DNA of 64,000 bases, taken from assembly GCA_049513715.1 (NCBI GenBank), contig JBEKVV010000004.1, forward strand, positions 96,001 to 160,000. The letters run 5' to 3'. The notes under the pieces are model-generated. The model worked only from the letters and a program-made list of their open reading frames with translations, ran no database searches and was not told the origin of the DNA. Shown piece after piece: positions 1-64,000 of the stretch. The first letter of the stretch is position 1, and the number at the start of each line of letters is the position of its first letter. Both the position numbers and the translations under genes were made by a program. This stretch comes from Candidatus Bathyarchaeia archaeon. GTDB lineage: Archaea > Thermoproteota > Bathyarchaeia > 40CM-2-53-6.

Positions 1-448
1 TGATTAGTTCCACTACTTTTCGCACAGCCCGCTCAACCACAAGTGACATGGCTGCCCCTTCGTCGAAGCATTTCCCCTCGATACCATAGACAATAAGCCT
101 CTGGGGGAGCTGGTTCATGACTCTAGCTAGTTCGATCGCTTGTGGAACGCCGAAGGCATGCGTTGAGTAATGAAACATGCTCGCTGGGAGCGGTGAGTTG
201 TGAGCCTCGTACCTGTGAATGTGTCCATGCTCGGCTCCGGATTTTACTGCGTCAACGAGTATTGTGACTTGCGAACTCTTCCACAATTCCATAAGACGTG
301 CTCCTTCGCCAGACTCCTCGACGCTATTGCATTGATGGGGAAGTCTTTCTCTCACTCCACTCGCAACACGCAAACCGACTTCATCATCACCGCGAATTTC
401 GTTTCCCACCCCGATCACGAGAACGCGTGAGTCATTCGAGCCCACCAA
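1..448 (-). CDS. hydrogenase maturation protease (3' end runs off window)
   Basis: Manual translation, not in ORF track: VLVIGVGNEIRGDDEVG...ILVDAV...STHAFG...LIVYGIEG; directly follows hydrogenase large subunit. Confidence 0.9.
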   Translation of the reverse strand, partial: MVGSNDSRVLVIGVGNEIRGDDEVGLRVASGVRERLPHQCNSVEESGEGARLMELWKSSQVTILVDAVKSGAEHGHIHRYEAHNSPLPASMFHYSTHAFGVPQAIELARVMNQLPQRLIVYGIEGKCFDEGAAMSLVVERAVRKVVELI

Positions 449-450
449 CT

Positions 451-1743
451 CTACTCCCTCTCTATTTTGAGTTTCAAGTAATGGGTTGCGCAGGAGATGC
501 AGGGATCGTAATTGCGTATGAGTTGCTCGCACTGCCACGTAAGCTTGTCCGTCGACAGCCTAATGTTTTCTTCCACGAAATGCTTCAGGTCTTCCTCGAT
601 TCCGCTTTGGTTCTGGGATGTGGGTGGCACGATTTTGGCATTGAGTATGATGCCGTTGTCGTCGATGGTGTATCGGTGGTAGAGTATTCCGCGAGGTGCC
701 TCAGTGCAGCCATAACCTGTACCTCCGTGCGGATGGATTTGTACTGCGGGCTCGAGTGGTGGTGTGTATTGCTTTATGATGCGCAATGCTTCATCGCATG
801 CGTGGAGGGTTTCCACGCTGCGTGCGATGATGCTTTTGAAGGGGTTTCGGCAGGTTGGCTTCAACCCTGCCTGCCTCGCGGCCTTCTGTGCCGATGAAGA
901 CAGCTTATCGAAGTTCAGGTTGAAGCGGGCCATCGGGCCTGTGATGTAGGCTCCGCCGTTTTTCATGTGACCGTGAAGGGCGTTGGAATGTGCAACATGT
1001 TCCTCTATGAAATTGTCTTCGTAGTCGTTTACGGCGATGTCCAAACCACTGCTTGAAACCAAACGCCCCTCGTTGAACGGGTACTCGTCTGGGTGCCGTA
1101 GGGCTACGTATTCGTAGTCTTGTTCAAAGTCGGGGAACTTGAAGCCTGCTACCCAACGAACGGTCTCTTCTGCGGCCTTGCGTGCCCACTTCAACTCCTC
1201 AACAATCGGAGCTATTTCATCTTTGGTTGGGACCTTGTAGAAACCGCCCACCCGAACGTTAATCGGATGAATCTCCCTTCCACCGAGAAGCGAAACTAAC
1301 GCATTACCGATTTTCTTGAGCCGCAGTCCTCTCTGAACAATTTGGGGGTTGTCTCGTGCAATTTGGAGGACGTTGTCGTACCCTAGGAAGTCGGGTGCAT
1401 GAAGCATGTAAATGTGCAGTGCGTGGCTCTCGATCCATTCCCCGCAGTAGATTAACCGGCGTAGGTCACGGAGGGAGCCTTTGACTTGGACGCCACAGGC
1501 GTTCTCCATTGCATGAACCGCGCTCATCTGATAGGCGATGGGGCATATGCCGCAGATTCGCGCAGTGATATCTGGCGCCTCTGTGAAATGGCGGCCGCGT
1601 AGGAACGCTTCGAAGAACCGGGGTGGCTCGTAGATTCTGAGCTTAGCGTCAGTGACCTTTCTGCCCTGAATCTTTAGATTTAGTGCGCCTTCGCCTTCTA
1701 CTCGCGCGAGAGCGTCCACGTCGATGGTTCTACTTGCTGGCAT
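451..1743 (-). CDS. hydA: group 3b [NiFe]-hydrogenase large (alpha) subunit
   Basis: RVEGEG, RICGIC (L1), DPCISCATH (L2) with C-terminal extension. Confidence 0.95.
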
Positions 1744-2512
1744 GTGACTCGCTCTCCTTTCTGAATGGTTCAGCGTACGCGTTGAATGTGCGGAATGCCC
1801 GCAAGATATCTTCGCCCTTCATGCCCAGATGTGCCAACCAATTGCTCATTGAGCCTGTGTTCGGCGTCTCCATTGGGCCGAAACATGCGTAGCAACCACG
1901 GTTGTAGCTGGGGCAGATTGCACCGCAGCCGGCTTGCGTTACTGGCCCAAGGCAGGGTGTGCCATGAGCAACCATGACGCATGTGGTTCCACGCAGCTTG
2001 CACTCCATACAAACGCTGCTCGTGGGAATGTTCGGCCTACGCGCGTTCAGAGTTGCGTTGATGACCTCAAGTAGCTGGTTCTTGTTGATTGGGCAGCCGC
2101 GTAATTCGAAGTCAACCTGAACATGTTCACTGATTGGGGTCGACGTGCTCAGGGTGTCTATGTATTCTGGTTTGGCGTATACGGCGGAGATGAACTCCTT
2201 GACGTCTTTGAAGTTGCGAAGTGCTTGAATGCCACCGGCCGTTGCGCATGCGCCAATGGTGACAAGTAGCTTGGATTCCTGGCGAGCCTTTTGGATCCGT
2301 TCAATGTCGTGCGCCGTTGTGATGGAGCCCTCTACGAGTGAAACATCGTATGGTCCTCTGGTTACGGCGCTTGATGCTTCTAGGAAGTATGATATGTTAA
2401 CCTCACCAGCCAGGGAAAGCAACTCGTCCTCGCAGTCCAAGATGCTGAGCTGGCAGCCGTCGCAAGATGAGAACTTCCAAACGGCAAGTTTGGGTTTCTG
2501 TTTATTAGACAT
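1730..2512 (-). CDS. hydD: group 3b hydrogenase small (delta) subunit
   Basis: SSCDGC, GACA..GG, GCP, CLGP motifs; start reassigned to MSNKQ at 2512. Confidence 0.92.
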
Positions 2513-2513
2513 C

Positions 2514-3353
2514 CTAAATCTCCCTCTTTGATAGGAATGGTTGGATCTGGTCGTATCGGAAGACTGGGCCGTCCTTGCAGACGAATACGGATCCGAGCTG
2601 GCAGTGGCCGCAGAGTCCATTGCCGCACTTCATGTTGCGTTCCATGGAGACGAAGATGTTTTCTGTGGTGACGCCGCGATTCTGGAGTTCTAGGATTGTG
2701 AAACGGGTCATGATTTCTGGCCCACAGATGAACGCCTTCGTATGCTGAGGGTCGAAGTTGGCCCTTGGAATGAGTGTAGTCACCACGCCAACATTTCCAT
2801 GCCACCCAGGTTTTGCAGTGTCCACAGTTGTTTCGACGTCTATGTCGAATCGGGCTCGCCATCGTTTAAGCTCGGTTGTGTAGAGCATGTCTTGCGGCGT
2901 CCTCGCTCCGTAAAGGAGAACAATTCGCCCGTAATGCTCGCGATTAGCGAGCAGTTGGTAGATTGCTGGGCGCAACGGGGGTAGCCCGACGCCCCCCGTA
3001 ACTATGAGCACAGCATGCCCGACCGAGTCTTCAACGGGCCAATGCGTTCCGTAAGGACCCCGAACAGTGACTTCTTCGCCTTTCTTTAGGAGGCATAATG
3101 CTCTGCTCACCGCACCCACTGATCTTATTGTGTGAATCAGCCTCTCTGGTTTTGTGGGGTCACCGCTGATTGAGACTGGGACTTCGCCAACCCCGAACCC
3201 GTACACCATATTGAACTGTCCCGGGGTAAATGAGAAGTCGTCATGGTCATCGACCGGCTCAAATTCAAGGGTCCAAGTGTCGTATGTTTCCTGGTTGGAT
3301 TGTTGAACGCGGTAAATGCGGGGAAGAATGGACTCGGTGGAGAGTGGTTTCAT
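2514..3353 (-). CDS. hydG: group 3b hydrogenase gamma subunit (FAD/NAD(P)-binding, 2Fe-2S)
   Basis: [30 protein letters not shown]...CKDGP. Confidence 0.92.
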
Positions 3354-3360
3354 GATGGCC

Positions 3361-3822
3361 CTATCCGCCCTCGTCGTACAGGTCCAAGAGTTGTAGTCGT
3401 GTGGCCTGTAGCCTCTGTATCATGACTGCGGAGAATCTCTTCATCAGCTCGTAGCCCAGGTCGTGGTCTTCTTCACACTTCTTGCGCAAGCATTTGCCGT
3501 CGAGGCTAATGGCCCGCGTGAGTTCGATTGCTCTCGCACCAAAGTGCACGTGGTAAGGCGGAAAGAGCCATGACCAGCCTAGCACGTCTCCATTTGTAAG
3601 AGTCTGGATTGTAATCGCTCCACGTTTTGGTGAGAAGGCCTCAATGGCGACTTTGCCTTCGCGTATGACGAAGAAGTTGTTCGCCTCATCCCCCTCTCGG
3701 TACAGAGATTCTTCTTGCTCAAAGCGGACGTTTGATGCGCAGCCCGCTAGGAATTGTAGCTGTTGCGGTTTTAGGCCTTTGAAGAATGGGTGGTCGGCGA
3801 GCACCACGTCAAGCGTTTTCAA
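3361..3822 (-). CDS. stand-alone cyclic-nucleotide-binding (Crp-type) domain protein
   Basis: [18 protein letters not shown]...GDVLGWSWL cNMP fold, no HTH. Confidence 0.85.
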
Positions 3823-4963
3823 TTTTCATACCTCCAGATTCAGCTGTTGCAGTCTTTTCGCTTTCGCGAATTGCGCGTGCTTCTTCCGTTATGTCGATGC
3901 CGACAGGGCACCATGTGATGCAGCGGCCACAGCCTACACACCCAGATGTTCCAAATTGGTCGATCCAGGTGCCGAGTTTGTGTGTCATCCACTGTCGGTA
4001 CCGGGACATAGGTGAGGGTCGAATGCTGCCGCCATGAATGTATGAAAAATCAACGGTGAAACATGAATCCCATTTCCGCCAACGCTCCGCATGCCTGCCT
4101 GTGAGGTCGGTCACGTCATAGACGTCGCTGCAGAAGCAGGTCGGGCACACTAGGGTGCAGTTGCCGCAGGTCAGGCAGCGGTCGGCGACTTGGATCCAAC
4201 GTGGGTTATCATAGTTCCTGTATAGCAGTTCTTTAATGCCATTTGTATCCAGAGTCTTACGCACTTCTACTGCATCAGATACGTGATCGGCCGCTCTTGA
4301 TTGTGCCTCGGTAGCCGTTTGGTTGGTAATCGATTCGATGACAGAGTTGCCCCGCTCTGATCCTACATCAAGCACGAAGAAATGCGAACCGTTTTCGAGA
4401 ACCTCGGTTAGAGCAAGGTCGTAGCCGAAAGTCGCCTTTGGGCCTGTGCCCATGGAGACGCAGAAGCAATTGCTGCTTGCATGGCTGCAATTTGCCGCAA
4501 GAACAAATGTGTTCTCGCGACGCGCCCTATATCCTGGATCCGAGTATTCTCCTTCGAGGAAGACTTTGTCTTGGATGGCGATTGCGTGTATTTCGCATGA
4601 ACGGGCACCGATGAATGCGTATTTCTCGGTTGGCCCTTCTTTCTCACTGACCGCTTGTATCTTCTTCGCGCCTCGATTCGCCTGCCATAAGCGAGCCATG
4701 GGAGGGAATAGTAGGCGTTTCCACGATTGGGGGCCGACCGTATATCCGAAGACGCGTTCATCATTACTCCTCTTGAGCCGGCAAGCACCTCCATCCTGCT
4801 CATCGATCCATCCTACTGGCAGGTCGGCGAGAGCTGTTATGTTATCGTAAACGATCGCCCCTTCGCGGACAGTGGGTCCAATCAGGTGGTAGCCCCGCTT
4901 CCTGAGCAGATCGAAAAGTTGCTGTAGGCCTTTTGTGTCGACAATCAACTTGCGCGCAGTCAT
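3809..4963 (-). CDS. hydB: group 3b hydrogenase beta subunit (4Fe-4S)
   Basis: [16 protein letters not shown] and [12 protein letters not shown]. Confidence 0.9.
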
Positions 4964-5252
4964 TTGCCCACAGCTCGCCCAAAATGGCACGTTTCTGTAT
5001 GAAGCAGGCTAACCTTTTCGGCTGATTTCCTCCATTGAATCCCTGCTTGGAAACGGTTGCAGGGGGAATCTTAGGGCATTGTGGTCTGTGGAATGTTCTA
5101 TCATTTTCACTAGGAATGCTGTTGCGGACCAACTAGACAAAATGAACCGGCTGCCCATCTGACCTGACTCGCCACGAGGGATTCTTACAGAACTAGGCTT
5201 AATAATCGGAATAAAATTCGATGCATGCGCGTCAGTTCAGTAGGCCTATCGC

Positions 5253-6034
5253 TTGGAAACTAGTTCGAATTTCGTTGAACATAATGAGGCATTGAAGAAA
5301 GAGGGCCTACGCATAATCTCCGAGGGCAACAAGCGTGGGTTTCACTTACGCCTTCTTGGCGCAATAGCATTCCAGACCCACTGTCCCAAGTATGACTACT
5401 TCACGCTGAAACTAAGAAGAATGCCCTCAGACGTCGACTTCGTAGGCTATGCAAAGGAGAATCAGCTAGTCACCAGTATGATGCGAGAGCTGGGTTATGC
5501 TGACCAACCGATGATCACCGCTCTCTGGGGAGATAGGCGAACCATCTGGGACCACCAAACGAACGGAACCCACGTTGACATTTTCTTTGAAAGTATGAGA
5601 TGAACCACAACATTCCTTTCACAAATCGACTTGAACTCGAACCATTCACGATTTCCCTTGCAGACATGCTCCTGGAGAAGATGCAGATAGTTCACATCAA
5701 CGAAAAAGACATCATAGACACGATAATGCTACTGCGCGAACATGAGATTGGGTATGAGAATGCTGCAGAGACGATAGACGCACGGTACATCGTCGGCCTA
5801 CTCTCCAAAGACTGGGGCTTTTACTACACCTTTACAACAAACCTCGCCAAAGTGAGAGAGAAAACCGCAGCTACCAAAGAATTAAGCGAAGACGATCGAG
5901 CAGATGTGAACAGGAAGATTCAGAAATTAGCTGATATTCTTGAAAAAGAGCCGAAGACGTTCGCTTGGAAGATGAGAGCCAAGATTGGAACGAAGAACAA
6001 GTGGTATAAGGATGTAGAAGAGATTAGGCGCTAA
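5253..6034 (+). pseudogene. nucleotidyltransferase-family protein split by a frameshift near 5590
   Basis: LLGAIA...SDVDF (NTase motif) in ORF 5253-5603 continues as MNHNIPF...LADMLLEKMQ...EKD in ORF 5600-6034. Confidence 0.65.
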
Positions 6035-6216
6035 TCGCGGCAACCTTGTTTGAACGCGCGATTCTCATGTTATGAGGAACATGTAACCTTTGAACGGCAT
6101 TTTAGGATATTTACCACTTACCCGTCTTTGACTGGAACCTTCGGTGTGAGTAAGTTAATGCCTCTAGCAGCCAGGGCTCAGAGTGATTGCACCGAGAGTT
6201 TCAGAGATCTTAACTG

Positions 6217-6723
6217 TTAATGGGCTAATGCGTGAGCCTGAACGCGTGCTTCGAGCAGTTTCCTTAGGTCTTCGGGCATATTGGGCTCGTACGCTACCTT
6301 CACCAGCCAATACAGCATGTCTCTCTCAGTGACCATTCCGACAAGTTTGCCACCATCGATGACAGGAAGTCGTCGAATGTCGTTCCTCACCATCTGTTCC
6401 ACAGCCTTCCAAATCTCCATCGAAGGCGCGACCGTCACAAGTGGCTTGGACATTGCCTTCTTGACAGCCATCGTACGCAAATTCTGACCCTTCGCGATCC
6501 TCGTCGTAACATCTCGTTCCGTCAGGATTCCGATTGGCTTCCCCTTCTCAACCACGATTATGCTTCCAATCTTGTGCCTCACCATCGTGCGAAGAGCCAC
6601 GTTAACCTTCTCATTCGCCTTTGCAGTTACAATCTTGGTGGACATTATGGCGGAGACATCCTCACTCGGTGTACCAGACGCGGACAAGCTTCTCCTCTCG
6701 CTTCGACGATGCGCTTCAATCAT
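6217..6723 (-). CDS. CBS-domain protein
   Basis: Tandem CBS motifs GILTERD, RRLPV, GMVTERD. Confidence 0.9.
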   Translation of the reverse strand: MIEAHRRSERRSLSASGTPSEDVSAIMSTKIVTAKANEKVNVALRTMVRHKIGSIIVVEKGKPIGILTERDVTTRIAKGQNLRTMAVKKAMSKPLVTVAPSMEIWKAVEQMVRNDIRRLPVIDGGKLVGMVTERDMLYWLVKVAYEPNMPEDLRKLLEARVQAHALAH

Positions 6724-6831
6724 CTAAAAGACTTCCTGAAGACGCCAGATTAGATCACTTTGCAGCACAACCGCACAGGAACCTAGAATAGGATTTATTG
6801 CGGGTTTTGCAGAGCTACCTTCTGGTTTCGT

Positions 6832-7086
6832 TTGAGTGGGGTTAAGGTAACCATTGTGTATCTCGGTCAAGCTCGCGAAGTCGCCCGGACAAAAGAGGAA
6901 GAGCTTGTATTAACGACCCCTGCAAAGGTCGAGCACGCGATTATTCAAGCCGTCAGCGCCCACCCTGAACTGTCCAAATTAATGGAAACAATTCGCCTCC
7001 TCTTAAACGGCCAATGGGCAGCGGGGAACGCGGAATTGAAGGACGGGGATCGAGTCACTCTTCTACCGCCGGTCGGAGGAGGCTAG
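6832..7086 (+). CDS. MoaD/ThiS/SAMP ubiquitin-like sulfur carrier
   Basis: beta-grasp, LKDGDRVTLLPPVGGG C-terminal diglycine. Confidence 0.9.
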   Translation: MSGVKVTIVYLGQAREVARTKEEELVLTTPAKVEHAIIQAVSAHPELSKLMETIRLLLNGQWAAGNAELKDGDRVTLLPPVGGG

Positions 7087-7221
7087 ACAAACACATCGGT
7101 TCCACTTGGAGAAAGTCAGCTCCTAGGCTGCGCCCACGGTGCCACAAGTTTCTCGAACAAGGTTTCATCCTGCGAAAACATGAATGTAACTGACTAGTTT
7201 TTGAGTAATCGGCAGTCTCCG

Positions 7222-7848
7222 TTAGCATTTTGCGCCGCAATTGTGGCAGTACATCGCGCCGAGAGAGATTGCAGCTCCGCAATTTGTGCAGAATCCCGGA
7301 AGAACAGAAGGGGGAGCAATCGGGCGTGTGGACAGTCGGTAGTATTTCCATGCGAGGTAATACGAAGCTAACGTTGCCCCCAAGCCGCCGACAAACCAAA
7401 GCAACCCTAGGCTGGCGAACAGGTTGTTGAGAAAGTGCAACCCCACGGATACGAAATAGTACTTCAGTGTAGCACGTTTGAATACACCGTAAGCGACGAT
7501 CGTTGTGCCAGCTGCATGAAAACCGATAGCTGGCAACCTAGCAATGAAAGGAACCCCGCTCAAGACGTAGACAATGGATTCAGCTAACCCGAAACCAAGC
7601 CCAGCGAGAAAACCGAAAAGGAGGAGAGATTTCGCAGGCCTTTCGTACCGAAAGAATAACGGGTTTGCTTTCGCGAATTCCTCCACGAAGGGGGCCACAA
7701 TCGTGACTACACCAAATGTCGTAAACCATAGATGGGAGGTCATTTCGAAGAGGAACGCCACAGGTGCACCTACCACGATTCCTGAAAGAAAGAAGAACAG
7801 CTTTTCTCCTGTTGACGACTCGCTCGGCATTGACGTCTCCTTGCCCAT
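7222..7848 (-). CDS. PrsW-family intramembrane metalloprotease with C-terminal zinc ribbon
   Basis: APFVEEFAK, GFGLAES, H motifs; CTNCG...CHNCG tail. Confidence 0.8.
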   Translation of the reverse strand: MGKETSMPSESSTGEKLFFFLSGIVVGAPVAFLFEMTSHLWFTTFGVVTIVAPFVEEFAKANPLFFRYERPAKSLLLFGFLAGLGFGLAESIVYVLSGVPFIARLPAIGFHAAGTTIVAYGVFKRATLKYYFVSVGLHFLNNLFASLGLLWFVGGLGATLASYYLAWKYYRLSTRPIAPPSVLPGFCTNCGAAISLGAMYCHNCGAKC

Positions 7849-7901
7849 TTTGTCGCTGTGCCCTGGGAGTAACAGCGGGTTGGGGTTAAGAGTTTAGGCA
7901 G

Positions 7902-8696
7902 CTATGTGGAGAACGTTAGTTCCACGGGCTGCGCCCACGGTGCCGCAAGCTTCTCGAATAGAGCGGTGATCGCAAAGAGGATCACTCCAACCAGTGTGAT
8001 TAGGAGAATTCCGGCGAACAGGGGCGCTGTGTCAAAGTTCGAGGAGTAGACCAGCATCAAATACCCGACTCCATGGCTGGAGCCACCAATCCATTCCCCA
8101 ACTATGGCGCCGATGATTGCAAACGTCATAGCAACCTTGAGGGAGGCAAAGAGGTAGGGGATGCAGTTAGGGAGTTGAACTTTCAAGAAGACTTGGCGTC
8201 GGCTTGCGTATAGGGAGGACATTAGGTCAGCGATGGATTGGTCGATTGTGACGAGGCCTTTAATTGAGTTGACCAAAACCGGGAAGAAGCAGATTAGCGC
8301 GGTAATCATTGTGATGGGGACCTCTCCGTACCCGAACCAGACCAAGAAGACCGGCGCGAGTGCTATTTTCGGTATGACTTGCACGGCGACGATTACGGGG
8401 TAGAGGATTTTTGGTAGTAAAGGAGAGCTGGCAATGATAACGGCCAGGCCGAAAGCCACCACCGTCCCCAACGCGAAGCCAACCATGATTTCCTCCAACG
8501 TGTAAATCAGTTCGGCTGAGAGAGCCGGCCACTTGGTTACGAAGGAGGCCAACGTGGCCGTGGGGGATGGAAGCAGGTATTGTGGAATCTTGAAGAAGGT
8601 GGTGAAGAGTTCCCACAGTATTACTACGAGGATTATGAACCCCACGCTGAGCGAGTATGTTCTGATTTCGCGCCCTAATTGCGACATGGTCGTCAT
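7902..8696 (-). CDS. ABC transporter permease (NitT/TauT family)
   Basis: LLPSP, PKIALAP, AIVGEW motifs. Confidence 0.92.
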   Translation of the reverse strand: MTTMSQLGREIRTYSLSVGFIILVVILWELFTTFFKIPQYLLPSPTATLASFVTKWPALSAELIYTLEEIMVGFALGTVVAFGLAVIIASSPLLPKILYPVIVAVQVIPKIALAPVFLVWFGYGEVPITMITALICFFPVLVNSIKGLVTIDQSIADLMSSLYASRRQVFLKVQLPNCIPYLFASLKVAMTFAIIGAIVGEWIGGSSHGVGYLMLVYSSNFDTAPLFAGILLITLVGVILFAITALFEKLAAPWAQPVELTFST

Positions 8697-8697
8697 A

Positions 8698-9462
8698 TTA
8701 CGCCAACCCGAAATGTTCCCTTATGGTTTGAACGTGGCGTGTGAACGCGGGGTCGTTTTGACTTTCAGCAGACCTCGGGCGCGGTAGATCAATTTTCAAC
8801 GTCTCCACAATTTTCCCAGGTCGTTCGGACATTATTGCGATTTTGTCGGATAGGAGTACTGCTTCTGGTATGTCGTGGGTTACGAAGACGACCGTTCGCC
8901 TAAACTGGATCCAGATTCTTAGTAATTCGTAAGCCATCTTTGTGCGCGTCATAGCGTCCAACGCGCCGAATGGCTCGTCCATTAGCAGAAGCTTCGCGGA
9001 GAAGGCCAGGGCTCTGGCAATGGAGACCCGCTGCTGCATTCCGCCCGACAGGGCAGAGGGGTAGCTGTCCAGGAATTTTGAGAGCCCCATAAAATCGAGA
9101 AGATCAAATGCTTTCTTTCGGTTGGTCGGAGTGTTCTCACCAATAACCTCCAAGGGCAGGAGCACGTTTTGCATAACGTTCCTCCACGGCAGAAGTGCGG
9201 GGGTTTGGAAGACGAACCCGAATTCGCGGTTTTTTCGAGCATCTTGAACTGGCCTTCCATCTATTGCGATTCTTCCCGAGGTCGGCTTGAGTAATCCACC
9301 AATTAGCTTTAGGACCGTGGTCTTTCCGCAGCCACTTGGCCCGACGATGGAGAAGAACTCGCCGGGTTCAATGCTGAGGCCAACGTTTTCCAAGGCCTCA
9401 ACCTGTTTCTTCTCCTTACCGTAGGTCATCGTGACCTCGGAAAGATCGATTGCGTGTGACAA
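8698..9462 (-). CDS. ABC transporter ATP-binding protein (NitT/TauT family)
   Basis: GPSGCGKT, LSGGMQQR, LLMDEPF, VTHD. Confidence 0.95.
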   Translation of the reverse strand: MSHAIDLSEVTMTYGKEKKQVEALENVGLSIEPGEFFSIVGPSGCGKTTVLKLIGGLLKPTSGRIAIDGRPVQDARKNREFGFVFQTPALLPWRNVMQNVLLPLEVIGENTPTNRKKAFDLLDFMGLSKFLDSYPSALSGGMQQRVSIARALAFSAKLLLMDEPFGALDAMTRTKMAYELLRIWIQFRRTVVFVTHDIPEAVLLSDKIAIMSERPGKIVETLKIDLPRPRSAESQNDPAFTRHVQTIREHFGLA

Positions 9463-9565
9463 CGAACGTTCGCTCGAATGAGAAGCATGGAATGAGATGA
9501 TTTTGTCGTAAATAAAGAAAGGGGTGGTAGGGTTTGTACGCGCGCTTCAGTGGTTCGTTTACTTT

Positions 9566-10747
9566 CTAGGAGGTTTTTCCTGTAGCGGAAACGGTCAGGT
9601 TGAAGCCGATTCCGGGGACGTTGGCGCCGGTAATGGTTCCTGGGTTCGTTGGGAAGGCCCTGTTGGATGGGAGGAAGTCGTTTGTGAAGACCTTCGTGTA
9701 GTCGACTGGGGTGCTGCCTAGGACTCCGGTGAGGTATTGTCCCATTGCTTGCCATTTCGCGGATGTCTGCCACCACAAACCATTCGCGTCGGTGTCAGAG
9801 CTTGTCCACAACTTGTACGCGAAGGCTGAGGCTAGTTGGTCTCTCAGTAGTGTTACGTTTGTTGATGAGACGTGGTTGTTGAGGCTGGTTATTGCATCCA
9901 TTGGGTGTTGAATGGTGTACAGTTCGCCCTGTAATGCGCCAGCGAGAAAAGCTTTGACGGTGTCGGGATGGTCTTTGAGCATAGCGCTGTTTGTAAGGAT
10001 TCCAAAGCCGTACTCGCTGACTCCGTACTGTGTGAACGGAAGCAGGGATACAGCGTAGCCCTTGTCGACTACGTTTACTGCTTCGTAGTCTACGAATTCG
10101 GTTATGAAGTCCACTGAGCCAGACATCACGAATGCCTCCTCAGGGTACCCGATGGATGTGTTGCCTTTGATTGATGAGCCTTGGATGTTGTTGGCGGTTA
10201 GGAATGCTTGGAAGGCTGTTGGGCCTGCGCCTCCGGGGTGGTAGCCCCAAGTTAGGCCTGAGAGGTCCGATGGAGTGGTTAGTTTGTGCATCGACTGCAG
10301 CGCGATTGCTGAAAGACCTGTGTTCTGGTCAACTGCTGCTACGGAAACAACGTCAACTCCTTTCGATATAGCTACCAAAGCTGTTGGTAGATCTGCCTCA
10401 GCGAAGTCGAAGGTGCCCGCTGCAACTGCGCGAATCGCTACGCCCGAGCCTGTTCCTTCAGAGATTGAGACATCGAGGCCTTGGGCCTTGAAGAACCCTT
10501 GGTCGATGGCCACGTAGAAGGGCGCGTTGTACCCTGCGGCTAGCCATGGTAGGGTAAATGTGACACTAGATTTGCTGAGCGGTGCCATACTGCTTTCGCT
10601 CGTCATGCTGGTAGTGCTGGTTGCAGGAGAGGGAGTCATCGAATAGTAGAAGCCCGCCGCTGCTCCCGCAATGACGACGATGGCGACAACCAAGACGATT
10701 GCTGCTGTTCGAGAAATTGCTTTTATATTTGAAGATAGATGTGACAT
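9566..10747 (-). CDS. ABC substrate-binding protein, NMT1/THI5-like
   Basis: Class III signal peptide (KAIS), S/T linker, APFYVAIDQGFFKAQGLDV. Confidence 0.88.
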   Translation of the reverse strand: MSHLSSNIKAISRTAAIVLVVAIVVIAGAAAGFYYSMTPSPATSTTSMTSESSMAPLSKSSVTFTLPWLAAGYNAPFYVAIDQGFFKAQGLDVSISEGTGSGVAIRAVAAGTFDFAEADLPTALVAISKGVDVVSVAAVDQNTGLSAIALQSMHKLTTPSDLSGLTWGYHPGGAGPTAFQAFLTANNIQGSSIKGNTSIGYPEEAFVMSGSVDFITEFVDYEAVNVVDKGYAVSLLPFTQYGVSEYGFGILTNSAMLKDHPDTVKAFLAGALQGELYTIQHPMDAITSLNNHVSSTNVTLLRDQLASAFAYKLWTSSDTDANGLWWQTSAKWQAMGQYLTGVLGSTPVDYTKVFTNDFLPSNRAFPTNPGTITGANVPGIGFNLTVSATGKTS

Positions 10748-11021
10748 GGATCAGATTTCAGGCTGCAAGTTCCTAAAATACTTGCTTACAATCCGCGCGC
10801 CGCGCGATGATGTTGATTTTTTCCTGATATCGCTTCAATAAATCATGATTACCAAACAGTAGATCCTATCTCGCGCAATCTCAATCACTCCGTTCTTCGT
10901 CTGTTGGGTTGGTGCGCGTTGTGGGAAAAACTCATACATACAGCTGCACCTCAACACGGCGCCTATTGATTTGATTAAACGCGGCCCAGAACATGATTGC
11001 CATCGGCAAAAAGTGAAGTGT

Positions 11022-11903
11022 ATGCCTTTTCATCCAACGGATTACTTCGAACCCACCACTCCTGAAGAGGTGTGCGGACTTCTTTCGCAGTATGGCAAGC
11101 ATGCAAAGGTGATCGCGGGCGGGACTGCGATTTACGAATTGGCAAAGCGAGACTTGGCATCTGAGGTTAAGCAATTAGTCAGCCTTCGCAAGGTTCCGCT
11201 GAAATATGTTCGCAGAGATGAGCAAGGGCTGCATGTTGGAGCCACAACTCCCCTCGCTGAACTCGCAGGCTCATCTGAAGTTAATAGTGATCCTTTGCTG
11301 CAAGTCTTGGCGGAAGCGCTCCGAGAGATTAGGCCTATGCAGGTTCGGGCTGTCGCAACCGTGGGAGGAGAAATTTGCACATCCCTTCCACTATTGGATT
11401 TACCCCCAGCGCTACTTGCACTCGACACAGTCGCGATTATTCAAGGGGAGAGTCGCCAAAGAGCTATCGCCCTCAATGAGTTCCTAGTGGATTTCTTCCT
11501 GAACGCCCTGAATAGAAGCGAATTTCTCGTTGAGGCGTTGATTCCAAAGCAGCCGGAACATTCGGGCTCAGCGTTTTTGAAGTTTGGCCGCACGGCTTAC
11601 GACTTCAACTTAATCAATGTTGCAACTAGGCTGACGCTCGCCAAAGACGGAACCTGCTCGGATACGAGAATCATTCTTGGCGGAGTTGGGCGCGTGCCAT
11701 TGCGCGCGGCTGCGTCTGAAAACGAGATCAAGGGTCGACGGATTGATGACCAGACAGTGGCCAGGGCTGCGGAAGCATTGGGTGAATTCAAAGCGATACC
11801 CCAAATTCATGGCGACGCTGGATACAAACGAGACATCGCACGTGTGCTGGTTCGGGATTGTGTTAAGCGGGCTGCGGAACGGACGTTGGTGGTGGCACAT
11901 TGA
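11022..11903 (+). CDS. xanthine dehydrogenase/CoxM-family FAD-binding subunit
   Basis: IAGGT, QVRAVATVGG; start reassigned to ATG 11022. Confidence 0.9.
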   Translation: MPFHPTDYFEPTTPEEVCGLLSQYGKHAKVIAGGTAIYELAKRDLASEVKQLVSLRKVPLKYVRRDEQGLHVGATTPLAELAGSSEVNSDPLLQVLAEALREIRPMQVRAVATVGGEICTSLPLLDLPPALLALDTVAIIQGESRQRAIALNEFLVDFFLNALNRSEFLVEALIPKQPEHSGSAFLKFGRTAYDFNLINVATRLTLAKDGTCSDTRIILGGVGRVPLRAAASENEIKGRRIDDQTVARAAEALGEFKAIPQIHGDAGYKRDIARVLVRDCVKRAAERTLVVAH

Positions 11904-12367
11904 AGAACAAAGTCGCACTGCGAGTGAATGGCAAGAAGTACGAATTGGAGCTGGGCCCGTATGCGCTACTGTCGGAAGTTCTTCGCGAGGATTTGGGTTT
12001 GAAGGGGACGAAGCGGGGTTGCGATTTCGGTGGTTGTGGTGCCTGCACGGTTCTCATGGATAGGCAAGCGATCTACTCTTGCATGATGCCTGCGCGGCAC
12101 GCGGAGGGACATGAGATTACCACGATAGAGGGCTTAGCGGAGGGTGGGAAATTGTCGCCAGTTCAAAGATCGTTCGTGAAGAACATGGGATTTCAATGCG
12201 GCTACTGCACGCCGGGAATAATAATATCCGCAACGGCTTTGCTCAAACGTAACCCGCACCCAACCGAGGACGACATGCGTGAAGCGTTGGCGGGGAACCT
12301 GTGCAGGTGCACAGGCTACACGAGCATCTTCAAATCCATCAAAGAAGCAGCCGAAACGCAAACCTAG
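11900..12367 (+). CDS. xanthine dehydrogenase/CoxS-family 2Fe-2S subunit
   Basis: GCDFGGCGACTV, QCGYCTPG, NLCRCTGY. Confidence 0.95.
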   Translation: MKNKVALRVNGKKYELELGPYALLSEVLREDLGLKGTKRGCDFGGCGACTVLMDRQAIYSCMMPARHAEGHEITTIEGLAEGGKLSPVQRSFVKNMGFQCGYCTPGIIISATALLKRNPHPTEDDMREALAGNLCRCTGYTSIFKSIKEAAETQT

Positions 12368-12376
12368 CAGGATATA

Positions 12377-14752
12377 TCAGTCAACAAAGACTGTTTCGTT
12401 ATTCTTCTTCTCTTTGAGGGCTTTCAGAATTCTCTCCCCCGTGACTGGGAGCGACCGGAATCTGAGGCCTATGGCGTTGTGGATTGCGTTGGTTATGGCT
12501 GGTGCGGTTGCGGTTATAGGGGCCTCGCCGCAGCCTTTCGCCCCGAACGGGCCTTCCTCGAAGGGGTTTTCGAGGATTTTGGATTGAATGGGAACGTAGT
12601 CCATTGAAGTCCAGATCTTGTAGTCTTTGAGGTCCCCATTAATGACCTGGCCGTCTTGAATTACGAGTTCTTCGGAGATGGTTGTGCTGGCGCCCATGAT
12701 GATGCCGCCCTCATTCTGCCCTAGCACATTCAGCGGGTTAATTACACGGCCAACATCCAACACGCCAATAATGTTCAGCAACTTGACCTGTCCAGTTTCA
12801 ATGTTCGTGGCTAGGTCGACGACCTGAACCACGGGTGTGTAGTAGGCTACGGCCCGATCTGTGGAGCATTGTCCAGTCTCTGGATCAAGTTCTCCGGTTT
12901 CGGGGTGCCAGACAGCTTTCGACGCGAACTCACCGATTCCCTCAACAAAGCCATCGCCCATGGGACCCGGCCTGAACAAGTCACGAACACGAACCTGCAC
13001 GCCAGGATTCTTCCTACCACGAACCACTCCGTCTGCGAGTTCCAAGTCGTCTGGGTTCAGGTTTAGTTTGCGTGAGGCGATTGTGAGAATTTGGGCTTTG
13101 ACGCCGCGGCAGGCCATGCTCACCGCTTTGCCGAGTTGAGAGGTTTGCCTGCTGCCACTGGCTCCGGGGCCGACGGGGGCGAAGGATGAGTCTGCTTCCC
13201 GAATGGTTATGCTTTCAAGTGGTAGTTTGGATTCCTCTGCCGCGATTTGCGCTAGTCCAGTTCGGGTTCCTTCCCCGGGGTCTGCGACAGCGGTTGAAAT
13301 CTCAACGGTGTCGTCTTCCCTGTACTTTGCGTATGCCATGCTTGGGAAGCTTACGTCACACATCTCTTGGGCGACGGCTATTCCTCGGCCGAATCGCCAG
13401 TGGCTGTCGAGTTTGGGTTTCGGAATCTTCTCCGCTTCTTTAAGCGCTGTCGTTATGCATTCTTGTAGGGTGAATTTTCTCATTCGTTCGCCCATTGCGT
13501 TCTTGGAGTCGGTTCTTAGCATGTTCTTCAAGCGAAGTTGGATCGGGTCGATGTTGAGTTTCTGAGCGATGATGTCCATCTGGGATTCTATGGCGAAATA
13601 TGCTTGGGGCGTCCCGAAGCCGCGGAAGGCGCCGCCTTGAACCTGGTTCGTGTAAACGCGGAAGACGTCTAGTTTGAAGTTTGGAATATCATAGACGCAG
13701 ACGGAGGCGTAGACGCAGTCCCTGACAGCCACGTTGCCTGCTAGGGAGTAGGCGCCGCCGTTGTAGATGGCTTCCATTTCCCTGGCGATTATTCGGCCGT
13801 CGGCATTGACGCCGTCTTTGATTCTGATTATGGACGGATGCCGGATGGAGGTGGTCTCGAAGACTTCCTCGCGGGTGAAGGTGATTTTCACGGGCTTGCT
13901 TGTTTTGAGGGTTAGGGCCGCGCATATTAGTTCGGCGTGGGTTTGGCCCTTGTTTCCGAAGCCGCCGCCGACGTATGGTGGGATGATGACGCGGATTTTG
14001 GATTGCGGAATTCCGAGTCCGTCGCTGAGTTCTTTTCTGGCCCTGTAGACGTTCTGTCCTGACACCCAGACCACCAATGTCCCGTCGGGCTCTGTCGAGG
14101 CGATTGCGGCAACTGGCTCAATGTGCATGTGCTGCACAGGGTGAGTGCGAAACGTATTCTCAACGACTAAGTGGGCTTCCTTGAAGCCCTGCTCGACGTC
14201 GCCATGCCTGACTTTGAACCTGTTTGTCACGTTAGGGCGGGATGGGTCTGTGGCCGCCCGATAAATCTGCGAGGAGTACCGTTTGTAGTTAGGAAGGTCT
14301 GGGTGAACTGTGACCGGTGGGTTTTCTTTGACGGATACAAGGGAGTCGAAGATTGGTTCAAGCTCCTTGTATTTGACCTCGATTAACTCGGCCGCTTCCT
14401 TGGCCAGGTCCTTTGTTTCGGCAGCGACGGCCGCGACCGGCTCGCCAATGTACCTGACCCTGCCCCTGGACAGGATTGGGGTGTCGTAGAGCCCGCGTCC
14501 TCGTAACCCTGCTGGCACATCATCACCGGTTATTACTGCATGAACGCCGGCGAGTGCTTCGGCGCGGGATTTGTTGATGGAGATTATCTCCGCGTGGGGA
14601 AGGGGGCTGCGTTTGATTGCGCCATGCAACATGCGCGGCAGCTCCATATCATAAACGTACACAGCACGCCCCGTAACGACCTCCTCAGCTCCTATGCGGG
14701 GGAGTGCTTTCCCGATGACCTTCGAATCGCGAGCTAGTTCCGATTGTTGCAA
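12377..14752 (-). CDS. xanthine dehydrogenase-family molybdopterin-binding subunit
   Basis: VGGGFGNK, AFRGFG, GAKGCGE. Confidence 0.92.
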   Translation of the reverse strand: MQQSELARDSKVIGKALPRIGAEEVVTGRAVYVYDMELPRMLHGAIKRSPLPHAEIISINKSRAEALAGVHAVITGDDVPAGLRGRGLYDTPILSRGRVRYIGEPVAAVAAETKDLAKEAAELIEVKYKELEPIFDSLVSVKENPPVTVHPDLPNYKRYSSQIYRAATDPSRPNVTNRFKVRHGDVEQGFKEAHLVVENTFRTHPVQHMHIEPVAAIASTEPDGTLVVWVSGQNVYRARKELSDGLGIPQSKIRVIIPPYVGGGFGNKGQTHAELICAALTLKTSKPVKITFTREEVFETTSIRHPSIIRIKDGVNADGRIIAREMEAIYNGGAYSLAGNVAVRDCVYASVCVYDIPNFKLDVFRVYTNQVQGGAFRGFGTPQAYFAIESQMDIIAQKLNIDPIQLRLKNMLRTDSKNAMGERMRKFTLQECITTALKEAEKIPKPKLDSHWRFGRGIAVAQEMCDVSFPSMAYAKYREDDTVEISTAVADPGEGTRTGLAQIAAEESKLPLESITIREADSSFAPVGPGASGSRQTSQLGKAVSMACRGVKAQILTIASRKLNLNPDDLELADGVVRGRKNPGVQVRVRDLFRPGPMGDGFVEGIGEFASKAVWHPETGELDPETGQCSTDRAVAYYTPVVQVVDLATNIETGQVKLLNIIGVLDVGRVINPLNVLGQNEGGIIMGASTTISEELVIQDGQVINGDLKDYKIWTSMDYVPIQSKILENPFEEGPFGAKGCGEAPITATAPAITNAIHNAIGLRFRSLPVTGERILKALKEKKNNETVFVD

Positions 14753-14796
14753 GGGGTTGTTCAGTAGGTTGGCTGGATGTTTTCTCTTTAACCTTT

Positions 14797-15228
14797 ATGT
14801 GCGAAAGTTGCGAAGGAAGAGCGGTGCCTGTTTTGGCGGGAAAGTGCGGCCGCGCCATCCAAATGCTATCCCGATACATCGGGTCGACACCGGAGGTCAA
14901 GGGTATGTTGGAGGGTTGGCAGTCGATTATCCAGTTCGATTTCGTTGGCGAAGACTCATTCTACTTGACGATTTCTGGCAACGCCGCCAATTTCCATGAG
15001 GGCAGAGCGGAGAGCCCTGATGTTGTTCTTTCGGGGCGGTCGGACGTTTTCTTTGACGTTATGACAGGGAAGCTGGATCCAGATGAGGCATACATGATGA
15101 AGAAGTACGCTGTGAAGGGCTCGGTTGTGGACGCGATGAAGTTTCGAAGAATCAGCGAGTTAACTGAACAGGCACACAAATCCACGTTCTCTCTGATGAA
15201 GGCCGTGGGAAAGATCGCATTCAAGTAG
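14797..15228 (+). CDS. SCP2 sterol/lipid-binding domain protein
   Basis: PDVVL...TGKLDPDEAYM..K..VKGSV. Confidence 0.75.
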   Translation: MCESCEGRAVPVLAGKCGRAIQMLSRYIGSTPEVKGMLEGWQSIIQFDFVGEDSFYLTISGNAANFHEGRAESPDVVLSGRSDVFFDVMTGKLDPDEAYMMKKYAVKGSVVDAMKFRRISELTEQAHKSTFSLMKAVGKIAFK

Positions 15229-15389
15229 AAAATGCTGTAAGTGCACGTGATGAGAAGTTCTCTTTCAGTTACCCAACGTCATGTGGAACAAGAGGAGACT
15301 TACAGGTAGCTGCCTGCAGACCTAGAATCCAAGTGAACTTAAATCAAAAAGAGAAAAGGGAGAGAGTGACCGGTTCACAGGTTCTCTGC

Positions 15390-15812
15390 TCAAAGCAGAT
15401 GAATTGCTGTGAACGGCCCTCCACCGATCGCTGCCAGGACTGCTAAGGCTAGGGAGAATACTAGCAGCAGGAGGTCTAGCTCATAGCCGCCCATGAACTT
15501 CTTGTGGATTTTTGCTGTTGAAAGCCAAATTAGAGCAGCCATCCACAATACGAAGAGCCCGGCGATTATTGATGTCAAGATCCCTAGGATCAGCGCTATT
15601 CCGCCGAAGAATTCGACGATCCCTGCGAACAGCCCGAAACCAGAAGGAATCCCCATCGTCTTGAGCCATTCCCCTGCCTGCTTTCCGCCGTTTTTGAGCT
15701 TCGGATATCCATGAAGCATGAACAGTGCGCCCAACGTCAACCGTAACAACAGAGATACGGCGTCTAGGGAGCTGCCGAAGATTAGATTGGATGTCATACT
15801 TTTCACCTGCAC
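15390..15812 (-). CDS. DoxX family membrane protein
   Basis: LLRL..G..FMLHG..K, EF.GG..LILG, GGYE. Confidence 0.9.
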   Translation of the reverse strand: MQVKSMTSNLIFGSSLDAVSLLLRLTLGALFMLHGYPKLKNGGKQAGEWLKTMGIPSGFGLFAGIVEFFGGIALILGILTSIIAGLFVLWMAALIWLSTAKIHKKFMGGYELDLLLLVFSLALAVLAAIGGGPFTAIHLL

Positions 15813-15829
15813 AGTAACCTTTAGTTACT
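15813..15829. promoter_or_regulatory. inverted repeat AGTAAC-N5-GTTACT, probable operator of the HxlR regulator
   Basis: Palindrome between divergent doxX and HxlR genes. Confidence 0.55.
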
Positions 15830-15877
15830 AAGCTACAAAAGGTAACTATTTAAACGAATACCCCAACTATCACCCCA

Positions 15878-16222
15878 GTGGCCCTCATGAAGCGGGAGCA
15901 CATGTGCCCAGTGGTTCAGACAGCACGACTGATTGGCAAGAAATGGGATTTGATTGTGATTCGCTACCTGTTGGATGGGCCGAAACGATTTGTGGAACTG
16001 AAAGCGGAGATTCCAGACGTCTCCTCCAAGAGCCTCTCAGCCACGCTGAAACAACTCAACTCCAAAGGAATGATTCAAAGGAATGTTGAATCAACTTTTC
16101 CCGTCTCCGTGGTCTACTCTCTAACCAAAATGGGACGAGAGATGGGCGACATTGTTGAAGCGATGCGACATTGGGGAGAGAAATGGGCACTACCCTACGC
16201 TGCCCATTCCAGCCGCAGGTAA
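15878..16222 (+). CDS. HxlR-family transcriptional regulator
   Basis: CPV...LIGKKW, GPKRF.EL, V.YSLT. Confidence 0.92.
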   Translation: MALMKREHMCPVVQTARLIGKKWDLIVIRYLLDGPKRFVELKAEIPDVSSKSLSATLKQLNSKGMIQRNVESTFPVSVVYSLTKMGREMGDIVEAMRHWGEKWALPYAAHSSRR

Positions 16223-16314
16223 GGGAACCGTTCAGGAAACAATCGAAGGCTACTTGCGGTCAAAGCAGCAAAGCCTTAGGAAGAAATCAGGCACACAGTG
16301 TCGACAGAGTCTCA

Positions 16315-16905
16315 TTAATCAGATTGTTCTTCGGAGAGCTGGCCGCCCGCCCACCGGTGAAAGAGCTCATGCTGAATACCTAGGGTGTCCAGGATCTTGC
16401 CTACGACATGGTCCACCATCTCGCGAACATCCTTGGGCCTGTGATAGAACCCGGGCATGGCGGGTAGTATGATGGCTCCCGCCTCCGCTGCAAGAACCAT
16501 GTTCTTCAAGTGAACTAAGCTAAGGGGTGTCTCACGGGGAACTAGGACTAGTTTTCTGTGTTCTTTGAGGCAGACTTCTGCCGAACGTGTGATCAGGTTG
16601 TCGGAGATTCCGTGAGCAACACAAGCTAATGTTTTCGTGCTGCAAGGAACAATCACCATACCCTTCATCAGGAAAGATCCGCTGGCCGGACCTGCCCCCA
16701 TATCCCTCTCGTTATACGTGACCGTGCAAAGGCTTGCAAAATCCTTTGGCCCAAAGCTCTTTTCGATTTTGAGATTCGTGATCCCCGCTGAACTTATTAT
16801 CCCATGAGTTTCGACACCAAGGTCCCTTAAGACTTCTAGAAGTCGAATGCCGTAAGTTGCCCCACTAGCGCCGGTGATGGCGATTAAGTATCTATCCGGC
16901 ATCAA
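16315..16905 (-). CDS. ubiX: flavin prenyltransferase UbiX
   Basis: ITGASG, ASGS, PCS.KT, VPRETP, PGFY. Confidence 0.95.
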   Translation of the reverse strand: MMPDRYLIAITGASGATYGIRLLEVLRDLGVETHGIISSAGITNLKIEKSFGPKDFASLCTVTYNERDMGAGPASGSFLMKGMVIVPCSTKTLACVAHGISDNLITRSAEVCLKEHRKLVLVPRETPLSLVHLKNMVLAAEAGAIILPAMPGFYHRPKDVREMVDHVVGKILDTLGIQHELFHRWAGGQLSEEQSD

Positions 16906-17283
16906 CTTGACGGCTCATCCTCAACGAGTTTCAGGTATGGTACAATAAGGGCTGATTAAGTCAACGGTTTGACTCTCAGAATCAACAGGATGTAATTGAG
17001 CAATGAACCACGGGGCTGCAGACTGCCCGAGTTCTGCCTCTCAGAAATGCTGTCTATGACTGCCGCTCTCTCTACCTGTCTTCACAGCGTTTAGGAACTC
17101 AATGCATGCGGACTGATTGTTGCCTGATTTTCCTCTAATCACCGCATCATTCCTAGATTGGGATTTGGTCATCCGTGCCCGTCGCGGCAACAAGCCGATC
17201 CTCGTGGCAAGTAATCCACTGGCAAGAACTTCATTTCCCTTGGAACCGCAACTCCCATATCGTTGGAATGACAAGTATAGTAC

Positions 17284-17510
17284 GCTGCCTAACCGAGACA
17301 GGGGTAGATTCGTCGGTCGGCTTCGTCCCAGGGTTTGCCTTGGGTCGCATTGTGGATCGATGAGCGCTCGGGTGTAACGTCACGACGCTAGCGGGAAACC
17401 GTAGAAACTCCGTGAGGCCCGAGTGAGGGAAAACCAAGGCGGAGGATGGAGGGAAAGGTCGAATGTCCCTCGCGAAGGGAAAGCCACATCTGCCTCGAGA
17501 GTTAGGCAGC
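17284..17510 (+). ncRNA. structured ncRNA closed by a BHB motif; predicted 200-nt circular RNA (17300-17499)
   Basis: 10-bp outer helix GCTGCCTAAC/GTTAGGCAGC, central CGAG/CTCG, bulges ACA and AGA; nested helices and GNRA loops. Confidence 0.75.
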
Positions 17511-18163
17511 TAACTTCTTACTTTCTCCCACGTAGCCAACAAAGCTTCTTCATAGGTTTCAGGGTCCACCTCCCTTGCTCTACGCATATCGACATCAATG
17601 AAGAAGAGCGAGTGAACTCTGCCTGAAGCTATCTCCTCCAAGGGTATGGGCGGATTCTCGTAGTAGCGGTCGCACAGCTTCTTCGTCTTCTCAATCTCTT
17701 CTCGTTCTCTCACTTTTGGAGGTTTCAGGAAAAGTGCGGGGATTGGCAGAACTTGGTAGAGAGGGGAGGCCAGGCTGAACTTGTCCGCGAACCTGCTGTA
17801 CCTCGCTATCTTGCTGGCAATTCTGGCCGAACAAAATGCAGTAGGATCCAACGCGTGCTCCGGAGGAACAAACCCAGTCTCTATTTCTATAACCGCTCTT
17901 CCATCGCCCTTGATCCCCAACAAATCGCAGACAAGGGATTCTCCCAAGCGATGCTCAACATCTACATCATAGCCCTTCAAGATCAAATCTTTGGCGCAGA
18001 TAAATTCCATGGCCGAGTGGTTGATCTTCACCAGATTTTGTCTGTGCATCTTAACCAGCTTCGTCTTTATGGCGTCGAGCTTGAAGAATGCCTCATCGTT
18101 CTGGTCAGGGACCAGTTTTGAGAGAAGAGCATCGAGGTCGGATGCGAACTTGTCGTCGCCCAT
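17510..18163 (-). CDS. conserved archaeal hypothetical protein, PD-(D/E)xK-like
   Basis: GYDVDVEH...CDLLG...IEIETG pattern. Confidence 0.7.
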   Translation of the reverse strand: MGDDKFASDLDALLSKLVPDQNDEAFFKLDAIKTKLVKMHRQNLVKINHSAMEFICAKDLILKGYDVDVEHRLGESLVCDLLGIKGDGRAVIEIETGFVPPEHALDPTAFCSARIASKIARYSRFADKFSLASPLYQVLPIPALFLKPPKVREREEIEKTKKLCDRYYENPPIPLEEIASGRVHSLFFIDVDMRRAREVDPETYEEALLATWEKVRS

Positions 18164-18381
18164 TTGAACACAGAGGCGGGATTACCTTGAGGCGACATAT
18201 AATATGCATATTTGCCTCCGCCCAGAAAGAAAAAACCGGGTAGATTGGTTACGGTAATTCAGCTTTGTTGATGATCAGTTTTGGTGGTGGGTGTAAAGAG
18301 GAATGAATTGCCTCTGGCTTACCCCTGCGTTCAAGCCGCAAACCTTGAATTCCCATACAGGTCAAACGCCTCCGAAGGGAA

Positions 18382-19179
18382 ATGAGCAAAAGCGAGAGAC
18401 AGCGGGCTTCGAGGACCGCTCTCATTACCGGAGCGTCCAGCGGGATTGGTTTGGAACTCGCTAGAGTGTTTGCGCGGGAAGGTTACAACTTGGTTTTGGT
18501 GGCGAGGAGTGTGGAGCGGCTGGATGAGATAGCGAAAGAGTTGCGGGCGCTTGGTGTTTCTGTGAAGAGCATGCCCATGGATTTGGCCGACCCACATGCA
18601 CCTCAGGCGATTTGTGACGGGCTCCGGAAGGAGAGTGGGGTGGTTGATGTTCTTGTCAACAATGCTGGGTTTGGTAGCCATGGGGTCTTCCACGAGAATG
18701 ACCCTGCCACGGAGCTGAGTATGATTCAGGTAAACGTCACCGCCCTTACAGAACTGACCCGACTATTCCTGCCGGATATGGTTAGGAGGGGGGAGGGTGG
18801 CGTTTTGAATGTGGCTTCTACGGCTGCCTTTCAACCAGGCCCACTCATGGCAGTTTACTATGCCACCAAAGCCTACGTGCTGTCCTTTTCGGAGGCGATT
18901 GCGGAGGAATTGAGAGGAACTGGTGTGACAGTCACGACCTTGTGCCCCGGACCTACGTTGACAGGGTTCCAGGGCAGGGCAGGAACAGGGGAAATGAGGA
19001 TGCTCAAAGGAGGCCTAGTGCTTGACGCAGCAACGGTCGCCAAAATTGGTTACGAAGGCCTAATCCACAACAAGACAGTCGTCATTCCAGGTTTCAAAAA
19101 CAGAATACTAGCCTTCGGAGTGAGGTTAACCCCCAGACAATGGGTTACCCGAGTCGCCAGACAGATGAATGAAACCTAA
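18382..19179 (+). CDS. short-chain dehydrogenase/reductase
   Basis: TGASSGIG, NNAG, YYATK. Confidence 0.95.
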   Translation: MSKSERQRASRTALITGASSGIGLELARVFAREGYNLVLVARSVERLDEIAKELRALGVSVKSMPMDLADPHAPQAICDGLRKESGVVDVLVNNAGFGSHGVFHENDPATELSMIQVNVTALTELTRLFLPDMVRRGEGGVLNVASTAAFQPGPLMAVYYATKAYVLSFSEAIAEELRGTGVTVTTLCPGPTLTGFQGRAGTGEMRMLKGGLVLDAATVAKIGYEGLIHNKTVVIPGFKNRILAFGVRLTPRQWVTRVARQMNET

Positions 19180-19258
19180 TGCCCTTCAGGGAACTTCGTC
19201 AAAGTTTCTTATTATGAACGAAATCTTTCCCGCTTGCAGCTGACAACCAAGAAAAGCT

Positions 19259-19274
19259 TAAACGTATACGTTTA
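19259..19274. promoter_or_regulatory. 16-bp perfect palindrome TAAACGTATACGTTTA overlapping TATA box; probable vapBC operator
   Basis: Directly upstream of antitoxin start 19297. Confidence 0.65.
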
Positions 19275-19296
19275 CGTTTACGATGCCGTATGCGCT

Positions 19297-19482
19297 ATGA
19301 AGACTACTGTGATGCTGAGAGAAGACCTGTACGAGATCCTGAAGAGAAAATATGGACCGAGAGGCCTCTCCGAGGCCATCAACGTAATCTTGGCCGAGGC
19401 ATTGCTCAAAGGAGAGAGCATGTTCGGGACGATGCCCAAGAGGTCGCTCAAGGACTTGAGGAATCACAGTGACCGTATTTGA
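19297..19482 (+). CDS. VapB-like antitoxin (RHH-type)
   Basis: MKTTVMLREDLYEILK; overlaps PIN gene start. Confidence 0.8.
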   Translation: MKTTVMLREDLYEILKRKYGPRGLSEAINVILAEALLKGESMFGTMPKRSLKDLRNHSDRI

Positions 19483-19868
19483 GATACATCATGGACTCAT
19501 ATGCGTGGTTAGAATACTTCATGGGCACCGACTCCGGAAAAAAGGTGAAAGGCATCATTGACTCTGAGGCTCATGAGAAACTGACCCCGACGATTTGCTT
19601 GGCCGAAATATACTCCAAGATTCTGAGAACAGAGGATGAGAAGAAGGCGGAACTCCGTAGAGCTTTTATCAAATCTCGAAGTGGCCTCGTCCCACTTACT
19701 GAAGAAGTGGCAGTCGAAGCCGCTAAAGTCGATGTGACCATGAAACGTAAAGTTCAAGGTTGGGGGTTGGCTGACTCAATCGTGCTCTCCACCGCGCAAA
19801 ACAGGGACGGGAAAGTTGTTACAGGTGACCCGCACTTTCGAGGATTAACCGAGACCTTCATGATATAG
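19479..19868 (+). CDS. vapC: VapC PIN-domain toxin
   Basis: MDSYAWLEYF, LAEI, LADS, TGD.HF. Confidence 0.92.
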   Translation: MRYIMDSYAWLEYFMGTDSGKKVKGIIDSEAHEKLTPTICLAEIYSKILRTEDEKKAELRRAFIKSRSGLVPLTEEVAVEAAKVDVTMKRKVQGWGLADSIVLSTAQNRDGKVVTGDPHFRGLTETFMI

Positions 19869-19937
19869 CTACGTGATGGGGCCGCTGGGATCAAGGCTCA
19901 TCAACAATAAGCGAAAGTGGTAATTGCTTGAGTAGCT

Positions 19938-21449
19938 ATGTTGATTCGAAGTCAGTTGGCTAGCCTCAAAAAAGAAACCTATCCCAATGAGTTGACGCAT
20001 CGGGACCTACCGCCAGACATTTTCAGAAAGTACGCCCATGAGGCAGCTGATTGGATCGCTGAATACTTGGAGAACATGGATAATTATCCAGTACTGGCTA
20101 CTGTGAAACCGGGCGAGGTCAAATCAAAGCTACCGAAAAACCCACCTGAGAAACCAGAGCCGTTCGAGAATATCCTAGGCGATTTTCGGAAGGTTCTCGT
20201 ACCGGGAATTACCCATTGGAATCATCCACGATTCTTCGCCTATTTCTCAGTCACCGGCTCCTATCCCGGAATCATCGGGGAGATGTTGTGCAGCGCGTTG
20301 AATGTGAACGCGATGCTATGGAAGACCTCCCCGTCCGCCACTGAACTTGAGGAGGTCGTGTTGGATTGGCTGCGGCAGATGCTCGGCCTACCTAGGGGGT
20401 TTGAGGGCGTAATACACGATTCAGCCTCGGTTGGAGTCGTGTGCGCCCTGGCGGCAGCACGGGAATCCGGCAACCTCCAAATCCGCGAGAAGGGCTTGAC
20501 GGGAAGGAGTGAGCTCCCTCGATTGCGAGTATACGCTTCAGAGGAAGCGCATTCCTCCATCGAGAAAGCGGTAATCGTCTTGGGTGTCGGCCAAGAGGGC
20601 CTTAGAAAAATCCCGACCGATGAGGCCTTCCGCATGGATTCCCACGCCTTGGAGGAGGCTGTCAAGGAGGATGTGGACGCCGGCGTTAAGCCGATTTGTG
20701 TCGTCGCAACGATCGGCACCACCTCGACAACCAGTGTTGACCCGGTGAAGGAGATTGCTGCGCTTTGCAGGAAATATGGTATTTGGCTTCATGTCGATGC
20801 CGCCTACGGCGGCGCCGCAGCCCTTCTCCCGGAAAAGCGGGTACTGTTTGAGGGTTGGGAGCAGGCTGATTCACTCATCGTCAACCCCCACAAATGGCTG
20901 TTCACTCAAATCGATTGCAGTGTCCTCTACTGCCGGCGACCCGAGGTGCTCAAACAGGCCTTCAGTTTGACACCCGAGTACCTTCGAACAGGAGAGGCCG
21001 GCGAGGTCAAGAACTTCATGGATTACGGCGTAGCCCTCGGCCGCCGTTTCCGCGCCCTCAAACTCTGGATGGTCATCCGTTCCTTGGGCTGTAGCGGAAT
21101 CACCAGCGCCATCCAGGAACATATCTCCTACGCCAACAAATTGGCCGATATGATTCGGGACCACCAGAACTTTGAGCTTCTGGCCCCGGTGCCATTCAGC
21201 ACCCTAGTCTTTCGCTTCAACCCCAACAAACACACAAACAGTCCCGCGACGCCCTCAGGTTTGGAAATCAACACCCTAAACGAGAAACTGCTCGAAGCAG
21301 TTAACCAGACTGGACGAGCATTCCTATCCCACACCAAGCTGAGAGGAAAATTCGGAATTCGATTCGCTATCGGCAACCTGAAGACCACATGGGAAGACGT
21401 AGCGCTAGCTTGGAAGATTATTCAAGAGAAAGCCACAGAGCTACCGTGA
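19938..21449 (+). CDS. PLP-dependent aromatic-L-amino-acid decarboxylase (group II)
   Basis: PGITHWNHP, SP.ATELE, HVDAAY, NPHKW, LGRRFRALK. Confidence 0.92.
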   Translation: MLIRSQLASLKKETYPNELTHRDLPPDIFRKYAHEAADWIAEYLENMDNYPVLATVKPGEVKSKLPKNPPEKPEPFENILGDFRKVLVPGITHWNHPRFFAYFSVTGSYPGIIGEMLCSALNVNAMLWKTSPSATELEEVVLDWLRQMLGLPRGFEGVIHDSASVGVVCALAAARESGNLQIREKGLTGRSELPRLRVYASEEAHSSIEKAVIVLGVGQEGLRKIPTDEAFRMDSHALEEAVKEDVDAGVKPICVVATIGTTSTTSVDPVKEIAALCRKYGIWLHVDAAYGGAAALLPEKRVLFEGWEQADSLIVNPHKWLFTQIDCSVLYCRRPEVLKQAFSLTPEYLRTGEAGEVKNFMDYGVALGRRFRALKLWMVIRSLGCSGITSAIQEHISYANKLADMIRDHQNFELLAPVPFSTLVFRFNPNKHTNSPATPSGLEINTLNEKLLEAVNQTGRAFLSHTKLRGKFGIRFAIGNLKTTWEDVALAWKIIQEKATELP

Positions 21450-21580
21450 ATTCTGAGAAACCAGTTTTGCTATCTGGACACGTTTACAAGGAGGTTCTGT
21501 TAAGGGATGGGAAACAAGCCGTCCTGAGGGTTCCTGACTGGCATGACGTTGATGATTTCTTGGGTTTCATTAACGCGCCT
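21446..21580 (+). pseudogene. probable N-terminal fragment of a GNAT acetyltransferase
   Basis: VLLRDGKQAVLR.P.W.DVDDFLGFINA, then runs into the convergent MoaD-like gene. Confidence 0.4.
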
Positions 21581-21616
21581 CCGTCGCGCGCGAAGGTGCG
21601 TGTGGAGTCCTCAAGA

Positions 21617-21904
21617 TCAGAAGTCCTCGTGGCCCAGCCATGGATATATCAGGGCGACCGCGTCTCCATCTTTCAGCTCAGCATTCAATCCGCCTACGAA
21701 TTGGCAGGACCGTCCGTTGATTAAGATCCGAGCATACGGCCTAACATCACCGCTCTCTGTAAAGATAATGTCAGCGATGCGATAGGTGTCCACGATTTCC
21801 TTCAATACATCCTTCAACGTGTTCTGTGAGGAGACGAACTCTACACGCCCAGTCCCGGTCCTCTGCCTGGGAATGCTCATGAACTTCACGGTCAACCTAA
21901 CCAT
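21617..21904 (-). CDS. MoaD/ThiS-like beta-grasp protein lacking C-terminal GG
   Basis: ILINGR...GL.AELKDGD.VALIYP, ends WLGHEDF. Confidence 0.8.
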   Translation of the reverse strand: MVRLTVKFMSIPRQRTGTGRVEFVSSQNTLKDVLKEIVDTYRIADIIFTESGDVRPYARILINGRSCQFVGGLNAELKDGDAVALIYPWLGHEDF

Positions 21905-22053
21905 GCTGTCGAGAATCTCCTAGTTATATTCCAATGTGAGGTGAAATCCATCAGTTCTCACTCACTTCATAAGGCAGGTGGATTTGAAGATGAATGTAGA
22001 AATCGTACACACTGGAAATCCAAAGCGTTTAACTCAGCGCGTTCGCTAAATAT

Positions 22054-23865
22054 GTGGCCATGACTCTGGGTGGATATGCCAACCGGATCGCAAGAGTTAA
22101 CCTAACCCACAGCAAAGTCGATTATGAGCAGCCGAATGAAGAAGACCTGAAGAAGTACATTGGCGGCCGCGGGCTCGGCGTGAAATATGTTCTAGACAAC
22201 GGGCCAAAAGTGGAACCATTCTCTGAAGACAACATACTCTGCTTCATGACTGGACCTTTGGTGGGCAGCGAGGTTACGATGAGTGGCCGTATGGCCGTTG
22301 TCACGAAATCACCGCTAACAGGGACAGTGACGGATTCTCACCAAGGGGGTTGGTCAGGCGCACGGCTTCGATGGGCAGGCTTCGATGGAATAGTCTTCAG
22401 GGGTAGGGCGAAGAAACCGACCTACGCCTACATTGAGGACGGAAAGGTCACGTTGAAAGATGCATCCCACCTCTGGGGTAAGAACGTTCACGACACGGTC
22501 AAGGCGGTCAGGACGGAACACGGTGAACATGACACGAGTGTGGTCACCATAGGACACGCCGGAGAGAAACTGGTGAGGTTCGCTGCAATCATCAATGAGA
22601 ACGATCGTGCTTCTGGAAGAGGCGGCACGGGTGCAGTTATGGGATGGAAGAATCTGAAGTGCCTCGTAATCAAAGGCAGCATCAAAAACAAACCTACGCC
22701 CGCGCATCCAGATGAATTCAAAAATGCGGTAGCTGTCGCGAACACGGCCATCGTACAAGGAGCTGTGACTGCCCCCAGAAAGGGAGGTCTCTCTGTTTAT
22801 GGAACGGATGTACTCATGAACCTTGTCAATGAAATCGGCGCTCTTCCAACTAAGAATGCGCAATTGACGCAGTTCGACCATGCAGACCAGTTGAGCGGGG
22901 AAACCATAAAGGAGACGATTCTGGTCGGCGACCCGACCTGCCACGCCTGCCCTGTTGCATGCAAGAAAGAGGTAGAGGTGAAGGAGGGCAAGTATAAGGT
23001 CCACATGGAGAGCACTGAATACGAATCCATGTGGTCGCTTGGAGCCAACTGCGGGTGCAGCATCAAGGAGGCCGTTGCAAAGATGGTCTACCTGACCAAT
23101 GATTATGGAATGGATACGATCGAAACCGGCAACTGCCTCTCCGTCACAATGGAAGCAAGCGAACGCGGACTCATTCGCGACAAGGTTGAGTGGGGTAATG
23201 CGGATGCGATGATCGATCTCATTCACAAAATCGGGAAGAGGGAAGGTCTCGGTGACACTCTCGCGGAGGGCTGTTGGAGAGCCGCCAAAACCTTCGGGGA
23301 CGAAGGAATGGCCAACCAATCAAAGGGCCAAAGCATAGCGGCCTACGACCCGCGAGGCATGCAAGGGATGGGAATAGGATACGCCACATCCAATCGAGGA
23401 GCATGCCACCTCAGAGGATACACACCTGCAAGTGAAGTGCTCGGCGTACCCGGAAAGACAGACCCGCTCGGCTGGGAAGGCAAAGCAAAACTCCTAACGA
23501 TTTTCCAAGACCTACACGCCATCTCGGATTCATTCGACATCTGTAAGTTCAACGCGTTCTCAGAGGGAATTAACGAATACGTCGCGCAATTCAATGCCAT
23601 GACTGGTCTACAATTGGACGCGGATGGCCTGATGAAGGCTGGTGAAAGAATCTACAACCTAGAACGCTACTACAACAACTTATGCGGATTCACAGGCAAG
23701 GATGACTCGCTCCCGGAAAGATTCTTGAAGCGACCCGGTTCCGGGCCCGCTGCAGGTCATGTGTGCGAGCTCGATAAGATGAAGAAGGAGTACTACGAAG
23801 CCCGCGGTTGGGTTGACGGCGTGGTCCCCCAGCAGAAACTGCAAGAACTAGGAATAATCGCCTAA
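22054..23865 (+). CDS. aor: tungsten aldehyde:ferredoxin oxidoreductase (AOR family)
   Basis: YIGGRG, KSPLTG, GRGG.GAVMG.K, C..C...C, EYE, YDPR, RGACH. Confidence 0.93.
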   Translation: MAMTLGGYANRIARVNLTHSKVDYEQPNEEDLKKYIGGRGLGVKYVLDNGPKVEPFSEDNILCFMTGPLVGSEVTMSGRMAVVTKSPLTGTVTDSHQGGWSGARLRWAGFDGIVFRGRAKKPTYAYIEDGKVTLKDASHLWGKNVHDTVKAVRTEHGEHDTSVVTIGHAGEKLVRFAAIINENDRASGRGGTGAVMGWKNLKCLVIKGSIKNKPTPAHPDEFKNAVAVANTAIVQGAVTAPRKGGLSVYGTDVLMNLVNEIGALPTKNAQLTQFDHADQLSGETIKETILVGDPTCHACPVACKKEVEVKEGKYKVHMESTEYESMWSLGANCGCSIKEAVAKMVYLTNDYGMDTIETGNCLSVTMEASERGLIRDKVEWGNADAMIDLIHKIGKREGLGDTLAEGCWRAAKTFGDEGMANQSKGQSIAAYDPRGMQGMGIGYATSNRGACHLRGYTPASEVLGVPGKTDPLGWEGKAKLLTIFQDLHAISDSFDICKFNAFSEGINEYVAQFNAMTGLQLDADGLMKAGERIYNLERYYNNLCGFTGKDDSLPERFLKRPGSGPAAGHVCELDKMKKEYYEARGWVDGVVPQQKLQELGIIA

Positions 23866-23909
23866 CCCGCGTCCGCGAGTACCCACGGCCCGGATGTCAG
23901 CGTGTGTGC

Positions 23910-24191
23910 TCAGAAATTCTCCGCGTAGGGATAAATCAGTGTCAATCTGTCACCATCATGAAGCTCAACACCTAACCCTCCTACGAACTCTTGCGACCTC
24001 CCATTAACCAAGACTCTTGCCCACGGCCTCACTTCAGCACTCTCCGTCAAGATAATGTCTGAAATGTGATAGGCTTCAACGATTTCCTTTAACACAACCC
24101 CAAGCTTCCGCTCCGCTGAAACATGCTCTGACTCGCTTGCTCCTACACGTTGCCGTGCTATGCTGAGAAATTTGACAGTGACCGTTACCAT
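23910..24191 (-). CDS. MoaD/ThiS-like beta-grasp protein lacking C-terminal GG (paralogue of 21617-21904)
   Basis: VLVNGRS.EFVGGL..ELHDGD, ends IYPYAENF. Confidence 0.8.
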   Translation of the reverse strand: MVTVTVKFLSIARQRVGASESEHVSAERKLGVVLKEIVEAYHISDIILTESAEVRPWARVLVNGRSQEFVGGLGVELHDGDRLTLIYPYAENF

Positions 24192-24460
24192 GAAGGCATA
24201 ATCTCGAGTCTCTGGAAGCCAGAATCGGTTTACTGGACTCTAGAGGTTTAGTATTGTAGCGACGCCCAGAAAAAAACTGTTCGCAAACACATTCGCTCAT
24301 CTCTACCCACAAAACTAGCAACGCAAGTAACCTGTTGTCTCCCAAAAATGGGGTACACCCCACCCAAACAAGTCTGCGCGCGAAGCGAGGTTCCAACTCA
24401 TCGATATGCCCACTCGGTCAATGGTCTTTAATACCAATACGGCTTGAACAGTAAGGCCAG

Positions 24461-24949
24461 ATGTTCTTGGATCTTAAACAGACCGCTTTTGGCTTGGTTC
24501 TGCTGATTGTTTTCCTCCTCTTCCAATTCGGGGTCTTCAACCCCCTTGGCCCCTCAGCGTGGGTGCTAGGCGTTATCGTGCTCTCCGTGGTCTTCTTCTT
24601 AATGGGTAAAGTTACCATGCCGAAGAGGCAGCCACCTCAACTAGTGGAGGTTTGGCAGTTCGCAACAGCATTCGCAGTCATCGCGACCGTAATCATCGCC
24701 TACGCAAGCCCACTCATGCCTGCCATGATGTCGGCCTCAATGCCAAACTTGACGCCGCTCGTTCTGGGCTTGTGGCTCGTAATCTTCGGAGCCGCAACCT
24801 TCGTAACCGGCTGGACTGCGAAATGGGGCGTAACAACCGTGGTAGGCATAATCTGGCTATTCTCAGCATTCCACACAGTCTCCTACCTAGACTTCGCATT
24901 CCTCGTAGGTTTACCGTTCATCATCTACGGCCTAATCTCCAAGGGCTAA
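24461..24949 (+). CDS. hypothetical integral membrane protein
   Basis: About 6 hydrophobic segments. Confidence 0.75.
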   Translation: MFLDLKQTAFGLVLLIVFLLFQFGVFNPLGPSAWVLGVIVLSVVFFLMGKVTMPKRQPPQLVEVWQFATAFAVIATVIIAYASPLMPAMMSASMPNLTPLVLGLWLVIFGAATFVTGWTAKWGVTTVVGIIWLFSAFHTVSYLDFAFLVGLPFIIYGLISKG

Positions 24950-25221
24950 TTCTCTATTCGTTCTTGCTGGTTCGGGGTAGTTCGATCTCAGTGGTCTCCT
25001 TCGCCGTGTCAAAAACTAAGCACGTTTCCGTCCTATCAATCTCCTTAACGGTACGCAACTTCTCTGGAAGAAACCTTCCCGCACCCTGTGCCTAAAATGC
25101 GGATATGAGACAGGCGCCAAACTGAGTTAGCCACCCATCGCTAATGCCTCTAATGCCGTTTCCAACTAGCCCCAGAGGGGCCAATCTGATTCTTGTTGAG
25201 CTTCCTTAAGACTAAGGTGCC

Positions 25222-25455
25222 TTGGTTTCATTTCAGCAGGTAGGTGCTAACGTGAGCTTCTTGCGCGAAAGAGTGAGGGCGGTCCTTGATACGTTCGATA
25301 GTCTCCAAAGGCAGGCGGGGGCTGTTGAGAAAGAGGAACTAATATCCGCATTATCGGGAAGGGTTGAAGCTGACGAGGCCGTGGATATCATCGACAAACT
25401 ACTCAAAGAAGGCCTGATCTGCAGCCCTCGACCGGGTCTGCTAGAAAAGCCCTGA
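25222..25455 (+). CDS. small winged-helix protein resembling the MCM C-terminal domain
   Basis: IIDKLLKEGLICSPRPG resembles archaeal MCM C-terminus. Confidence 0.6.
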   Translation: MVSFQQVGANVSFLRERVRAVLDTFDSLQRQAGAVEKEELISALSGRVEADEAVDIIDKLLKEGLICSPRPGLLEKP

Positions 25456-25497
25456 CCTCAAGAAAACTTTGAGCCCTACTGAAGAAAGTTTTGTTGG

Positions 25498-25824
25498 CTA
25501 ATATCGTGGCATAGCCGGATCCACTTCGGCAGCCCACTCATCGATTCCACCCTTCAGGTTCTTCGCTCTGAAACCCATCCTTCGCAAATAGGCCGCAGCC
25601 CACGCACTTCGAACACCCGTATGGCAGTAAATCACACACTCACGCCTAGGATCCAATTCATGTACCCGATTCGGAATCTCACCCATCGGAATCAGCCTGC
25701 AACCCTCAATCCGGCACACTTGAAACTCATGCATTTCCCTAACGTCGATAAGGATTATCGTCTCTCCGTTGTCAAGCCGCTGTTTAAGCTCACGCACCGT
25801 AATCTCGTTCGCGCTGTTCGACAT
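25498..25824 (-). CDS. rhodanese-like domain protein
   Basis: LIDVRE, YCHTGVRS, NLKGGIDEW; resembles MoeZ C-terminal domain. Confidence 0.9.
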   Translation of the reverse strand: MSNSANEITVRELKQRLDNGETIILIDVREMHEFQVCRIEGCRLIPMGEIPNRVHELDPRRECVIYCHTGVRSAWAAAYLRRMGFRAKNLKGGIDEWAAEVDPAMPRY

Positions 25825-25896
25825 CGTAATATCGTTTCTCAAAGAAAACGTCTTAATATGCATACCCTCCGCTCGAAGAGCGAGTGGGCATATGCA

Positions 25897-27711
25897 TTGA
25901 CGTCAGCAGAATTGGGCAGACTTCCCCATTGGAACTTATCAAACGTATACCCGAGCCTTGAGTCCGAACAATTCAAGCGGGCAATCGTGGATCTGCAAAC
26001 TCAAGTCGATGTTATCGACACATATCTGAATGAACGCAAAATCTCCAGATCTTCCCCAGCCGCAAACGCGCTGGGAGCCAAGAATGCGATGGAGGGTTAC
26101 TTGGAGAAAGCGAACGCAGTTTACCGGCTGTTCGGCACTTTGACCGCTTACGTTGCGTCCTTCGTTACCACGGATTCCTACAACACCGCCGCCAAGAAGC
26201 TGGAATCTGAGCTTGAAACGCTCGGCGTGCGGCTCCGCAAACAGGACATCAAGTTCCAAGGCTGGATCGGCAGCGTCGCCAACACTCTACCACAAATCCT
26301 AACGCAACCAGGCTTAGCAAAGGAACACGCGTTCTACCTTAACGAAACCGCTCAGCAGAGCCGTTACATGATGAGTGACGCCGAGGAATCCTTGGCCGCG
26401 GAGCTTGATTTGAGTGGCGGAAACGCCTGGGGCAAACTGCAAGGCACCGTCTGTTCGCAACTCACCGTGAGCTTCGATTTACACGGAAGAACTCAGAAGC
26501 TACCGATCACAGCCCTCCAGAACCTAAACCACGACCATGACCCTGAAGTTCGCCGACGTGCCTACGAGGCAGAGCTAACCGCTTGGGAATCCGTACGCGA
26601 ATCACTCGCAGCCGCTTTGAACGGCGTCAAAGGCGAGGTAGTGATAGTTGACAAGCGCCGTGGCCGAACCGATGCACTCCACGCCTCACTCGACCGTTCA
26701 CGTTTAGATCGGGAAACACTCGAAGCAATGCTCAAAGTAATGCGTGACTCCTTTCCTATGTTCCGCCGCTACTTCAAAGCCAAAGCGAAACGGCTGGGGC
26801 ATCAGGGTGCGCTGCCATGGTGGGACCTCTTTGCCCCTGTAGGTAAGAGTGAGCGGCGCTACTCGTGGGATGAGGCGAAGCATTTCATTCTAACCCAATT
26901 CCGAACCTTCAGCGACCACCTGGCCGATCTGGCTCAGAGGGCATTTGAACATGATTGGGTTGATGCTGAGTCAAGAGATGGGAAGCGGGGCGGGGCGTTC
27001 TGCATGGGCGTCCCAGCTGTTGATGAGTCTCGCATATTGTGTAATTTCGACGGCTCATTAGACCAAGTATCAACGGTTGCCCATGAGCTTGGGCACGCGT
27101 TCCACAACGATTGCCAAGTGGGCAAAACCATCCTGCAAACCATCACTCCCATGACCGTCGCTGAAACAGCATCAATCTTTAACGAAACAATCATCACCAA
27201 CGCAGCACTAGCACAATCCAACGGGCCCGAAGAATCCCTGGCAATCCTGGAAGCGCAATTGGTTAATGCAAGCCAAATCGTTGTTGACATATCCTCAAGG
27301 TTCCTCTTTGAGAAGGAGGTTTTCGAGCGTCGCGAGAAATCGGAGTTGTCGGCAGATGATTTCTGTGAGATAATCCTACGCTGCCAGAGAGACACTTATG
27401 GTGATGGTCTCGACGAACACTACTTGCACAAGTACATGTGGGCGTGGAAGCCGCACTACTACAGCCCCTCATTCTCCTTCTACAACTATCCATACGCCTT
27501 CGGGTTACTCTTTGGAACAGGGCTCTATGCAATCTACAAGGAACGCGGCCGAGAGTTCACTAAAGATTATGAAACCCTGCTAGCCAGCACCGGTGAAAGA
27601 ACACCTGCAGAGCTCGCTGCCAGGTTCGGGATCGACATCCGCAAACCCGACTTCTGGCAGGGCAGCCTGAAGGTTATCGAGCAACAGATTCAGCATTACT
27701 TGAAGCTCTGA
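25897..27711 (+). CDS. pepF: oligoendopeptidase F (M3B)
   Basis: GKRGGAFC, AHELGHAFH, AETAS, FYNYPYAFG; start reassigned to TTG 25897. Confidence 0.92.
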   Translation: MTSAELGRLPHWNLSNVYPSLESEQFKRAIVDLQTQVDVIDTYLNERKISRSSPAANALGAKNAMEGYLEKANAVYRLFGTLTAYVASFVTTDSYNTAAKKLESELETLGVRLRKQDIKFQGWIGSVANTLPQILTQPGLAKEHAFYLNETAQQSRYMMSDAEESLAAELDLSGGNAWGKLQGTVCSQLTVSFDLHGRTQKLPITALQNLNHDHDPEVRRRAYEAELTAWESVRESLAAALNGVKGEVVIVDKRRGRTDALHASLDRSRLDRETLEAMLKVMRDSFPMFRRYFKAKAKRLGHQGALPWWDLFAPVGKSERRYSWDEAKHFILTQFRTFSDHLADLAQRAFEHDWVDAESRDGKRGGAFCMGVPAVDESRILCNFDGSLDQVSTVAHELGHAFHNDCQVGKTILQTITPMTVAETASIFNETIITNAALAQSNGPEESLAILEAQLVNASQIVVDISSRFLFEKEVFERREKSELSADDFCEIILRCQRDTYGDGLDEHYLHKYMWAWKPHYYSPSFSFYNYPYAFGLLFGTGLYAIYKERGREFTKDYETLLASTGERTPAELAARFGIDIRKPDFWQGSLKVIEQQIQHYLKL

Positions 27712-27765
27712 GGCAACCCCTTCCCTACTATTCACAATAATCTCGTTAGCGCGACGCAAAGTCTT

Positions 27766-28881
27766 ATGGCTGGGTGGTCGCGAGTTTGCAGAACTATGTT
27801 CAACTACGATGCCCTCGTAAGAAACGTTCTCAATTCAACCCTCAGCATCCAGCCTGGCGATGATGTAATCGTCGAGTCTTGGGACCACGGACTTCCCATC
27901 GCAGACGCATTCATTTACAGGTTGCGTGAATTGGGCGCTCACCCAATGCTACTATTCGAGCACGAAGAAACATTCTGGAAATCAGCGGAATCGCTTCCTG
28001 AAGAGAAGCTTGGGAAGGTTGGGGAACATGAGTGGGCGGCGATCGAGAAGGCCAAGGGATATGTCTTCATCACAGGGCCTGCCGATTTTCTTAGAATTTG
28101 GAAGAACCGGACAAAGTTCGGCGCGGCAACCGCCTACAATGAGGAATGGTACGAGAGGGCCAAACGATATCGGCTGAAAGCAGCACGCATAGCACTAGGG
28201 TACGCCACACAGCAACGCGCTCGCGCCTACAACATTCCACTCGCCGCTTGGCAGCGCATGCTGATTGCAGCCTCCACGGTGGACTTCACCGCGCTCAAGG
28301 AAAGGGTAGCGAAGTTCGGCTCCCTCATGCGGAGCGGCGATGTGAAACTCACAGCATCCAACGGCACAAACCTGAACCTTCGACTGAGCGGTCGGGATCC
28401 GTCCCGAGACGACTGCACCGTTGACGCGGAGGATCTTGATCGTGGCAAAAATGTTGCAAACATCCCAAGTGGCGACGTCCTAGCCTGCCCGGACGAGACA
28501 TATGCTGAGGGAACTGGCGCTTTTGATAGGCCAGCCCCGTTCATGGGCAAATGGGTTGGCGGAGTACGATTAGAGTTCAAGAATGGTCTGTTGTCGGATT
28601 ATCGAGGGCGTCTGAACGCTGAGCTCCTGAAAGCAAGCTATGACAAGGCCACTGGTGAGCGAGATAGGATTGCGGTCATTGGAGTTGGTGTGAATCCGAA
28701 GGCGAAGACTGGGTTCCTGCAAGACAGTCTAGCCCCCGGTGTCGTGACTGTGGGAATCGGGGGCAACGATGACATAGGCGGCGCCAACAAAACCGATTTC
28801 TATTTCGCCGGGGTTCTAACTAAGGCCACGTTAACTGTTGACGGCAAAGTTATCGTGGAGAACGGAAAACTCATTCTGTAA
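27766..28881 (+). CDS. M29 aminopeptidase-like protein with degenerate metal site
   Basis: GT.L.L, NIPSGDV..P, DGKVIVENGK fold motifs. Confidence 0.75.
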   Translation: MAGWSRVCRTMFNYDALVRNVLNSTLSIQPGDDVIVESWDHGLPIADAFIYRLRELGAHPMLLFEHEETFWKSAESLPEEKLGKVGEHEWAAIEKAKGYVFITGPADFLRIWKNRTKFGAATAYNEEWYERAKRYRLKAARIALGYATQQRARAYNIPLAAWQRMLIAASTVDFTALKERVAKFGSLMRSGDVKLTASNGTNLNLRLSGRDPSRDDCTVDAEDLDRGKNVANIPSGDVLACPDETYAEGTGAFDRPAPFMGKWVGGVRLEFKNGLLSDYRGRLNAELLKASYDKATGERDRIAVIGVGVNPKAKTGFLQDSLAPGVVTVGIGGNDDIGGANKTDFYFAGVLTKATLTVDGKVIVENGKLIL

Positions 28882-28926
28882 GCCAGATCGTCTGATTTCT
28901 CAAGAAAATACGTGATGTGAGCTCAG

Positions 28927-29487
28927 CTGGTCGAGAAAGAAACTGCAGTTCTGAACCGAAGGATTCTTTTCAGAGAGTTTCTAATCGCTCTAGTCCCCAT
29001 CACAGCGCTCATCGCCGCTTTGGCGTCCAGAAGTCTGGTGTTGCTCGATTATGTTCATGTGATAACCGGCGGAACGTGGACGGGGATAGACCTCTTCATG
29101 GGACTGGTGATGACTAGGATCATGCGTTCTCTGCCAATCCCACAAAGAGTGGCCATCGCCAGTCGTCTGACGCCTAAGACTCTCTTCCTCCTACCCTCAC
29201 TTGCATCAACCGCAATAACTGCTGGCGTCTACATGGCAATGGCCGAAGGCGTATTCAGCTTCCACTCGCCCTGGATCGTGGCAGCGATAGTCGTAGTGAC
29301 CATACTAACAGTGCAAGGCTTCGGGCTCCTAATGCCAAACAGCATCAGAATCCTCCTAGAAATTCGCAAAGGAAACCCCGACACGGAGAAGATAGCTCGG
29401 TTGAACTTGAGAAACCTCAGGGTCTCGGGAAGCCAAGCAGCCTTTCAGATTGCGATAATATTCATCATGGCCAACCTCGCAATCTGA
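28927..29487 (+). CDS. membrane protein (probable CTG start at 28927)
   Basis: Frame open from CTG 28927 adds an N-terminal TM helix; YVHV..G..W.G.DLF motif. Confidence 0.7.
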   Translation: MVEKETAVLNRRILFREFLIALVPITALIAALASRSLVLLDYVHVITGGTWTGIDLFMGLVMTRIMRSLPIPQRVAIASRLTPKTLFLLPSLASTAITAGVYMAMAEGVFSFHSPWIVAAIVVVTILTVQGFGLLMPNSIRILLEIRKGNPDTEKIARLNLRNLRVSGSQAAFQIAIIFIMANLAI

Positions 29488-29500
29488 GTGGCCCAGTGCC

Positions 29501-29995
29501 TTAAGATTGATTTTTCTCTCCGGGCTTCGTTTTCCCAAACGGAAGCCGTTTGAGCACCTCGACAACCTCATGCGTATGCTCCGTAACGTCCACGTTCGTG
29601 AAGACCTTGGCAATTCGGCCCTCTCTGTCGATTATGAATGTTGTTCTTTCGGCATACGAGCCATCTTCACTCAGAACCCCGTAAGCCTTCGAGATCCGCT
29701 TCTCATGGTCGCTGACGAGGGGAAAGTTCAGACTGTTTTTCTCGGCGAATTTCTTGTGGGAATCGACGGCGTCGACGCTAACGCCAATGACCTCAGTCCA
29801 GAGAGCGGTTATCGATTGTAATTTGTCTCTGAAACTGCAGGCTTCAATTGTGCAACCTTTGGTATCATCCTTCGGGTAGAAGTATAGTACCACGTTCTTC
29901 TTTCCGAGGTAGTCTTTGAGTCGGATCTGGGTGTCAGTGGATGTTGACCCCTCGAAATCAGGTGCCATATCACCGGCTTTCAGTTTTGCTTCCAC
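29501..29995 (-). CDS. bcp: peroxiredoxin BCP/PrxQ
   Basis: YFYPKDDTKGCTIEAC. Confidence 0.93.
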   Translation of the reverse strand: MEAKLKAGDMAPDFEGSTSTDTQIRLKDYLGKKNVVLYFYPKDDTKGCTIEACSFRDKLQSITALWTEVIGVSVDAVDSHKKFAEKNSLNFPLVSDHEKRISKAYGVLSEDGSYAERTTFIIDREGRIAKVFTNVDVTEHTHEVVEVLKRLPFGKTKPGEKNQS

Positions 29996-30123
29996 AGCTG
30001 TTCCCTGCTCTCCAATTCTATAGCTACGAACGCCAATGCCTTGCCGCGTTTATCACGCTTGCTCTGAAATGGGACTTGGCAAATTGCGGGGCGCGTCCTT
30101 AATCAGTACATGTAACAACTAAT

Positions 30124-30921
30124 GTGTTGGGTAATTTGCGAACGTCCACTTTTCCCGCAATCTATTTGCTGATTCTGCTTTTTGTTAGTGGGACCTTGAT
30201 GACGGCGGCCGCTGTTGACCCTTCGCGGGAGTTCGGGGGAGTCTTCTATTTTCACTATGGATCTCAGTTGTACCGGAATCAGAATGCATCGATCACACTC
30301 CTTGAAGAAGCAAATCTTACCTCTCCCGTAGGGGTCACCCCTCAAGTGGTTGAGGTGGCTTCTGATATTCGCAATGCGACGTCGGTCTTCGGGTCGATTT
30401 GGGTTGGGACGGTGGCTTGGGTTACTCAGCCTCTGGTTCAGTCAACATCAATCCAAGGCCCGGTAGTGTTCGCCGTTTGGTTATCCAGCGACGACTCGGC
30501 CCCATCTTTCTCAGGCGTGGGAGCAGGCATTGCCATCTTGAATCAGCAGAATGAAACCGTGGGAGACTACGATTATACATACTCATACGCCGAGGGAAGC
30601 ATTCTAACCCCCACTCCTAAAGAGTACGATTTCACAGTTGATTGGAACAGGCATGTTGACACTGACCAGAGGCTGGTTTTCGCGGTCGGCGTCGGGTCCA
30701 CGATGGAGGGCTGGCGAATGAAAGTGTACTATGGCGCAGCAGAATACCCCAGTCACACCCAGCTACCAATATCCATGTTGGTCATTCCGGAGTTCACTCA
30801 ACCCATTATGCTTCTAACCGTAGTTTGCGCAATTGTCGTCACATTCGGTGCAGCCCAAAGGGAATCTAACAGGTACGGCGATGAGTCTCAATGTTCCGGG
30901 GCATCGCTAAACGTAAAGTGA
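30124..30921 (+). CDS. secreted protein with PEF-CTERM-like anchor
   Basis: N-terminal hydrophobic signal; VIPEF followed by TM helix. Confidence 0.65.
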   Translation: MLGNLRTSTFPAIYLLILLFVSGTLMTAAAVDPSREFGGVFYFHYGSQLYRNQNASITLLEEANLTSPVGVTPQVVEVASDIRNATSVFGSIWVGTVAWVTQPLVQSTSIQGPVVFAVWLSSDDSAPSFSGVGAGIAILNQQNETVGDYDYTYSYAEGSILTPTPKEYDFTVDWNRHVDTDQRLVFAVGVGSTMEGWRMKVYYGAAEYPSHTQLPISMLVIPEFTQPIMLLTVVCAIVVTFGAAQRESNRYGDESQCSGASLNVK

Positions 30922-31018
30922 ATTTCAGAAATTTCGAGTGCCCGAAATTGTGCGGTGTGTGCGTCTAAGAGTTTACATATCGGGGTCGAGTTGGCAAGGA
31001 GAATCGGGCAGGCTAAAC

Positions 31019-32095
31019 TTGGACAATCGTTCTGGGTTGTCAAAGGTTACGATTTGCATGCTGACAATCGTGTTGGCAATTGCGTTATTCCTGCCCTTGA
31101 ACGTTCATGCGTCAGCTGGTAACCGAGCAGCCCCGCTCTCAGCAACAACCCTAGTGCCCTCCGGGATTGGCGCTAACACATCTCTTCCAACAGCCCAAGC
31201 TCCTACTACGAGAGACATTATTGTTGAGTGGATGAAGACTCAATCCGGGCAAGATAGGTTCAATCCTGAATTCATCATTGTAACCCAAATGGATACCGTG
31301 AACTTGGTATTCATCAACAACGATACGGTTGCGCACGACTTTGTGATAGGGCCTCCGTACAACATACTCGTGAACGCTTCAGTTCCTGGGCTGTACGATG
31401 ACGTGACCGGGCAGAAAATCACCACGCCGGCACTTCGCAATTCCCCCGGCGTAGTGGTCACAGGCACACCTGGAAATGTTTCAGCGTCGTACTCATTCGT
31501 GGCAAGATACGCTGGCATTTTCCAGTACGTGTGCACTTACCACATTGAGGTCGGTATGATTGGTTACCTGGTAGTATTAGCGCCTACATCTCCCAGTTCA
31601 GGTCAAACCCAACCCAACGCTACCACCCAAGCGGGGCAAAGCCCCAACACAGTGCAGGTCAGCATCGACGCCGGATCCGGCGTCAACACCAACTTACCAG
31701 GCTATACGCCTGCGGACATTACGGTTGTAATCGGCGTAAACAACACGGTCGTGTGGGCTAATAACGACGACATGCCGCACACCGTGACCGCCCTCGACGG
31801 CAGTTTCGATTCTGCGAACCTGAATCCCGGCAAACCGTTCGTCCACACCTTCACCAATCCGGGGGTATTCGCCTACACGTGTATGTACCATCGTTGGATG
31901 AATGGGACCGTGACTGTTCTGGGTGGGGCGGGCAGTTCGCCAGTTCAGGGGTCTGGGGATTTCACGGTGGTCTTAACGGGGCATGAGATCTACGGAATAA
32001 TGGCCTTCGCAATAGTCATCATATTCGGGCTGATGCTAGTCTTCACGAAAACAAGGCATAAGGACCAGCAACCGTCGTCTGGCACCGTTGGCTGA
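31019..32095 (+). CDS. membrane-anchored protein with two cupredoxin (type-1 copper) domains
   Basis: HDF...CTYHIEVGM and PHTV...CMYHRWM; signal peptide and C-terminal TM. Confidence 0.85.
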   Translation: MDNRSGLSKVTICMLTIVLAIALFLPLNVHASAGNRAAPLSATTLVPSGIGANTSLPTAQAPTTRDIIVEWMKTQSGQDRFNPEFIIVTQMDTVNLVFINNDTVAHDFVIGPPYNILVNASVPGLYDDVTGQKITTPALRNSPGVVVTGTPGNVSASYSFVARYAGIFQYVCTYHIEVGMIGYLVVLAPTSPSSGQTQPNATTQAGQSPNTVQVSIDAGSGVNTNLPGYTPADITVVIGVNNTVVWANNDDMPHTVTALDGSFDSANLNPGKPFVHTFTNPGVFAYTCMYHRWMNGTVTVLGGAGSSPVQGSGDFTVVLTGHEIYGIMAFAIVIIFGLMLVFTKTRHKDQQPSSGTVG

Positions 32096-32269
32096 GGAAG
32101 GTTCGCAACACTAGCTAATTCGTTTGTTATTGTTCTTCTGGGCTTGCTTGGTCTGAGTCCGCGTTTTTCCATGGTGAGTATTGGAAGAGGTAGTGGCGCA
32201 TGAAGTTCTGTTGCGAGGTTCCCTTCAACTCCGAAATCTCCCGCACCTTTACCCACAAAGGCGCAAAAT

Positions 32270-32445
32270 TGGTGCGGGGAAGGGGATTCGAACCCCTGAA
32301 GGCCTACGCGGATTCTACTGTTCTGATTCCTCTACGCCACAGGATCCCTTCTCTCCAGGCCGAAACGAAACGCTTTCGATCTTAAGTGTGGCCCCACCCA
32401 GAACCGGGCGGACCTGCCCCTTTGGCCTGGCTCGGGTACCCCCGC
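32270..32445 (-). tRNA. tRNA-Leu(TAA) with three BHB introns (30/31, 37/38, variable arm)
   Basis: Removing 32388-32412, 32346-32380 and 32304-32331 gives an 88-nt Leu cloverleaf ending CCA. Confidence 0.9.
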
Positions 32446-32580
32446 GCCGCACAACCCCACCAAACCCCAACCCAATCTTTAAGCTTCTTCCAAAGCAACC
32501 GACCGCCAAGGTTCCAGGAAACCGTTCTTTTGCTGCCAAACCCTCAAGGCTTTTAGTTTCGTAAAGCCGGTTCACGGGTT

Positions 32581-32724
32581 GGGCCCGTAGCTCAGGTTGG
32601 ATAGAGCGGCAGACCCCGCACACGCTGCGGGTGCACCTTTGCCGAACCCCCTAAGGAACACCGGAAAAAGCTGTAGAACCCTTAGGTGCAGAAGTCCGGG
32701 GTTCAAATCCCCGCGGGCCCGCCA
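32581..32724 (+). tRNA. tRNA-Arg (probably CCT) with at least three introns (30/31, 37/38, 45/46)
   Basis: Removing 32613-32646, 32654-32668 and 32677-32693 gives a 78-nt cloverleaf; C at position 33. Confidence 0.75.
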
Positions 32725-32728
32725 CCAT

Positions 32729-32977
32729 CTGCCAAGCCGGAGATACGGTGAAGAAGTCATGGCCTGGGTCAAACTAAAACCCGGTGCTACTGCAACATCC
32801 AAGGAACTAACAGACTACTGCAAGGGTAAGATTGCTTACTTCAAAATCCCATCATACTTCAAGTTCACCGACACTTATCCAATGACTGTCACAGGTAAGA
32901 TTCAAAAATTCAAGATTCGGGAAATATCTACCAAAGAGCTCGGGTTAGAAGAGGCAGCAGCCGTGAAAACGGCGTAG
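32729..32977 (+). pseudogene. C-terminal fragment of an acyl-CoA synthetase (AMP-binding enzyme)
   Basis: YGEEVMAWV...KIAYFKIP...[11 protein letters not shown] starting just after the tRNA CCA; N-terminal domain absent. Confidence 0.8.
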
Positions 32978-33013
32978 CTTATGGCCCTCCAGCATTTCTT
33001 CCCGTTCAGCATC

Positions 33014-33787
33014 CTAGAGGCCTAATGATATTGGCTCTTGAATGAAGGGAGTATGGCGCCCGATCCTCGAAATGCGGCTTTCAAGAAGAGAAGGTCCTGT
33101 TTCCAGGTCTAAGGGATGGCTCTGCCATGTGCTGCATTGGTTTTGGGTTTGGTCGAGTATTCGTGCTTCGAGCCTATAGTCGCTGTCCTCTTGTTTGGAT
33201 TTATACTCTATGATAACATCCGCGAACCGTTTGAGTATTGCTGTTTTCTTTGAATCATGCATGTCTTCGGTTGCTAGCAGAAATGCGGTTTGCCCGTTTG
33301 TTCGTATCCTGGTAAAGAGTTTGCATAGGAACGAGTAGAGTCCCGATGGGACCGTAGATACTGAGAGTACATTATCGAGAAAATCACCGACTATTAGCGG
33401 AATCCGTCCGGTTCTTGTTTTGGATAGTCTGTCAAGGCTTAGGCTTATGTCTGTCAAATCGGTGGGTGGGACTATGGTGAGGCGCGTGCCATTTGGTAAG
33501 TTCCCGCCATCTGTGAAAGTTGCCCAGAGAACTCTTGATCTTGCGGGTGGCCGAAGTGAAATGGGCGTGGTCGGCCCCAACGCCAAGAGGACGCTGTTGA
33601 TGTAGAGGTCCTTTGAAATGCTCAATGCGTCTTGGAGGATGTTGACTGCCCCGACATCTCCTTTGGTTATGGCGATGATGATTCTGTAATCTAGTATTGG
33701 TCGAGGGAGTTGAAGTAGCGCTGGGTAAGTCGCTGAATCAATAGCCGTAATCGGACGGCTGTAATCTGTGCTGGTGTTGAAGGACAT
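33014..33787 (-). CDS. degenerate KaiC/RecA-like domain protein
   Basis: P.DLTDIS..L, H......L...AD.IIE pattern; no Walker A. Confidence 0.5.
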   Translation of the reverse strand: MSFNTSTDYSRPITAIDSATYPALLQLPRPILDYRIIIAITKGDVGAVNILQDALSISKDLYINSVLLALGPTTPISLRPPARSRVLWATFTDGGNLPNGTRLTIVPPTDLTDISLSLDRLSKTRTGRIPLIVGDFLDNVLSVSTVPSGLYSFLCKLFTRIRTNGQTAFLLATEDMHDSKKTAILKRFADVIIEYKSKQEDSDYRLEARILDQTQNQCSTWQSHPLDLETGPSLLESRISRIGRHTPFIQEPISLGL

Positions 33788-33839
33788 GCCGAGCGCCGGA
33801 ACATCAATGTACTGTTTTACGTATATTAATGTTTCATGG

Positions 33840-34088
33840 ATGTGGAAAACACATGAATCAACTCCAACAAAGACGCCAGAACATAATGGAGACATGTCAA
33901 TGGCGGCTCTCACAAAACTCTCGAAGTATGCTGGCGGCCTGGTTTGCACATTCGGCGGACTCTATCTGGGCAATGCATACGGCGCGGGGTACTGGCGCTT
34001 TGGCCCACTAAACCTAGCTTGGGACACGATCTTCCGCGGAACCATGCTGGTTCTGATCGGATTCATGCTGATCAGAATTAGCAAATAG
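33840..34088 (+). CDS. small membrane protein (start uncertain)
   Basis: Two hydrophobic helices. Confidence 0.45.
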   Translation: MWKTHESTPTKTPEHNGDMSMAALTKLSKYAGGLVCTFGGLYLGNAYGAGYWRFGPLNLAWDTIFRGTMLVLIGFMLIRISK

Positions 34089-34312
34089 CTTGAACATTCA
34101 GCACCAAACATTGTCACGTTAGCGCTTTCCCGGCATAATGACGCCGACAGCAAGTAATGGCCATGCATATTGCAGGGTCCATGTCTACGTAAGCATTGTA
34201 ATCCTGTAACAACTTCCAAAACTTCCGAGTTGTGATTTTACTTGAACTTGTCAGTATGGTAGAGCATCCTTTTTTTAGGGGAACAACTCGGAGGCCGCGA
34301 AAGGTGCAAGAC

Positions 34313-35059
34313 TTGAAAAAACTACTGGTTGCCACAATCATTCTAGCGGTCATGATTACCTTTTCAGTCGGAACATCGATTCCTGTTCGTTCACAGACTC
34401 AACAAAAGGCATTGATTCTCTCGTCACTCGAGAAATATCAACCCACACATTATCTTGACAGAACAATACGATACCTGACCAACGATGGATACAACGTTAC
34501 TCTCGTAAAGGATACTGCGGTGACCTTGAACTTACTGACAACACAACTGAACAACTACGACGTAGTATTCTGGCGCACTAATGTCTACGAGTGGCATCAC
34601 GTAACCTACTGGTACGTAGGGGAGCTAACCAACAAGGCAACAATGCAAGCGTACACTCAAGATGTCACCAACGGTTACGTGGACGACACAAACGCCATAC
34701 TCGGCATTAACATGAACTTCCTATTCGAGCATTTCCCGGCAGGCTCGCTGAACCATGTCAAACTGGCGGTTTTGACAGGTAGTTCCACAGCCAACATTGC
34801 CGATGTATTCGTTGCAGCTGGCGTGAAAGGAACCGTCGACTACTACCAATCAGTTTCTTTGGCATTTGGAGAAACAGACGAAATCACAGCGATAGTCGTC
34901 GCCTACTTGACAAGCGGGGTTTCGCTTCAGAATGCAGTCTGGCAGACCCTCATCCCATTTATCAGTCAACAGATAAATGGGGGCCCAGACCCGCTGGTCG
35001 AGACCAGCCAGATCCCTCCGCTATGGTACTTCGGCAGCGGTACACTGACGATACCTTAG
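34313..35059 (+). CDS. secreted hypothetical protein
   Basis: MKKLLVATIILAV signal peptide. Confidence 0.65.
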   Translation: MKKLLVATIILAVMITFSVGTSIPVRSQTQQKALILSSLEKYQPTHYLDRTIRYLTNDGYNVTLVKDTAVTLNLLTTQLNNYDVVFWRTNVYEWHHVTYWYVGELTNKATMQAYTQDVTNGYVDDTNAILGINMNFLFEHFPAGSLNHVKLAVLTGSSTANIADVFVAAGVKGTVDYYQSVSLAFGETDEITAIVVAYLTSGVSLQNAVWQTLIPFISQQINGGPDPLVETSQIPPLWYFGSGTLTIP

Positions 35060-35179
35060 TCAGCTCACGTACATCGAACCGTGACTCGCTTAACCTCCCT
35101 CTTTATTTCGGTGACGTTCTACTCAATACCTAGAATTCCACAGCTTCGTGCACTAAGGCAATTCGTATAAAGTTCCTCA

Positions 35180-36355
35180 TTGATGCTCGTACTGGTGCAT
35201 TTGTCCTTCGTCAAGGAGCCGGTGGTAATCCACAAAGGGCTCGACAATGTCTACGTCAAAGAAAGCAACATCTGCTTCATAGATGGAGAAGCCAGCAAAC
35301 TGTTCTACCGCGGTTACAGCATCGAAGACCTAGCCAAGGACTCAAGCTTCGAAGAAACCTCGTATTTACTAATCCACGGAACGCTCCCCACTAAACCCCA
35401 ACTTTGCGAATTCAACCGCTTACTCGAATCCTACAGGTCACTAGAGCCAGCCGCATTGCGGTTAATCCGGTCATTTCCAACCTCAAGCGATCCGATGGAT
35501 GCGCTGAGAACAGCTGTTTCTGCACTAGGCCTGTTTGACCCCCAACCGCTTAATGACAGCATAGATTCTAAGATTGACAAGGCGCTTCGAATTCTCGCGA
35601 AGATTCCCACAATAATATGCACGTTGGACCGAATCAGAAATGGCCACGAACCGGTTTCCCCGAAAACGGGATTGAGCCATGCCGCAAACTTCCTTCATAT
35701 GCTCACGGGGAAGGAACCTGACCCATACGACGTCCATGTTATGGACGTGGCGATGATTCTTCACGCTGAGCATGAAATGAATGCCTCCACCTTCTCCTGT
35801 ACTGTCACGGCATCAACTTTGGCGGACATGTACTCCATAGTTACTTCTGGAATCGGAACATTGAGAGGGCCACTCCATGGCGGGGCCAACGAAGCAGCAT
35901 TGAAGACCGTGATGGAGGTGGGTGATCCCTCGAAGGCGGAAGCCTATGTTGCACAAGCCCTAGCTCAGAAGAAGAGGATCATGGGATTCGGCCACAGGGT
36001 CTACAAAACATGGGACCCAAGGTATGTCATACTCAAAGAACTCGGGGGAGAGCTAGCTGCAAAAAGGGGACAAAGGAAATTGTTTGAGACCGCGGTTGCT
36101 ATTGAAAACAGCGCTAGAAAACACTTGGAAGGCACACAAATATTCCCCAACGTGGACTCATACTCTGGTATTGTGTTTCACATGCTGGGAATCCCCACCG
36201 ACCTATTCACACCGATATTTGCGATGAGTAGAATCGCCGGATGGACAGCGCACTCAATTGAATACCTGCGATCCAACCGCCTGATTAGGCCTAAAGCCTT
36301 CTACGTTGGAAAGACTAGCTTATCGTACACGCCCATTGAGGCGAGAGAAACTTAG
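35180..36355 (+). CDS. gltA: citrate synthase / 2-methylcitrate synthase
   Basis: HAEHEMNAST, GPLHGGAN, MGFGHRVYK, PNVD. Confidence 0.93.
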   Translation: MMLVLVHLSFVKEPVVIHKGLDNVYVKESNICFIDGEASKLFYRGYSIEDLAKDSSFEETSYLLIHGTLPTKPQLCEFNRLLESYRSLEPAALRLIRSFPTSSDPMDALRTAVSALGLFDPQPLNDSIDSKIDKALRILAKIPTIICTLDRIRNGHEPVSPKTGLSHAANFLHMLTGKEPDPYDVHVMDVAMILHAEHEMNASTFSCTVTASTLADMYSIVTSGIGTLRGPLHGGANEAALKTVMEVGDPSKAEAYVAQALAQKKRIMGFGHRVYKTWDPRYVILKELGGELAAKRGQRKLFETAVAIENSARKHLEGTQIFPNVDSYSGIVFHMLGIPTDLFTPIFAMSRIAGWTAHSIEYLRSNRLIRPKAFYVGKTSLSYTPIEARET

Positions 36356-36362
36356 GGATTGG

Positions 36363-36797
36363 ATGAGGATGAACGTAGGAGATATCATAACGAGACCGCT
36401 CCTCACTATCCCTCCGGGGGCAACTTTGATCGACGCAGCCAAAGTGATGGTTGAGAATAACTTGGGCCTGCTCGTCATATGCGATGCAGAAGACAAGACA
36501 AAAGTAGCAGGGGTGATCTCGGAACGGGACATCATCAAATCCATCGTCTCAGGAAAACTCCTGAACGCTCCTGTAGCAGAAGTGAGCACAAAACACGTGG
36601 TTACAGTGAAAGCAAACTCTGAAGTCGCCGAGGCTGCCAAAGCGATGAATAAGCACAGGATCAGGCACGTTGTAGTAGTGGATGAACACAACAAGCCTAT
36701 CGGCGTCGTCTCGATGCGGGACTTAGTCGGCGAACGCGCAACCCTGACCGCGATTCTTCAATCTCAAGAGAAAGAAGTCTTCATCGGAGGAGACTGA
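36363..36797 (+). CDS. CBS-domain protein
   Basis: GVISERDI, IRHVVV, GVVSMRD. Confidence 0.9.
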   Translation: MRMNVGDIITRPLLTIPPGATLIDAAKVMVENNLGLLVICDAEDKTKVAGVISERDIIKSIVSGKLLNAPVAEVSTKHVVTVKANSEVAEAAKAMNKHRIRHVVVVDEHNKPIGVVSMRDLVGERATLTAILQSQEKEVFIGGD

Positions 36798-36798
36798 G

Positions 36799-38127
36799 CT
36801 AACGCAGGGCCTGCATTTTCTGAACTAGGTCAGCTAATGCTACTTCCGTTTCAGTCCCATCTGCCATGCGCCTAACTTTGACGACTTTCGATTCAATTTC
36901 CTTGGGGCCAACGACTATTAGGTATGGTATCTGAAGCGAATTCGCGTATTCCAACTGCTTTCCCAACGCCCGGCCCTTCAAATCGGTCTCAGTAGAGATT
37001 CCGTTGTCGCGTAGTTTCTGAGTCAGTCGCACTGCTTCGTTCCTTGAGCTCTCCTGAACTGCTGCAACATAGACTTGAGCGGCTTGGTGGGTTTTCGGAA
37101 ATAGATTCGCCCTTTCGAGCGAGATCATGAGCCTTTCAATTCCGCCAGCAACGCCAGTAGCTGGTATGTCGCGTTTTCCGTAAACCTTGCAGAGTTTATC
37201 ATATCGTCCCCCGCCGAAAATTGAGCCAACGTCCTCTCCGCCTTTATCGAAACCCTCGAATACTATGCCGTCGTAGTAACCGATTCCACGGACAATGCTT
37301 AGGTCAAATATGCAGCGGTCCGAGCGGCCGGCTGCAGAGAGAGCGTCGGCCAGAATTGTCAGCTCCTCTAGCCCTTTCTGTGCGAAAGGGTCTTCAAATT
37401 TGAAGCTGGCCAGCTTCTCTAGCACCTTTGAAGCTGACCCATTTAGTGAAGCGTAGGAAAAGATCTCGTCGGCCACAGGTTCCGTAATGTTGATCGCTTT
37501 GAATTCGCTTTCGAGCTGTTGGCGGCTCTCTTTGCGAATTTTGTCGATGATTCGAAGCGATTGCTCCAATTGATCTTGCGAGCGTACTCCGAGCTGCTTG
37601 AGGTATGCTTCACTCAGCTTCCTGTTTCCTATCCGGATGACGTAGTCCTTCAGACCCACATTGGCAAGTATGTCCGCTCCAACGCAAATGGTCTCGGCGT
37701 CGGCTAACGGGCTGGGGGAGCCGAAAATCTCCACATCCCACTGCGTGAAGTACCTGTACCGACCAAACTGCGGCTCTTCATAACGCCAGTTCCCGCCTAT
37801 TGCTGCAAATTTGATTGGTTCAGGCATATCGGAACGACTGGCGACCATGCGTGACAAGCCCACAGTTAGGTCGAAGCGTAGCCCAAGACCGCGGCCAGCC
37901 TTATCTTCAAACCAGTATATCTGGTCTCGAATTGCGGGCCCGCTCTTCGCCTCAAGCGTGTTCAGGTTCTCAATTGTTGTGGGCTCAACCATCTGGAAGC
38001 CATATCTATGAACGACCTCGCGGATTCTTTCGTACAACCACAAGCGTCGGTTCATCTCCTCCGCTTCTGTATCCTTCATTCCGCGGGGTAGGCTAAAGAC
38101 GTCTGAAACCAATTGCCACAAGCTCAA
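36799..38127 (-). CDS. hisS: histidyl-tRNA synthetase
   Basis: PRGMKD, LRFDLT, WRYEEPQ.GRYR, RGIGYY.G, GGGRYD, GIER. Confidence 0.97.
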   Translation of the reverse strand: MSLWQLVSDVFSLPRGMKDTEAEEMNRRLWLYERIREVVHRYGFQMVEPTTIENLNTLEAKSGPAIRDQIYWFEDKAGRGLGLRFDLTVGLSRMVASRSDMPEPIKFAAIGGNWRYEEPQFGRYRYFTQWDVEIFGSPSPLADAETICVGADILANVGLKDYVIRIGNRKLSEAYLKQLGVRSQDQLEQSLRIIDKIRKESRQQLESEFKAINITEPVADEIFSYASLNGSASKVLEKLASFKFEDPFAQKGLEELTILADALSAAGRSDRCIFDLSIVRGIGYYDGIVFEGFDKGGEDVGSIFGGGRYDKLCKVYGKRDIPATGVAGGIERLMISLERANLFPKTHQAAQVYVAAVQESSRNEAVRLTQKLRDNGISTETDLKGRALGKQLEYANSLQIPYLIVVGPKEIESKVVKVRRMADGTETEVALADLVQKMQALR

Positions 38128-38230
38128 GAAGCGAATATGGTGGCCTTCCTATAATCTTGTGACTCGGGCGCTGATTGATTCAGGTGTAACGTTTTATAGT
38201 GAAGTGCAACAGATGGCCAAATGATCATGA

Positions 38231-38743
38231 ATGATAGCTAAGACCCGCGATATCGGAACCGCAACGCTAGGCGGTTCGGTTGCTGCCGGAGCAATCGGGA
38301 CAATCTTGAGCATGGCCGATGTTCCCTACTCATTTGCTATTGGAGCCCTGATAGGTGGAGCGGTAGGAGCGTACCTACTCTATGGCAAGGTTGGGCATGC
38401 CGCACTTGTTGGTGCAATGTCTGGTTTGCTCGGTGTCCCATTCCTCTTAGGCCTGTCCCAAGTACTCGTGATTTTTGAATTGATACCTATACCTCCAGGG
38501 CCTCAGCCAGCAATGGCGGAGTTGCAGCTAGAGGTCTTCGTCATTTTTGGCATAGATATCGTAGCAGGTGTCATAGGGGGATCAGTCATAGGAGCCATTC
38601 GCCATCCGCAGACGCAATTGCCGCCCCCGCCACCACCGCCTGGGTCCACGCCTGCTCAGGCTAGGTACTGTGTTCAGTGCGGAGCCCATTTGCCCGCGGG
38701 GGCCCTGATTTGCCCGCACTGCAATGCTAGGCAACCACAATAA
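38231..38743 (+). CDS. membrane protein with Pro-rich linker and C-terminal zinc ribbon
   Basis: 4 TM, poly-Pro, CVQCG...CPHC. Confidence 0.75.
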   Translation: MIAKTRDIGTATLGGSVAAGAIGTILSMADVPYSFAIGALIGGAVGAYLLYGKVGHAALVGAMSGLLGVPFLLGLSQVLVIFELIPIPPGPQPAMAELQLEVFVIFGIDIVAGVIGGSVIGAIRHPQTQLPPPPPPPGSTPAQARYCVQCGAHLPAGALICPHCNARQPQ

Positions 38744-38752
38744 ACCGCAGCA

Positions 38753-39331
38753 CTAGACATGTAGTGGGGTCAGCGTATAGTATACTATATCCGTGCGTCG
38801 GTCAACCACCGCTAGGATCAGTTCCTTCTTCTCCCGTTCTGCGATCGTCAGAAGCTTTTCCAGTTTCCGCAGGCTCGCCTCTCCGCCCTCGTAAACGATG
38901 GATATGAGTCGCCTGAGTGGACCTTTTCCGTAAATATCGAAATCAAAGTTTCCACCGGATTCTCTGACAATATAACCCCTATCTCTCAGATCCCGATAGA
39001 CTAAGTATTTGATCCAGATTTCGGGTTTGACGAGGGAGAATTTCCTGACGAGGTCTCGCAAGTTAACTTCTTTTTCGTCCTTCTTTGTAGAGACGTGGAT
39101 TTTCTGTTTCTCGATGAGGTAGAAGGACTCGTAGGGTGTGAAGTAGAGTCTGTCCTTCTTGAGGTCTCCGAACCCCCTGTCCCGGAGTTCCATGAGGTCA
39201 GATTTGTAGGGTATGTACACACCGTGCGCATCAGAGAATGCGCTCCAAGGGGTAAACTGAGGCTTCTCCTCCGCTTGAATAGGAGGTTTGGCACTCTGCG
39301 GAGGCGGCGCGCTATTCTCCATGAAGACCAC
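38753..39331 (-). CDS. endA: tRNA-splicing endonuclease, structural (beta) subunit
   Basis: YLVYRDLRDRGYIV, LILAVVD....VYY; catalytic Tyr (KYG) and His absent. Confidence 0.85.
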   Translation of the reverse strand: MVFMENSAPPPQSAKPPIQAEEKPQFTPWSAFSDAHGVYIPYKSDLMELRDRGFGDLKKDRLYFTPYESFYLIEKQKIHVSTKKDEKEVNLRDLVRKFSLVKPEIWIKYLVYRDLRDRGYIVRESGGNFDFDIYGKGPLRRLISIVYEGGEASLRKLEKLLTIAEREKKELILAVVDRRTDIVYYTLTPLHV

Positions 39332-39534
39332 TTGCCAAGCGAAAAGACGCCGTTGGCTTAATGCTTTTGCAGCAGGCGAAGCTGTTTGATGAGCATGACG
39401 AGAGGTTGAGTTTTCGTTACCGCGTTTCGCAAATTACACAACAAAAATGCATTTAGTCATGGGCTGGGTCCCTTGACGCACATTAGCTGCGAAGGTTAAT
39501 TCTGGCGTCGCTACTGGTTTGGGCTGGTAGGGCG

Positions 39535-40584
39535 TTGTTGCGTATGAAGCCAATGTCGGAGTTGCGAACGATTGAATGGGTAGGCAACAAAGTACGTATG
39601 ATTGACCAGACGAGGCTTCCGTACCATCTCGCGCTTGTCACTTTCAGTAACTATCGGCAGGTGGCTAGGGCCATCAAGGAAATGGTGGTACGAGGGGCAC
39701 CCGCTATTGGTGTTGCCGCAGCAATGGGCCTCGCGCTTGCAGCTGACGCAAGCCGAACCAAGAAACGAGACAGATTCATGCGCGAGCTAAGCACAGCAGC
39801 GGAAGCTCTCAAACAAAGCCGACCGACTGCCTGGAATCTGTTCTGGGCAATTGACAGGGTTATGCAGGTCGCAGAGACAGCAGGCGAGCCGAATGAAATC
39901 GCTGACAGAATTATTGCGGAGGCGAAGCGAATGGCGGAATATGATGTGGAGACTAACCGAAGAATCGGTGAATTCGGCTCGGCGCTGCTCAAAGATGGAG
40001 ACCAGGTTCTAACTCATTGTAACGCTGGAACGTTGGCCACTGTGAGCTACGGCACAGCTCTGGCTCCGATTCGTACCGCCATGAATCAGGGAAAAATGGT
40101 GCGAGTCATTGCGACCGAGACACGTCCTAGGCTTCAGGGGGCAAAATTGACGAGCTACGAGCTTTTGCGAGATAGAATTCCTGTGACTTTGATAGTTGAT
40201 GGCGCAGCAGGCTACGTGATAAAAACAGGGAAGGTCAGCGCGGTGATCGTTGGGGCTGATCGAGTGACAAGGAAGTTCGTGGCAAACAAAGTTGGGACGT
40301 ATATGATTGCTCTTGCAGCTCAGGCAAATCATGTTCCGTTCTATGTTGCGGCGCCTTCGTCGACATTCGATCTTAGAACCGGTCATGAAGATGTAGAGAT
40401 TGAAGAACGGAGCGCACAGGAGGTAACCCACATCGAAGGAAAACGCATTGCCCCAAAGGGAATCAACGTATTCAATCCAGCCTTCGACCTGACACCGGTA
40501 GAACTTGTGACAAGTTTCATTACTGAAAAAGGTGTGGTTGGGCCTGAGATGGTTATGGCTGGGAGCCTGCAGCCCGGAACCTAG
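39535..40584 (+). CDS. mtnA: methylthioribose-1-phosphate isomerase
   Basis: DQTRLP, VRGAPAIG, RPTA, THCNAG.LAT, ETRP..QG. Confidence 0.9.
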   Translation: MLRMKPMSELRTIEWVGNKVRMIDQTRLPYHLALVTFSNYRQVARAIKEMVVRGAPAIGVAAAMGLALAADASRTKKRDRFMRELSTAAEALKQSRPTAWNLFWAIDRVMQVAETAGEPNEIADRIIAEAKRMAEYDVETNRRIGEFGSALLKDGDQVLTHCNAGTLATVSYGTALAPIRTAMNQGKMVRVIATETRPRLQGAKLTSYELLRDRIPVTLIVDGAAGYVIKTGKVSAVIVGADRVTRKFVANKVGTYMIALAAQANHVPFYVAAPSSTFDLRTGHEDVEIEERSAQEVTHIEGKRIAPKGINVFNPAFDLTPVELVTSFITEKGVVGPEMVMAGSLQPGT

Positions 40585-41354
40585 GTACGGTTAGTTCCAT
40601 CAAGTTCTTGCAGTGGCTTCTTGCCTACTTGCAGGACGATTTCCACAGGGCAGTGCGTTACGGCTTCAATTTTGTTCTTCCATTCGGATCCCATCCCGAC
40701 CAGTGCGTACATGCCAGTTACTTCGCTTTTGGCTTTTTGGACGATCCGGGTTAGAGCGATTTGTGTCTCTCCACTATCAATGACGTCGTCCACAATTAGG
40801 ACGCAGTCACCTTTCCTAAATGCGTCCCTTGGAACGAAGAGGCTGATCATGATTGCTGTTTTGCTGGGAATGTAGATTTCTTCGATGAACTCGCGGACGC
40901 CCACTTCCCTCTGCTTTTTCGCGATCACGAGTCCGACGCCGAGCCTGTGAGCAAGAAGTGCAGCCAGCGGTATACCGTCCACGGCTGCGGCCAGAATCTT
41001 GGTGATTCGCATTCCAGCGAAAGCATTCACGGCATGTTGAACGGCGCGTTCAAGGAGAAGGGTGTCTGAGATTAGTTTGGTGTTGTCGAAATACCCTGAA
41101 TCATCGAATCGGATTCTTTGCTGAATCTCGCCTTCAAGGCGCATGATTTTCTGGAGTGTGCGGTTAATGTTCTGAGCCCTGTCGATTGTTGGGAGCACGT
41201 GCCCCTTCACGTACCGGCTCAGTACGGTTTCTGGCAGGCCGATGATTTGTGCGAGTTCCCTGTAAGTGTAGTAGTTCTTGGCTAGGTTCAGGAGCTCGAT
41301 GGTCATCAGCTTGTACTTCAGGTCGGATATACGTGAACCTGTTCTCAATGTCAC
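40581..41354 (-). CDS. HTH + phosphoribosyltransferase (PurR-like) protein
   Basis: YTYRELA..GLPETVLSRY HTH; VLIVDDVIDSGET. Confidence 0.85.
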   Translation of the reverse strand: MTLRTGSRISDLKYKLMTIELLNLAKNYYTYRELAQIIGLPETVLSRYVKGHVLPTIDRAQNINRTLQKIMRLEGEIQQRIRFDDSGYFDNTKLISDTLLLERAVQHAVNAFAGMRITKILAAAVDGIPLAALLAHRLGVGLVIAKKQREVGVREFIEEIYIPSKTAIMISLFVPRDAFRKGDCVLIVDDVIDSGETQIALTRIVQKAKSEVTGMYALVGMGSEWKNKIEAVTHCPVEIVLQVGKKPLQELDGTNRT

Positions 41355-41450
41355 GCCTTCTGCAATTGCTTTGACAAGTTAGGACATGCACATGCCCATG
41401 CTATGGGGTATTAATACTTTCGACACGAATTGACACAAAGAGTACGTCGA

Positions 41451-41885
41451 CTATTGCCGGGTATCGACAGTTCCTTGGCTATCTTGATACCTGCCATGGT
41501 ACGGTCGTAGCGTTTTCGTGCTAAGGGGGTGAAAGGCGATTTGCAGAAATCTGTCACCCTTGTTCATGTTGAATGGTGCCGTTCCGGCGTTGTAAAGTGC
41601 TATCGTCAACTGGCCGCGGAATCCCGGGTCGACCAAGGCTAAGCTTGCGAAGATTCCCGCGCGAGCCAGAGATGACCGAATATGCAATGTCCCTGCCATA
41701 TCCTCCCCCAACTCAACACGCTCGAGGGTTGCCACCAGGTGATGCTCGTGAGCTTCCATGTGTAATTTGGCGGCTAATCTCAGGTCGTAGCCCGATCCGT
41801 TCAGGCTTGACGAGTCGAAGGGGTTGATCACGAGTGAACCGTCCTGAACGCGTTTCTCGATTTCCACATCTGACAGAAGAGTCAT
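41451..41885 (-). CDS. dcd: dCTP deaminase
   Basis: GYDLRL, RSSLARAG, VDPGFRG, Y.GRYQ. Confidence 0.88.
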   Translation of the reverse strand: MTLLSDVEIEKRVQDGSLVINPFDSSSLNGSGYDLRLAAKLHMEAHEHHLVATLERVELGEDMAGTLHIRSSLARAGIFASLALVDPGFRGQLTIALYNAGTAPFNMNKGDRFLQIAFHPLSTKTLRPYHGRYQDSQGTVDTRQ

Positions 41886-41982
41886 TGAAAATCCGGCTTG
41901 CGTTATCTAGAGTCTGCAGCTAACTGTCTTGTCCATGTGCCAACCTATAGATTCATCTTGTACTATTGCTGCGTGATGCTTT

Positions 41983-42097
41983 GGGCCCGTAGTCGAGCCA
42001 GGATTAAGACACAGCGACTCCAATGAGTCGTGTAGGCCTTCGGTGCAAATGCGGGGAAAGCCTGGGATCCGGGGTTCGAATCCCCGCGGGCCCGCCA
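41983..42097 (+). tRNA. tRNA-Arg(TCG) with two BHB introns (29/30, 37/38)
   Basis: Removing 42015-42035 and 42044-42058 gives a 79-nt cloverleaf. Confidence 0.92.
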
Positions 42098-42196
42098 CCT
42101 GTTTTCCAGCAAGCGAATCCCCTACTCGCGAAAGGAGTCTGCGAATAGTACAAATACTAAGGTATCTTCTCACACGAAAACTGTAACTGAGATCTG

Positions 42197-42865
42197 GTGG
42201 GACAGACGCGCAAAAAGTTGCTAACCATTGGCCTTCTCATACTTCTCGCCGGAGTGTACCTGTTTGAGCAAGGGCCTCAAATGCTCACTCCGATAGCCGA
42301 AATGTTCGGGTTAGTAACATACACCCCAATCGTGACCCCTGTGATAGCACCAACTCTGTTCGCGGTTCCTGCCTCGAACTACACTGCCCTGTCAGAAACT
42401 TTGAGCGGTGACGTCCAGGTCAAAGGGTCGTTGGAAGTTAGTGACGGTCGTGAGATTGCTTTCTACGTTATGGATGCTGGGAATTTCTCAGAGTGGCACG
42501 CGGGTCAACCCAGCGCCATTTTGCTTGCCAAGACCTTGGCGATAACATACAACTTCACCTTCACTCCCAAAGTCTCGGGAACGTACTTCTTCGTATTCGA
42601 TAACCAAGATACGACTCGCCGGACTGTAATCTTCAGCCTCAACACCGTTGAGGTTCTTGCGGTACTGAGCCCTATTGTCGAATACGCTGGATATGAGGCG
42701 ATGCTGTTGGGAATCGTGCTTTCTATAGCGGGGATTAAGACTGGAAAGAAGAAACCGGTACAACAAAAGACATTGGCGGAGGGGCTGTGGAATTGTAGGT
42801 TCTGCGGAGTGGACAACGCAGGCAGCGATGTGTTCTGTACAAAATGCGGGCGTTCGCAACAGTAG
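42197..42865 (+). CDS. membrane protein with GOLD-like domain and C-terminal zinc ribbon
   Basis: SGTYFFVFDN; WNCRFCG...CTKCG. Confidence 0.7.
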   Translation: MGQTRKKLLTIGLLILLAGVYLFEQGPQMLTPIAEMFGLVTYTPIVTPVIAPTLFAVPASNYTALSETLSGDVQVKGSLEVSDGREIAFYVMDAGNFSEWHAGQPSAILLAKTLAITYNFTFTPKVSGTYFFVFDNQDTTRRTVIFSLNTVEVLAVLSPIVEYAGYEAMLLGIVLSIAGIKTGKKKPVQQKTLAEGLWNCRFCGVDNAGSDVFCTKCGRSQQ

Positions 42866-42878
42866 TCGGTTTGAGGTC

Positions 42879-44075
42879 TTAGCCTATGTTCGTTGGGGAG
42901 TTTTGTTCAGTTTTCCGGAATATTGCGTAGAAGAGGGTTATGGACATGACGTACAAGATTGTGCAGAGGTAGAATGGCAAGCTGAGGTTGCCCGCGTTCA
43001 GTAGCGAGCCACCGACGACAGTGCTTGCTGCGTTCGGTAATCGCCAGATCACCACGTTAAGCGAGGACGCAGTTGCCCTTTCGTCCTCTGCAATCATGTT
43101 CATCAGAAATGTGTCGCCGAGGGGGCTGGACATGTTCATGAGAACTGCACGAATGACGTAGAGGGGTCCGGCGATCATTGGGCTTGGGCTGAATGGGATG
43201 GAGAGTAGGAAAATGGTTGAGAGCCCCTGAGTCACAACGATTCCTCTAATCAAGCCTATTCGTTTAGCGATGCTCGGTGCCGCTAGGGCGGTTAGTCCCA
43301 TTATGATGCTCGATGCTGCGACGAGAGGCCCGCTGAAGACGTCTGTCACATTGAAGCGAAGATAGAACCATGTCGGTATTAGTGGAATGATGAGTCCTGC
43401 TCCCAAGCCGATCATCAGGTTCGCGGTTGAGAATTTAGCTATGATTCCAAGCGATTTGCGAGGCAGTATACCCTTACGTGACGTCTTCGGCTTGATGTTG
43501 ACTGCCCAACGTGAAACCGTAAGCGGGGTTGCGAGGCATATGAGTCCAAGTGCAACGAAAGTCAGTCGGTGCGCTGTCAACAGATCCATTGGCAGCAGCG
43601 GGAATAAGCCGGGCACGAATGTGCCAACACCGGAAGCAATCGTGAAGGTCATGAAGGACAGGCTGAATGTGGCAGCCCTAACATCGGCGGTCGTTGTATC
43701 CGCAAGGTATGCGTTCCATGTGGACAGGTACATGGCCTCGCCTATGCCGCCTGCTATGGCTGAAAGTTCTAGCAGGAGGATGTCTGCTGTGATGCCCGGA
43801 ACTATGATGATGAAGCTCGTGAGAAGTCCTCCGACTAGCATTATGCGTTTGCGGCCGTAACGGTCAGAAAGCACAGCGAACGGGATGCTGAAGACCACGG
43901 TAGTTAACCCGAAAATCGTCAGGAGGGCGCCCAGATAAGTGACAGATATGCCTTCTAAGGGGAGAAAGACTGCTATGGCTACTTCGTAGAAGCCCAACCC
44001 TAGCGCCAAGGGGCTTGCACCCAAAACGACGCGGACAGTGTTTTTCGGGACACTTCCGAATGGGTGCATCTGCAT
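42879..44075 (-). CDS. MFS transporter
   Basis: LSDRYGRK, about 12 TM. Confidence 0.92.
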   Translation of the reverse strand: MQMHPFGSVPKNTVRVVLGASPLALGLGFYEVAIAVFLPLEGISVTYLGALLTIFGLTTVVFSIPFAVLSDRYGRKRIMLVGGLLTSFIIIVPGITADILLLELSAIAGGIGEAMYLSTWNAYLADTTTADVRAATFSLSFMTFTIASGVGTFVPGLFPLLPMDLLTAHRLTFVALGLICLATPLTVSRWAVNIKPKTSRKGILPRKSLGIIAKFSTANLMIGLGAGLIIPLIPTWFYLRFNVTDVFSGPLVAASSIIMGLTALAAPSIAKRIGLIRGIVVTQGLSTIFLLSIPFSPSPMIAGPLYVIRAVLMNMSSPLGDTFLMNMIAEDERATASSLNVVIWRLPNAASTVVGGSLLNAGNLSLPFYLCTILYVMSITLFYAIFRKTEQNSPTNIG

Positions 44076-44126
44076 TGGCCACTTACCAGGGGTTCTGATT
44101 AGATGAGCATGCTGATCGAAAAAAAG

Positions 44127-44543
44127 CTACGCCATGTTCTCGCGAAGGATCCCTGCGACTTCGGTCGGAAGCAGAGTAGCCTTCCAGTTCAGGTCGACTG
44201 CGATGCATTTCAAGTAGCCTTCAGCGGCCAATTCGTTCGTTTCCTTTTTGTTTAGTTGAAACTCGTATGTGACGGTCTTATCGGTGATTTCCTTGACCTT
44301 CATTACGACTTCAATGAGGTCATCGTACTTGCAGGCTACCATGTATACACAGTGTGCTTCAACCCTTGGTAGCATTATTCCGTATTTCTCGCGAATTTTG
44401 GCGTGAGTTGCACCCAGTGAGCGGTAGAACTCTTGCTCGCAGGCCTCGAAGTACCTGAAGAAGTTGGTATAGTGCATCACTCCCGCTACATCTGTGTCAA
44501 CCCAACGAACACGAAACGCGTATTTGAAACTCATCGCGGTCAA
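44127..44543 (-). CDS. acyl-CoA thioesterase (YbgC/4HBT family)
   Basis: VRWVDTD.AGVMH..NFFRYFE. Confidence 0.9.
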   Translation of the reverse strand: MTAMSFKYAFRVRWVDTDVAGVMHYTNFFRYFEACEQEFYRSLGATHAKIREKYGIMLPRVEAHCVYMVACKYDDLIEVVMKVKEITDKTVTYEFQLNKKETNELAAEGYLKCIAVDLNWKATLLPTEVAGILRENMA

Positions 44544-44662
44544 CTATCCCATTGTCCGGCTGAAAGTACTCCATAGATTTAACGAAGCCGTATTGCAAAT
44601 GCGAAAAGGCTGCGGGATTCTCTGAAAGCTTATAGGGCACGCGCCAGAGGCTTTGGTTTTGT

Positions 44663-44837
44663 CCCGCGGTAGCTCAGCCTGGTAGAGCTTCCGAGTCGCT
44701 CTAACTAGGAGTGACGGAGACGCTGTAGGTGTGCGCCCAAGGCGCGGCCATGTCAGCCTACTAGGCTAACAACCGAAACCGGACTGTCGCTGGTTCAAAG
44801 CAGGTGTTACCCTGTGAAAATCCGGCCCGCGGGACCA
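44663..44837 (+). tRNA. tRNA-Tyr(GTA) with three BHB introns (30/31, 37/38, 59/60)
   Basis: Removing 44694-44721, 44729-44777 and 44800-44820 gives a 77-nt cloverleaf. Confidence 0.92.
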
Positions 44838-45668
44838 TTATTTTGATGGTCGTGGGATCGGGGCTCCATTCTCCTTCAAAAGCAGAAGCCGTTCTTGAAG
44901 AGTTGTATGTGGTGGACAGGTACCAAGGGCTTTCCATACTAGGAATTTCGTATTCTTCGACAGATTGGCGAATCCCACTCTCATCATCCAGTAATGTAGC
45001 TGCTTACGACCCTTAATCCATATCAAGTGAAGTGGTACTCGACGCATCTGCTTGCTTTGGTATACACTACTATAGAAACGAAAACCCAGGTTCTTGAGCA
45101 AGCGAGTGGTGCCACTTGCGAGCGAGGGACTGCATGTTGAGAAGTTCAAAATGGGATCAGAGTATTCGGATCTTGCGTTCTTGCCAAATGAGAGTGAGCC
45201 GTCCGTGTCAAAGAGACCTCTCAAACAAGCTGAGTAGAACGATTTGTCATTGGAGTCCAGGAGAACGTCGGGTATACGGGCTCTGTACTTGGGCCCAACT
45301 GGCAATCCAAGAATCTTGGATTTGAAATAGAATACGGCCATGGAGCCGTACATCAGGTTCAGTTCTGACTTTTCAGGGCGCTCGTAAGTGCTACCTCGAA
45401 GATTGTAGAGCCGGGAAACAAGCGTCGAAACATGCGAAAGGAGGTAATCGCGGTCTTCTCTGTTATGCCCTGTATAGATCCATCGATACTCTGTTCCTCC
45501 ACGTTTCGGCCTGCAGAACTTCAGTTGGCCGTCACCCAAATGAATCCCGATTTCCTCCGCAAGCTCTATCGACATTTCTTTGGGGATCGTAACCTGTCTT
45601 CGGTCATCATTCCAACTGCGTGGCAGTGTCGAAGGAATCGGAGGCCTCATCCTTGCATATCGCTCCAA
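44838..45668 (-). CDS. free-standing two-motif LAGLIDADG homing endonuclease
   Basis: ELAEEIGIHLGDG and CLRGLFDTDGS; no intein splice ends. Confidence 0.88.
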   Translation of the reverse strand: MERYARMRPPIPSTLPRSWNDDRRQVTIPKEMSIELAEEIGIHLGDGQLKFCRPKRGGTEYRWIYTGHNREDRDYLLSHVSTLVSRLYNLRGSTYERPEKSELNLMYGSMAVFYFKSKILGLPVGPKYRARIPDVLLDSNDKSFYSACLRGLFDTDGSLSFGKNARSEYSDPILNFSTCSPSLASGTTRLLKNLGFRFYSSVYQSKQMRRVPLHLIWIKGRKQLHYWMMRVGFANLSKNTKFLVWKALGTCPPHTTLQERLLLLKENGAPIPRPSK

Positions 45669-45762
45669 GAGTGTGAGTAATTGCGACTACTAATGCGAGA
45701 GAGCTAGGTGAAACGAATCTGGAATCGTACTAGTCCTACCGTGCAGTATTCAATGAAGGACA

Positions 45763-45910
45763 GCTGTAGTCCTGTACCTTGATGGTATGGGGAGTTCAGC
45801 TTACTAGGCGTACAACGTCTGAAACCGGAGTGTCGCTGGAGAACCGTTCAATGGTTCGGCGAATTCAAAATGGAGTGCATAACTCTATGAAACTCCGGCC
45901 CGCGGGACCA
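45763..45910 (+). pseudogene. 5'-truncated tRNA-Tyr(GTA) copy with introns at 37/38, 53/54, 59/60
   Basis: GCTGTAG|45770-45823|ACCGGAGTGTCGCTGG|45840-45863|TTCAAA|45870-45893|TCCGGCCCGCGGGACCA; acceptor 5' strand absent. Confidence 0.85.
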
Positions 45911-45978
45911 TAACCGAGCTGTAAACGAAACCGTGTTCAATGACTCTTTCACCCTGAGAGCGGGTTCGTTTCCTGATT

Positions 45979-46455
45979 CTACGTGGTCGGTTTGGATACC
46001 TTGTAGAGAAACAGCTTGCGCTCAAGACCACCACTGCTTCCTATTGCGACTTTTTCAGGTGTGAAGCCTGGGAGCTCATAGTCAAGAGAAACGATTCTGG
46101 CGCCCTCTTTGAGTTCCTGTTTCAGTTTGGGTGCTAGCTTCGAGTTCACGCTATCTGAGAGGTAGATGATGACGGCGTCGGCAGGGGAAACGTCGACGTC
46201 CATGAAGTCTGCTTGGATTACTTGTGCTTCGATGCCGGTGGATTTTACGCGTTCCTGAATTCGGGAAACTCGTTCGGGGTCGATCTCGATTCCAACAACC
46301 TTCGCCCCGAATTTTCGTGCAGCTTCGATTAGAATGCGTCCGTCACCGGCTCCCAAGTCGTAGATTGTCTCCCCGCGTCGAATTTGGGCGAGCGAGAGCA
46401 TCTGGTGCACTATGGATTTTGGTGTTGGAATGTATGCTACGTCTAAGTCTACCAC
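45979..46455 (-). CDS. SAM-dependent (protein-lysine-type) methyltransferase
   Basis: YIPTP, YDLGAGDGR, GIEID. Confidence 0.9.
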   Translation of the reverse strand: MVDLDVAYIPTPKSIVHQMLSLAQIRRGETIYDLGAGDGRILIEAARKFGAKVVGIEIDPERVSRIQERVKSTGIEAQVIQADFMDVDVSPADAVIIYLSDSVNSKLAPKLKQELKEGARIVSLDYELPGFTPEKVAIGSSGGLERKLFLYKVSKPTT

Positions 46456-46520
46456 TCTATTCGTCCTCGTCGCAAATTCATTTCAGGTCTTCGAGGAGTT
46501 GGCGACCCAGAGAAAGAAAG

Positions 46521-48461
46521 CTAACGCTTCCTCCTGACCGATCGCCTTCGCTTGCGCTTCGAAGGTTTCCTCCGCAGAAACAGCACGAAGGAGGCGGCAG
46601 ACGCCGCGACGACAGTGATGAGCAATGTCACTTCATACAGCCAAATCGGAGCTAACACATTCAAATCCAGAAAACCTGTGGAGCCACCAAAATACGGGTT
46701 GCCATTGACTGCAACTGTCAGGTTGTGTTCTCCGAGCTGATACCATCCGAAGGCGAGTGTGATGTTCATTGTTCCATCGACAAGCCTTTGACTTGTAATG
46801 AGTTTGTTGTCGAGCCAAATGTCGGCTTGGAGGTTCGGGAGTAAGTTGCCGAATTCATCTGTGGCTTTGACGGTAATTGTGCTAGGCTGAGCTGCCTGCA
46901 TGTTTGGTGAACTGGAGAACTGTATTCTGGTGGCAAGCTTACCCAAGTTCAGGGTTGTCAGCTGGTCGCTGCCCGCAAGGTAGAGATTGCCAAACTTGCC
47001 ACCTGTAAACAAGAAGCGAATGTAGTATTCACCGGGCTTGAGTGCGAAGTGTTCTTCAAAACGTGCAATGCCTTCGTTGTCGGTTTGGTTCGTATCGATG
47101 TCATACCATTGTTCGTGGTCGTAATACTGAAGTTTCACTGGCAGTCCTGAAAGCCTGTTGCCAGATAGGTCTGTAATGGTGGCTGATATTGTTGCTTGCC
47201 GTAGGTAGGTGGCGTTTACGGAGCGAGGTGGTATGATCTGGGTGTTCTGGAGGGTGAGGCCTGATAGTTTTTGGTTGGCTACGAGCACTGTGAAAGTATC
47301 TGCAGTTCTGGATTGGATGGTAATGAATACGTGCCGGGCCGGGTCTTCGAAGGTTTCTCCGACTTGGTAGGGGGCATCGTTCAGCGTTTTGGTTGATGTG
47401 TTCGCGTCCATGACTTGAACGATTCCGCCGCCAGTGTCGCGTGATTCATCTATTCTCGTGATTAGGACGCCTGAGCTAGGAAGGCTGTCGTCAAACCCCA
47501 CCCTGTCACGGAGTTCAACCATGTAATAGTCGGTAGAGCTGTTGGTTGTTATCTTGATTGTTCGAGTTCCGGAGCTTGTTTCTAGCGGGTGGAGTGTTTC
47601 ACTTTGGATGGAGAGGTTGCCTGTGGAAAGTTGAACGCTGTCTGGCAGAAGCCATCCCAACTTGACTCTACTCCACGCCTCAAGCTCTGCGGGCGAGGTG
47701 CCCGGAGGATTGCCCAGCCACAACCCAGTTGCCATAAGGGACCACCTCCCCACAAACGGATCTGGTGTGTTAGGGGCGGCGTTCGCGTCGTATAGATCTA
47801 GAAGGCCTAGCAAGTGCCCGTACTCATGCGTATAGACACCTAATGGAGAATGCCCGTGTGTTTCCATCTCAGGGGCTATTGCGGCGGCGTTGACGACGGC
47901 CCCGTTGTTTGCTTGAATCTGCAGGTCATACCAGTAAGCCTCGGACCAAATGTCGTCGGATGTGGATGCCGCATCCTCTTGTCCTGCTCCTGCGTGAACC
48001 ACAACGATCTTGGAGTACGCATTGAAGTCAACATCCGCTTCGGCTGCTGTGATTGCGTCTCTGATCAATTGGACAGGGTTTGCATCGCTTCCCGGCTGCG
48101 ATGGGTTGAGGTCAGCGCCGTAGAAGGACATAGGGTTAGGAAGCTGATACCAGCCTACGGTTTTCCCGATAACTTGGATTTCGCCGTATGAAACGTCGGA
48201 GTAGTATTTCGCCATCTGGTTGAAAATCATATTGTCAATTGCAGTTTTGTTGGCCGTGTGTTTGACATCGGAGAATTCAACTAGAATCGCAAGCGTGTTT
48301 TGTGGACCTGAGGCAGGGGAGACTGGAGGGTAGTACTGAGGTCCAACGCCCTTCACCCCCAGAAGGTTGGGGCGCATTGCGGCTGCGTAGTCAGGACGCA
48401 TGGACGAGGCTAATACGCAGAAGAGAAAGACCACGGCGATGAGTACTTTTGAGGTTTTCAT
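46521..48461 (-). CDS. M6-family (immune inhibitor A) metalloprotease, membrane-anchored with Ig-like repeats
   Basis: HAGAGQE, HEYGHLLGLLDLY, WSLM..G; C-terminal TM and basic tail. Confidence 0.9.
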   Translation of the reverse strand: MKTSKVLIAVVFLFCVLASSMRPDYAAAMRPNLLGVKGVGPQYYPPVSPASGPQNTLAILVEFSDVKHTANKTAIDNMIFNQMAKYYSDVSYGEIQVIGKTVGWYQLPNPMSFYGADLNPSQPGSDANPVQLIRDAITAAEADVDFNAYSKIVVVHAGAGQEDAASTSDDIWSEAYWYDLQIQANNGAVVNAAAIAPEMETHGHSPLGVYTHEYGHLLGLLDLYDANAAPNTPDPFVGRWSLMATGLWLGNPPGTSPAELEAWSRVKLGWLLPDSVQLSTGNLSIQSETLHPLETSSGTRTIKITTNSSTDYYMVELRDRVGFDDSLPSSGVLITRIDESRDTGGGIVQVMDANTSTKTLNDAPYQVGETFEDPARHVFITIQSRTADTFTVLVANQKLSGLTLQNTQIIPPRSVNATYLRQATISATITDLSGNRLSGLPVKLQYYDHEQWYDIDTNQTDNEGIARFEEHFALKPGEYYIRFLFTGGKFGNLYLAGSDQLTTLNLGKLATRIQFSSSPNMQAAQPSTITVKATDEFGNLLPNLQADIWLDNKLITSQRLVDGTMNITLAFGWYQLGEHNLTVAVNGNPYFGGSTGFLDLNVLAPIWLYEVTLLITVVAASAASFVLFLRRKPSKRKRRRSVRRKR

Positions 48462-48550
48462 TCCGACAGGACCCGGTTGCTAATGGGAGAAGGTCAAACA
48501 GGAAACAACCCGAACACTTTAAACTCTCTTGAGGATTTGTATGAAACCGG

Positions 48551-48656
48551 GCCCTGGTCGTTCAGTGGTCTAGGATGACGGCCTGTCACGTCGTCGACGC
48601 GGGTTCGAATCCCGCCCAAAGGAGCGGAAAGAATCTTCTCCTGGCGAGGGGCGCCA
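48551..48656 (+). tRNA. tRNA-Asp(GTC) with a BHB intron at 68/69 (acceptor stem)
   Basis: Removing 48619-48648 restores GCCCTGG/CCAGGGC plus GCCA (76 nt); TTTAAA about 30 nt upstream. Confidence 0.92.
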
Positions 48657-48672
48657 ACCCGCGTACCCACGA

Positions 48673-48813
48673 CTACTCATCAAGGCCGGACAGCTTTTTC
48701 ATGTCCATGTTGCTGAGTTTCTTGCTTTTGCAGCGGGGGCAGGAGGGTTCTTTGGCGTTTGTGAGAAATTCGTAGCTGCAATCATTGCACGCGTAGAAGG
48801 CCGCTTTGTCCAA
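48673..48813 (-). CDS. 46-aa zinc-ribbon protein
   Basis: Manual translation MDKAAFYACNDCSYEF...CPRCKSKKL. Confidence 0.65.
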   Translation of the reverse strand: MDKAAFYACNDCSYEFLTNAKEPSCPRCKSKKLSNMDMKKLSGLDE

Positions 48814-48893
48814 GATTGTACCCGTGTTTCACTGTGTTCTTACTCAGTCATTAAATATCATTTTGCTGGTTTTGCTGGCGGTTTTGATTTACC

Positions 48894-49835
48894 ATGATGC
48901 CAGTTAATGAGAAGGATGTCGTAGCGGCAATCGAGAAAGTGAGCCCTGCGGTCGTGTCCATCGCAACCCTTAGGGTCATTCAGGAGAACCTGTTTGATGC
49001 TGTTCCAGTTCGCGGCTTGGGCTCGGGTATTATTTTCGATTCTAACGGTGGGATACTTACGAACCACCATATCGTTGAGGACGCTGAGAGGGTTCAGGTG
49101 GTTACTGCGAACGGGAAGAAGTTCCAGGGAGAGGTGTTGGGCTCTGATGCGATGTCGGATGTGGCTGTGGTCAGGGTGGATGGCGAGGGATTGCCTGCCG
49201 TTAGGCTTGGGGATTCCGATAAGTTGGTTGTGGGTCAAATTGCGATCGCAATCGGTAACCCGTACGGGTTTCTTCTACCCGGGCCGACGGCGACGGTTGG
49301 TGTAATCAGTGCTCTGCAACGGCATCTCCACGTTGAGAACCACATGTACGAGGACCTGATTCAAACCGACGCTTCAATCAACCCAGGAAACAGCGGCGGC
49401 CCCTTGGTGGACAGCTCAGGCCAAGTCATTGGCGTCAACACGGCTAACATACCGTTCGCGCAGGGCATAGGGTTCGCGATACCAATCAATAATGCGCGGA
49501 AGATTGCGAAGGAAATAATCCAGCACGGACGCGTCCCGCGACCGTACCTAGGTATCTCAGGCCTGACTCTGAACCGAGACATAGCCGAATCCTACAATAT
49601 TCCACACGAGAAGGGAGTGCTGGTGGTTAGGGTGGGGAGGGGTAGCCCAGCCCATAGGGGTGGCATGTCAGCCGGAGATGTGATTCTTGAGGTCGACAAG
49701 AAACCTCTGAAGGCTTGGGAGGATTTGCAGCATGTGGTTCAGGAGAAGAAGGTGGGAGAGAGTTTGGAATTGTTCGTGGGCCGCGACCAAGAGCAAGGCA
49801 AGATGAACATAGTCCTGGAGGAAGCGGCCAGGTAA
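48894..49835 (+). CDS. htrA: HtrA/DegP-family serine protease with PDZ domain
   Basis: TNHH, DVAV, QTDASINPGNSGGP. Confidence 0.95.
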   Translation: MMPVNEKDVVAAIEKVSPAVVSIATLRVIQENLFDAVPVRGLGSGIIFDSNGGILTNHHIVEDAERVQVVTANGKKFQGEVLGSDAMSDVAVVRVDGEGLPAVRLGDSDKLVVGQIAIAIGNPYGFLLPGPTATVGVISALQRHLHVENHMYEDLIQTDASINPGNSGGPLVDSSGQVIGVNTANIPFAQGIGFAIPINNARKIAKEIIQHGRVPRPYLGISGLTLNRDIAESYNIPHEKGVLVVRVGRGSPAHRGGMSAGDVILEVDKKPLKAWEDLQHVVQEKKVGESLELFVGRDQEQGKMNIVLEEAAR

Positions 49836-50124
49836 ATCTTCGTCCTAGCCACAGATTGGCGCCATTTTTCCTTTCTATTATTGTTGAGTAGGGGGGAGGG
49901 GGCAGTAGGGCAGTATGGGCCCCATCGTCGTGTTTCGGGATAAGATTTAAGCCAGTCATACTGGACGACAGACCTGAATCCAAACTAGGTTGCTGATTCC
50001 TCCGCCCTCCGGGGACTGGATCCAGTACTCCAACCTCTGAGCACCAACCAAGCCACGATTCGGGCTTTCTGGTGTTTTGCTGGCGGCTTGGCCGTAGCCT
50101 GTGATTCTTGTCGCGTGATCTTGG

Positions 50125-50460
50125 TTGGTGTTGTTCTTGAGGAAGAGTGTTCTTCGTATCTGGATTCGACAGCGTGAACTAGATCTGTTGGATGAATTGG
50201 CGAAACGCCTCGGGTTGCCCTCTAGAAGCCGACTTACAAACATCGCTCTGCAGTTCTTTTTCGAGCTAAACCATGAAGATCTCCCTGCTGCGGGGCAGAG
50301 GCGCAGGGTCAAGATATTGTTGGATCCATCAATCAAAGAAGAACTGGACGAGCTCTCCACATGCTTGCTCATTCGAAAAGCTTACCTGACGAAGATCGCG
50401 CTCAACGAATTCACACGTCGTTACCGGGCGACTTCTGTTCAACGAGATCATGAACCCTAG
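50125..50460 (+). CDS. tandem ribbon-helix-helix DNA-binding protein
   Basis: Two repeats: LLDELAKRLGLPSRSRL and ELDELSTCLLIRKAYL. Confidence 0.65.
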   Translation: MVLFLRKSVLRIWIRQRELDLLDELAKRLGLPSRSRLTNIALQFFFELNHEDLPAAGQRRRVKILLDPSIKEELDELSTCLLIRKAYLTKIALNEFTRRYRATSVQRDHEP

Positions 50461-50540
50461 CCGTACGTTAGGCCGCCTAACACAGTTTCGATTCCAGCCA
50501 CCTTTCGTCAAGGGAATGGATCAGGTCGGGGTTATCTGAG

Positions 50541-50921
50541 ATGGCAAATGAGTCGCATAAAAGCGACGATCCAGAAGTTGACATTCAGCAGGTAATCTGC
50601 AAATTAGTGCTAGCTCTGAAGCGATTGGAGGGCTACAATCCGGTTCTAGATCTGCCGCTCATTGAGGAGGTAGCCCGCAGCGCGGCTTTCATCAGACTCG
50701 GCGAAAGCTTCCTGATCAATCCGAAATGCTCTCCGGGAACGTACGCCAGTATTTCTGATGGGATAGCGAAGCATGCGTCCAGAATGCGCCAAGCCATGAA
50801 GGAGCTGGCAGCTACGAGAGCGGAGCGAATGCGCTACCAAACTGCAACGGCACAAGCCGCGCAGGTCAAAGAGATCGTGGATAAGATCATTCACCAGGAG
50901 AATGAGCATGACAGCGCGTGA
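50541..50921 (+). CDS. putative terminase small subunit
   Basis: Helical 126-aa protein overlapping the terL start. Confidence 0.45.
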   Translation: MANESHKSDDPEVDIQQVICKLVLALKRLEGYNPVLDLPLIEEVARSAAFIRLGESFLINPKCSPGTYASISDGIAKHASRMRQAMKELAATRAERMRYQTATAQAAQVKEIVDKIIHQENEHDSA

Positions 50922-52245
50922 AAGATTCCGAGAAGAGGTAAGTAAGGCTAAGTGGAATGCGGCCTACTTTGCCGAAATCTTCCTCTCTCTGAGACCGTTT
51001 CCATACCAAGTCGACTTTCTCAGGGACGATGGAAAAGAGATTGCCGCGGCATGCGGTCGCCAGGTTGGAAAGACCACCCTAGCCGCAATCAAGGGTTTGC
51101 ATTTTGCCTTCTTCCATCCAGACGTGACTGTGCTGATCATCAGCTCCACGCTCCGCCAAAGCATGATCCTGTTCGCAAAGATCCGCTCAATGACAGAGTC
51201 GAACCCAATTCTCCGAATGAAAGTGAAGAACTCGAACCGGACAACAATTGAATTCGATCACGGCAGCCGAATCGTGGCGTTGCCCTGCGGACCGACCGGT
51301 TACAGCCTACGAGGCCACACCGCGGACATGATCATCCTAGATGAAGCGAACTTCGTGCCGGAAGAGATTGTGGACGGCGTCGTAAGGCCCATGCTCATCG
51401 CCAAACCCAACTCAAGACTCATCATGGTCTCCACACCTTGGACTCGAAACCATCCATTCTACCGAGCCATCTCTGAGAAGGGTCGAGGATTTCATGTCTA
51501 CAGATGGCCGACAAGCCTCAGCCCACTAGTCTCCGCGGAGAAGCTTCAAGCCGACCGCAACGCCCTCGACGCTCTCACATTCAGAAGAGAGTACGAAGCC
51601 CAGTTCGTCGAAGAAAACGATTCCTATTTCCCAACCCACCTCATCTCGCAGTGCGTAGACGGAAGCTATGAACTCCTGGAGGATCAGGACGTTCTCCAAA
51701 CCGAACACAAAGGCGTCTTTCACCTGGGCGTGGATTTTGGGAAGCGGGTTGACCACAGTGTCCTAGCTGTTCTTGAGGAATCCGCAGGCCGACTTCAACG
51801 CTTAGTCTATCTAAAACAGTTCCCGCTGCAAACAAATTACGCAACGGTAATCGGCTGGATTCGCCGCCTCAACGAGGGTTTCGGATTCGAGAGTGTAACC
51901 CTAGACCAGACAGGAGTCGGAGAAGCACCAGTCGAAGACGTGAAAACCTTCCTTCCAAACGCTGAAGGCGTCATTCTGACGAACAAGATGAAACTGGATA
52001 TTCTATCGAACCTGCAACTTCTCATGCAACATGAGAGGTTGAAGATACCGCTCGAAAAGACCATAATCACCCAGATCAACGAGCAGCAATACGAGATCAA
52101 TAAGACAGGGGAACTAATCTTCTCACACCCAACCCGATCACACGACGACAAACTCTGGGCTTTGGTTTTTTCAGCTTGGGGAGCCAGAAAACCACCTCGC
52201 CCAAGCTTCTTGCCAATAACCCGCTCCTTTGGACTAAGACCCTAA
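50902..52245 (+). CDS. terL: terminase large subunit (Caudoviricetes-type)
   Basis: YQ, GRQVGKT, ILDEA, STP, FRREYEAQF, GVDFG, HDD. Confidence 0.92.
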   Translation: MSMTARERFREEVSKAKWNAAYFAEIFLSLRPFPYQVDFLRDDGKEIAAACGRQVGKTTLAAIKGLHFAFFHPDVTVLIISSTLRQSMILFAKIRSMTESNPILRMKVKNSNRTTIEFDHGSRIVALPCGPTGYSLRGHTADMIILDEANFVPEEIVDGVVRPMLIAKPNSRLIMVSTPWTRNHPFYRAISEKGRGFHVYRWPTSLSPLVSAEKLQADRNALDALTFRREYEAQFVEENDSYFPTHLISQCVDGSYELLEDQDVLQTEHKGVFHLGVDFGKRVDHSVLAVLEESAGRLQRLVYLKQFPLQTNYATVIGWIRRLNEGFGFESVTLDQTGVGEAPVEDVKTFLPNAEGVILTNKMKLDILSNLQLLMQHERLKIPLEKTIITQINEQQYEINKTGELIFSHPTRSHDDKLWALVFSAWGARKPPRPSFLPITRSFGLRP

Positions 52246-52379
52246 CTGATCGAAATGATTGCCGGAACATGTAACGACTCAGCCGGTGACCACTTTGGGT
52301 CTATGGGCAATCTTGTCAGGATCGCTGATTCTCGGGTCTTGGAAAAGTTTAGGTAGTCTCACCCCTTGCTCGTGTGGTA

Positions 52380-52574
52380 GGGCCCGTAGCTCAGTCAGAT
52401 CCACGCAAAATGGATCCTAGATAGGTAGAGCATCGGAAACACCGTGCAATTCCACGGGTGTTGGTGATGCTTTTACCCTGGGTTTCTGGAACCTTAGGGA
52501 AGCCACCCGAAAAGACACCGCTTAACCGCGGTCTTGGGGAAGGGTCCCGGGTTCAAATCCCGGCGGGCCCGCCA
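52380..52574 (+). tRNA. tRNA-Lys(TTT) with four BHB introns (17/17a, 30/31, 37/38, 43/44)
   Basis: Removing 52397-52422, 52437-52468, 52476-52504 and 52511-52541 gives a 77-nt cloverleaf. Confidence 0.92.
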
Positions 52575-52769
52575 CCTTCACTGAGTGGCTGTACCATTTT
52601 CTTGATGCCAGCAGGACAAAGTCCTCCCGCGAGTAGCCACCATCAGTCTTACGTGAGCATATGCCAGGATTTTTTCTGGTTTGGCGTTTGGAGCGAGCTG
52701 TCGTCAAAGACACCGCTCCCTTGACCACACTAGAACAATTCCTCAGCCCGACTTGTATTCTGCAGCGCA

Positions 52770-52790
52770 GGGCCCGTAGTTTAGTCAAGG
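52770..52790 (+). repeat. tRNA 5'-end fragment GGGCCCGTAGTTTAGTCAAGG
   Basis: Resembles the start of tRNA-Lys at 52380. Confidence 0.55.
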
Positions 52791-52915
52791 TGAGTCCGAC
52801 TGTTTTCGTACACTTTTAGTGGGTGAGTGGCGTGACTGAGCCTAGGCAACGCGGAAGGCTATCTCAGCGCAAAGTCTCTTTAGTAAATCCAAAAGCTAGT
52901 CGTTTCGGGTCTATT

Positions 52916-53262
52916 ATGAGCCCGCAATTCATCCGCTCCAAAAGAGCTTCCAATCTTAGCAAATCCGTGGAGCTTGAGGCGTTCCTTGGTTCCTGCAGAA
53001 ACGATTGGCTAAAAGAGAAAGCCGAAGAGGCATTCACAGAAATAAAAGCTCATTATGAAATTGGCGACAAGGTCCAGAAGGACAGATGGCCGCGCTATTA
53101 CGTCTTGACATGGGGATCAACAATCTGTATGTTCATAAGCTTGGGCGCGACTGGCGCTTAACCTACTCGCTCGTAGCAGATGAAGTAGGAATCATGGCCT
53201 TCTGCCTTGAAATCCTGACACACAAGCAATATAACAAAAGGTTTGGTTACGGGAACACCTAG
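52916..53262 (+). pseudogene. frameshifted RelE/HigB-like toxin
   Basis: After a frameshift near 53102 continues GINNLYVHKLGRDWRLTYSL...LEILTHKQYNKRFGY. Confidence 0.7.
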
Positions 53263-53519
53263 CGCACGCGGATGCTTTTCGCCAATGCCCGCTTTAACGT
53301 GGCGTTGTCAGCGAAGACCCAGACGATTTCACGATCATTCAAGATTATTTTGTTGCTTGCTAGCAAGTACTCTATGACACGGTTGAAAGTTTGGTATTGT
53401 ACCTTGCGCGGGAGGCTTTGCCACAGGGCCTTCTTGGTCGGATAGTTTTTCGCTTTGTGTATGGCTTCTTCCACCATCAGTATGGTTCCTAGTGTGGGTT
53501 CGTGGGCGTTTTTCACCAT
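53259..53519 (-). CDS. small winged-helix protein, putative antitoxin
   Basis: HEPTLGTILMVEE...YQTF..VIEYL.ASNKI; stop overlaps the toxin stop (CTAG). Confidence 0.7.
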   Translation of the reverse strand: MVKNAHEPTLGTILMVEEAIHKAKNYPTKKALWQSLPRKVQYQTFNRVIEYLLASNKIILNDREIVWVFADNATLKRALAKSIRVR

Positions 53520-53578
53520 CAGACATTTCCTCTCCCTTAGAGTTACTACTACAGTAGACTACTATGGTAATGTGCTAT

Positions 53579-53613
53579 TTATACATAATTGTATATTATA
53601 CAAGTATGTATAA
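53579..53613. promoter_or_regulatory. 35-bp AT-rich near-perfect palindrome
   Basis: TTATACATA-A-TTGTATA-T-TATACAA-G-TATGTATAA upstream of the wHTH gene. Confidence 0.55.
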
Positions 53614-53700
53614 TGCTTTAATTGTCGGAAAACGCTATGCCCGCCACATCCATCAAGGGTTGTCATGAAGATTTTGCTCAAGATCCCTGATCTCATGATG

Positions 53701-53731
53701 TTGGTGGGTTCAAATCCCACCGGCCCAACCA
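53701..53731 (+). repeat. tRNA 3'-end (T-arm to CCA) fragment
   Basis: TTGGTGGGTTCAAATCCCACCGGCCCAACCA; first 21 nt identical to 54374-54394. Confidence 0.75.
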
Positions 53732-53779
53732 TCTCGTCTGTGTAATGACCGTTCTTTCACGAGAGTATAATTGAGTCCA

Positions 53780-54043
53780 TCATTTGTAGGCCCTTCCTCT
53801 GAACTCGACAGCGAGAACGGCAATCGTTTTGGATTCCCAGTCGACCTCATACTCGATGCGGATTTCTCCTATTCGTATTCTGTAGGTGTCATGCATCCCA
53901 GCCAGTTTCCTGACATCGTATTCAGGAACTGGCGCTGGATTCTGACTCAAAGCCTCTAAAACCAGCAGGACTCCACGCGCGTAGTGGCTAGGTATACGCC
54001 TAAGCGACTTCCTAGCACGGTTTGAAATAATGATTTCGAACAG
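53780..54043 (-). CDS. relE: RelE/ParE toxin (apparent CTG start; missing from ORF track)
   Basis: FEIIISNRARKSL...DVRKLAG..DTYRIRIGEIRIEYEV...RGRAYK. Confidence 0.85.
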   Translation of the reverse strand: MFEIIISNRARKSLRRIPSHYARGVLLVLEALSQNPAPVPEYDVRKLAGMHDTYRIRIGEIRIEYEVDWESKTIAVLAVEFRGRAYK

Positions 54044-54048
54044 GAGAG

Positions 54049-54267
54049 CTACGCACCGAGTTCCTTTCGGAGCTGGCCTAAGGTGACGTAGCGGCCCTTC
54101 TCAACCTCTAGCCGACCCTGTCGGATCAGTTTTCTTTCTCTGGCAGTCACTCGCTCTTCCGGAAGTAGGGCCGCCCTTAAGCGAAGAAGCTCTATCTTCA
54201 CGTCGTCAAGCTTCGTGATTACTTTACGCAATTCAGTCTTGGTTACTGCCATTAGATTATCCCGCAC
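54049..54267 (-). CDS. antitoxin of the RelE module
   Basis: E..LI..G..EVEKGRYVTL..L C-terminal motif; directly upstream of relE. Confidence 0.75.
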   Translation of the reverse strand: MRDNLMAVTKTELRKVITKLDDVKIELLRLRAALLPEERVTARERKLIRQGRLEVEKGRYVTLGQLRKELGA

Positions 54268-54373
54268 ATCTGCAGTCTAACCAACTAGTAAAAGAATCTG
54301 GCGTCTGGCAGAGCCTTATCTCCTTCCTCCTACGGGGTGGGTATTCTACTTAGAAACGTGATTAGTCCCACAA

Positions 54374-54404
54374 TTGGTGGGTTCAAATCCCACCTGCCCC
54401 AGCA
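54374..54404 (+). repeat. degenerate tRNA 3'-end fragment
   Basis: TTGGTGGGTTCAAATCCCACCTGCCCCAGCA. Confidence 0.7.
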
Positions 54405-54445
54405 CTTTCCTGTTTACCCGTTGCCGTCGAGCATTGCACCTACTC

Positions 54446-54589
54446 CATTGGAGGTCGGCATGTGATGTGCTGGTCGGTGATGCTTTTACCTTTTCGGGAA
54501 ACGTAAACCCAGGGAAGCCACCCGAAAAGAAACCGCTTAACCGCGGTCTTGGGGAAGGGTCCCGGGTTCAAACCCCGGCGGGCCCGCCA
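54446..54589 (+). pseudogene. 5'-truncated tRNA-Lys(TTT) copy (positions 25-76) with three introns
   Basis: CATTGG|54452-54481|GCTTTTA|54489-54519|ACCCGA|54526-54556|GGGTCCCGGGTTCAAACCCCGGCGGGCCCGCCA. Confidence 0.85.
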
Positions 54590-54693
54590 ACTCCCTGTTC
54601 CTCATGAATGTCCGCGTGAATCCGAACAGCCTTCTTGCTGGGGCCCTGCAGATGATGGTCGAGAAGAATGGAAGCTTTTGCATCTAAGCCAGA

Positions 54694-54879
54694 TTAGCTC
54701 AGGCGTTTCCCGCATACTCCGCAATGATGTGCATATGCTGGGTTCACGTTCCCGCATTTGGGGCAGGTTCCACCCACCATCATTGGTGTCCTGGGGAGTG
54801 GTGTCCCGCAGCTGAAGCAATAGCTATTGAACGGGGGGTTCCAGGTGCAACATATCGTGCAATAGGAAGAAGCGACCAT
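54694..54879 (-). CDS. double zinc-ribbon small protein
   Basis: Four CxxC pairs. Confidence 0.7.
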   Translation of the reverse strand: MVASSYCTICCTWNPPFNSYCFSCGTPLPRTPMMVGGTCPKCGNVNPAYAHHCGVCGKRLS

Positions 54880-54924
54880 GATACTCAGTCCAACCTGTAA
54901 CCCTCAAAAGGGCATCCGAATAAA

Positions 54925-55803
54925 ATGTTTGCCTTAGCCCATGGTCATGCATCTGCAATTCATATGGAAGGAGGACGCAAAAATCGGCTTGGTCAACGGG
55001 AACTGACCTACTGGATTTGGAGTTTGTTTCCTTTCTTGGAGAACATCGACCCCGTCTATCTTCTCCAGCCCATAATCACAATCGCGTTCAGCATTGGCCT
55101 GGTTGTTTTCTGGCACTACTGGCGCAGTTTCACGAGAGGCGCACTGATCTATTCCCTCCTTGCCTACGGGGGAGGAATACTGATCAAAATAGTCCTCCAA
55201 TCCTTCACAGCCAGTGCGTTTGTGGCCCGGTTCGGGGAGAATCCGTACATTTTGGGGGCGTACTTTGGGCTTCAAACTGTCGTTTTTGAAGTAGGTGGGG
55301 CGTTCTTGGTAGCGACTTGGGCGGTTTCCAAAGGCAAGCTCGCGGCCAAAGACGATGAAGGCTACGGACTGGGACTAGGGCTATGGGAGAACGCAGTAGT
55401 GGTCGGTGGGTTTGGTTTGCTGAACCTTTTGATAATCTACTTAACATTCGCGTCCGGAGGATCTACAGCTGAAGCCCTACGCGCAGTAGTTGTCAACTCC
55501 AATCCTGAACTTTTCGCGCCACCAGTCCAAGCTTTCACGACGGTGGGATTTGGCTTGTTGGAGCGAGTGTCGTCGCTCATATTCCATTTCGCGTGGGGGC
55601 TTCTCTGCGTGCTTTCAGCAGTCACTCGTAAACGACTATACTTCGTAGTGGCGTTGCCGATGGGGCTCGTGGACTTTCTCGTTCCATTTTCCAAAATCCT
55701 AACGATTCCAGTCTTCGAAACAAGCGTCTTCATTCTAGCTGTCCTAGCTCTCCAGTTGTCCCTGTATGTGACGAGGGGAGATCGACAACCACCTCAAACA
55801 TAG
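54925..55803 (+). CDS. YhfC-family intramembrane metalloprotease-like protein (start uncertain)
   Basis: YGLGLGLWEN, ER.SS..FH; multiple TM. Confidence 0.75.
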   Translation: MFALAHGHASAIHMEGGRKNRLGQRELTYWIWSLFPFLENIDPVYLLQPIITIAFSIGLVVFWHYWRSFTRGALIYSLLAYGGGILIKIVLQSFTASAFVARFGENPYILGAYFGLQTVVFEVGGAFLVATWAVSKGKLAAKDDEGYGLGLGLWENAVVVGGFGLLNLLIIYLTFASGGSTAEALRAVVVNSNPELFAPPVQAFTTVGFGLLERVSSLIFHFAWGLLCVLSAVTRKRLYFVVALPMGLVDFLVPFSKILTIPVFETSVFILAVLALQLSLYVTRGDRQPPQT

Positions 55804-55821
55804 GTGAGCTTGCTGTCCCTC

Positions 55822-57255
55822 TCACTGATTTTCACCGTGACCCATATGCTCCATTTCGTGGTGGTATTGCTCAGGCGTCATTAGGCTTTGGAATGCGCGG
55901 TCAACAACCTCGCTCAAGGCAGGATGAATATGCATCGCATCGAGCAAAGGCCGCGCGCTCTGCTCAGGCGTATACATCAAGTTGATGATTTCCTGAATCA
56001 AAACCGACGCTGAAGGTCCAATGATGTGCGCACCAAGAATCCTGAGGCCGTTCTTTTCGAGAATAACCTTGACGAAATAGTCTTTCACTGCCATGGCTTC
56101 CCCTTTAGCTGTGTCTTGGTAACGCTGAAATCCGATCAGAGTTCCTTCAGACCCATATTTCTCGATGGCTTCATTCTCTCTGAGTCCAACAGCCGCGACC
56201 TCGGGGTATGTGAAGACCGCGTGCGGAACGGCATGGTAATCTACAGGGATTCTGCGACTCAAAACCGCGTTATAAAACACTATCCGGGATTCATAATTAC
56301 CTACATGTTTGAACAAGTACTTACCATGAGCATCGCCGAAAGCCCACACGTTGGGTAGTGAAGTTTCCAAGAATTCGTCGACCAACACCCACCCCTTTTC
56401 GTCAGTCTTGATTCCTCCCTTGTCAGGGTGGAGTATGTCGGTTGTCGGTCCACGTCCTGAGGCAATCATGATTTCTTTCGCAGTGATTGTTGTCTTCTCT
56501 CCTGTTTTGTGGTCAACGGCAAGTAGGGATTTTCCGCCGGGTTCGTTCTGTGCGGTCATAACCTCATGGTTTGTGAGAATCGTCATGTGTTTGCTGAGTT
56601 CCCGCTTGGCTAGGGCTGAAACCTCAGGCTCTTCTTGGGGTAGGAATTGTGGGTTTCGGCCGATGATTGTGACCTTTGAACCCATCGCGGACAGAAAATG
56701 GCCATACTCGGCGGCGATGTACCCACCGCCTACGATGGCTATGCTTTCTGGCAAAGTGGTTTCGTAGAGTATAGTATCGCTTGTCTTGTAACCAACTTCA
56801 TTCAAGCCTTTGATGGGAGGAATGATGGGCTTTGAGCCGATGGACAGAAGAATCATCTTGGATCTGATAGTCTCTTCTCGCACCTTCAGTGTATACCGGT
56901 CAACGAATTCAGCGACGGCGTGGTAATAGTCGATGTTCGGCGATTCGCTCAATCCTTGCCTGATTGAGTTGATGTCGCCATCGATTAGAGTTCTCATGCG
57001 CTTCATGACCTTGCCAAAATCAACGTTCCGTATTGCCACGTCTATGCCAAAGGTTCCGGCACGTTCGATCTCACGAACAAGTTCGGCTGGGTACAGTAGT
57101 ATTTTTGATGGGATGCAACCTCGTGTTAGGCAGATTCCTCCAGGTTCATCTTTGTCGATTACTGCTGCCTTGAGGTCGGGGCTCCTTTGGATCATCCCAT
57201 CAAGAACGTTCATCGCAGAGCCGGTGCCGATTGCAATCACATCATACTCTTTCAT
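55822..57255 (-). CDS. dihydrolipoamide dehydrogenase-family flavoprotein
   Basis: GGICLTRGCIPSK, GGGYIA.E, HIHPALSE. Confidence 0.88.
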   Translation of the reverse strand: MKEYDVIAIGTGSAMNVLDGMIQRSPDLKAAVIDKDEPGGICLTRGCIPSKILLYPAELVREIERAGTFGIDVAIRNVDFGKVMKRMRTLIDGDINSIRQGLSESPNIDYYHAVAEFVDRYTLKVREETIRSKMILLSIGSKPIIPPIKGLNEVGYKTSDTILYETTLPESIAIVGGGYIAAEYGHFLSAMGSKVTIIGRNPQFLPQEEPEVSALAKRELSKHMTILTNHEVMTAQNEPGGKSLLAVDHKTGEKTTITAKEIMIASGRGPTTDILHPDKGGIKTDEKGWVLVDEFLETSLPNVWAFGDAHGKYLFKHVGNYESRIVFYNAVLSRRIPVDYHAVPHAVFTYPEVAAVGLRENEAIEKYGSEGTLIGFQRYQDTAKGEAMAVKDYFVKVILEKNGLRILGAHIIGPSASVLIQEIINLMYTPEQSARPLLDAMHIHPALSEVVDRAFQSLMTPEQYHHEMEHMGHGENQ

Positions 57256-57456
57256 GGCCTCAGTGAAGAATCAGCGAACATAACAGACTTTTCTTGAACA
57301 CACTGAAGACCAGCAGCACGCTCTATCAGCAGCTTGGAAAAAGGACCGAAGTTCGTCCCCGTCGGTTCGAGAACGAGGCATACGCCTATCTTCGCGAAGG
57401 AACTTGATGATGGAGTGATAGTTGACGCTTGGTTAAGTGGACTATTGGACTATGCG

Positions 57457-57804
57457 CTATTCTTTGCGGGTCGCATTTGTTGCGAGTTGGAAGTCTGTGG
57501 CCCATTTGATGAGTTGGCTCATGTGGTTTTCTGCGTTGAATTTGTAGGCTTGAGCGTTGCCCAATTTTCTTGTGGTCGACACCCACCGGAGTTCTTGTAG
57601 GTGCTTGAGGCAGTTCTTAGCGGTTTTGAATGTCAGCCCAGTGCCTTCTGCTATGATGGAGACCGTGAACTCCGCGCTGCCTAGGAGAAGACTTTGGTCC
57701 AGGATCCGCGCCATCGGAATCCCCCTACCCATTACAGTCACGAAGGGGCCCGCGTCAAAGTATTCGTCCTTCTTACTCGCTCTCACAGCTTCCACCATCA
57801 TCAT
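57457..57804 (-). CDS. winged-helix DNA-binding protein
   Basis: FTVS.IAEGTGLTFKTA...L..L...RKLGNA..YK. Confidence 0.7.
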   Translation of the reverse strand: MMMVEAVRASKKDEYFDAGPFVTVMGRGIPMARILDQSLLLGSAEFTVSIIAEGTGLTFKTAKNCLKHLQELRWVSTTRKLGNAQAYKFNAENHMSQLIKWATDFQLATNATRKE

Positions 57805-57856
57805 GATGATGACAATAACTTAATAAATGCTTCCAATAACATGGTAGCGATTTCCA

Positions 57857-58216
57857 ATGTCTACCGAGGAGCGAACGAAGCTCGCTAAGGGCTTCGTAAT
57901 GAACAAGATGTATTCCCTCGGATTAATCGGCGGGAGACACACTTCCGTAGATAACCTTCCGAAAAGCTGCCCGCATGAACTGGAACAAAACGTGAAAGCG
58001 GCAATCGACGAACTCCGCAAAGAAAAGCTTCTGGTAATCAAGCCAACAAGCTACGGGCAACAAGCCTCCGCGACGATGGCCGATCTAGGTCGGAATTACG
58101 CGAATGCCTATAGGGAACACGTCAACCTGCCCGAGACCGATTTCAATCCCACAAAGAAAGTTGAAGCGTCCCCGCTGACCAAGGAGGAATTGAGGAAGCT
58201 AAGATTCAAGAAGTGA
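57857..58216 (+). CDS. hypothetical basic protein
   Basis: IGGRHTS.DNLPK...AI.EL.KE.LL..KPT.YG. Confidence 0.6.
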   Translation: MSTEERTKLAKGFVMNKMYSLGLIGGRHTSVDNLPKSCPHELEQNVKAAIDELRKEKLLVIKPTSYGQQASATMADLGRNYANAYREHVNLPETDFNPTKKVEASPLTKEELRKLRFKK

Positions 58217-58479
58217 GTTCCGAATCGGACTTGGGTGGGTACCGTGCCTCCACTTATGTTGAACTAGTCATAAGTTTCGTCTCAGTGAGATAATTTTGAG
58301 GCCTCTCAACACAGAGACATGCACACACTTGAGATGGGGGGCCCTTCCTTCTTTACAGTTATCGCTTCAATTGATCAGAGGATTCCGACACACACCTCAA
58401 AGGTGAGTGAGATCGCAGCTCAGCCTTCCTCGTTACTTGAGAGCGCGTGTTCCCCTCACTTTTCATGAAGCGAAAAATG

Positions 58480-59916
58480 TCATGGGGGTGCGACTTTGGC
58501 TAGGGTTCTTGCTAATTCTACGCAGGGCGCGGCGTCGTACTCTCTGAGTAAGGTCATTTTCGAGGCTTCAATGGAGCCTTCCGCGTGAATTTGCAGGATC
58601 TCGTTGTACCCTCCGAAATCTGATGCTGTTAGGTCACGAACCAGGTTGATTACCCTAAGTCTGTCTTCCGTAGTCACCGTTTTCTTTCCTCCGAGGTACT
58701 TGCGCAAGTACGGTCCAATTTCGGGGGAGCGTAGGTCCTCTTCAGAAGGCCCAGTGACCGTCAAACCACCAGTCAAATCTTGCACGAGTGCCACGTGTTG
58801 ATGGTAGTTCGTCGCGAAATGCCATTTGGCGATGTTCGAGTAGACTGGGTCTGGGACGGCTAGACCCTCAACCATTCTGCAGTTTAGCGCCGCTTGCTTT
58901 GTCAAGCCCTTGACGGTTTCAGAATAGGCAATGAGGCGCGCCAATTTTTCCCTAACATGAGAAGCTTCGCCAATTCCGTTCATTTGCGCCATCAAAATTC
59001 CCGCTCCCACCAGTAGGTCTAGGAGCGGCGCCTTGTACGAAACGGCAGTGAACCGGTGGTACTGAACAAACCTCAAGGCGAGAGGGCCTGCAAATTGCAC
59101 CTCGCCATTCATGAAGACTCTCTCCCACGGCACGAATACGTCATCAAATATGGTCACCGACTCGACCATGTGGTGTTGGGAGCTGATCGGATTGTGAAAT
59201 TCTGAGCCCGTGGTGCCTCCGAAGGGGCTCGCAACCAGCTTCACTCCCTTCGTATTGGCTGGTACTGCAAACGCTACGGCATACTGCTTGTCCTTCTCCC
59301 CGAAGTTGCGTGTGGGAATTACCATGATTTCGTTGACGCAAGGTCCGTAAGATGTGTGCGCCTTGGCGCCCCTCACGACGATGCCGTCTTTTCTTTCTTC
59401 AACCACGCGGACGTAGTAGTCCTCATGTTCCTGTTCCGAAGGACCAAGGGAACGGTCACCTTTAACATCGGTCTGCGCGACAGCCATAGCCAAGTCATTC
59501 TTCATGCAATAATCATGATACTTCGAAACCCGCTTGAAGTAGTCAGTCCCAAGCTTCGCGTCCATCTGTTTCGAAATAATGTTCATCGCGAACAAGCAGT
59601 CAGTTCCAATTTCCTTTATCAGAAGAACTACCGTACCGCCTAGTCGTGTTCCCAAATCGATGATGCGGCTTCTTTCAAGCAGGTCTTGGGCGTTCTGCGG
59701 GATTTTGAAGTATCGGCTATACCGGTCCTTTCCATTCGGCGTGAATGTGACAGAATCGCGATGCTGTGGGTTCTCAGGAATTTCGAACTCAAGTCCCAAG
59801 TGTTTGATAATGGTGTCGAAGAACGGGTGAGTCGTGACGTCAGAGACTCTTTTGCCTTCGAAGTAGACCTCTCTGTCATCCTGCAGACTCTTGATGAATT
59901 CGGGTTTTGTTCTCAA
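58480..59916 (-). CDS. 4-hydroxyphenylacetate 3-hydroxylase / 4-hydroxybutyryl-CoA dehydratase family flavoprotein
   Basis: AQTDVKGDRS, GIVVRGAKAH, FDDVFVPWERVF, HAEGS; start reassigned to TTG 59916. Confidence 0.85.
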   Translation of the reverse strand: MRTKPEFIKSLQDDREVYFEGKRVSDVTTHPFFDTIIKHLGLEFEIPENPQHRDSVTFTPNGKDRYSRYFKIPQNAQDLLERSRIIDLGTRLGGTVVLLIKEIGTDCLFAMNIISKQMDAKLGTDYFKRVSKYHDYCMKNDLAMAVAQTDVKGDRSLGPSEQEHEDYYVRVVEERKDGIVVRGAKAHTSYGPCVNEIMVIPTRNFGEKDKQYAVAFAVPANTKGVKLVASPFGGTTGSEFHNPISSQHHMVESVTIFDDVFVPWERVFMNGEVQFAGPLALRFVQYHRFTAVSYKAPLLDLLVGAGILMAQMNGIGEASHVREKLARLIAYSETVKGLTKQAALNCRMVEGLAVPDPVYSNIAKWHFATNYHQHVALVQDLTGGLTVTGPSEEDLRSPEIGPYLRKYLGGKKTVTTEDRLRVINLVRDLTASDFGGYNEILQIHAEGSIEASKMTLLREYDAAPCVELARTLAKVAPP

Positions 59917-59988
59917 AATGTTCCGCTGCTGAGATGCTTTGCGGAATGAGGAAACATATAACATTGAACAGGTCTTTTCGATTAATCT

Positions 59989-61644
59989 ATGGAAGTCAGT
60001 GGCGCAGAGGCATTCCTTAACGCCGTTGTGGCCGAAAGCGTTGATTTCGCTTTTGGTATACCCGGAACTCACATCCTACCAATAATAGAACTGCTGGAAG
60101 AGAGCCCGCTCAATTTCGTGAATGTAAGGCATGAGGCTGGAGCCGCTGCGATGGCGGACACCTATGGGCGCTTGACAGGCAGACCGGGCGTGTGCCTAGT
60201 CACCGCAGGACCAGGAGCCACAAATAGCCTCACAGGCGTCGCGCACGCGTTCGCCGCTGCGTCACCGATGTTGCATGTTTCAGGAACTGTCCCAACTACA
60301 AGTGGCACGGGAGCCTTTCACGGTGCAGACAAACCGAGATTCCTTGAAAGCGTCTTCGCACCGGTCTGTAAGAGGAGTTGCAGCCTGGGGTCGGTCGCTG
60401 AAATTCCTCGAGTAGTTCACACGTGCTTTCAAGAAGCAACTACTGGCAGACGTGGACCAGTTCACCTGGGCCTTCCCCTTGACCTCCTCCTCGCACGGGG
60501 CGTCACTGCAAAGCCAAGCCAACGGGTGAAGCCCATTCGTGCTGTTCGAAACCTCGCCCGAACAGCGAAAATTCTGTCTTCGGCAGCGAGACCCGTCATC
60601 CTAGTTGGAGAAGAAGCGAGAGGTTTGGGACGTGAAGTAGAGATTTTTGCTGAGAAGCTTCAGAGCCCAGTAATATCAACGATGAACGCTTTGGGAGTGT
60701 TCCCTCAAGAGAACCACTTGTTTGTTGGATATGTTGAGCAATTCTGGCGTCTTCACCCCACAGCATTTGATGTCGTCAAAGAAGCGGATTTGGTGGTCTC
60801 GATTGGTGCACGAGCAGCTTCGCCTGAAACCAACTGCATAACCTCCGTAGTGGACACTGAATGGCTATTTCTGACCGAGGAAGCTCCGGGGGAGAAGGCG
60901 AAGAAAGCCGAGTACGTATCGGGAGACATCAGGAGAAGTCTTGTGGCGCTTGGGAACAAGCTAGAACCTGCACCCAAACTCAGAGAGAACTGGTCACACA
61001 AAGCGGTGGCAGGTCTAAGGTCCTACATGGAAGAGCTTGACAGGAATGCTGCAGAGAAATCAAGAATCAGACCAATTCACCCAGCCTATGCAGCCCACAG
61101 CCTTCTGCAGTTCCTTCCCCGCGACGGAGTCGTCTGCTCTGATTCCGGAGCCAATGAGATATGGGTCAGAGAATATTTGGGAAACAGAAGAAATTGTGAA
61201 TACCTCTACTCAGGGACATTCGGTGGCATGGGTTTTTCGTTGCCAGCTGCGATCGCGGCATCCCTGCTGCGCCCTAACACAAGGATCCTGGCGGTGTCCG
61301 GGGACGGTGGGTTGCTCATGAGCCTGATGGAGTTATCAACGCTCGTTGAACAGAAATCAAACGCCGTGATCGTTGTTTTCAACGATTCCGCTTACGGTAT
61401 GATGTGGTTGCTTCAACACCACAAGACAACAAACCTACTTAATCCTGTTAATTTCGCGAAGGTTGCTGAAGGTTTTGGAGTGAAGTCATGGCGCGTAGAA
61501 GAACCCGGGAAGTTGAAGGACAGCCTGTCCGAAGCGTTTTCAGTACGTGGACCAGCTCTTGTCGACGTCATCGTCGATCACAAGCAGCCTCTGCCCTTCG
61601 AACCATGGATGGAAAGATTCAGGCAACAGCATCCTGAAGTCTGA
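59989..61644 (+). CDS. thiamine-pyrophosphate enzyme, acetolactate synthase large-subunit family
   Basis: FGIPG, RHE, GPGATN, GDGG...ND. Confidence 0.9.
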   Translation: MEVSGAEAFLNAVVAESVDFAFGIPGTHILPIIELLEESPLNFVNVRHEAGAAAMADTYGRLTGRPGVCLVTAGPGATNSLTGVAHAFAAASPMLHVSGTVPTTSGTGAFHGADKPRFLESVFAPVCKRSCSLGSVAEIPRVVHTCFQEATTGRRGPVHLGLPLDLLLARGVTAKPSQRVKPIRAVRNLARTAKILSSAARPVILVGEEARGLGREVEIFAEKLQSPVISTMNALGVFPQENHLFVGYVEQFWRLHPTAFDVVKEADLVVSIGARAASPETNCITSVVDTEWLFLTEEAPGEKAKKAEYVSGDIRRSLVALGNKLEPAPKLRENWSHKAVAGLRSYMEELDRNAAEKSRIRPIHPAYAAHSLLQFLPRDGVVCSDSGANEIWVREYLGNRRNCEYLYSGTFGGMGFSLPAAIAASLLRPNTRILAVSGDGGLLMSLMELSTLVEQKSNAVIVVFNDSAYGMMWLLQHHKTTNLLNPVNFAKVAEGFGVKSWRVEEPGKLKDSLSEAFSVRGPALVDVIVDHKQPLPFEPWMERFRQQHPEV

Positions 61645-61669
61645 ACTGCCGACATCGCGCGCGATGTGG

Positions 61670-62998
61670 TCACAGAGTTGCCAGGCTTTGGTCTAGGGCT
61701 TTGATCGCTTCATCTACTTGCGCACGAGTTACATTCAGTGGCGGCGCAACTCTGATTACTTGGCCTCGCATGCCGCAGGGGTACATTAGTACCCCTCTTG
61801 ATAGTAATTCATTCAGAACTTTCTTCGCTGCGTTTGAGTTGGGTTCACGGTCTGTGCCGGGCACGATGAATTCTATTCCAATCATGAGGCCCACGCCCCG
61901 CACGTCACCGATCACGGGGTATTTCTTCTTGAGGTCTTGAAGGCGGCTGAGCAGGTACGCTCCCATTTTCTTCGCGTTTTCCAGAAGTCCCTCGTCCCTA
62001 ATGGTATCTATGGTTGCGATTGCTGCGGCGCAGGAGATGGGGTTGCCACCGAAAGTTGTGCCATGAACAGTCGGAGTCCAACGGCTCATAAGTTCCTGTT
62101 TAGCACAAACTGCTCCTAGTGGGAATCCTGATGCTATGCCCTTCGCAATCGCCATGATGTCCGGTTCAAGGCCGAACAATTGGCCGGCGAACCATTCTCC
62201 AGTTCGACCAAACCCGCTCTGCACTTCATCGAAGATAAGCAGGATATTGTTTTTTGTGCAGGTTTCTCGAAGCTGCCGGAGAAATTCCTTTGGCGGCGCA
62301 ACGTATCCGCCCTCTCCTTGAATAGGTTCAACGATGATCGCGGCTACCTGGGAAGGAGCGATGATGCGATCGAGAAGAGTTTGGAGTGCTCGCATCGTTT
62401 CCGCGACGCATTGAGCGGGGTCGTCTGGGTGGGCGGAATGGTAAGTGTCGGCGTACGGTGTGTGGTAGACGCTCCCGAGGAACGGTTCGAGTCCGAGTCG
62501 GTAACTGGACTTGGAAGCGGTCAGCGTGGCGGCGCCGTAAGTGCGTCCGTGAAATCCTCCCGTGAAAGCGATTATGCCCGGTCTGCCGGTAACGTTTCGC
62601 GCGAGCTTAATGCATCCCTCGACTGCTTCGGCTCCGCTGTTGCCGAAGAAGAACATGTCCAGAGCTCCGGGAAGGATGGCTGGCAGCATCTCCGCTAGTC
62701 GGAGGACAGATTCGTGGAGTGTTACACCAACGGCTCCATGGATTTGCTTTTCCATCTGCTCTTTCGCGGCTGCTATTACCTTTGGATGATTGTGGCCGAC
62801 ATTCACCGCGCCGAAAGCTGCCATGAAGTCCATGTATCGTTTTCCATCTAAACCGTACAAGTATATGCCCTGAGCTTTGACAACGGGCAGGTTGGGCCAG
62901 TCTTGAGAGAAGATTGGGGACAGCATCTTGTCTTTGCGGGCTACAAGTTCTGCGAAGGTGCTACGCTTCTTCACGGTCGTCATTGCTTCTGAAACCAA
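61670..62998 (-). CDS. class-III aminotransferase (4-aminobutyrate aminotransferase-like)
   Basis: SGAEAVE, FHGRT, EPIQGEGG, DEVQSGFGRTG, AKG. Confidence 0.92.
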   Translation of the reverse strand: MVSEAMTTVKKRSTFAELVARKDKMLSPIFSQDWPNLPVVKAQGIYLYGLDGKRYMDFMAAFGAVNVGHNHPKVIAAAKEQMEKQIHGAVGVTLHESVLRLAEMLPAILPGALDMFFFGNSGAEAVEGCIKLARNVTGRPGIIAFTGGFHGRTYGAATLTASKSSYRLGLEPFLGSVYHTPYADTYHSAHPDDPAQCVAETMRALQTLLDRIIAPSQVAAIIVEPIQGEGGYVAPPKEFLRQLRETCTKNNILLIFDEVQSGFGRTGEWFAGQLFGLEPDIMAIAKGIASGFPLGAVCAKQELMSRWTPTVHGTTFGGNPISCAAAIATIDTIRDEGLLENAKKMGAYLLSRLQDLKKKYPVIGDVRGVGLMIGIEFIVPGTDREPNSNAAKKVLNELLSRGVLMYPCGMRGQVIRVAPPLNVTRAQVDEAIKALDQSLATL

Positions 62999-63082
62999 TT
63001 ACCGCACATCCTCAGAGAATCAGGAGTATTGTTTGTGATGTGGGGAGAGAAAAAGACTGCCCCAACCTTTCCGCGATGGTAG

Positions 63083-64000
63083 TCAGGTTGGGTCCCTGGA
63101 AAGCGGTGCGGTTGAGCAGTGGGGGCCGCCCAAGGTGTCTAGGAAGCTGTCATCCCATTTCTTGACCTTTATGCCGTGTTTGTTCAATTCCTCGATTGTC
63201 GTTGTTGTCCGCGCGTATGACACGATGGTTCCAGATTTGATGGTGATTATGTTCGTTGCGCCGCGGGTCTGTTCCATTAGCGAGAGCATGAGGTGCTTCA
63301 TGTCGTTCTTCTCTTTGGGCTCACCTCCCACATAGATCAGGCCGTCTTTGTCGACCTTGTCTTCTTTGATTAGGAAATCTACGAAGCTCACGTCACGCCT
63401 CAAGAGGACAGGTTCATTGTTCGTGCCGCGTACGTACACGTAGCATTCTCCGGCTCTTTCGAAAGCTGCAGGGCTAACTACTTCCTGCATTGGCCTTGCA
63501 TCTCGTTCTGTTTGTGCTCGGGTTGCGGCGAGCAACTTCAGTAGCAGCTTCTTCGGTGGCATATCTTTCACAAGTTCGCTGTCGAAATAATATGGCATGA
63601 TGAGTGCTTTGCGGTTCGCTGGAAAGTTGATGACGACATCTAGGTGCATGAAATCTAATGCAGGAAAATCGGCGTTGTAAACGGCGCAGATATACTTGAC
63701 CGTGCGGTTCTGGTCTGCTTCGAAGATCTTTCTCGCAAACTGCAGGAAACCAGTGAATGTAGACCTCTGCCCTAGGCCGACAGCGATCGTTTCTTCGTCA
63801 ACGATCTGTGTGTCTCCCCCTTCAATGTTGGGGGGCTCGGTGTTGCCGATTTGAATGTCATTCGCGTCCCAGATCAGGTTCACATTCTTGCGCAGTATTG
63901 GGTCTGATTCGTAGGCAAGTTTCACCACGTGGGGTTCGAAACGCCTGCTGTATCTTCGCATGTTGCAAATGACTGTCCCAATCTGCGTTGTGAAGGAAGT
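63083..64000 (-). CDS. arginine deiminase / amidinotransferase family protein (5' end outside window)
   Basis: IEGGD, MHLD, GGPHCST catalytic motifs. Confidence 0.85.
   Translation of the reverse strand, partial: TSFTTQIGTVICNMRRYSRRFEPHVVKLAYESDPILRKNVNLIWDANDIQIGNTEPPNIEGGDTQIVDEETIAVGLGQRSTFTGFLQFARKIFEADQNRTVKYICAVYNADFPALDFMHLDVVINFPANRKALIMPYYFDSELVKDMPPKKLLLKLLAATRAQTERDARPMQEVVSPAAFERAGECYVYVRGTNNEPVLLRRDVSFVDFLIKEDKVDKDGLIYVGGEPKEKNDMKHLMLSLMEQTRGATNIITIKSGTIVSYARTTTTIEELNKHGIKVKKWDDSFLDTLGGPHCSTAPLSRDPT

Follow-up and report, generated by a model that had tools for sequence, protein, structure and literature searches.

In a stretch of 64,000 nucleotides from the genome of a Bathyarchaeia archaeon (the window), we analyzed a locus whose conserved product is most probably a circular RNA of 200 nt. 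The RNA is highly structured and represents a family not described before. The explanation that best accounts for the observations as a whole, to which we assign a probability of about 0.85, is a free-standing gene with its own promoter, whose transcript is cut at a motif of the bulge-helix-bulge (BHB) type and whose excised piece is ligated into a ring. An earlier note on this DNA, made from the sequence alone, had proposed that the circle is the functional product; this is supported by the ring joint found in RNA, by conservation among homologues and by an invariant loop that only ligation creates.

The locus and its BHB motif

The features of the locus are as follows.

17254-17262, plus strand: putative promoter; cccatatcg, a degenerate TATA-like box that precedes the first base of the outer helix by about 22-29 nt
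17284-17293 / 17501-17510, plus strand: outer helix P1 (GCTGCCTAAC / GTTAGGCAGC), 10 Watson-Crick pairs; its 5' strand belongs to the discarded 5' "exon" and its 3' strand to the discarded 3' "exon", after which a T-rich stretch follows
17294-17297 / 17494-17497, plus strand: central helix H, 4 bp; CGAG (discarded) / CTCG (stays in the ring)
17298-17300, plus strand: 5' bulge ACA; predicted cut after 17299, A17300 being retained in the ring
17498-17500, plus strand: 3' bulge AGA; predicted cut after 17499
17300-17499, plus strand: predicted excised and circularised RNA, 200 nt; the conserved product
17301-17309 / 17488-17496, plus strand: helix P2 (GGGGTAGAT / ATCTGCCTC), part of the minimum free energy (MFE) folds of both the precursor and the ring
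17310-17363, plus strand: arm P3/P3b, with 17310-17317 / 17356-17363 and the hairpin 17324-17333 / 17338-17347
17365-17425, plus strand: arm P4, closed by 17365-17373 / 17417-17425
17391-17402, plus strand: inner hairpin of P4, GCGG-GAAA-CCGU, with a GNRA loop
17425-17434, plus strand: junction motif GAGGGAAAAC, mostly unpaired; holds the 5' strand of P5, GG 17427-17428
17438-17474, plus strand: variable arm P6 (helix 10); 87.5% of cells paired, compensatory changes in 10 of 10 pairs
17479-17489, plus strand: conserved motif GAAAGCCACAT; holds the 3' strand of P5, CC 17484-17485; 23-28 of 28 sequences per column
17510-18163, minus strand: gene of a 217-aa protein with a PD-(D/E)xK-like nuclease fold, convergent with the RNA

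Direct reading of the sequence located the outer helix, the central helix and both bulges exactly where the earlier note had placed them, each 3-nt bulge lying 3' of its own strand of the 4-bp helix. By our own derivation from the intron position 37/38, this stagger is the geometry of archaeal tRNA introns, and a 4-bp helix between two 3-nt bulges is the definition of the BHB given in a circRNA-seq study of Haloferax (PMC7714728). The note had called the motif perfect, which is slightly generous wording because the inner helix h' following the 5' bulge has only 1-2 bp: at most 1 bp in Bathyarchaeia, the window included, and at most 2 bp in Nitrososphaeria. In the alignment of 28 homologues described below, the first pair of h' (columns 18-305) is formed in all 28 sequences and the second one (columns 19-304) in 16, namely in 15 Nitrososphaeria and, as G-U, in locus L207, while the remaining 12 Bathyarchaeia, among them the sequence from the window, lack it. 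The motif is thus a relaxed BHB with a short h', and relaxed motifs are described as tolerated by the heteromeric splicing endonuclease (PMC7714728).

Taken by itself, the motif is as frequent in this genome as chance would make it. Perfect motifs with helices of 10 and 4 bp and two 3-nt bulges, counted on both strands with spans of 40-3500, number 106 in the 2,793,248 bases, and the contig carrying the locus (C4) has 10 such motifs as compared to 5-10 in five shuffles. Since the motif alone is at chance level, it is conservation and the RNA joint that make the locus real.

A search of the linear form against the Rfam 15 covariance models gave no match in the ring locus, either at the gathering threshold or at E<=10; the sole row returned was Ms_IGR-2 (E 4.2), which scored 13 bits where gathering requires 45. 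Five divergent homologous loci, likewise searched in linear form, gave no Rfam match at E<=1, and no description of this RNA family was found in the literature. The absence of hallmarks of tRNA, SRP RNA and RNase P RNA, also noted earlier, agrees with the search: the genome encodes its canonical SRP RNA (160 bits) and its RNase P RNA (188 bits) elsewhere, and the only tRNA found in the window by ARAGORN and Rfam (48551-48623) lies away from the RNA locus. The host, a Bathyarchaeia archaeon, is not Thermoproteus-like. An intron of a tRNA, or a tRNA intronic circular RNA (tricRNA), was rejected, as no tRNA was found here and the flanks form a 27-nt hairpin when joined. C/D box sRNAs, some of which are circular in archaea, carry a C box (RUGAUGA) and a D box (CUGA); the C box is present in none of the 28 sequences and CUGA does not occur at a conserved place. 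The antitoxin RNAs of type III toxin-antitoxin systems consist of tandem repeats and lie upstream of an endoribonuclease toxin gene with which they are co-transcribed. This class was likewise rejected, because there are no tandem repeats in 17100-17700 and the position of the RNA relative to the protein gene is variable or unlinked. No ORF spans the ring on the plus strand, where stops occur in every frame and the longest open stretch has 53 codons.

The earlier note saw no clear TATA box, which needs correcting: the window has a degenerate box, and its relatives carry a strong BRE/TATA-like box at a fixed distance. Read by eye, this box (aaaGTTTATATC or of the TTTAAAT type) ends 21-25 nt before the RNA in 15 of the 15 Nitrososphaeria loci shown, and three Bathyarchaeia loci have AAAAGTATAAATA at the same position. 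With the degenerate box as promoter, transcription would start at or just before 17284. The RNA is followed by a T-rich tail, and its 3' end abuts the stop codon (17510-17512) of the convergent ORF on the minus strand, as the note had observed. It is single-copy, with one match in its own genome.

Conserved fold, ring joint and proposed maturation

Twenty-eight distinct homologues from Bathyarchaeia and Nitrososphaeria keep the BHB motif and the four-armed fold, with predicted ring sizes of 192-210 nt; a profile search (nhmmer) with a 20-sequence alignment had added a single new homologue (L028). Over the whole structure, 94.8% of cells are paired and compensatory changes are seen in 53 of 61 pairs, values reached in none of 500 shuffles, while slid controls gave 34-39%. 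Helix P1 is paired in 98.9% of cells, with compensatory changes in nine of its ten pairs, and sequence conservation ends sharply beyond it. For helix H the count of paired cells is 112 of 112, and three of its four pairs covary (GC/AU/GU); this pairing is not favoured by fitting, because H lies outside the model used for the alignment. Bulges and H are free of indels in the alignment, columns 15-17 and 310-312 being gap-free in 28/28. Conservation with covariation is seen for both the BHB and the GNRA hairpin made by ligation.

Inside the ring, helices 4 and 5 of the P3/P3b arm are paired in 95.4% and 95.6% of cells, with compensatory changes in 7 of 8 and 8 of 9 pairs, and helices 6-8 of P4 in 92.9%, 89.2% and 97.1%. 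The family consensus at 17425-17434 is G-A-G-G-G-N-N-A-A-C, the majority nucleotide being present in 26, 25, 28, 27, 28, 15, 18, 28, 28 and 27 of 28 sequences. Of three nested helices listed in the earlier note, relatives keep only CGCTCGGG/CCCGAGTG, which is paired in 211 of 224 cells. The other two were rejected as conserved helices: TCGGCTT/AGGTCGA is paired in only 104 of 196 cells and TTTGCCTTGG/CCAAGGCGGA in only 188 of 280, local hairpins taking their place in relatives. Visual inspection of the alignment suggested a loop-junction pseudoknot, GGUUU/AAACC, for Bathyarchaeia, which Nitrososphaeria do not keep.

The alignment bears directly on whether the ring or its linear precursor is the selected molecule. 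Positions 17301-17303 and 17295-17297 are rivals for pairing with 17494-17496, so that H competes with an extension of P2, and this extension (columns 18-22 / 304-308) is itself paired in 139 of 140 cells, with compensatory changes. The precursor MFE fold (-100.1 kcal/mol) takes the P2-extension form and the forced BHB conformer has -95.7 kcal/mol, which speaks for a reading in which the linear 227-nt transcript, its long closing stem interrupted by an internal loop, is functional and back-joined RNA contigs are artefacts of template switching or repeat assembly, or else rare by-products. Against it, H is kept in every homologue, with covariation, in spite of this competition. Moreover, the nucleotides that ligation brings together into a tetraloop do not vary (A17, G309 and A310 in 28/28, position 311 being R), whereas their discarded neighbours vary freely (column 16: C7 A6 T6 G9; column 312: A13 T15). 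The resulting G-A-R|A tetraloop over the ligation site is found in 28/28 (GAAA in 15, GAGA in 13). In the window it consists of G17497-A17498-G17499 and A17300, and the hairpin described by the earlier note, a 9-bp stem with a GAG|A loop, exists as such in the circular MFE fold of the ring (-79.2 kcal/mol). The z-score of the fold energy is -3.94 for the plus strand (-100.1 kcal/mol) and -2.98 for the minus strand (-80.2 kcal/mol).

The junction predicted by the earlier note, CTCGAG|AGGGG, leading from 17499 back 200 nt to 17300, was found in RNA contigs of three out of four metatranscriptome runs, from three independent studies. One contig with the joint was present in each of X1 (freshwater; side 31), X2 (soil; side 31) and X8 (compost; side 105). 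The 230 letters of the X8 contig make up a full lap of 200 nt and an overlap of 30 letters, with no other letters, and the joint-bearing contigs of all three studies are identical to the window, with no other letters in the joined pieces. A variant joint with A replacing G17499, and a loose end TCTGCCTCGAA preceding 17300, fit the sequence of relatives. All RNA pieces matched to the locus fall inside 17300-17501. These runs consist of assembled contigs, not reads, so that they establish the existence of the joined form without giving the share of circular molecules, and they are compatible also with head-to-tail multimers; the exact cut is not fixed by them, because a placement of the joint as much as 2 nt further along fits equally. 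Depth in X2, a 19-million-letter run, is about 58-740 per covered bin, which suggests abundance, contig depth being a poor measure of it. The stretches 17150-17285 and 17507-17650 have no cover in the four runs, which carries no evidential weight.

The share of circular molecules, not given by contigs, and the one contig of X7 (17328-17501), which has no joint, leave some room for a functional linear transcript. Given that the joint predicted from the BHB recurs in three studies in contigs identical to the window, and that no RNA piece reaches into P1, we consider that alternative very improbable.

We regard the following biogenesis, with the ring as the selected product, as highly probable. 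Transcription of a stand-alone RNA gene from an archaeal promoter of its own would give a precursor of about 230 nt, whose two ends pair and whose closing region adopts the BHB fold. The tRNA-splicing endonuclease, in this lineage of the heteromeric type with two EndA-domain subunits, would cleave after nucleotide 2 of each bulge, and RtcB would ligate the ends of the excised piece into the 200-nt ring; the short "exons" (16 nt and the tail) would be waste or a small hairpin. The genome encodes two EndA-domain proteins (tRNA_int_endo matches of 84.4 and 54.6 bits) and RtcB (578 bits), and these are probably the enzymes that act on this RNA. Cutting and closure would involve a switch: CUC 17494-17496 would pair with GAG 17295-17297 to form the cutting site and, after closure, with GGG 17301-17303. 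P2 would thereby reach 9 bp, with G17497 opening the tetraloop and the GNRA cap GAG|A containing the new phosphodiester bond. The product would be a closed four-armed RNA (P2, P3, P4, P5/P6) with two invariant purine-rich junction strands.

The same motif could instead mark an intron-like or mobile cassette. On that view the part that counts would be the spliced remainder, a 27-nt hairpin ending a neighbouring message, or else the cassette's own spread, with the ring arising as a by-product in the manner of a tRNA intron. The RNA is indeed spread patchily (8 of the order's 105 genomes, 4 among 22 other genomes of the genus and 1 among 150 others in a phylum sample), the RNA-linked proteins of Bathyarchaeia form a clade separate from the other Bathyarchaeia proteins, and BHB introns in messages are known (PMC7714728). 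This alternative has very little probability in view of the distribution of constraint: conservation and covariation lie inside the ring, while in the "exons" nothing but the pairing is kept. Directly ahead of P1 the RNA has its own promoter-like box, it is single-copy, and neither repeats nor an integrase were seen. The RNA may be convergent with, downstream of, upstream of or apart from the protein gene, and because this position varies, no single host message exists.

The neighbouring protein and the function of the ring

The 217-aa protein encoded next to the RNA matches no Pfam or NCBIfam family. Its AlphaFold2 model (pLDDT 91.7) resembles 3dnx_A (Z 9.4; rmsd 2.8 over 106 residues), the XisH-like 2okf_B (Z 8.8), AF1548 (1y88_A; Z 8.3) and NucS (Z 6.7) by VIA-align, all in the middling range by the scale of this tool, and the best Foldseek match has an E-value of 4e-3. 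Among 18 sequences, 48 columns are invariant and include E53, E70, D80, E93, E95 and K118, among which the catalytic residues are likely to be found. The predicted fold is thus similar to that of XisH-like and AF1548-like proteins, and the invariant acidic residues and K118 go with it; the protein differs from them in lacking a sequence family match and in having extra N-terminal helices and a C-terminal part. The family comprises 2719 clusters at E<=0.001 among 3104 candidates. In the Protein Atlas only unnamed archaeal clusters were seen, the nearest named one being the phage PDDEXK_14 family at 0.86, which is a lead only.

All nine whole genomes with the RNA also encode this protein family. 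Of the 105 genomes of the order, 25 encode the protein and 8 carry the RNA, and these eight are all among the 25. Among 33 distinct loci that allowed a judgement, 32 have the two genes side by side, in four arrangements. In one genome (G132) they lie on separate contigs. An RNA-first pattern scan of metagenomes gave at least 118 loci; among those listed, nine contain full-length RNA homologues and eight others short weak nhmmer matches (E 1e-4 to 6e-4). An estimated 680 or so metagenome stretches have the pattern, mostly by chance to judge from the nine homologues among 118 loci. Eight of these nine RNAs have the protein gene next to them, and the remaining contig is too short to tell.

Conversely, 17 of the 25 protein-bearing genomes of the order have no detectable RNA. 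Whole-genome searches of five of these protein-only genomes with lax filters yielded no homologue, the only rows having E-values of 0.18 and 0.73; one row was inspected and has no BHB, and the other is a 56-nt match in G038 (E 0.73). A strict motif scan around protein genes matched 31 of 105 loci, of which 22 are known RNA loci and nine are chance-like. A two-motif regular expression recovered the same set and no further RNA, and regions downstream of protein genes, analyzed by GC profile and cross-comparison, held coding DNA only. BLAST matches of 24-33 nt in G010, G025, G093 and G033 (E about 0.005-0.007) were rejected, since they are absent with the covariance model.

The function that we favour, tentatively, is that the ring is a stable RNA partner, a scaffold or a regulator, of the co-occurring PD-(D/E)xK-like protein. 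A more specific version, in which the ring is the RNA subunit of a hitherto unseen ribonucleoprotein, binding the adjacent protein and controlling or directing the way it acts as a nuclease, be it in DNA repair, in defence or elsewhere, is speculative and rather unlikely. Were it true, archaea would have evolved a dedicated format of circular-RNA gene, consisting of a promoter, a 27-nt BHB cassette and a GNRA hairpin completed by ligation.

There is about an even chance that the ring, while real and selected, acts independently of the protein, as a binding platform or sponge or as a structural or catalytic RNA, and that adjacency reflects inherited synteny or shared mobility. The many protein genes without an RNA and the unlinked genes of G132 fit such independence, as does the promoter-like box of the RNA; GNRA loops and invariant purine-rich junction strands would suit many partners. 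The proteins are net acidic, and their mean charge does not differ between RNA-linked (-4.6, n=30) and other loci (-3.5, n=80). The neighbours in Nitrososphaeria, which include an XPB-like helicase, hint at a DNA-repair role of the protein that needs no RNA. What argues for a link between the two is the presence of the protein in 9/9 RNA genomes and an adjacency kept over four arrangements and two classes while other neighbours change. Furthermore, RNA-linked proteins form whole clades of the protein tree, which, as a quick tree only, requires 4 changes as compared to a shuffled mean of 24.

Comparison with known circular RNAs

The family adds a conserved structured RNA to two classes of archaea with a wide distribution in soils, peat, sediments and hot springs, close relatives of ammonia oxidisers among them. 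It gives a first handle on a widespread, unnamed family of nuclease-like proteins. Its design is compact, as a 27-nt cassette would form the cutting site and then, after ligation, re-pair into a GNRA-capped stem, and it may serve as a natural blueprint for the production of circular RNA.

The SRP RNA of Thermoproteus tenax is reported as circular and permuted, its ends being ligated to give a stable functional ring (PMC4731332). Common to that RNA and the present one is that ligation completes a functionally placed hairpin. The T. tenax molecule, in that account, is a known RNA that is circular because its gene is permuted (PMC4731332), whereas the SRP RNA of the present genome is normal, the ring lacks an Rfam match and its gene is not recognisably a rearranged copy of anything.

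Archaeal BHB introns and pre-rRNA circles, as described by circRNA-seq of Haloferax (PMC7714728), share with the present case the motif, the probable enzymes and a circular product. Those circles are presented there as by-products (introns) or intermediates (pre-rRNA) of another RNA (PMC7714728), while here the flanks are just 16 nt and a short tail, and all conservation is in the ring. Metazoan tricRNAs are likewise stable circles produced by the tRNA-splicing endonuclease and an RtcB-type ligase, and they are described as deriving from introns of real tRNA genes (PMC4536317), in contrast to the present locus, which has no tRNA. Circular isoforms of IS200/IS605 omega-RNAs (PMC12558985) offer another parallel, that of an archaeal circular ncRNA beside a nuclease gene. 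The neighbour here has a PD-(D/E)xK-like fold and is no TnpB/RuvC protein, and the present RNA has no variable guide-like segment among close relatives, as judged by eye from the alignment.

In the known cases, the ring is a by-product or the repair of a permuted gene. Here, in contrast, the tRNA-splicing machinery would be the regular maturation route of a dedicated gene, with the ring as its only conserved product.

Cutting motif and ring joint

The bulge-helix-bulge (BHB) motif, the splicing motif of archaeal tRNA introns, which the earlier note had claimed at 17284-17510, is present as written when the sequence is read directly. The same stretch offers an alternative pairing, P2, and the two are mutually exclusive, since 17488-17496 overlaps the 3' strand of the central helix H.

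The BHB motif and the alternative pairing
17284-17293 with 17501-17510, + strand: 10-bp outer helix P1, GCTGCCTAAC with GTTAGGCAGC, read from sequence
17294-17297 with 17494-17497, + strand: central 4-bp helix H, CGAG with CTCG, read from sequence
17298-17300 and 17498-17500, + strand: two 3-nt bulges, ACA and AGA, each 3' of its strand of H
17301-17309 with 17488-17496, + strand: alternative pairing P2, GGGGTAGAT with ATCTGCCTC, read from sequence

The + strand folds at -100.1 kcal/mol (z -3.94, with none of 200 shuffles as good) and the - strand at -80.2 (z -2.98). The minimum-free-energy fold chooses P2, not the BHB; the forced BHB conformer reaches -95.7, a penalty of 4.4 kcal/mol. The 2.79-Mb genome contains 106 perfect motifs of 10 + 4 bp with two 3-nt bulges and a span of 40-3500 (four of them below 300 nt); its contig C4 has ten, versus 5-10 in shuffles. 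Because it is not rare in the genome, the bare motif, although correct, is no proof by itself. One such BHB-like motif on contig C1 (864440-867470, + strand) spans 3031 nt, the size of 23S rRNA, and may be a pre-rRNA processing stem.

The ring, that is, the excised and circularised 200-nt RNA 17300-17499 (+ strand), exists in RNA as a joined form in assembled contigs. A run search with a 501-base query gave 24 rows, 20 of them recorded as RNA, the best sharing at most 0.34 of the query words; four RNA runs from four studies, all assembled into contigs, were compared with 17150-17650. The predicted joint from 17499 back to 17300, a step back of 200, was found in three of the four (X1, freshwater; X2, soil; X8, compost), and, as 17300-17301 and 17500-17501 are identical, it could also be placed as much as 2 nt further along; such contigs show the existence of the joined form, not its share, and remain compatible with head-to-tail multimers. 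In the compost run a single 230-letter contig consists of 17300-17404 and 17375-17499 and nothing else, which is one lap of 200 and an overlap of 30 letters. A variant joint in which A replaces G17499 and a loose end TCTGCCTCGAA ahead of 17300 both match the sequence of close relatives, whose RNAs were therefore joined in the same way. The fourth run (X7) gave one contig, 17328-17501, with no joint, its final two letters being compatible with the precursor or the ring. All aligned RNA pieces fall inside 17300-17501, and all genome assemblies have the unjoined order with both flanks.

Conserved fold and cutting site

Homologues were collected by BLAST alongside R1, a covariance model built from seven sequences. 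Full-length RNAs were found in eight of the 105 genomes of the order, including the window's own genome and four of the 22 others of its genus, with homologues in two further families, and in one of 150 other genomes of an even phylum sample; these counts are lower bounds, because the large searches used strict filters and scored only some candidates. By the names on protein and contig records, the window belongs to Bathyarchaeia. Eighty loci of a species-level genome collection were fetched starting from the 217-aa protein encoded by the convergent neighbour, and in 16 of them the RNA lies no more than 2.5 kb from the protein gene (three Bathyarchaeia, five Nitrosocaldus-type, eight other Nitrososphaeria). 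Scanning metagenome contigs for the pattern of the RNA itself gave 118 loci, nine of which contain a true homologue. The gene is single-copy in the window's genome, and beyond 17284 and 17510 sequence conservation drops off abruptly.

Among the Bathyarchaeia homologues the most divergent (94.5 bits) is found in the phylum-sample genome G132 (contig C6 95999-96227; locus L245 1501-1729, - strand); its outer helix is shorter and its P2 extension contains two mismatches. Around the RNA gene, short ORFs that overlap or adjoin it lie at 17041-17274 (-), 17117-17377 (+), 17231-17437 (-) and 17423-17626 (+), and the 77-aa one among them has no counterpart in the seven other homologous loci; these short ORFs are probably not genes.

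In the final alignment of 28 distinct sequences (A6), 94.8% of cells are paired and 53 of the 61 pairs show compensatory change, counts that lean towards the structure of R1, to which A6 was fitted. None of 500 shuffles reaches any measure, and sliding the partners by 1-3 columns leaves only 34-39% of cells paired. The fold is four-armed: besides a closing stem, in which P1 is followed by either H or the P2 extension and then by P2, it has the arms P3/P3b, P4 with a GNRA-capped inner hairpin, and P5/P6. Of three inner helices proposed earlier, only CGCTCGGG/CCCGAGTG is kept, with pairing in 211 of 224 cells; pairing in the remaining two reaches 53% and 67% of cells, and they were dropped.

Nearly invariant junction strands, from column counts in homologues
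17425-17434, + strand: G-A-G-G-G-N-N-A-A-C
17479-17489, + strand: GAAAGCCACAU

Both the BHB and the junction hairpin are kept with exchanges in the 28 sequences. H, which the alignment fitting did not favour because it is absent from R1, pairs in every one of its 112 cells, and three of the four base pairs exchange between GC, AU and GU. Exchanges also occur in the competing pairing of columns 18-22 with 304-308, which is formed in 139 of 140 cells. H and both bulges are free of indels. The retained nucleotides are fixed (G, the last of H; A and R, the first two of the 3' bulge; A, the last of the 5' bulge), so that G-A-R|A spans the joint in 28/28 (GAAA 15, GAGA 13), while the discarded ones are free (5' bulge middle C7 A6 T6 G9; 3' bulge last A13 T15). 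Such a split is expected if the cut falls after the second bulge nucleotide and selection acts on the ligated ring, with a GNRA loop over the new bond. These patterns indicate selection on the cutting site as well as on the ligation hairpin.

The description of the BHB as perfect holds for H, the bulges and P1 but not for the inner helix beside the 5' bulge: its first pair is formed in 28/28, and its second in 16 (15 Nitrososphaeria and, as G-U, locus L207), being unpaired in the other 12 Bathyarchaeia, the window included. As this inner helix is minimal, the BHB counts as slightly relaxed. According to PMC7714728, a BHB consists of a 4-bp helix with a 3-nt bulge on either side, and the heteromeric endonuclease of TACK archaea tolerates a broader range of motifs.

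A BRE/TATA-like box, located by eye, ends 21-25 nt before P1 in all 15 Nitrososphaeria loci shown; at this position three Bathyarchaeia loci have AAAAGTATAAATA, and a degenerate CCCATATC stands there in the window (17254-17262) and its closest relatives. The earlier remark that there is no clear TATA box was incomplete. T-rich runs, also seen by eye, lie downstream of P1. We infer an independent transcription unit starting at about 17284, in which the BHB would therefore serve to circularise the RNA and not to release it from a larger transcript.

The genome has two matches to the catalytic domain of tRNA-intron endonuclease (EndA) and also the ligase RtcB. One domain match (54.6 bits, open frame of 226 aa) lies in the window at 38780-39019 (-), 21 kb from the RNA gene, and the other on contig C1. 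EndA and RtcB would be the enzymes that cut and join the RNA: after a cut behind the second nucleotide of each bulge, ligation would build a GNRA tetraloop over the new bond, and the cutting site H would give way to the P2 extension as a GNRA-capped stem. That some bulge nucleotides are fixed and others free strongly suggests the ring, not the precursor, as the active form. We propose that it is a stable, endless structured RNA whose invariant junction strands and GNRA loops mediate its action.

The neighbouring protein

In the window, as in other Bathyarchaeia loci, the RNA abuts the stop codon of the convergent gene, as had been claimed; elsewhere the arrangement differs.

The protein gene and its position relative to the RNA
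17510-18163, - strand: ORF of the 217-aa protein, with no Pfam or NCBIfam family
Bathyarchaeia: convergent, RNA end at the stop codon
Most Nitrososphaeria: RNA about 50-100 nt downstream, same strand
L075, L082: RNA 1.3 kb upstream, other strand, beyond another gene
L207: RNA upstream, same strand

RNA and protein gene are adjacent in eight loci of the order, 16 protein-derived loci and eight of nine metagenome loci, the ninth contig being too short to judge and some loci being the same genomes fetched twice. Other neighbours vary between lineages. The exception is G132, where the two genes lie on different contigs. All eight genomes of the order with the RNA are among the 25 with the protein and, G132 included, the protein is present in nine of nine whole genomes having the RNA. 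Against a strict partnership, the RNA was not detected in 17 of those 25, five of which gave no homologue when searched again with lax filters, and the proteins are acidic, with no difference in charge between RNA-linked and other loci. RNA-linked proteins form four clades in a quick tree (the label needs 4 changes versus a shuffled mean of 24), a clustering that kinship alone likely produces. That the ring partners this protein seems to us less likely than not, and we give about even odds to a role independent of it.

Of 3104 candidates, 2719 are relatives of the protein at E<=0.001; the named ones are all 'hypothetical' and come from Bathyarchaeia, Nitrososphaerales and Nitrosocaldus. Across eighteen diverse members 48 columns are invariant, among them those of E53, E70, D80, E93, E95 and K118. 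The protein's confident AlphaFold2 model (pLDDT 91.7, pTM 0.87; two of five models poor) found nothing in Foldseek at E<=0.001, the best rows being PD-(D/E)xK proteins; a wide VIA-align search gave 3dnx_A (Z 9.4), XisH-like 2okf_B (Z 8.8), AF1548 (Z 8.3) and NucS (Z 6.7, values below 8 being common for the tool). From the model we read it as a nuclease-like PD-(D/E)xK protein.

In L020, L023, L035 (behind a rhomboid gene) and L082 (directly convergent), the protein gene has a helicase gene of the XPB/Rad25 type no more than about 1 kb away, a hint of a possible DNA-repair role for the nuclease-like protein; upstream in those Nitrososphaeria loci are genes for a JAB-domain protein and mannosyl-3-phosphoglycerate synthase. 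In L047 (3090-4300) and similar RNA-less Bathyarchaeia loci, coding DNA conserved among about ten loci follows the protein gene; read by eye, it looks like a GIY-YIG-type gene, then an alkyltransferase-like gene. In L082, from Nitrososphaera, the distance from an archaeal RNase P RNA gene (5047-5336, +; 178.5 bits) is about 2 kb to the protein gene and about 4 kb to the gene of the ring RNA.

Comparison with known RNAs

The sole Rfam 15 match in the whole window at gathering thresholds is a tRNA at 48551-48623, also found by ARAGORN. The linear 601 bases around the element gave at E<=10 a single chance row (Ms_IGR-2, 13 bits versus a gathering score of 45), and five divergent homologous loci gave no match at the RNA at E<=1. 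The canonical RNase P RNA (188 bits) and SRP RNA (160 bits) of the genome are on contig C1, in agreement with the earlier statement that the element shows no tRNA, SRP or RNase P hallmarks.

No description of the ring RNA was found in the literature outside subscription journals. PMC12918454 reports circular rRNAs in uncultivated archaea, in passages that mention no ncRNA; passages of a survey of viroid-like cccRNAs (10.1101/2022.07.19.500677) are without BHB, tRNA or archaeal ring, and its supplement might list the ring unannotated. The EndA and RtcB route is already known. What is new is a dedicated and widely conserved gene with a single conserved product, a ring belonging to a new RNA family, and also the built-in helix switch, by which a cutting site would become a GNRA-capped stem.

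Follow-up and report, generated by a model that had tools for sequence, protein, structure and literature searches.

An antisense LAGLIDADG endonuclease gene between two tRNA-Tyr copies of a Bathyarchaeia genome as a probable homing cassette that exchanges tRNA introns

By what means the tRNA genes of archaea acquire, lose and swap introns at non-canonical positions is still unsettled. In the available part of a 2026 preprint (10.64898/2026.10.13.758758), the route by which such introns arrive is left open, with no general route found, and the words 'homing' and 'LAGLIDADG' are absent from that part of the text. A locus in a Candidatus Bathyarchaeia archaeon poses the question in concrete form: within a 64,000-nt stretch of its genome (assembly GCA_049513715.1, contig JBEKVV010000004.1, positions 96,001–160,000; hereafter the window), an endonuclease gene of the homing type lies between a complete tRNA-Tyr gene and a second, 5'-less copy carrying a different set of introns. 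Here we ask what this arrangement is, and what it does to the introns on either side of it.

Architecture of the tRNA-Tyr locus

The locus comprises the following features, in window coordinates:

44629..44637, + strand: TATA-like box, a putative promoter, ~26–34 nt 5' of the tRNA-Tyr start
44663..44837, + strand: copy 1, a complete tRNA-Tyr(GTA) with encoded CCA; exons 44663–44693, 44722–44728, 44778–44799 and 44821–44837; introns 44694–44721 (30/31), 44729–44777 (37/38, type 1) and 44800–44820 (59/60, type a)
44838..45650, − strand: free-standing double-motif LAGLIDADG endonuclease gene, 270 aa
45651..45762, no strand assigned: spacer between the endonuclease start and copy 2
45763..45910, + strand: copy 2, a 5'-less tRNA-Tyr (positions 31–76); exon pieces 45763–45769, 45824–45839, 45864–45869 and 45894–45910; introns 45770–45823 (37/38, type 2), 45840–45863 (53/54) and 45870–45893 (59/60, type b)

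Joining the copy 1 exons by coordinates yielded a 77-nt tRNA-Tyr(GTA) cloverleaf (−33.2 kcal/mol; ARAGORN and RNAfold), interrupted in the gene by introns of 28, 49 and 21 nt and ending in a CCA at 44835–44837. In the raw window ARAGORN overlooked tRNA-Tyr, its single call there being a tRNA-Asp. This locus holds the only tRNA-Tyr 5' half and the only tRNA-Tyr(GTA) of the genome. The position of the TATA-like box suggests that it is the tRNA-Tyr promoter; it is kept in genomes G004, G013 and G014, while the adjoining upstream DNA is not. Copy 2, with introns of 54, 24 and 24 nt, matches positions 31–76 of copy 1 at 45 of 46 nt once spliced.

The intron borders were compared with the bulge-helix-bulge (BHB) motif using a permissive scan that gives dozens of chance matches, such that only motifs coinciding with exon borders count. 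In copy 1, the motif at 30/31 has all four central pairs (4/4) and an inner helix of 8, and that at 59/60 has 4/4 central pairs, an inner helix of 4 and an outer helix of 5; in copy 2, the motifs at 53/54 and 59/60 both have 4/4 central pairs, with inner helices of 8 and 6, respectively. The 37/38 introns are off the strict BHB register: of the central pairs, copy 1 forms 3/4 there and copy 2 forms 2/4. Because five working genes with the copy 2 intron type show the same 2/4 at this site, the imperfect motif of copy 2 is not a sign of decay. The initial annotation had described both copies in these terms, from the complete gene with introns at 30/31, 37/38 and 59/60 to the 5'-less one with introns at 37/38, 53/54 and 59/60, near-identical exons and intact T-arm motifs, and had placed the endonuclease stop codon right after the CCA; our analysis confirms each of these points.

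The endonuclease gene, single-copy in the genome, is antisense to the tRNA, and its stop codon (44838–44840) directly adjoins the CCA of copy 1. Translation probably starts at the ATG at 45650, as in G004, rather than at an in-frame TTG upstream (45668), and the spacer presumably holds the promoter and leader. Pfam LAGLIDADG_3 was detected at 27.9 bits (cut-off 22.5) in the second domain only (residues 144–210 of the 276-aa form). G-D-G (Asp40) closes the first motif and T-D-G (Asp150) the second, and neither aspartate varies in a five-sequence alignment (A3); in a nine-sequence alignment (A2) the first does, being Asn in G001 and G021. An AlphaFold2 model (pLDDT 84, pTM 0.85) matched, in a Foldseek search of the PDB, the TliVMA intein endonuclease (E 1.6e-12), PI-SceI (2.2e-10), I-DmoI (2.8e-10, over 204 columns) and I-Tsp061I (3.7e-8), with WhiA at rank 50; the best match of a sequence-only PDB search had an E-value of 0.5. 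The predicted fold, with its tandem alpha-beta-beta-alpha-beta-beta-alpha arrangement, matches that of monomeric LAGLIDADG enzymes, and the protein has both of the acidic residues. Contigs of RNA run X24 fell only on 44668–44781 and, at depth 2, on part of copy 2, with none on the endonuclease; all show differences typical of other alleles and say nothing on expression.

The ORF is not part of a recognisable group I intron, since an Rfam search of 44000–46500 (E ≤ 10) returned no group I intron and no tRNA, its only hit being a weak match to the C/D-box RNA sR60 (E 4.7). Nor is it encoded by a BHB intron, being antisense and beginning after the CCA rather than in an intron on the sense strand, and the BHB scan gave no motif for a giant intron (44694–45762) that would join exon 1 (ending at 44693) to copy 2 (45763). 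The giant-intron calls made by ARAGORN in this genome were treated as false pairings; the ORFs of one such region, L125, look ribosomal-protein-like by sequence.

Recurrence, lateral transfer and intron exchange

The same three-part unit (complete tRNA-Tyr, antisense LAGLIDADG gene, 5'-less tRNA-Tyr; 1.25 kb in the window) recurs in all five loci of this endonuclease clade, spanning two lineages: this genome (G000) and G004 in one, and three metagenome contigs (L122, L123 and L124) in the other. Endonuclease identity between the two groups is 59–60%, and G000, G004, L122 and L123 form one clade in a quick tree from which L124 was left out (support 100). In L122–L124 copy 2 starts cleanly at position 25 and has no intron at 30/31. 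Distribution is sporadic, with homologues in 12 of 105 genomes of the order, all within one family, and the Tyr type in 2 of the 23 genomes of the genus (g1). G013 holds a remnant of copy 2 that has lost the endonuclease, together with part of the spacer as read from its sequence. Each G handle stands for one genome per species, so that the comparisons of occupied and empty loci below are between species.

G000 and G004 are 98.9% identical in copy 1, 96.8% in the endonuclease gene, 93.8% in the spacer and 90.7% in copy 2, while identity drops to 49% upstream and 23% downstream of the unit; the high identity stops exactly at the CCA of copy 2. Syntenic flanking genes are 70–85% identical in nucleotides. 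For the endonuclease gene dS is 0.055 and dN 0.026 (dN/dS 0.47, from 26 differences and not clearly below 1), whereas the neighbouring thioesterase gene has a saturated pS of 0.758 and a dN of 0.315; the divergence of the unit is far younger than that of its flanks. L122 and L123 behave alike: they are 97–100% identical from inside copy 1 to inside copy 2 and 83–95% in the flanks, where two windows are lower (67% and 70%), and identity is 68% in the comparison window that covers the 30/31 intron together with the first part of the 37/38 intron. Two independent pairs having an identity peak centred on the endonuclease indicates lateral, site-specific replacement, that is, homing. In the empty locus of G014, the sequence after the tRNA-Tyr CCA equals that after the CCA of the G013 remnant, and a similar one follows copy 2 of G004; judged from this comparison of empty, remnant and occupied loci, the displaced copy 2 retains the ancestral downstream flank.

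The introns move with the unit, as had been proposed at the outset. The three copy 1 introns of G000 and G004 are identical bar one base, and those of other species of the genus differ; over the whole of copy 1 only 2 of 175 positions differ, at exon position 44 and within the 59/60 intron. L122 and L123 have in common only those introns that lie closest to the endonuclease. G013 and G014 share 130 of 133 positions over tRNA positions 1–53, introns included, and the working gene of G013 has two T-arm introns absent from G014. All four combinations of two anticodon-arm and two T-arm intron haplotypes exist. Conversion tracts ending inside the tRNA copies thus reshuffle the intron sets.

Across the genus, tRNA-Tyr genes fall into classes I (introns at 30/31, 37/38, 53/54 and 59/60), II, III (no 30/31 intron, type 2 intron at 37/38) and IV (no T-arm introns). 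Both the L122/L123 pair and comparison with class III show the inner part of copy 2, with its type 2 intron at 37/38, travelling with the endonuclease, so that copy 2 is not simply the 'native' 3' end. A joint from 44693 to 45763 in run X23 (depth 7.9 versus 263) was considered as an empty allele of the source organism and rejected: by its T-arm and downstream flank it is a G008-like class III gene of another species.

A sister subfamily of the endonuclease has the same layout on tRNA-His. Its stop codon starts 2–14 nt past the tRNA in L003, L004, L006, L010, L132 and L133, and lies within the T-loop of the tRNA in L135. Beyond the ORF start, a 3' tRNA-His fragment is present in four of seven loci readable on both sides; three genomes of g2 in this subfamily have no tRNA fragment, and the duplication is therefore not obligatory. 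The His type occupies one syntenic position in three genera, and one copy is a pseudogene (G015). The subfamily of G001 and G021, with Asn for the first catalytic Asp, also bears a long C-terminal extension.

In a census of the wider family that covered 80 loci, 40 have an ARAGORN-called tRNA gene whose end is no more than 60 nt from the ORF stop, and none has one ending that close to the ORF start; a tRNA-Arg(GCG) group accounts for 15 of the 80. tRNA type tracks the endonuclease tree (30 changes versus 47.4 in shuffles, with none of 200 shuffles as low). When the census tRNAs were aligned to their own loci by BLAST, few partial copies were found in DPANN loci, and duplication is thus not general in the wider family. 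With the present locus, tRNA-linked LAGLIDADG cassettes reach TACK-group archaea and the 3' side of the tRNA. As side observations, the distant relative L113 lies seemingly inside a tRNA intervening sequence, and ARAGORN called introns in 14 of the 15 tRNAs that adjoin a convergent endonuclease gene, in 7 of the 25 that adjoin one on the same strand and in 9 of 24 other tRNAs of the same loci (L063 and L113 omitted), counts that come from related loci and unchecked intron calls and serve as a lead only.

Origin of the unit and its effect on introns

We consider it likely, at a probability of roughly 75%, that the unit is a mobile homing-endonuclease cassette resident in the tRNA-Tyr gene. It consists of tRNA-Tyr 1–76, the antisense LAGLIDADG gene abutting the CCA and a displaced tRNA-Tyr 25/31–76. 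Because the cassette would bring its own 3' tRNA part, the host would keep one intact gene (copy 1), and the old 3' part (copy 2) would be pushed downstream, remaining beside its ancestral flank. The endonuclease is predicted to cut a cassette-free tRNA-Tyr gene somewhere in positions 25–76, where comparative data leave at least two candidate cut regions, ~24/25–30/31 and ~38–54. Repair from an occupied locus, in which copy 1 would be the pairing partner of the left end and copy 2 that of the right, would then copy in the endonuclease gene along with variable lengths of both tRNA copies, introns included. Crossovers within the copies and later recombination between the direct repeats could bring BHB introns together in novel sets and, in time, remove the endonuclease.

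The protein might instead be domesticated, a maturase-like or WhiA-like LAGLIDADG protein serving tRNA expression or the splicing of multi-intron pre-tRNA, next to an unrelated partial duplication of the tRNA. Adjacency to tRNA genes conserved across phyla, the single syntenic position of the His type, the altered G001/G021 proteins and the presence of WhiA among the structural matches would all fit. A host function is, however, difficult to reconcile with the sporadic distribution in the order and genus, one pseudogene (G015) and one deleted copy (G013), the signature of lateral transfer and the retention of Asp40 and Asp150 in both the Tyr and the His types, and we consider this explanation unlikely.

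A 3' duplication of the tRNA is the usual scar of archaeal integrative elements. The locus could accordingly be the remnant of an integrase-driven virus or plasmid in tRNA-Tyr, the partial tRNA being an att duplication and the endonuclease leftover cargo; the exact 18-nt repeat at the 3' ends of the two copies fits this view, as does the element with a recombinase that the available text of Sugahara et al. 2012 (PMC3293823) describes next to a fragment of tRNA-Thr, in association with intron gain. The 18 nt are conserved tRNA exon sequence, however, and the whole repeat amounts to 46 exon nt broken up by unlike introns rather than one exact core. The unit contains no recombinase, in keeping with the integrase-free locus initially described: its one ORF is the LAGLIDADG gene, the four nearest ORFs encode an MFS transporter, a thioesterase, the endonuclease itself and a methyltransferase, and the flanks are collinear with G004. 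The same minimal content is found in 5 Tyr and 7 His loci, across 60% and 30% protein identity, and the tRNA linkage of distant relatives in 40 of 80 loci likewise argues against an integrative element, which we regard as quite improbable. The proposal of a tRNA-linked homing unit without integrase is supported by the size of the unit, its collinear flanks and its younger divergence; partial tRNA copies of such cassettes should not be mistaken for integrase scars.

Weak gapped similarity 5' of copy 2, perhaps to the 3' half of an old 30/31 intron and to the D-arm, though its excess over chance is not demonstrable, would suit a plain tandem duplication of tRNA-Tyr followed by 5' decay of the second copy, with an endonuclease that landed there by chance and does not target tRNA-Tyr. 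Such a history is very hard to accept, given that a related enzyme is found in the same layout on a second tRNA (His), that the unit passed from species to species in one piece and into the same locus, and that copy 2 of L122–L124 begins cleanly at position 25 without a 30/31 intron. Finally, although several tRNA-Tyr alleles occur together in the same peat and wetland runs and short-read contigs break within the tRNA 5' region, an assembly chimera of two alleles from co-occurring species can be practically dismissed, as the unit is present in two genomes and three further metagenome contigs, a single 10,478-nt Logan contig (possibly from the source sample) spans 2001 nt with 0 differences, and Logan contigs of 23 DNA runs (the source possibly among them) hold all or nearly all of 135 words sampled from a 1351-nt stretch.

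Returning to the homing cassette, the initial annotation had also suggested that small BHB introns immunise the target, and that the unit is a route to both gain and shuffling of non-canonical introns. Shuffling is borne out by the haplotype combinations and the mosaic copies; as to gain, we saw only replacement and recombination of existing introns. In each of the five occupied loci copy 1 has the 30/31 intron and copy 2 lacks it. The intron is also carried, however, by all 16 endonuclease-free g1 genes belonging to classes I, II and IV, as well as by all 6 genes read from beyond the genus, and is therefore old and independent of the endonuclease. Its distribution gives no support to intron immunisation, and the duplication by itself could split the recognition site.

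It is nonetheless possible, and we advance it tentatively as a doubtful but attractive idea, that archaeal tRNA genes and free-standing LAGLIDADG endonucleases engage in collaborative homing, with endonuclease pressure selecting non-canonical BHB introns and conversion spreading and recombining them. With the exons of a tRNA unable to change, the cheapest way to destroy a recognition site would be to take up a small BHB intron or to swap one for another. If true, collaborative homing would be a general engine of the rapid change and the richness in introns that mark tRNA genes in Bathyarchaeia, Thermoproteales and Asgard archaea. In any case, the locus suggests, in concrete form and open to testing, how intron sets could be exchanged and replaced: a cassette would overwrite a stretch of the tRNA gene by a foreign version bearing other introns, and the two copies could then recombine. 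The genus provides material for this: 23 congeneric genomes, four allele classes, two occupied loci, one remnant and an empty sister locus.

Comparison with known systems

I-DmoI and I-Tsp061I share with the modelled endonuclease the monomeric double-motif fold at 14–17% sequence identity. Their ORFs lie inside an rRNA BHB intron on the sense strand, whereas the ORF here is outside the tRNA and antisense.

In the tRNA-Thr of Caldiarchaeum subterraneum, disrupted by a mobile element, the accessible text of Sugahara et al. 2012 (PMC3293823) ascribes intron gain to integration of the element and recombination. As here, a tRNA allele with extra introns stands beside an inserted element and a leftover tRNA fragment. 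The element described there, 1.8 kb long and repeated in the genome, encodes a putative DNA recombinase, and the tRNA fragment beside it is a 5' one; the sole gene here is a single-copy LAGLIDADG endonuclease, the fragment is 3' and spread appears to proceed by homologous replacement.

Collaborative homing, the model to which the immunisation idea amounts, is known from a cyanophage whose psbA gene contains an intron and adjoins the gene of the free-standing endonuclease F-CphI (Zeng, Bonocora and Shub 2009, summarised in the available part of PMC6083498). There, the intron blocks self-cleavage and the endonuclease mobilises an ORF-less intron. Both systems place a free-standing endonuclease next to an intron-bearing target gene, and in G000/G004 intron and endonuclease were transferred together. 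From what that summary gives, the introns differ, being group I ribozymes in psbA and protein-spliced BHB introns, several per gene, here; moreover, the present locus has a target duplication that may confer immunity alone, and blocking by the intron, reported for psbA, is conjectural for tRNA-Tyr.

For archaeal tRNA genes our searches turned up no hybrid of the mobile ORF (mORF) type in the published literature. In fungal mitochondria, the accessible part of Beaudet et al. 2013 (PMC3630166) describes mORF 'gene hybrids' of Allomyces atp6 and Glomus atp6, atp9, cox2 and nad3, where a free-standing LAGLIDADG (or GIY-YIG) ORF sits between a host gene completed by a foreign 3' sequence and the displaced native 3' part, and the divergence of inserted and native parts is read as endonuclease-driven horizontal transfer. 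Against that description, the host here is an archaeal chromosomal tRNA gene rather than a mitochondrial protein gene, the ORF is antisense rather than fused in frame, the copies differ by BHB introns rather than by synonymous changes, and part of the 'displaced' copy travels with the cassette. The architecture of the tRNA-Tyr unit matches that of the mORF gene hybrids.

The tRNA-Tyr locus and its endonuclease

On the raw window (G000:C4:96001–160000, G000 being the source genome) ARAGORN called only a tRNA-Asp. A scan for BHB motifs combined with splicing by coordinates identified a tRNA-Tyr(GTA) gene at 44663–44837 (copy 1), followed by an antisense LAGLIDADG endonuclease gene and a 5'-less tRNA-Tyr (copy 2). 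The scan is permissive and returns many chance matches, which were counted only where they coincided with exon borders. Introns are named by tRNA position pair; types 1 and 2 at 37/38, and a and b at 59/60, denote different sequences.

44663–44837, + strand: copy 1, complete tRNA-Tyr(GTA), with introns 30/31 (28 nt), 37/38 (49 nt) and 59/60 (21 nt)
44835–44837, + strand: CCA of copy 1
44838–44840, − strand: endonuclease stop codon, immediately 3' of the copy 1 CCA
112 nt: spacer between endonuclease and copy 2
45763–45910, + strand: copy 2, tRNA-Tyr without positions 1–30, with introns 37/38 (54 nt), 53/54 (24 nt) and 59/60 (24 nt)

Spliced copy 1 (77 nt) folds into a cloverleaf, is called as tRNA-Tyr by ARAGORN, and contains the sole tRNA-Tyr 5' half of the genome. 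The exon pieces of copy 2 are identical to it at 45/46 nt, its 37/38 intron has a 5' half unlike that of copy 1, and its 59/60 intron is of a different type. In the BHBs of the 30/31 intron and of the T-arm introns of either copy, 4/4 central pairs form and the inner helix spans 4–8 bp; the 37/38 introns are off the strict BHB register, pairing at 3/4 central positions (copy 1) or 2/4 (copy 2). Because five working genes with a type-2 37/38 intron also score 2/4, this pairing is a property of the type-2 intron rather than decay. The type-2 intron of copy 2 (45770–45823) also gave a weak Rfam match to the C/D-box sRNA family sR60 (15 bits, E 4.7) and contains putative C-box-like and D-box-like motifs; in five congeners, type 2 is the only 37/38 intron.

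The endonuclease gene, single-copy in G000, matches Pfam LAGLIDADG_3 (27.9 bits, cut-off 22.5) and likely starts at the ATG at 45650, giving 270 aa as in the orthologue of congener G004. An AlphaFold2 model built on nine relatives (pLDDT 84, pTM 0.85) was matched by Foldseek over ~205 columns to monomeric LAGLIDADG enzymes, namely the TliVMA intein endonuclease (1.6e−12), PI-SceI, I-DmoI (2.8e−10) and I-Tsp061I; the best match in a sequence-only comparison with the PDB had an E of 0.5. Motif-terminal Asp40 and Asp150 are invariant across this subfamily and its tRNA-His-associated sister.

The same three-part unit is present in G004 and, with part order unchanged, on metagenome contigs L122–L124, where the endonuclease is 59–60% identical and the tRNA-Tyr acceptor stem is different. 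On these contigs the complete gene carries introns 30/31, 37/38 type 1, 45/46 and 59/60 type a; the endonuclease, again antisense, starts ~27 nt past its CCA; and the partial copy runs from position 25, with no intron at 30/31 and with 37/38 type 2, 45/46, 53/54 and 59/60 type b. Thus, across all five occupied loci (5/5), copy 1 combines the 30/31 intron with a type-a T-arm, and copy 2 (5/5) has no 30/31 intron, its 37/38 intron being type 2 and its T-arm type b with 53/54. In a quick tree that included four of the five endonucleases (G000, G004, L122 and L123), these formed one clade with a support of 100.

Of 135 words sampled from the 1351-nt stretch, all or nearly all were present in 23 DNA runs from peat and wetland. 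One contig covers the 2001 nt compared with 0 differences and may derive from the source sample. Contigs from a peat metatranscriptome (X24) extend over 44668–44781, which takes in the intron regions at 30/31 and 37/38, and differ from it in ways typical of related alleles; they therefore represent either intron-containing tRNA-Tyr RNA or DNA carry-over in the library, which such contigs can neither distinguish nor rank by level.

Elsewhere in the window, a tRNA 5' start (52770–52800) and a tRNA 3' end (54558–54590) lie 1.7 kb apart with perfectly complementary acceptor strands. ARAGORN pairs them as a tRNA-Glu whose intron spans 1734 nt; the two ends may belong to two isoacceptor genes with several introns each, or to one gene that is split or interrupted. 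Genome-wide, with introns allowed, ARAGORN called only 33 tRNA genes in G000, many with implausible introns or anticodons; a tRNA-Pyl(CTA) at C2:419817–419913 is among the 33 calls. The majority of tRNA genes in G000 seem to be multi-intron and to escape standard detection.

Intron haplotypes and transfer of the unit

The tRNA-Tyr gene was examined in 29 genomes, from 30 loci; locus L038, a 3-mismatch match of another tRNA, was dropped, and further matches in G032, G040 and G035 had no locus. Four intron classes were found among the 23 genomes of the source genus: class I (11/23; 30/31, 37/38 type 1, 53/54 and 59/60 type b), class II (4/23, G000 and G004 among them; 30/31, type 1 and 59/60 type a), class III (5/23; no 30/31, type 2 and 59/60 type a) and class IV (3/23; 30/31 and type 1 only). 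The remaining pairing, type 2 with type b, is supplied by copy 2, so that all four combinations of anticodon-arm and T-arm haplotypes exist. For characters this complex, such a distribution in the sequences indicates recombination between haplotypes. The segments flanking the endonuclease (type-a T-arm and type-2 anticodon region) together resemble a class III gene, and joining the two outer ones gives a class I gene. If the direct repeats of an occupied locus recombined, the outcome would be a class I or class II gene and loss of the endonuclease.

Around the locus, G000 and G004 are collinear at 70–85% nucleotide identity; the neighbouring thioesterases share 58% protein identity, with saturated synonymous sites (pS 0.758) and a dN of 0.315. 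Within the unit, identity is 98.9% in copy 1, 96.8% in the endonuclease (26 differences; dS 0.055, dN 0.026, dN/dS 0.47), 93.8% in the spacer and 90.7% in copy 2, against 49% upstream and 23% downstream of the unit, and the high identity stops exactly at the copy 2 CCA. Contigs L122 and L123 are 97–100% identical from the 3' half of the copy 1 37/38 intron, via the endonuclease, to the middle of the copy 2 37/38 intron, with flanks at 83–95% save for two lower windows (67% and 70%). Identity falls to 68% in the copy 1 window that covers the 30/31 intron and extends over the 5' portion of the 37/38 intron, and the 30/31 introns are of unequal length (31 vs 21 nt). An identity peak that is centred on the endonuclease, and whose tracts end within the tRNA copies, is the expected trace of homing with co-conversion.

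Proposed homing, decayed loci and the question of intron immunity

The unit is best read as a homing cassette of the mobile-ORF type. The enzyme would cut cassette-free tRNA-Tyr genes somewhere in positions 25–76, and the break would be repaired from an occupied locus, with the left homology arm provided by copy 1 and the right one by copy 2. One candidate cut region is the left edge of copy 2 (24/25 to 30/31); the other, where inner and outer haplotypes join, is the exon stretch 38–53 together with its intron borders. In the peat metagenome X23, a class III tRNA-Tyr like that of G008, a relative (no 30/31, type-2 37/38), co-occurs at low depth (window 44693/45763); the class III gene and the cassette-bearing organism are found in one metagenome, so putative recipients occupy the same habitat as putative donors.

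A second tRNA-Tyr 3' end lies inside the 1.5-kb flank in 3/29 genomes (G000, G004 and G013). In G013 it is a fragment 40 nt past the CCA, without an endonuclease. As read from the sequence, this fragment combines pieces of the spacer and of a type-2 37/38 intron with the terminal portion of a type-b 59/60 intron and the tRNA 3' end. Downstream of its CCA, the flank corresponds to that directly 3' of tRNA-Tyr in G014, and a similar flank follows copy 2 in G004. The genes of G013 and G014 are identical at 130/133 positions over tRNA positions 1–53 including both introns, with similar flanks; the working gene of G013 has T-arm introns 53/54 and 59/60, and G014 has none.

The initial annotation had proposed that small BHB introns may immunise the tRNA target against the endonuclease. 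This may be so, by analogy with collaborative homing, which is known from a group I intron and an endonuclease of a cyanophage (PMC6083498): in every occupied locus the 30/31 intron of copy 1 is located at the edge of the duplication and is missing from copy 2, and tRNA exons offer little other room for resistance. However, the same intron occurs in 16/16 endonuclease-free genes of the genus (classes I, II and IV) and in 6/6 genes read outside it, the five genomes of the genus lacking it also lack the endonuclease, and the duplication by itself may split the recognition site.

Related endonucleases and known systems

A sister LAGLIDADG subfamily (~30% identity) lies between tRNA-His and tRNA-Ala(UGC) in three genera (loci L003, L004, L006, L010, L132, L133 and L135). 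Six loci were read on the tRNA-His side, and in these its stop codon begins 2–14 nt past the end of the tRNA; in L135 it lies within the tRNA-His T-loop. Four of the seven loci readable on both sides (G013, G015, G024 and G063) have a tRNA-His 3' fragment beyond the ORF start, which is missing in G023, G047 and G060; the G015 copy is a pseudogene with an internal stop. The His–Ala interval of G000 (C1:158714–159388) holds no endonuclease. Homologues at E ≤ 1e−15 were found in 12/105 genomes of the order, all in one family. A third subfamily, in G001 (L005) and G021 (L007), comprises proteins of 365–367 aa in which Asn replaces the first catalytic Asp, the second motif contains Glu and the C-terminus is extended by ~100 aa. 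No tRNA was seen next to either gene, and the subfamily may be an inactive or domesticated form.

A wider census covered 80 loci from a species-level genome collection (DPANN lineages, Bathyarchaeia, Hadarchaeota, Methanosarcinales and others). ARAGORN found a tRNA in 56/80, with a tRNA end ≤60 nt from the ORF stop in 40/80 (15 convergent, 25 same strand) and ≤60 nt from the ORF start in 0/80; these counts are lower bounds, because ARAGORN misses multi-intron genes such as that of G004 (L042). The tRNA type follows a quick endonuclease tree, with 30 changes vs 47.4 in shuffles (as low in 0/200). In a Nanoarchaeia MAG (L113:1427–2219), ARAGORN called a tRNA with a 718-nt intervening sequence that holds a sense-strand family member and ends in an inverted repeat; the insert may be a BHB intron that carries an endonuclease gene, and the anticodon assignment looks doubtful.

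In the literature searched, with subscription journals outside its scope, we found no published description of LAGLIDADG genes that abut tRNA genes in archaea. A 2018 report of archaeal group I introns with LAGLIDADG ORFs places all of them in rRNA genes (PMC6125680), and a 2026 preprint on Asgard tRNA introns leaves their arrival route open and homing unmentioned (10.64898/2026.10.13.758758). In Caldiarchaeum, a recombinase-bearing element next to a tRNA-Thr fragment is described together with intron gain (PMC3293823). The mobile ORFs of fungal mitochondria, which come with an inserted foreign C-terminus and a displaced native one, share the architecture of the unit (PMC3630166).

Follow-up and report, generated by a model that had tools for sequence, protein, structure and literature searches.

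A probable BHB intron at 68/69 in the sole tRNA-Asp gene of a Bathyarchaeia archaeon, accompanied by a trailer complementary to the T stem

Introduction

Non-canonical BHB introns of archaeal tRNAs, as described for Thermoproteales, Thaumarchaeota and ARMAN-2, are short and lie in a 3-4-3 bulge-helix-bulge (BHB) motif built of exon and intron bases, in genomes where many tRNA genes are interrupted and the endonuclease is of broad specificity (PMC4090602, PMC3239211, PMC8450103). The positions given in these sources are 20/21, 22/23, 25/26, 29/30, 30/31, 45/46, 53/54, 56/57, 59/60 and, as the extreme case in the acceptor stem, 3/4 (PMC4090602). The introduction of a 2025 paper mentions introns in "acceptor stem regions" of archaeal tRNAs (PMC12397907), and tRNAscan-SE 2.0 is described as extending its candidates by 60 nt for introns near the 5' and/or 3' ends (PMC8450103). 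Our literature search returned no tRNA intron at 68/69 and no trailer-assisted cis intron; the intron catalogues (Marck and Grosjean 2003, Tocchini-Valentini 2005, Sugahara 2008, Fujishima 2010) and GtRNAdb lay outside its scope and may list the position.

Two further systems are close in the way in which the motif is presented. In the split and permuted tRNAs of Nanoarchaeum equitans, Cyanidioschyzon merolae and Thermofilum pendens, pairing of sequences outside the tRNA builds the BHB; as described, the leader pairs with the trailer and the endonuclease removes both (PMC4090602, PMC3218864). In rRNA processing stems, a long-range flanking helix presents the BHB to the endonuclease, the flanks again pairing with each other, and the described product is a circularised pre-rRNA (PMC7714728, PMC10515664).

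Here we describe the sole tRNA-Asp gene of a peat-soil archaeon, with anticodon GUC, found in a window of 64,000 nucleotides (the whole stretch of DNA that was analysed). Its insert resembles the non-canonical introns in length, motif and genomic setting, and differs from them in lying at 68/69 and in that the motif must unfold the T stem, which a conserved complement in the trailer appears to do. Pairing with sequence outside the tRNA likens it to the split and permuted tRNAs, but this gene is contiguous and the pairing, which is in cis, joins the trailer to an exon strand; the trailer would, as we propose, be removed later by RNase Z. In contrast to the rRNA case, the flank pairs with a strand of the mature RNA. 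The intron is of a known kind, in a rare position and with a new folding variant, the trailer.

Anatomy of the tRNA-Asp gene

The one tRNA call in the window is tRNA-Asp(GTC) at 48551-48623, and on raw DNA this truncated stretch with a mispaired acceptor stem (43.4 bits) is all that either ARAGORN or Rfam reports. The 5' acceptor strand GCCCTGG lies at 48551-48557, and the unspliced 3' strand, CCAAAGG, mispairs with it at three of seven positions. The T arm, GCGGG-TTCGAAT-CCCGC, lies at 48599-48615 and is followed by CCA (48616-48618), an insert (48619-48648) and GGGC-G-CCA (48649-48656); the insert thus leaves the last 8 nt of the gene beyond it. The features are as follows.

48518..48523, + strand: TTTAAA box, 33 nt upstream of tRNA position 1, likely an archaeal TATA-like promoter element
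48551..48618, + strand: exon 1 of tRNA-Asp(GUC), positions 1-68, with the anticodon GTC at 48585-48587
48619..48648, + strand: probable BHB intron of 30 nt between tRNA positions 68 and 69 (in the sister genus g14 these exons are contiguous)
48649..48656, + strand: exon 2, positions 69-72 (GGGC), G73 and the encoded CCA

A preliminary description of this DNA had claimed that excision of 48619-48648 gives back the seven pairs of the acceptor stem together with G73 and CCA, and this is what we found: the pairs from 1-72 to 7-66 all become Watson-Crick. ARAGORN calls the excised sequence a 76-nt tRNA-Asp, a call that is blind to the splice register in that excisions shifted by 1-2 nt are taken as well. 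Since T-arm numbering and linear numbering coincide here, the insert follows position 68 and precedes position 69. The anticodon loop carries no intron, as had also been claimed, because nucleotides 1-68 are contiguous. Upstream, a TTTAA(A/G) box is visible at a similar distance in relatives, and from its sequence the TTTAAA box is likely the promoter element of tRNA-Asp.

The BHB motif

The insert and the exon bases on either side of it can be folded into a BHB whose parts are given below (a slash within a bulge marks the predicted cut).

48613..48616, + strand: H helix, 5' strand, CGCC, tRNA nucleotides 63-66, pairing with 48643-48646
48643..48646, + strand: H helix, 3' strand, intron GGCG, pairing with 48613-48616
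48617..48619, + strand: 5' bulge CA/A, predicted cut after 48618 from BHB geometry, the boundary being backed by an intron-less orthologue
48647..48649, + strand: 3' bulge AG/G, predicted cut after 48648; in relatives the last intron base is A or G and the exon is constantly GGGC
48620..48642, + strand: intron hairpin h', AGGAG (48620-48624) with CTCCT (48638-48642), plus a short inner stem

With the outer helix h, which has just 2 bp (C61-C62 at 48611-48612 with G70-G71 at 48650-48651), this makes a strict 3-4-3 hBHBh' motif: two 3-nt bulges, a 4-bp helix and predicted cuts after the second base of each bulge. Helices, bulges and hairpin are those of the preliminary description, which had also foreseen that the motif competes with the T and acceptor stems; it does so by borrowing nucleotides 63-66, that is, three T-stem bases and C66. 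Both flanking helices are present, h (2 bp, invariant) being the weak end, h' having 5 bp, and a 9-bp trailer helix lying beyond h. The MFE fold uses a 1-nt and not a 3-nt 3' bulge, which puts the energy minimum in a register other than that of the strict motif. Among relatives the last intron base is A or G and the first is A, T or G, while the exon bases are constant, which pins the boundaries. In bulges and helix, in the canonical tRNA left by excision, and in the endonuclease and RtcB encoded by the genome, the insert has what belongs to an archaeal BHB tRNA intron.

A whole-genome scan for the strict motif of a 3'-acceptor intron, seeded on 70 T-arm-like sequences, gave some candidate at six of the 70 seeds. 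Only at tRNA-Asp does an unspliced strand that fails to pair go together with four Watson-Crick pairs in H, an h' of 5 bp and, after excision, a 7/7 stem followed by GCCA; the other five candidates come from seeds that have no tRNA-like 3' end or whose unspliced strand is already 7/7 with NCCA. The tRNA-Asp insert is more than a chance motif.

Splicing enzymes

The genome assembly (2.79 Mb, 11 contigs) is 99.4% complete, with 8.8% contamination. It gives only 19 Rfam tRNA matches, which means that most tRNA genes are interrupted. Across the tRNAs of the genome the distance from the acceptor start to nucleotide 66 ranges from 81 to 194 nt, and most genes carry at least one intron. An intron-aware ARAGORN run (-i) on the whole genome returned mostly implausible long "introns" and was set aside.

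Two endonuclease genes were found, each with PF01974 and PF02778. One, outside the window at ~841.6 kb of contig C1 (G000:C1), encodes an alpha-type (catalytic) endonuclease of 186 aa whose match in a two-repeat NCBIfam model is the C-terminal repeat and which is 81-85% identical to NCBI proteins of Candidatus Bathyarchaeia archaeon. Its closest solved chains are 3p1z_B (E = 2.5e-41), 3ajv_B and 2cv8_A (E from 1e-39 to 1e-41), which we take to be chains of crenarchaeal heterotetramer endonucleases. The other gene lies in the window.

38753..39331, - strand: gene for a beta-like (structural) endonuclease subunit of 192 aa

This second protein aligns to the N-terminal repeat of the NCBIfam model and weakly to beta-subunit models. 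RtcB is encoded by one gene (578 bits). Judged from the protein sequences, the two-gene set fits a heterotetrameric (alpha-beta)2 splicing endonuclease, described as one of two types that cut non-canonical introns (PMC5829648, PMC3239211).

Distribution among relatives

With a sequence pattern made of the T-stem end, the insert and the 3' exon, the same insert was found in the same place in 38 of 401 genomes of the class, this one included; a reversed control pattern gave 0 matches in the same 401 genomes. The 22 other genomes of the genus all retain tRNA-Asp complete with the insert. The matches in the own genus and in four other families of the order are listed below (genomes with the insert over genomes searched).

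Own genus (g1): 22/22
Family f5: 5/5
Family f7: 3/4
Family f9: 4/7
Family f2: 3/16

The pattern was not found in the other genera of the same family (0/36), in five other families of the order or in ~295 genomes of other orders; it is sequence-specific, and these genomes are to be read as "not found", not as "absent". Across 35 Bathyarchaeia sequences the insert is 24-32 nt long. A covariance model built from 35 distinct sequences and run on 151 genomes of the phylum recovered the same arrangement in a genus of another class, g145 (6/6 genomes), where a neighbouring protein is named Nitrososphaerota/Aigarchaeota archaeon. Within that class, 7 of 76 genomes have the arrangement, and all seven are g145 (7/7). 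The T stem of g145 is CCGGG with CCCGG, and its intron H strand follows as GCCG.

In g14, a genus of the same family, the tRNA-Asp exons are contiguous (...CCCGCCCAGGGCGCCA) and there is no insert at 68/69, so that the predicted spliced junction exists as DNA in close relatives. The 3' end of tRNA-Asp is contiguous in genera g2 and g3 too. The patchy spread over two classes bears on intron gain versus loss.

Three other peculiarities of tRNA-Asp in relatives were seen. In g14 (L061, L062) an insert of ~23-31 nt stands right after GCGGG, inside the T arm, and tRNA-Asp is therefore broken at different positions of its 3' half in different genera of one family. In g7 (L028, L029, L059, L060, L065) the far trailer GTTGA-GGC/TGC-GGGCGCG looks by eye complementary to leader, gene start and first intron (CGCGCCC-AA-TCAAC), which suggests, from the sequences, that a long-range stem for processing encloses the entire multi-intron tRNA-Asp. 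In g9 (L026) the 5' acceptor strand is doubled upstream of tRNA-Asp, as GCCCTGG-GCGAAGG-GCCCTGG-TAGTATAG, and the additional GCCCTGG could be a spare leader copy or a very short 5' intron.

The preliminary description knew of no intron this far 3', a statement that does not hold for the phylum. In two other families an intron lies at 70/71 of tRNA-Glu(CUC), so 68/69 is not the most 3' position. The loci are L202 and L203 (g176, f59) and L206 (g165, f55); the intron is bounded as CCGGA/A...GGGAG/GC, CCA is not encoded, and (A)CCCGCGT(C), complementary to the 5' side of the T stem, stands 15-25 nt downstream. After excision ARAGORN calls tRNA-Glu for L206 alone, L202 and L203 carrying further inserts.

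Covariation

In a MAFFT alignment of the 35 sequences, 85.9% of cells are paired, against 39-45% when the partner is slid, and none of 500 shuffles reached the observed pairing or covariation score. The h' hairpin has changes on both sides at nine of nine pairs, H is paired in 35/35, and H and h are invariant. Inclusion of g145 (41 sequences) shows one H pair to be C-G in 35 and G-C in 6, with 41/41 paired; this alignment was fitted to the structure of the model and is thereby biased towards pairing.

A trailer complementary to the T stem

Directly after the encoded CCA, the DNA is an exact complement of the 5' side of the T arm.

48597..48605, + strand: trailer helix, 5' strand, A47, C48, G49-G53, T54 and T55
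48656..48664, + strand: trailer helix, 3' strand, A76 plus ACCCGCGT, directly after CCA, exact complement of 48597-48605

The trailer is non-coding, the convergent 46-aa ORF downstream ending at 48673. Thermodynamic modelling was used throughout for the folds (37 C parameters, unmodified RNA, protein-free). The pairs of the trailer helix have predicted probabilities of 0.82-1.0. With 16 nt of trailer the precursor has an MFE of -52.2 kcal/mol with both the trailer helix and H formed, P(H) being 0.78-0.89 and P(T stem) 0; when the precursor ends at CCA, P(H) falls to 0.04 and P(T stem) rises to 0.93-0.94. Of the 35 sequences, 24 have P(H) above 0.5 when folded with their native 14-nt trailer, and none does when folded without it; mean P(H) is 0.65 with the trailer, 0.01 without it and 0.17 with shuffled C-rich trailers, some rows of which reach the native value. 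The 11 sequences in which P(H) is at most 0.5 despite the native trailer are all outside the own genus. From these models, the RNA immediately downstream of the gene seems to assist in folding the intron for cutting.

The main alternative, which we regard as unlikely, is that the intron is spliced by the BHB pathway with the trailer complement unrelated to splicing: the endonuclease would take a relaxed motif without the trailer, and the complement could serve termination or 3' processing or give an inactive precursor fold. Heterotetrameric endonucleases are indeed described as accepting motifs in which bulges have 1-4 nt or a helix is absent (PMC3239211). In g145 the MFE fold contains the trailer helix in 6/6, yet P(H) is at most 0.28, and H also stays unpredicted in several families when the trailer is present. 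For the tRNA-Glu introns at 70/71, H is predicted without the trailer (P 0.69-0.74) and the complement is present anyway.

Against this stands, in the first place, that without the trailer the required nucleotides 63-66 are locked in the T stem. The complement also follows the intron from genome to genome. The trailer/T-strand duplex has a median energy of -16.2 (range -20.3 to -9.4) in the 41 intron-bearing sequences and of -7.0 (range -7.6 to -4.7) in orthologues without the 68/69 intron, and the ranges do not overlap; the latter set comprises five sequences, and related genomes are non-independent. Each of the 41 intron-bearing sequences has the trailer complement, and the five intron-less orthologues lack it. 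In g145 it reads GAACCCGGG and has changed along with the T stem (CCGGG). Within the genome, the duplex of tRNA-Asp (-16.2 kcal/mol) is an outlier, ranking first of 35 tRNAs with the next at -10.3; 34 of the ranked 3' ends (intact T arm) were chosen for an encoded CCA right after the discriminator, while the CCA of tRNA-Asp follows excision. We therefore favour a trailer that acts in splicing, and consider it probable that the insert is a genuine 30-nt BHB intron at 68/69 of the only tRNA-Asp(GUC), presented through a trailer-dependent fold.

Splice sites and nature of the insert

The splice sites themselves might lie one base upstream, with 48618-48647 removed, which would give G68 and a U5-G68 wobble in place of U5-A68. 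Such a product is compatible with the sequence, since CC plus GGGGC pairs with GCCCTGG given one G-U and ARAGORN accepts shifted excisions. We nevertheless hold the shift to be very unlikely. BHB geometry has each cut follow the second base of its bulge, the g14 orthologue that lacks the intron reads CCCAGGGC, and relatives with GGCGAA/GGGC are unambiguous at the 3' site. Read by eye, nucleotide 68 moreover covaries with nucleotide 5, the pair being T-A here and A-T in g4 and g22.

Were tRNA-Asp decaying or left unspliced, the 73-nt call with its mispaired acceptor would be all there is, and 48551-48623 is what ARAGORN and Rfam report on raw DNA. The 24 sequencing runs found to contain the locus include none recorded as RNA, and comparison with four of them, contig sets probably of DNA, showed no joint and no variant. 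That reading strikes us as extremely unlikely: this is the only tRNA-Asp found in a 99.4% complete genome, the unspliced acceptor has three mismatches in seven pairs, and the 3' exon, BHB helices and bulges are kept across two classes with compensatory turnover in the hairpin. Equally at odds with the preferred spliced intron, and scarcely credible, is that the insert is the scar of a mobile element or integrase event (att duplication), for although a terminase gene lies 2.2 kb downstream and tRNA 3'-half repeats at 52.5-54.6 kb, the insert is merely 24-32 nt in all relatives, is free of any repeat of the tRNA end and shows a BHB that is conserved and covaries, and the T arm of tRNA-Asp with its 3' end occurs nowhere else in the genome. 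According to the preliminary description, the intron would also break the 3' segment that integrases commonly use as attB.

Neighbourhood of the gene

The convergent ORF just beyond the trailer (48673-48813, - strand, 46 aa) has two CxxC pairs and is zinc-ribbon-like; the part that codes for its C terminus shows conservation within the genus. Further downstream, a 447-aa ORF (50902-52245, + strand) carries terminase large-subunit domains (Terminase_6N, 4e-17; Terminase_6C, 7.5e-06) and is possibly a provirus or viral remnant. Four pieces made of a tRNA T arm and 3' end lie at window positions ~52547-54580 (G000:C4 148546, 149703, 150376 and 150561), and for two of these, of the GTGGG.TTCAAAT.CCCAC type, there is no 5' acceptor strand within 400 nt that would match. 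The 3' half of this type recurs at C3:166054, C3:181343, C3:427306, C1:892313 and C5 (minus strand):15528, given as 0-based offsets on the strand scanned.

Discussion

From the anatomy of the gene, its conservation and the predicted folds, we infer cleavage, ligation and an order of processing as follows. In the primary transcript, A76 and the trailer ACCCGCGT would pair with the 5' strand of the T stem. The freed nucleotides 61-66 would then pair with the intron GGCG and with G70-G71, giving the 3-4-3 BHB atop the intron hairpin. The alpha and beta-like endonuclease would cut after 48618 and after 48648, and RtcB would join A68 to G69. Only after ligation could the T arm and the acceptor stem of 7 bp fold and RNase Z trim downstream of the encoded CCA.

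Two constraints shape this route. A 5' cut after nucleotide 68 needs nucleotides 63-66 as the H strand, and hence the T stem must open. In the folding models the BHB forms only when the trailer is present, so that splicing should precede 3' trimming. The same order is expected from the other side: archaeal RNase Z is described as needing the acceptor stem and as cutting after the encoded CCA (PMC7479834), and here the acceptor stem would form only after splicing. The preliminary description had already argued that splicing must precede end maturation, and the conserved trailer helix now backs this in silico; splicing before 3' trimming should be the expected order.

Taken together, the observations allow a stronger joint reading, about which we are evenly divided: the trailer would be an obligatory cis-acting "anti-T-stem", a folding switch through which an intron in the 3' acceptor strand becomes spliceable and the succession of splicing, RNase Z and aminoacylation is fixed. 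If it is true, a general rule would follow, namely that acceptor-stem introns settle only where the flanking transcript supplies a surrogate strand, which would also apply to tRNA-Glu 70/71.

The insert extends the map of protein-spliced introns into the last eight bases of a tRNA, and it explains why standard tRNA finders, here ARAGORN and Rfam, make truncated calls at this gene. A trailer complementary to a T-stem strand may serve as an annotation signature for hidden 3'-end introns in Bathyarchaeia and Aigarchaeota-like genomes. For the biology of these archaea, the locus offers a testable account of how such a site could be presented, with a short trailer temporarily undoing the T stem; if this is right, the order of processing is fixed for tRNA-Asp.
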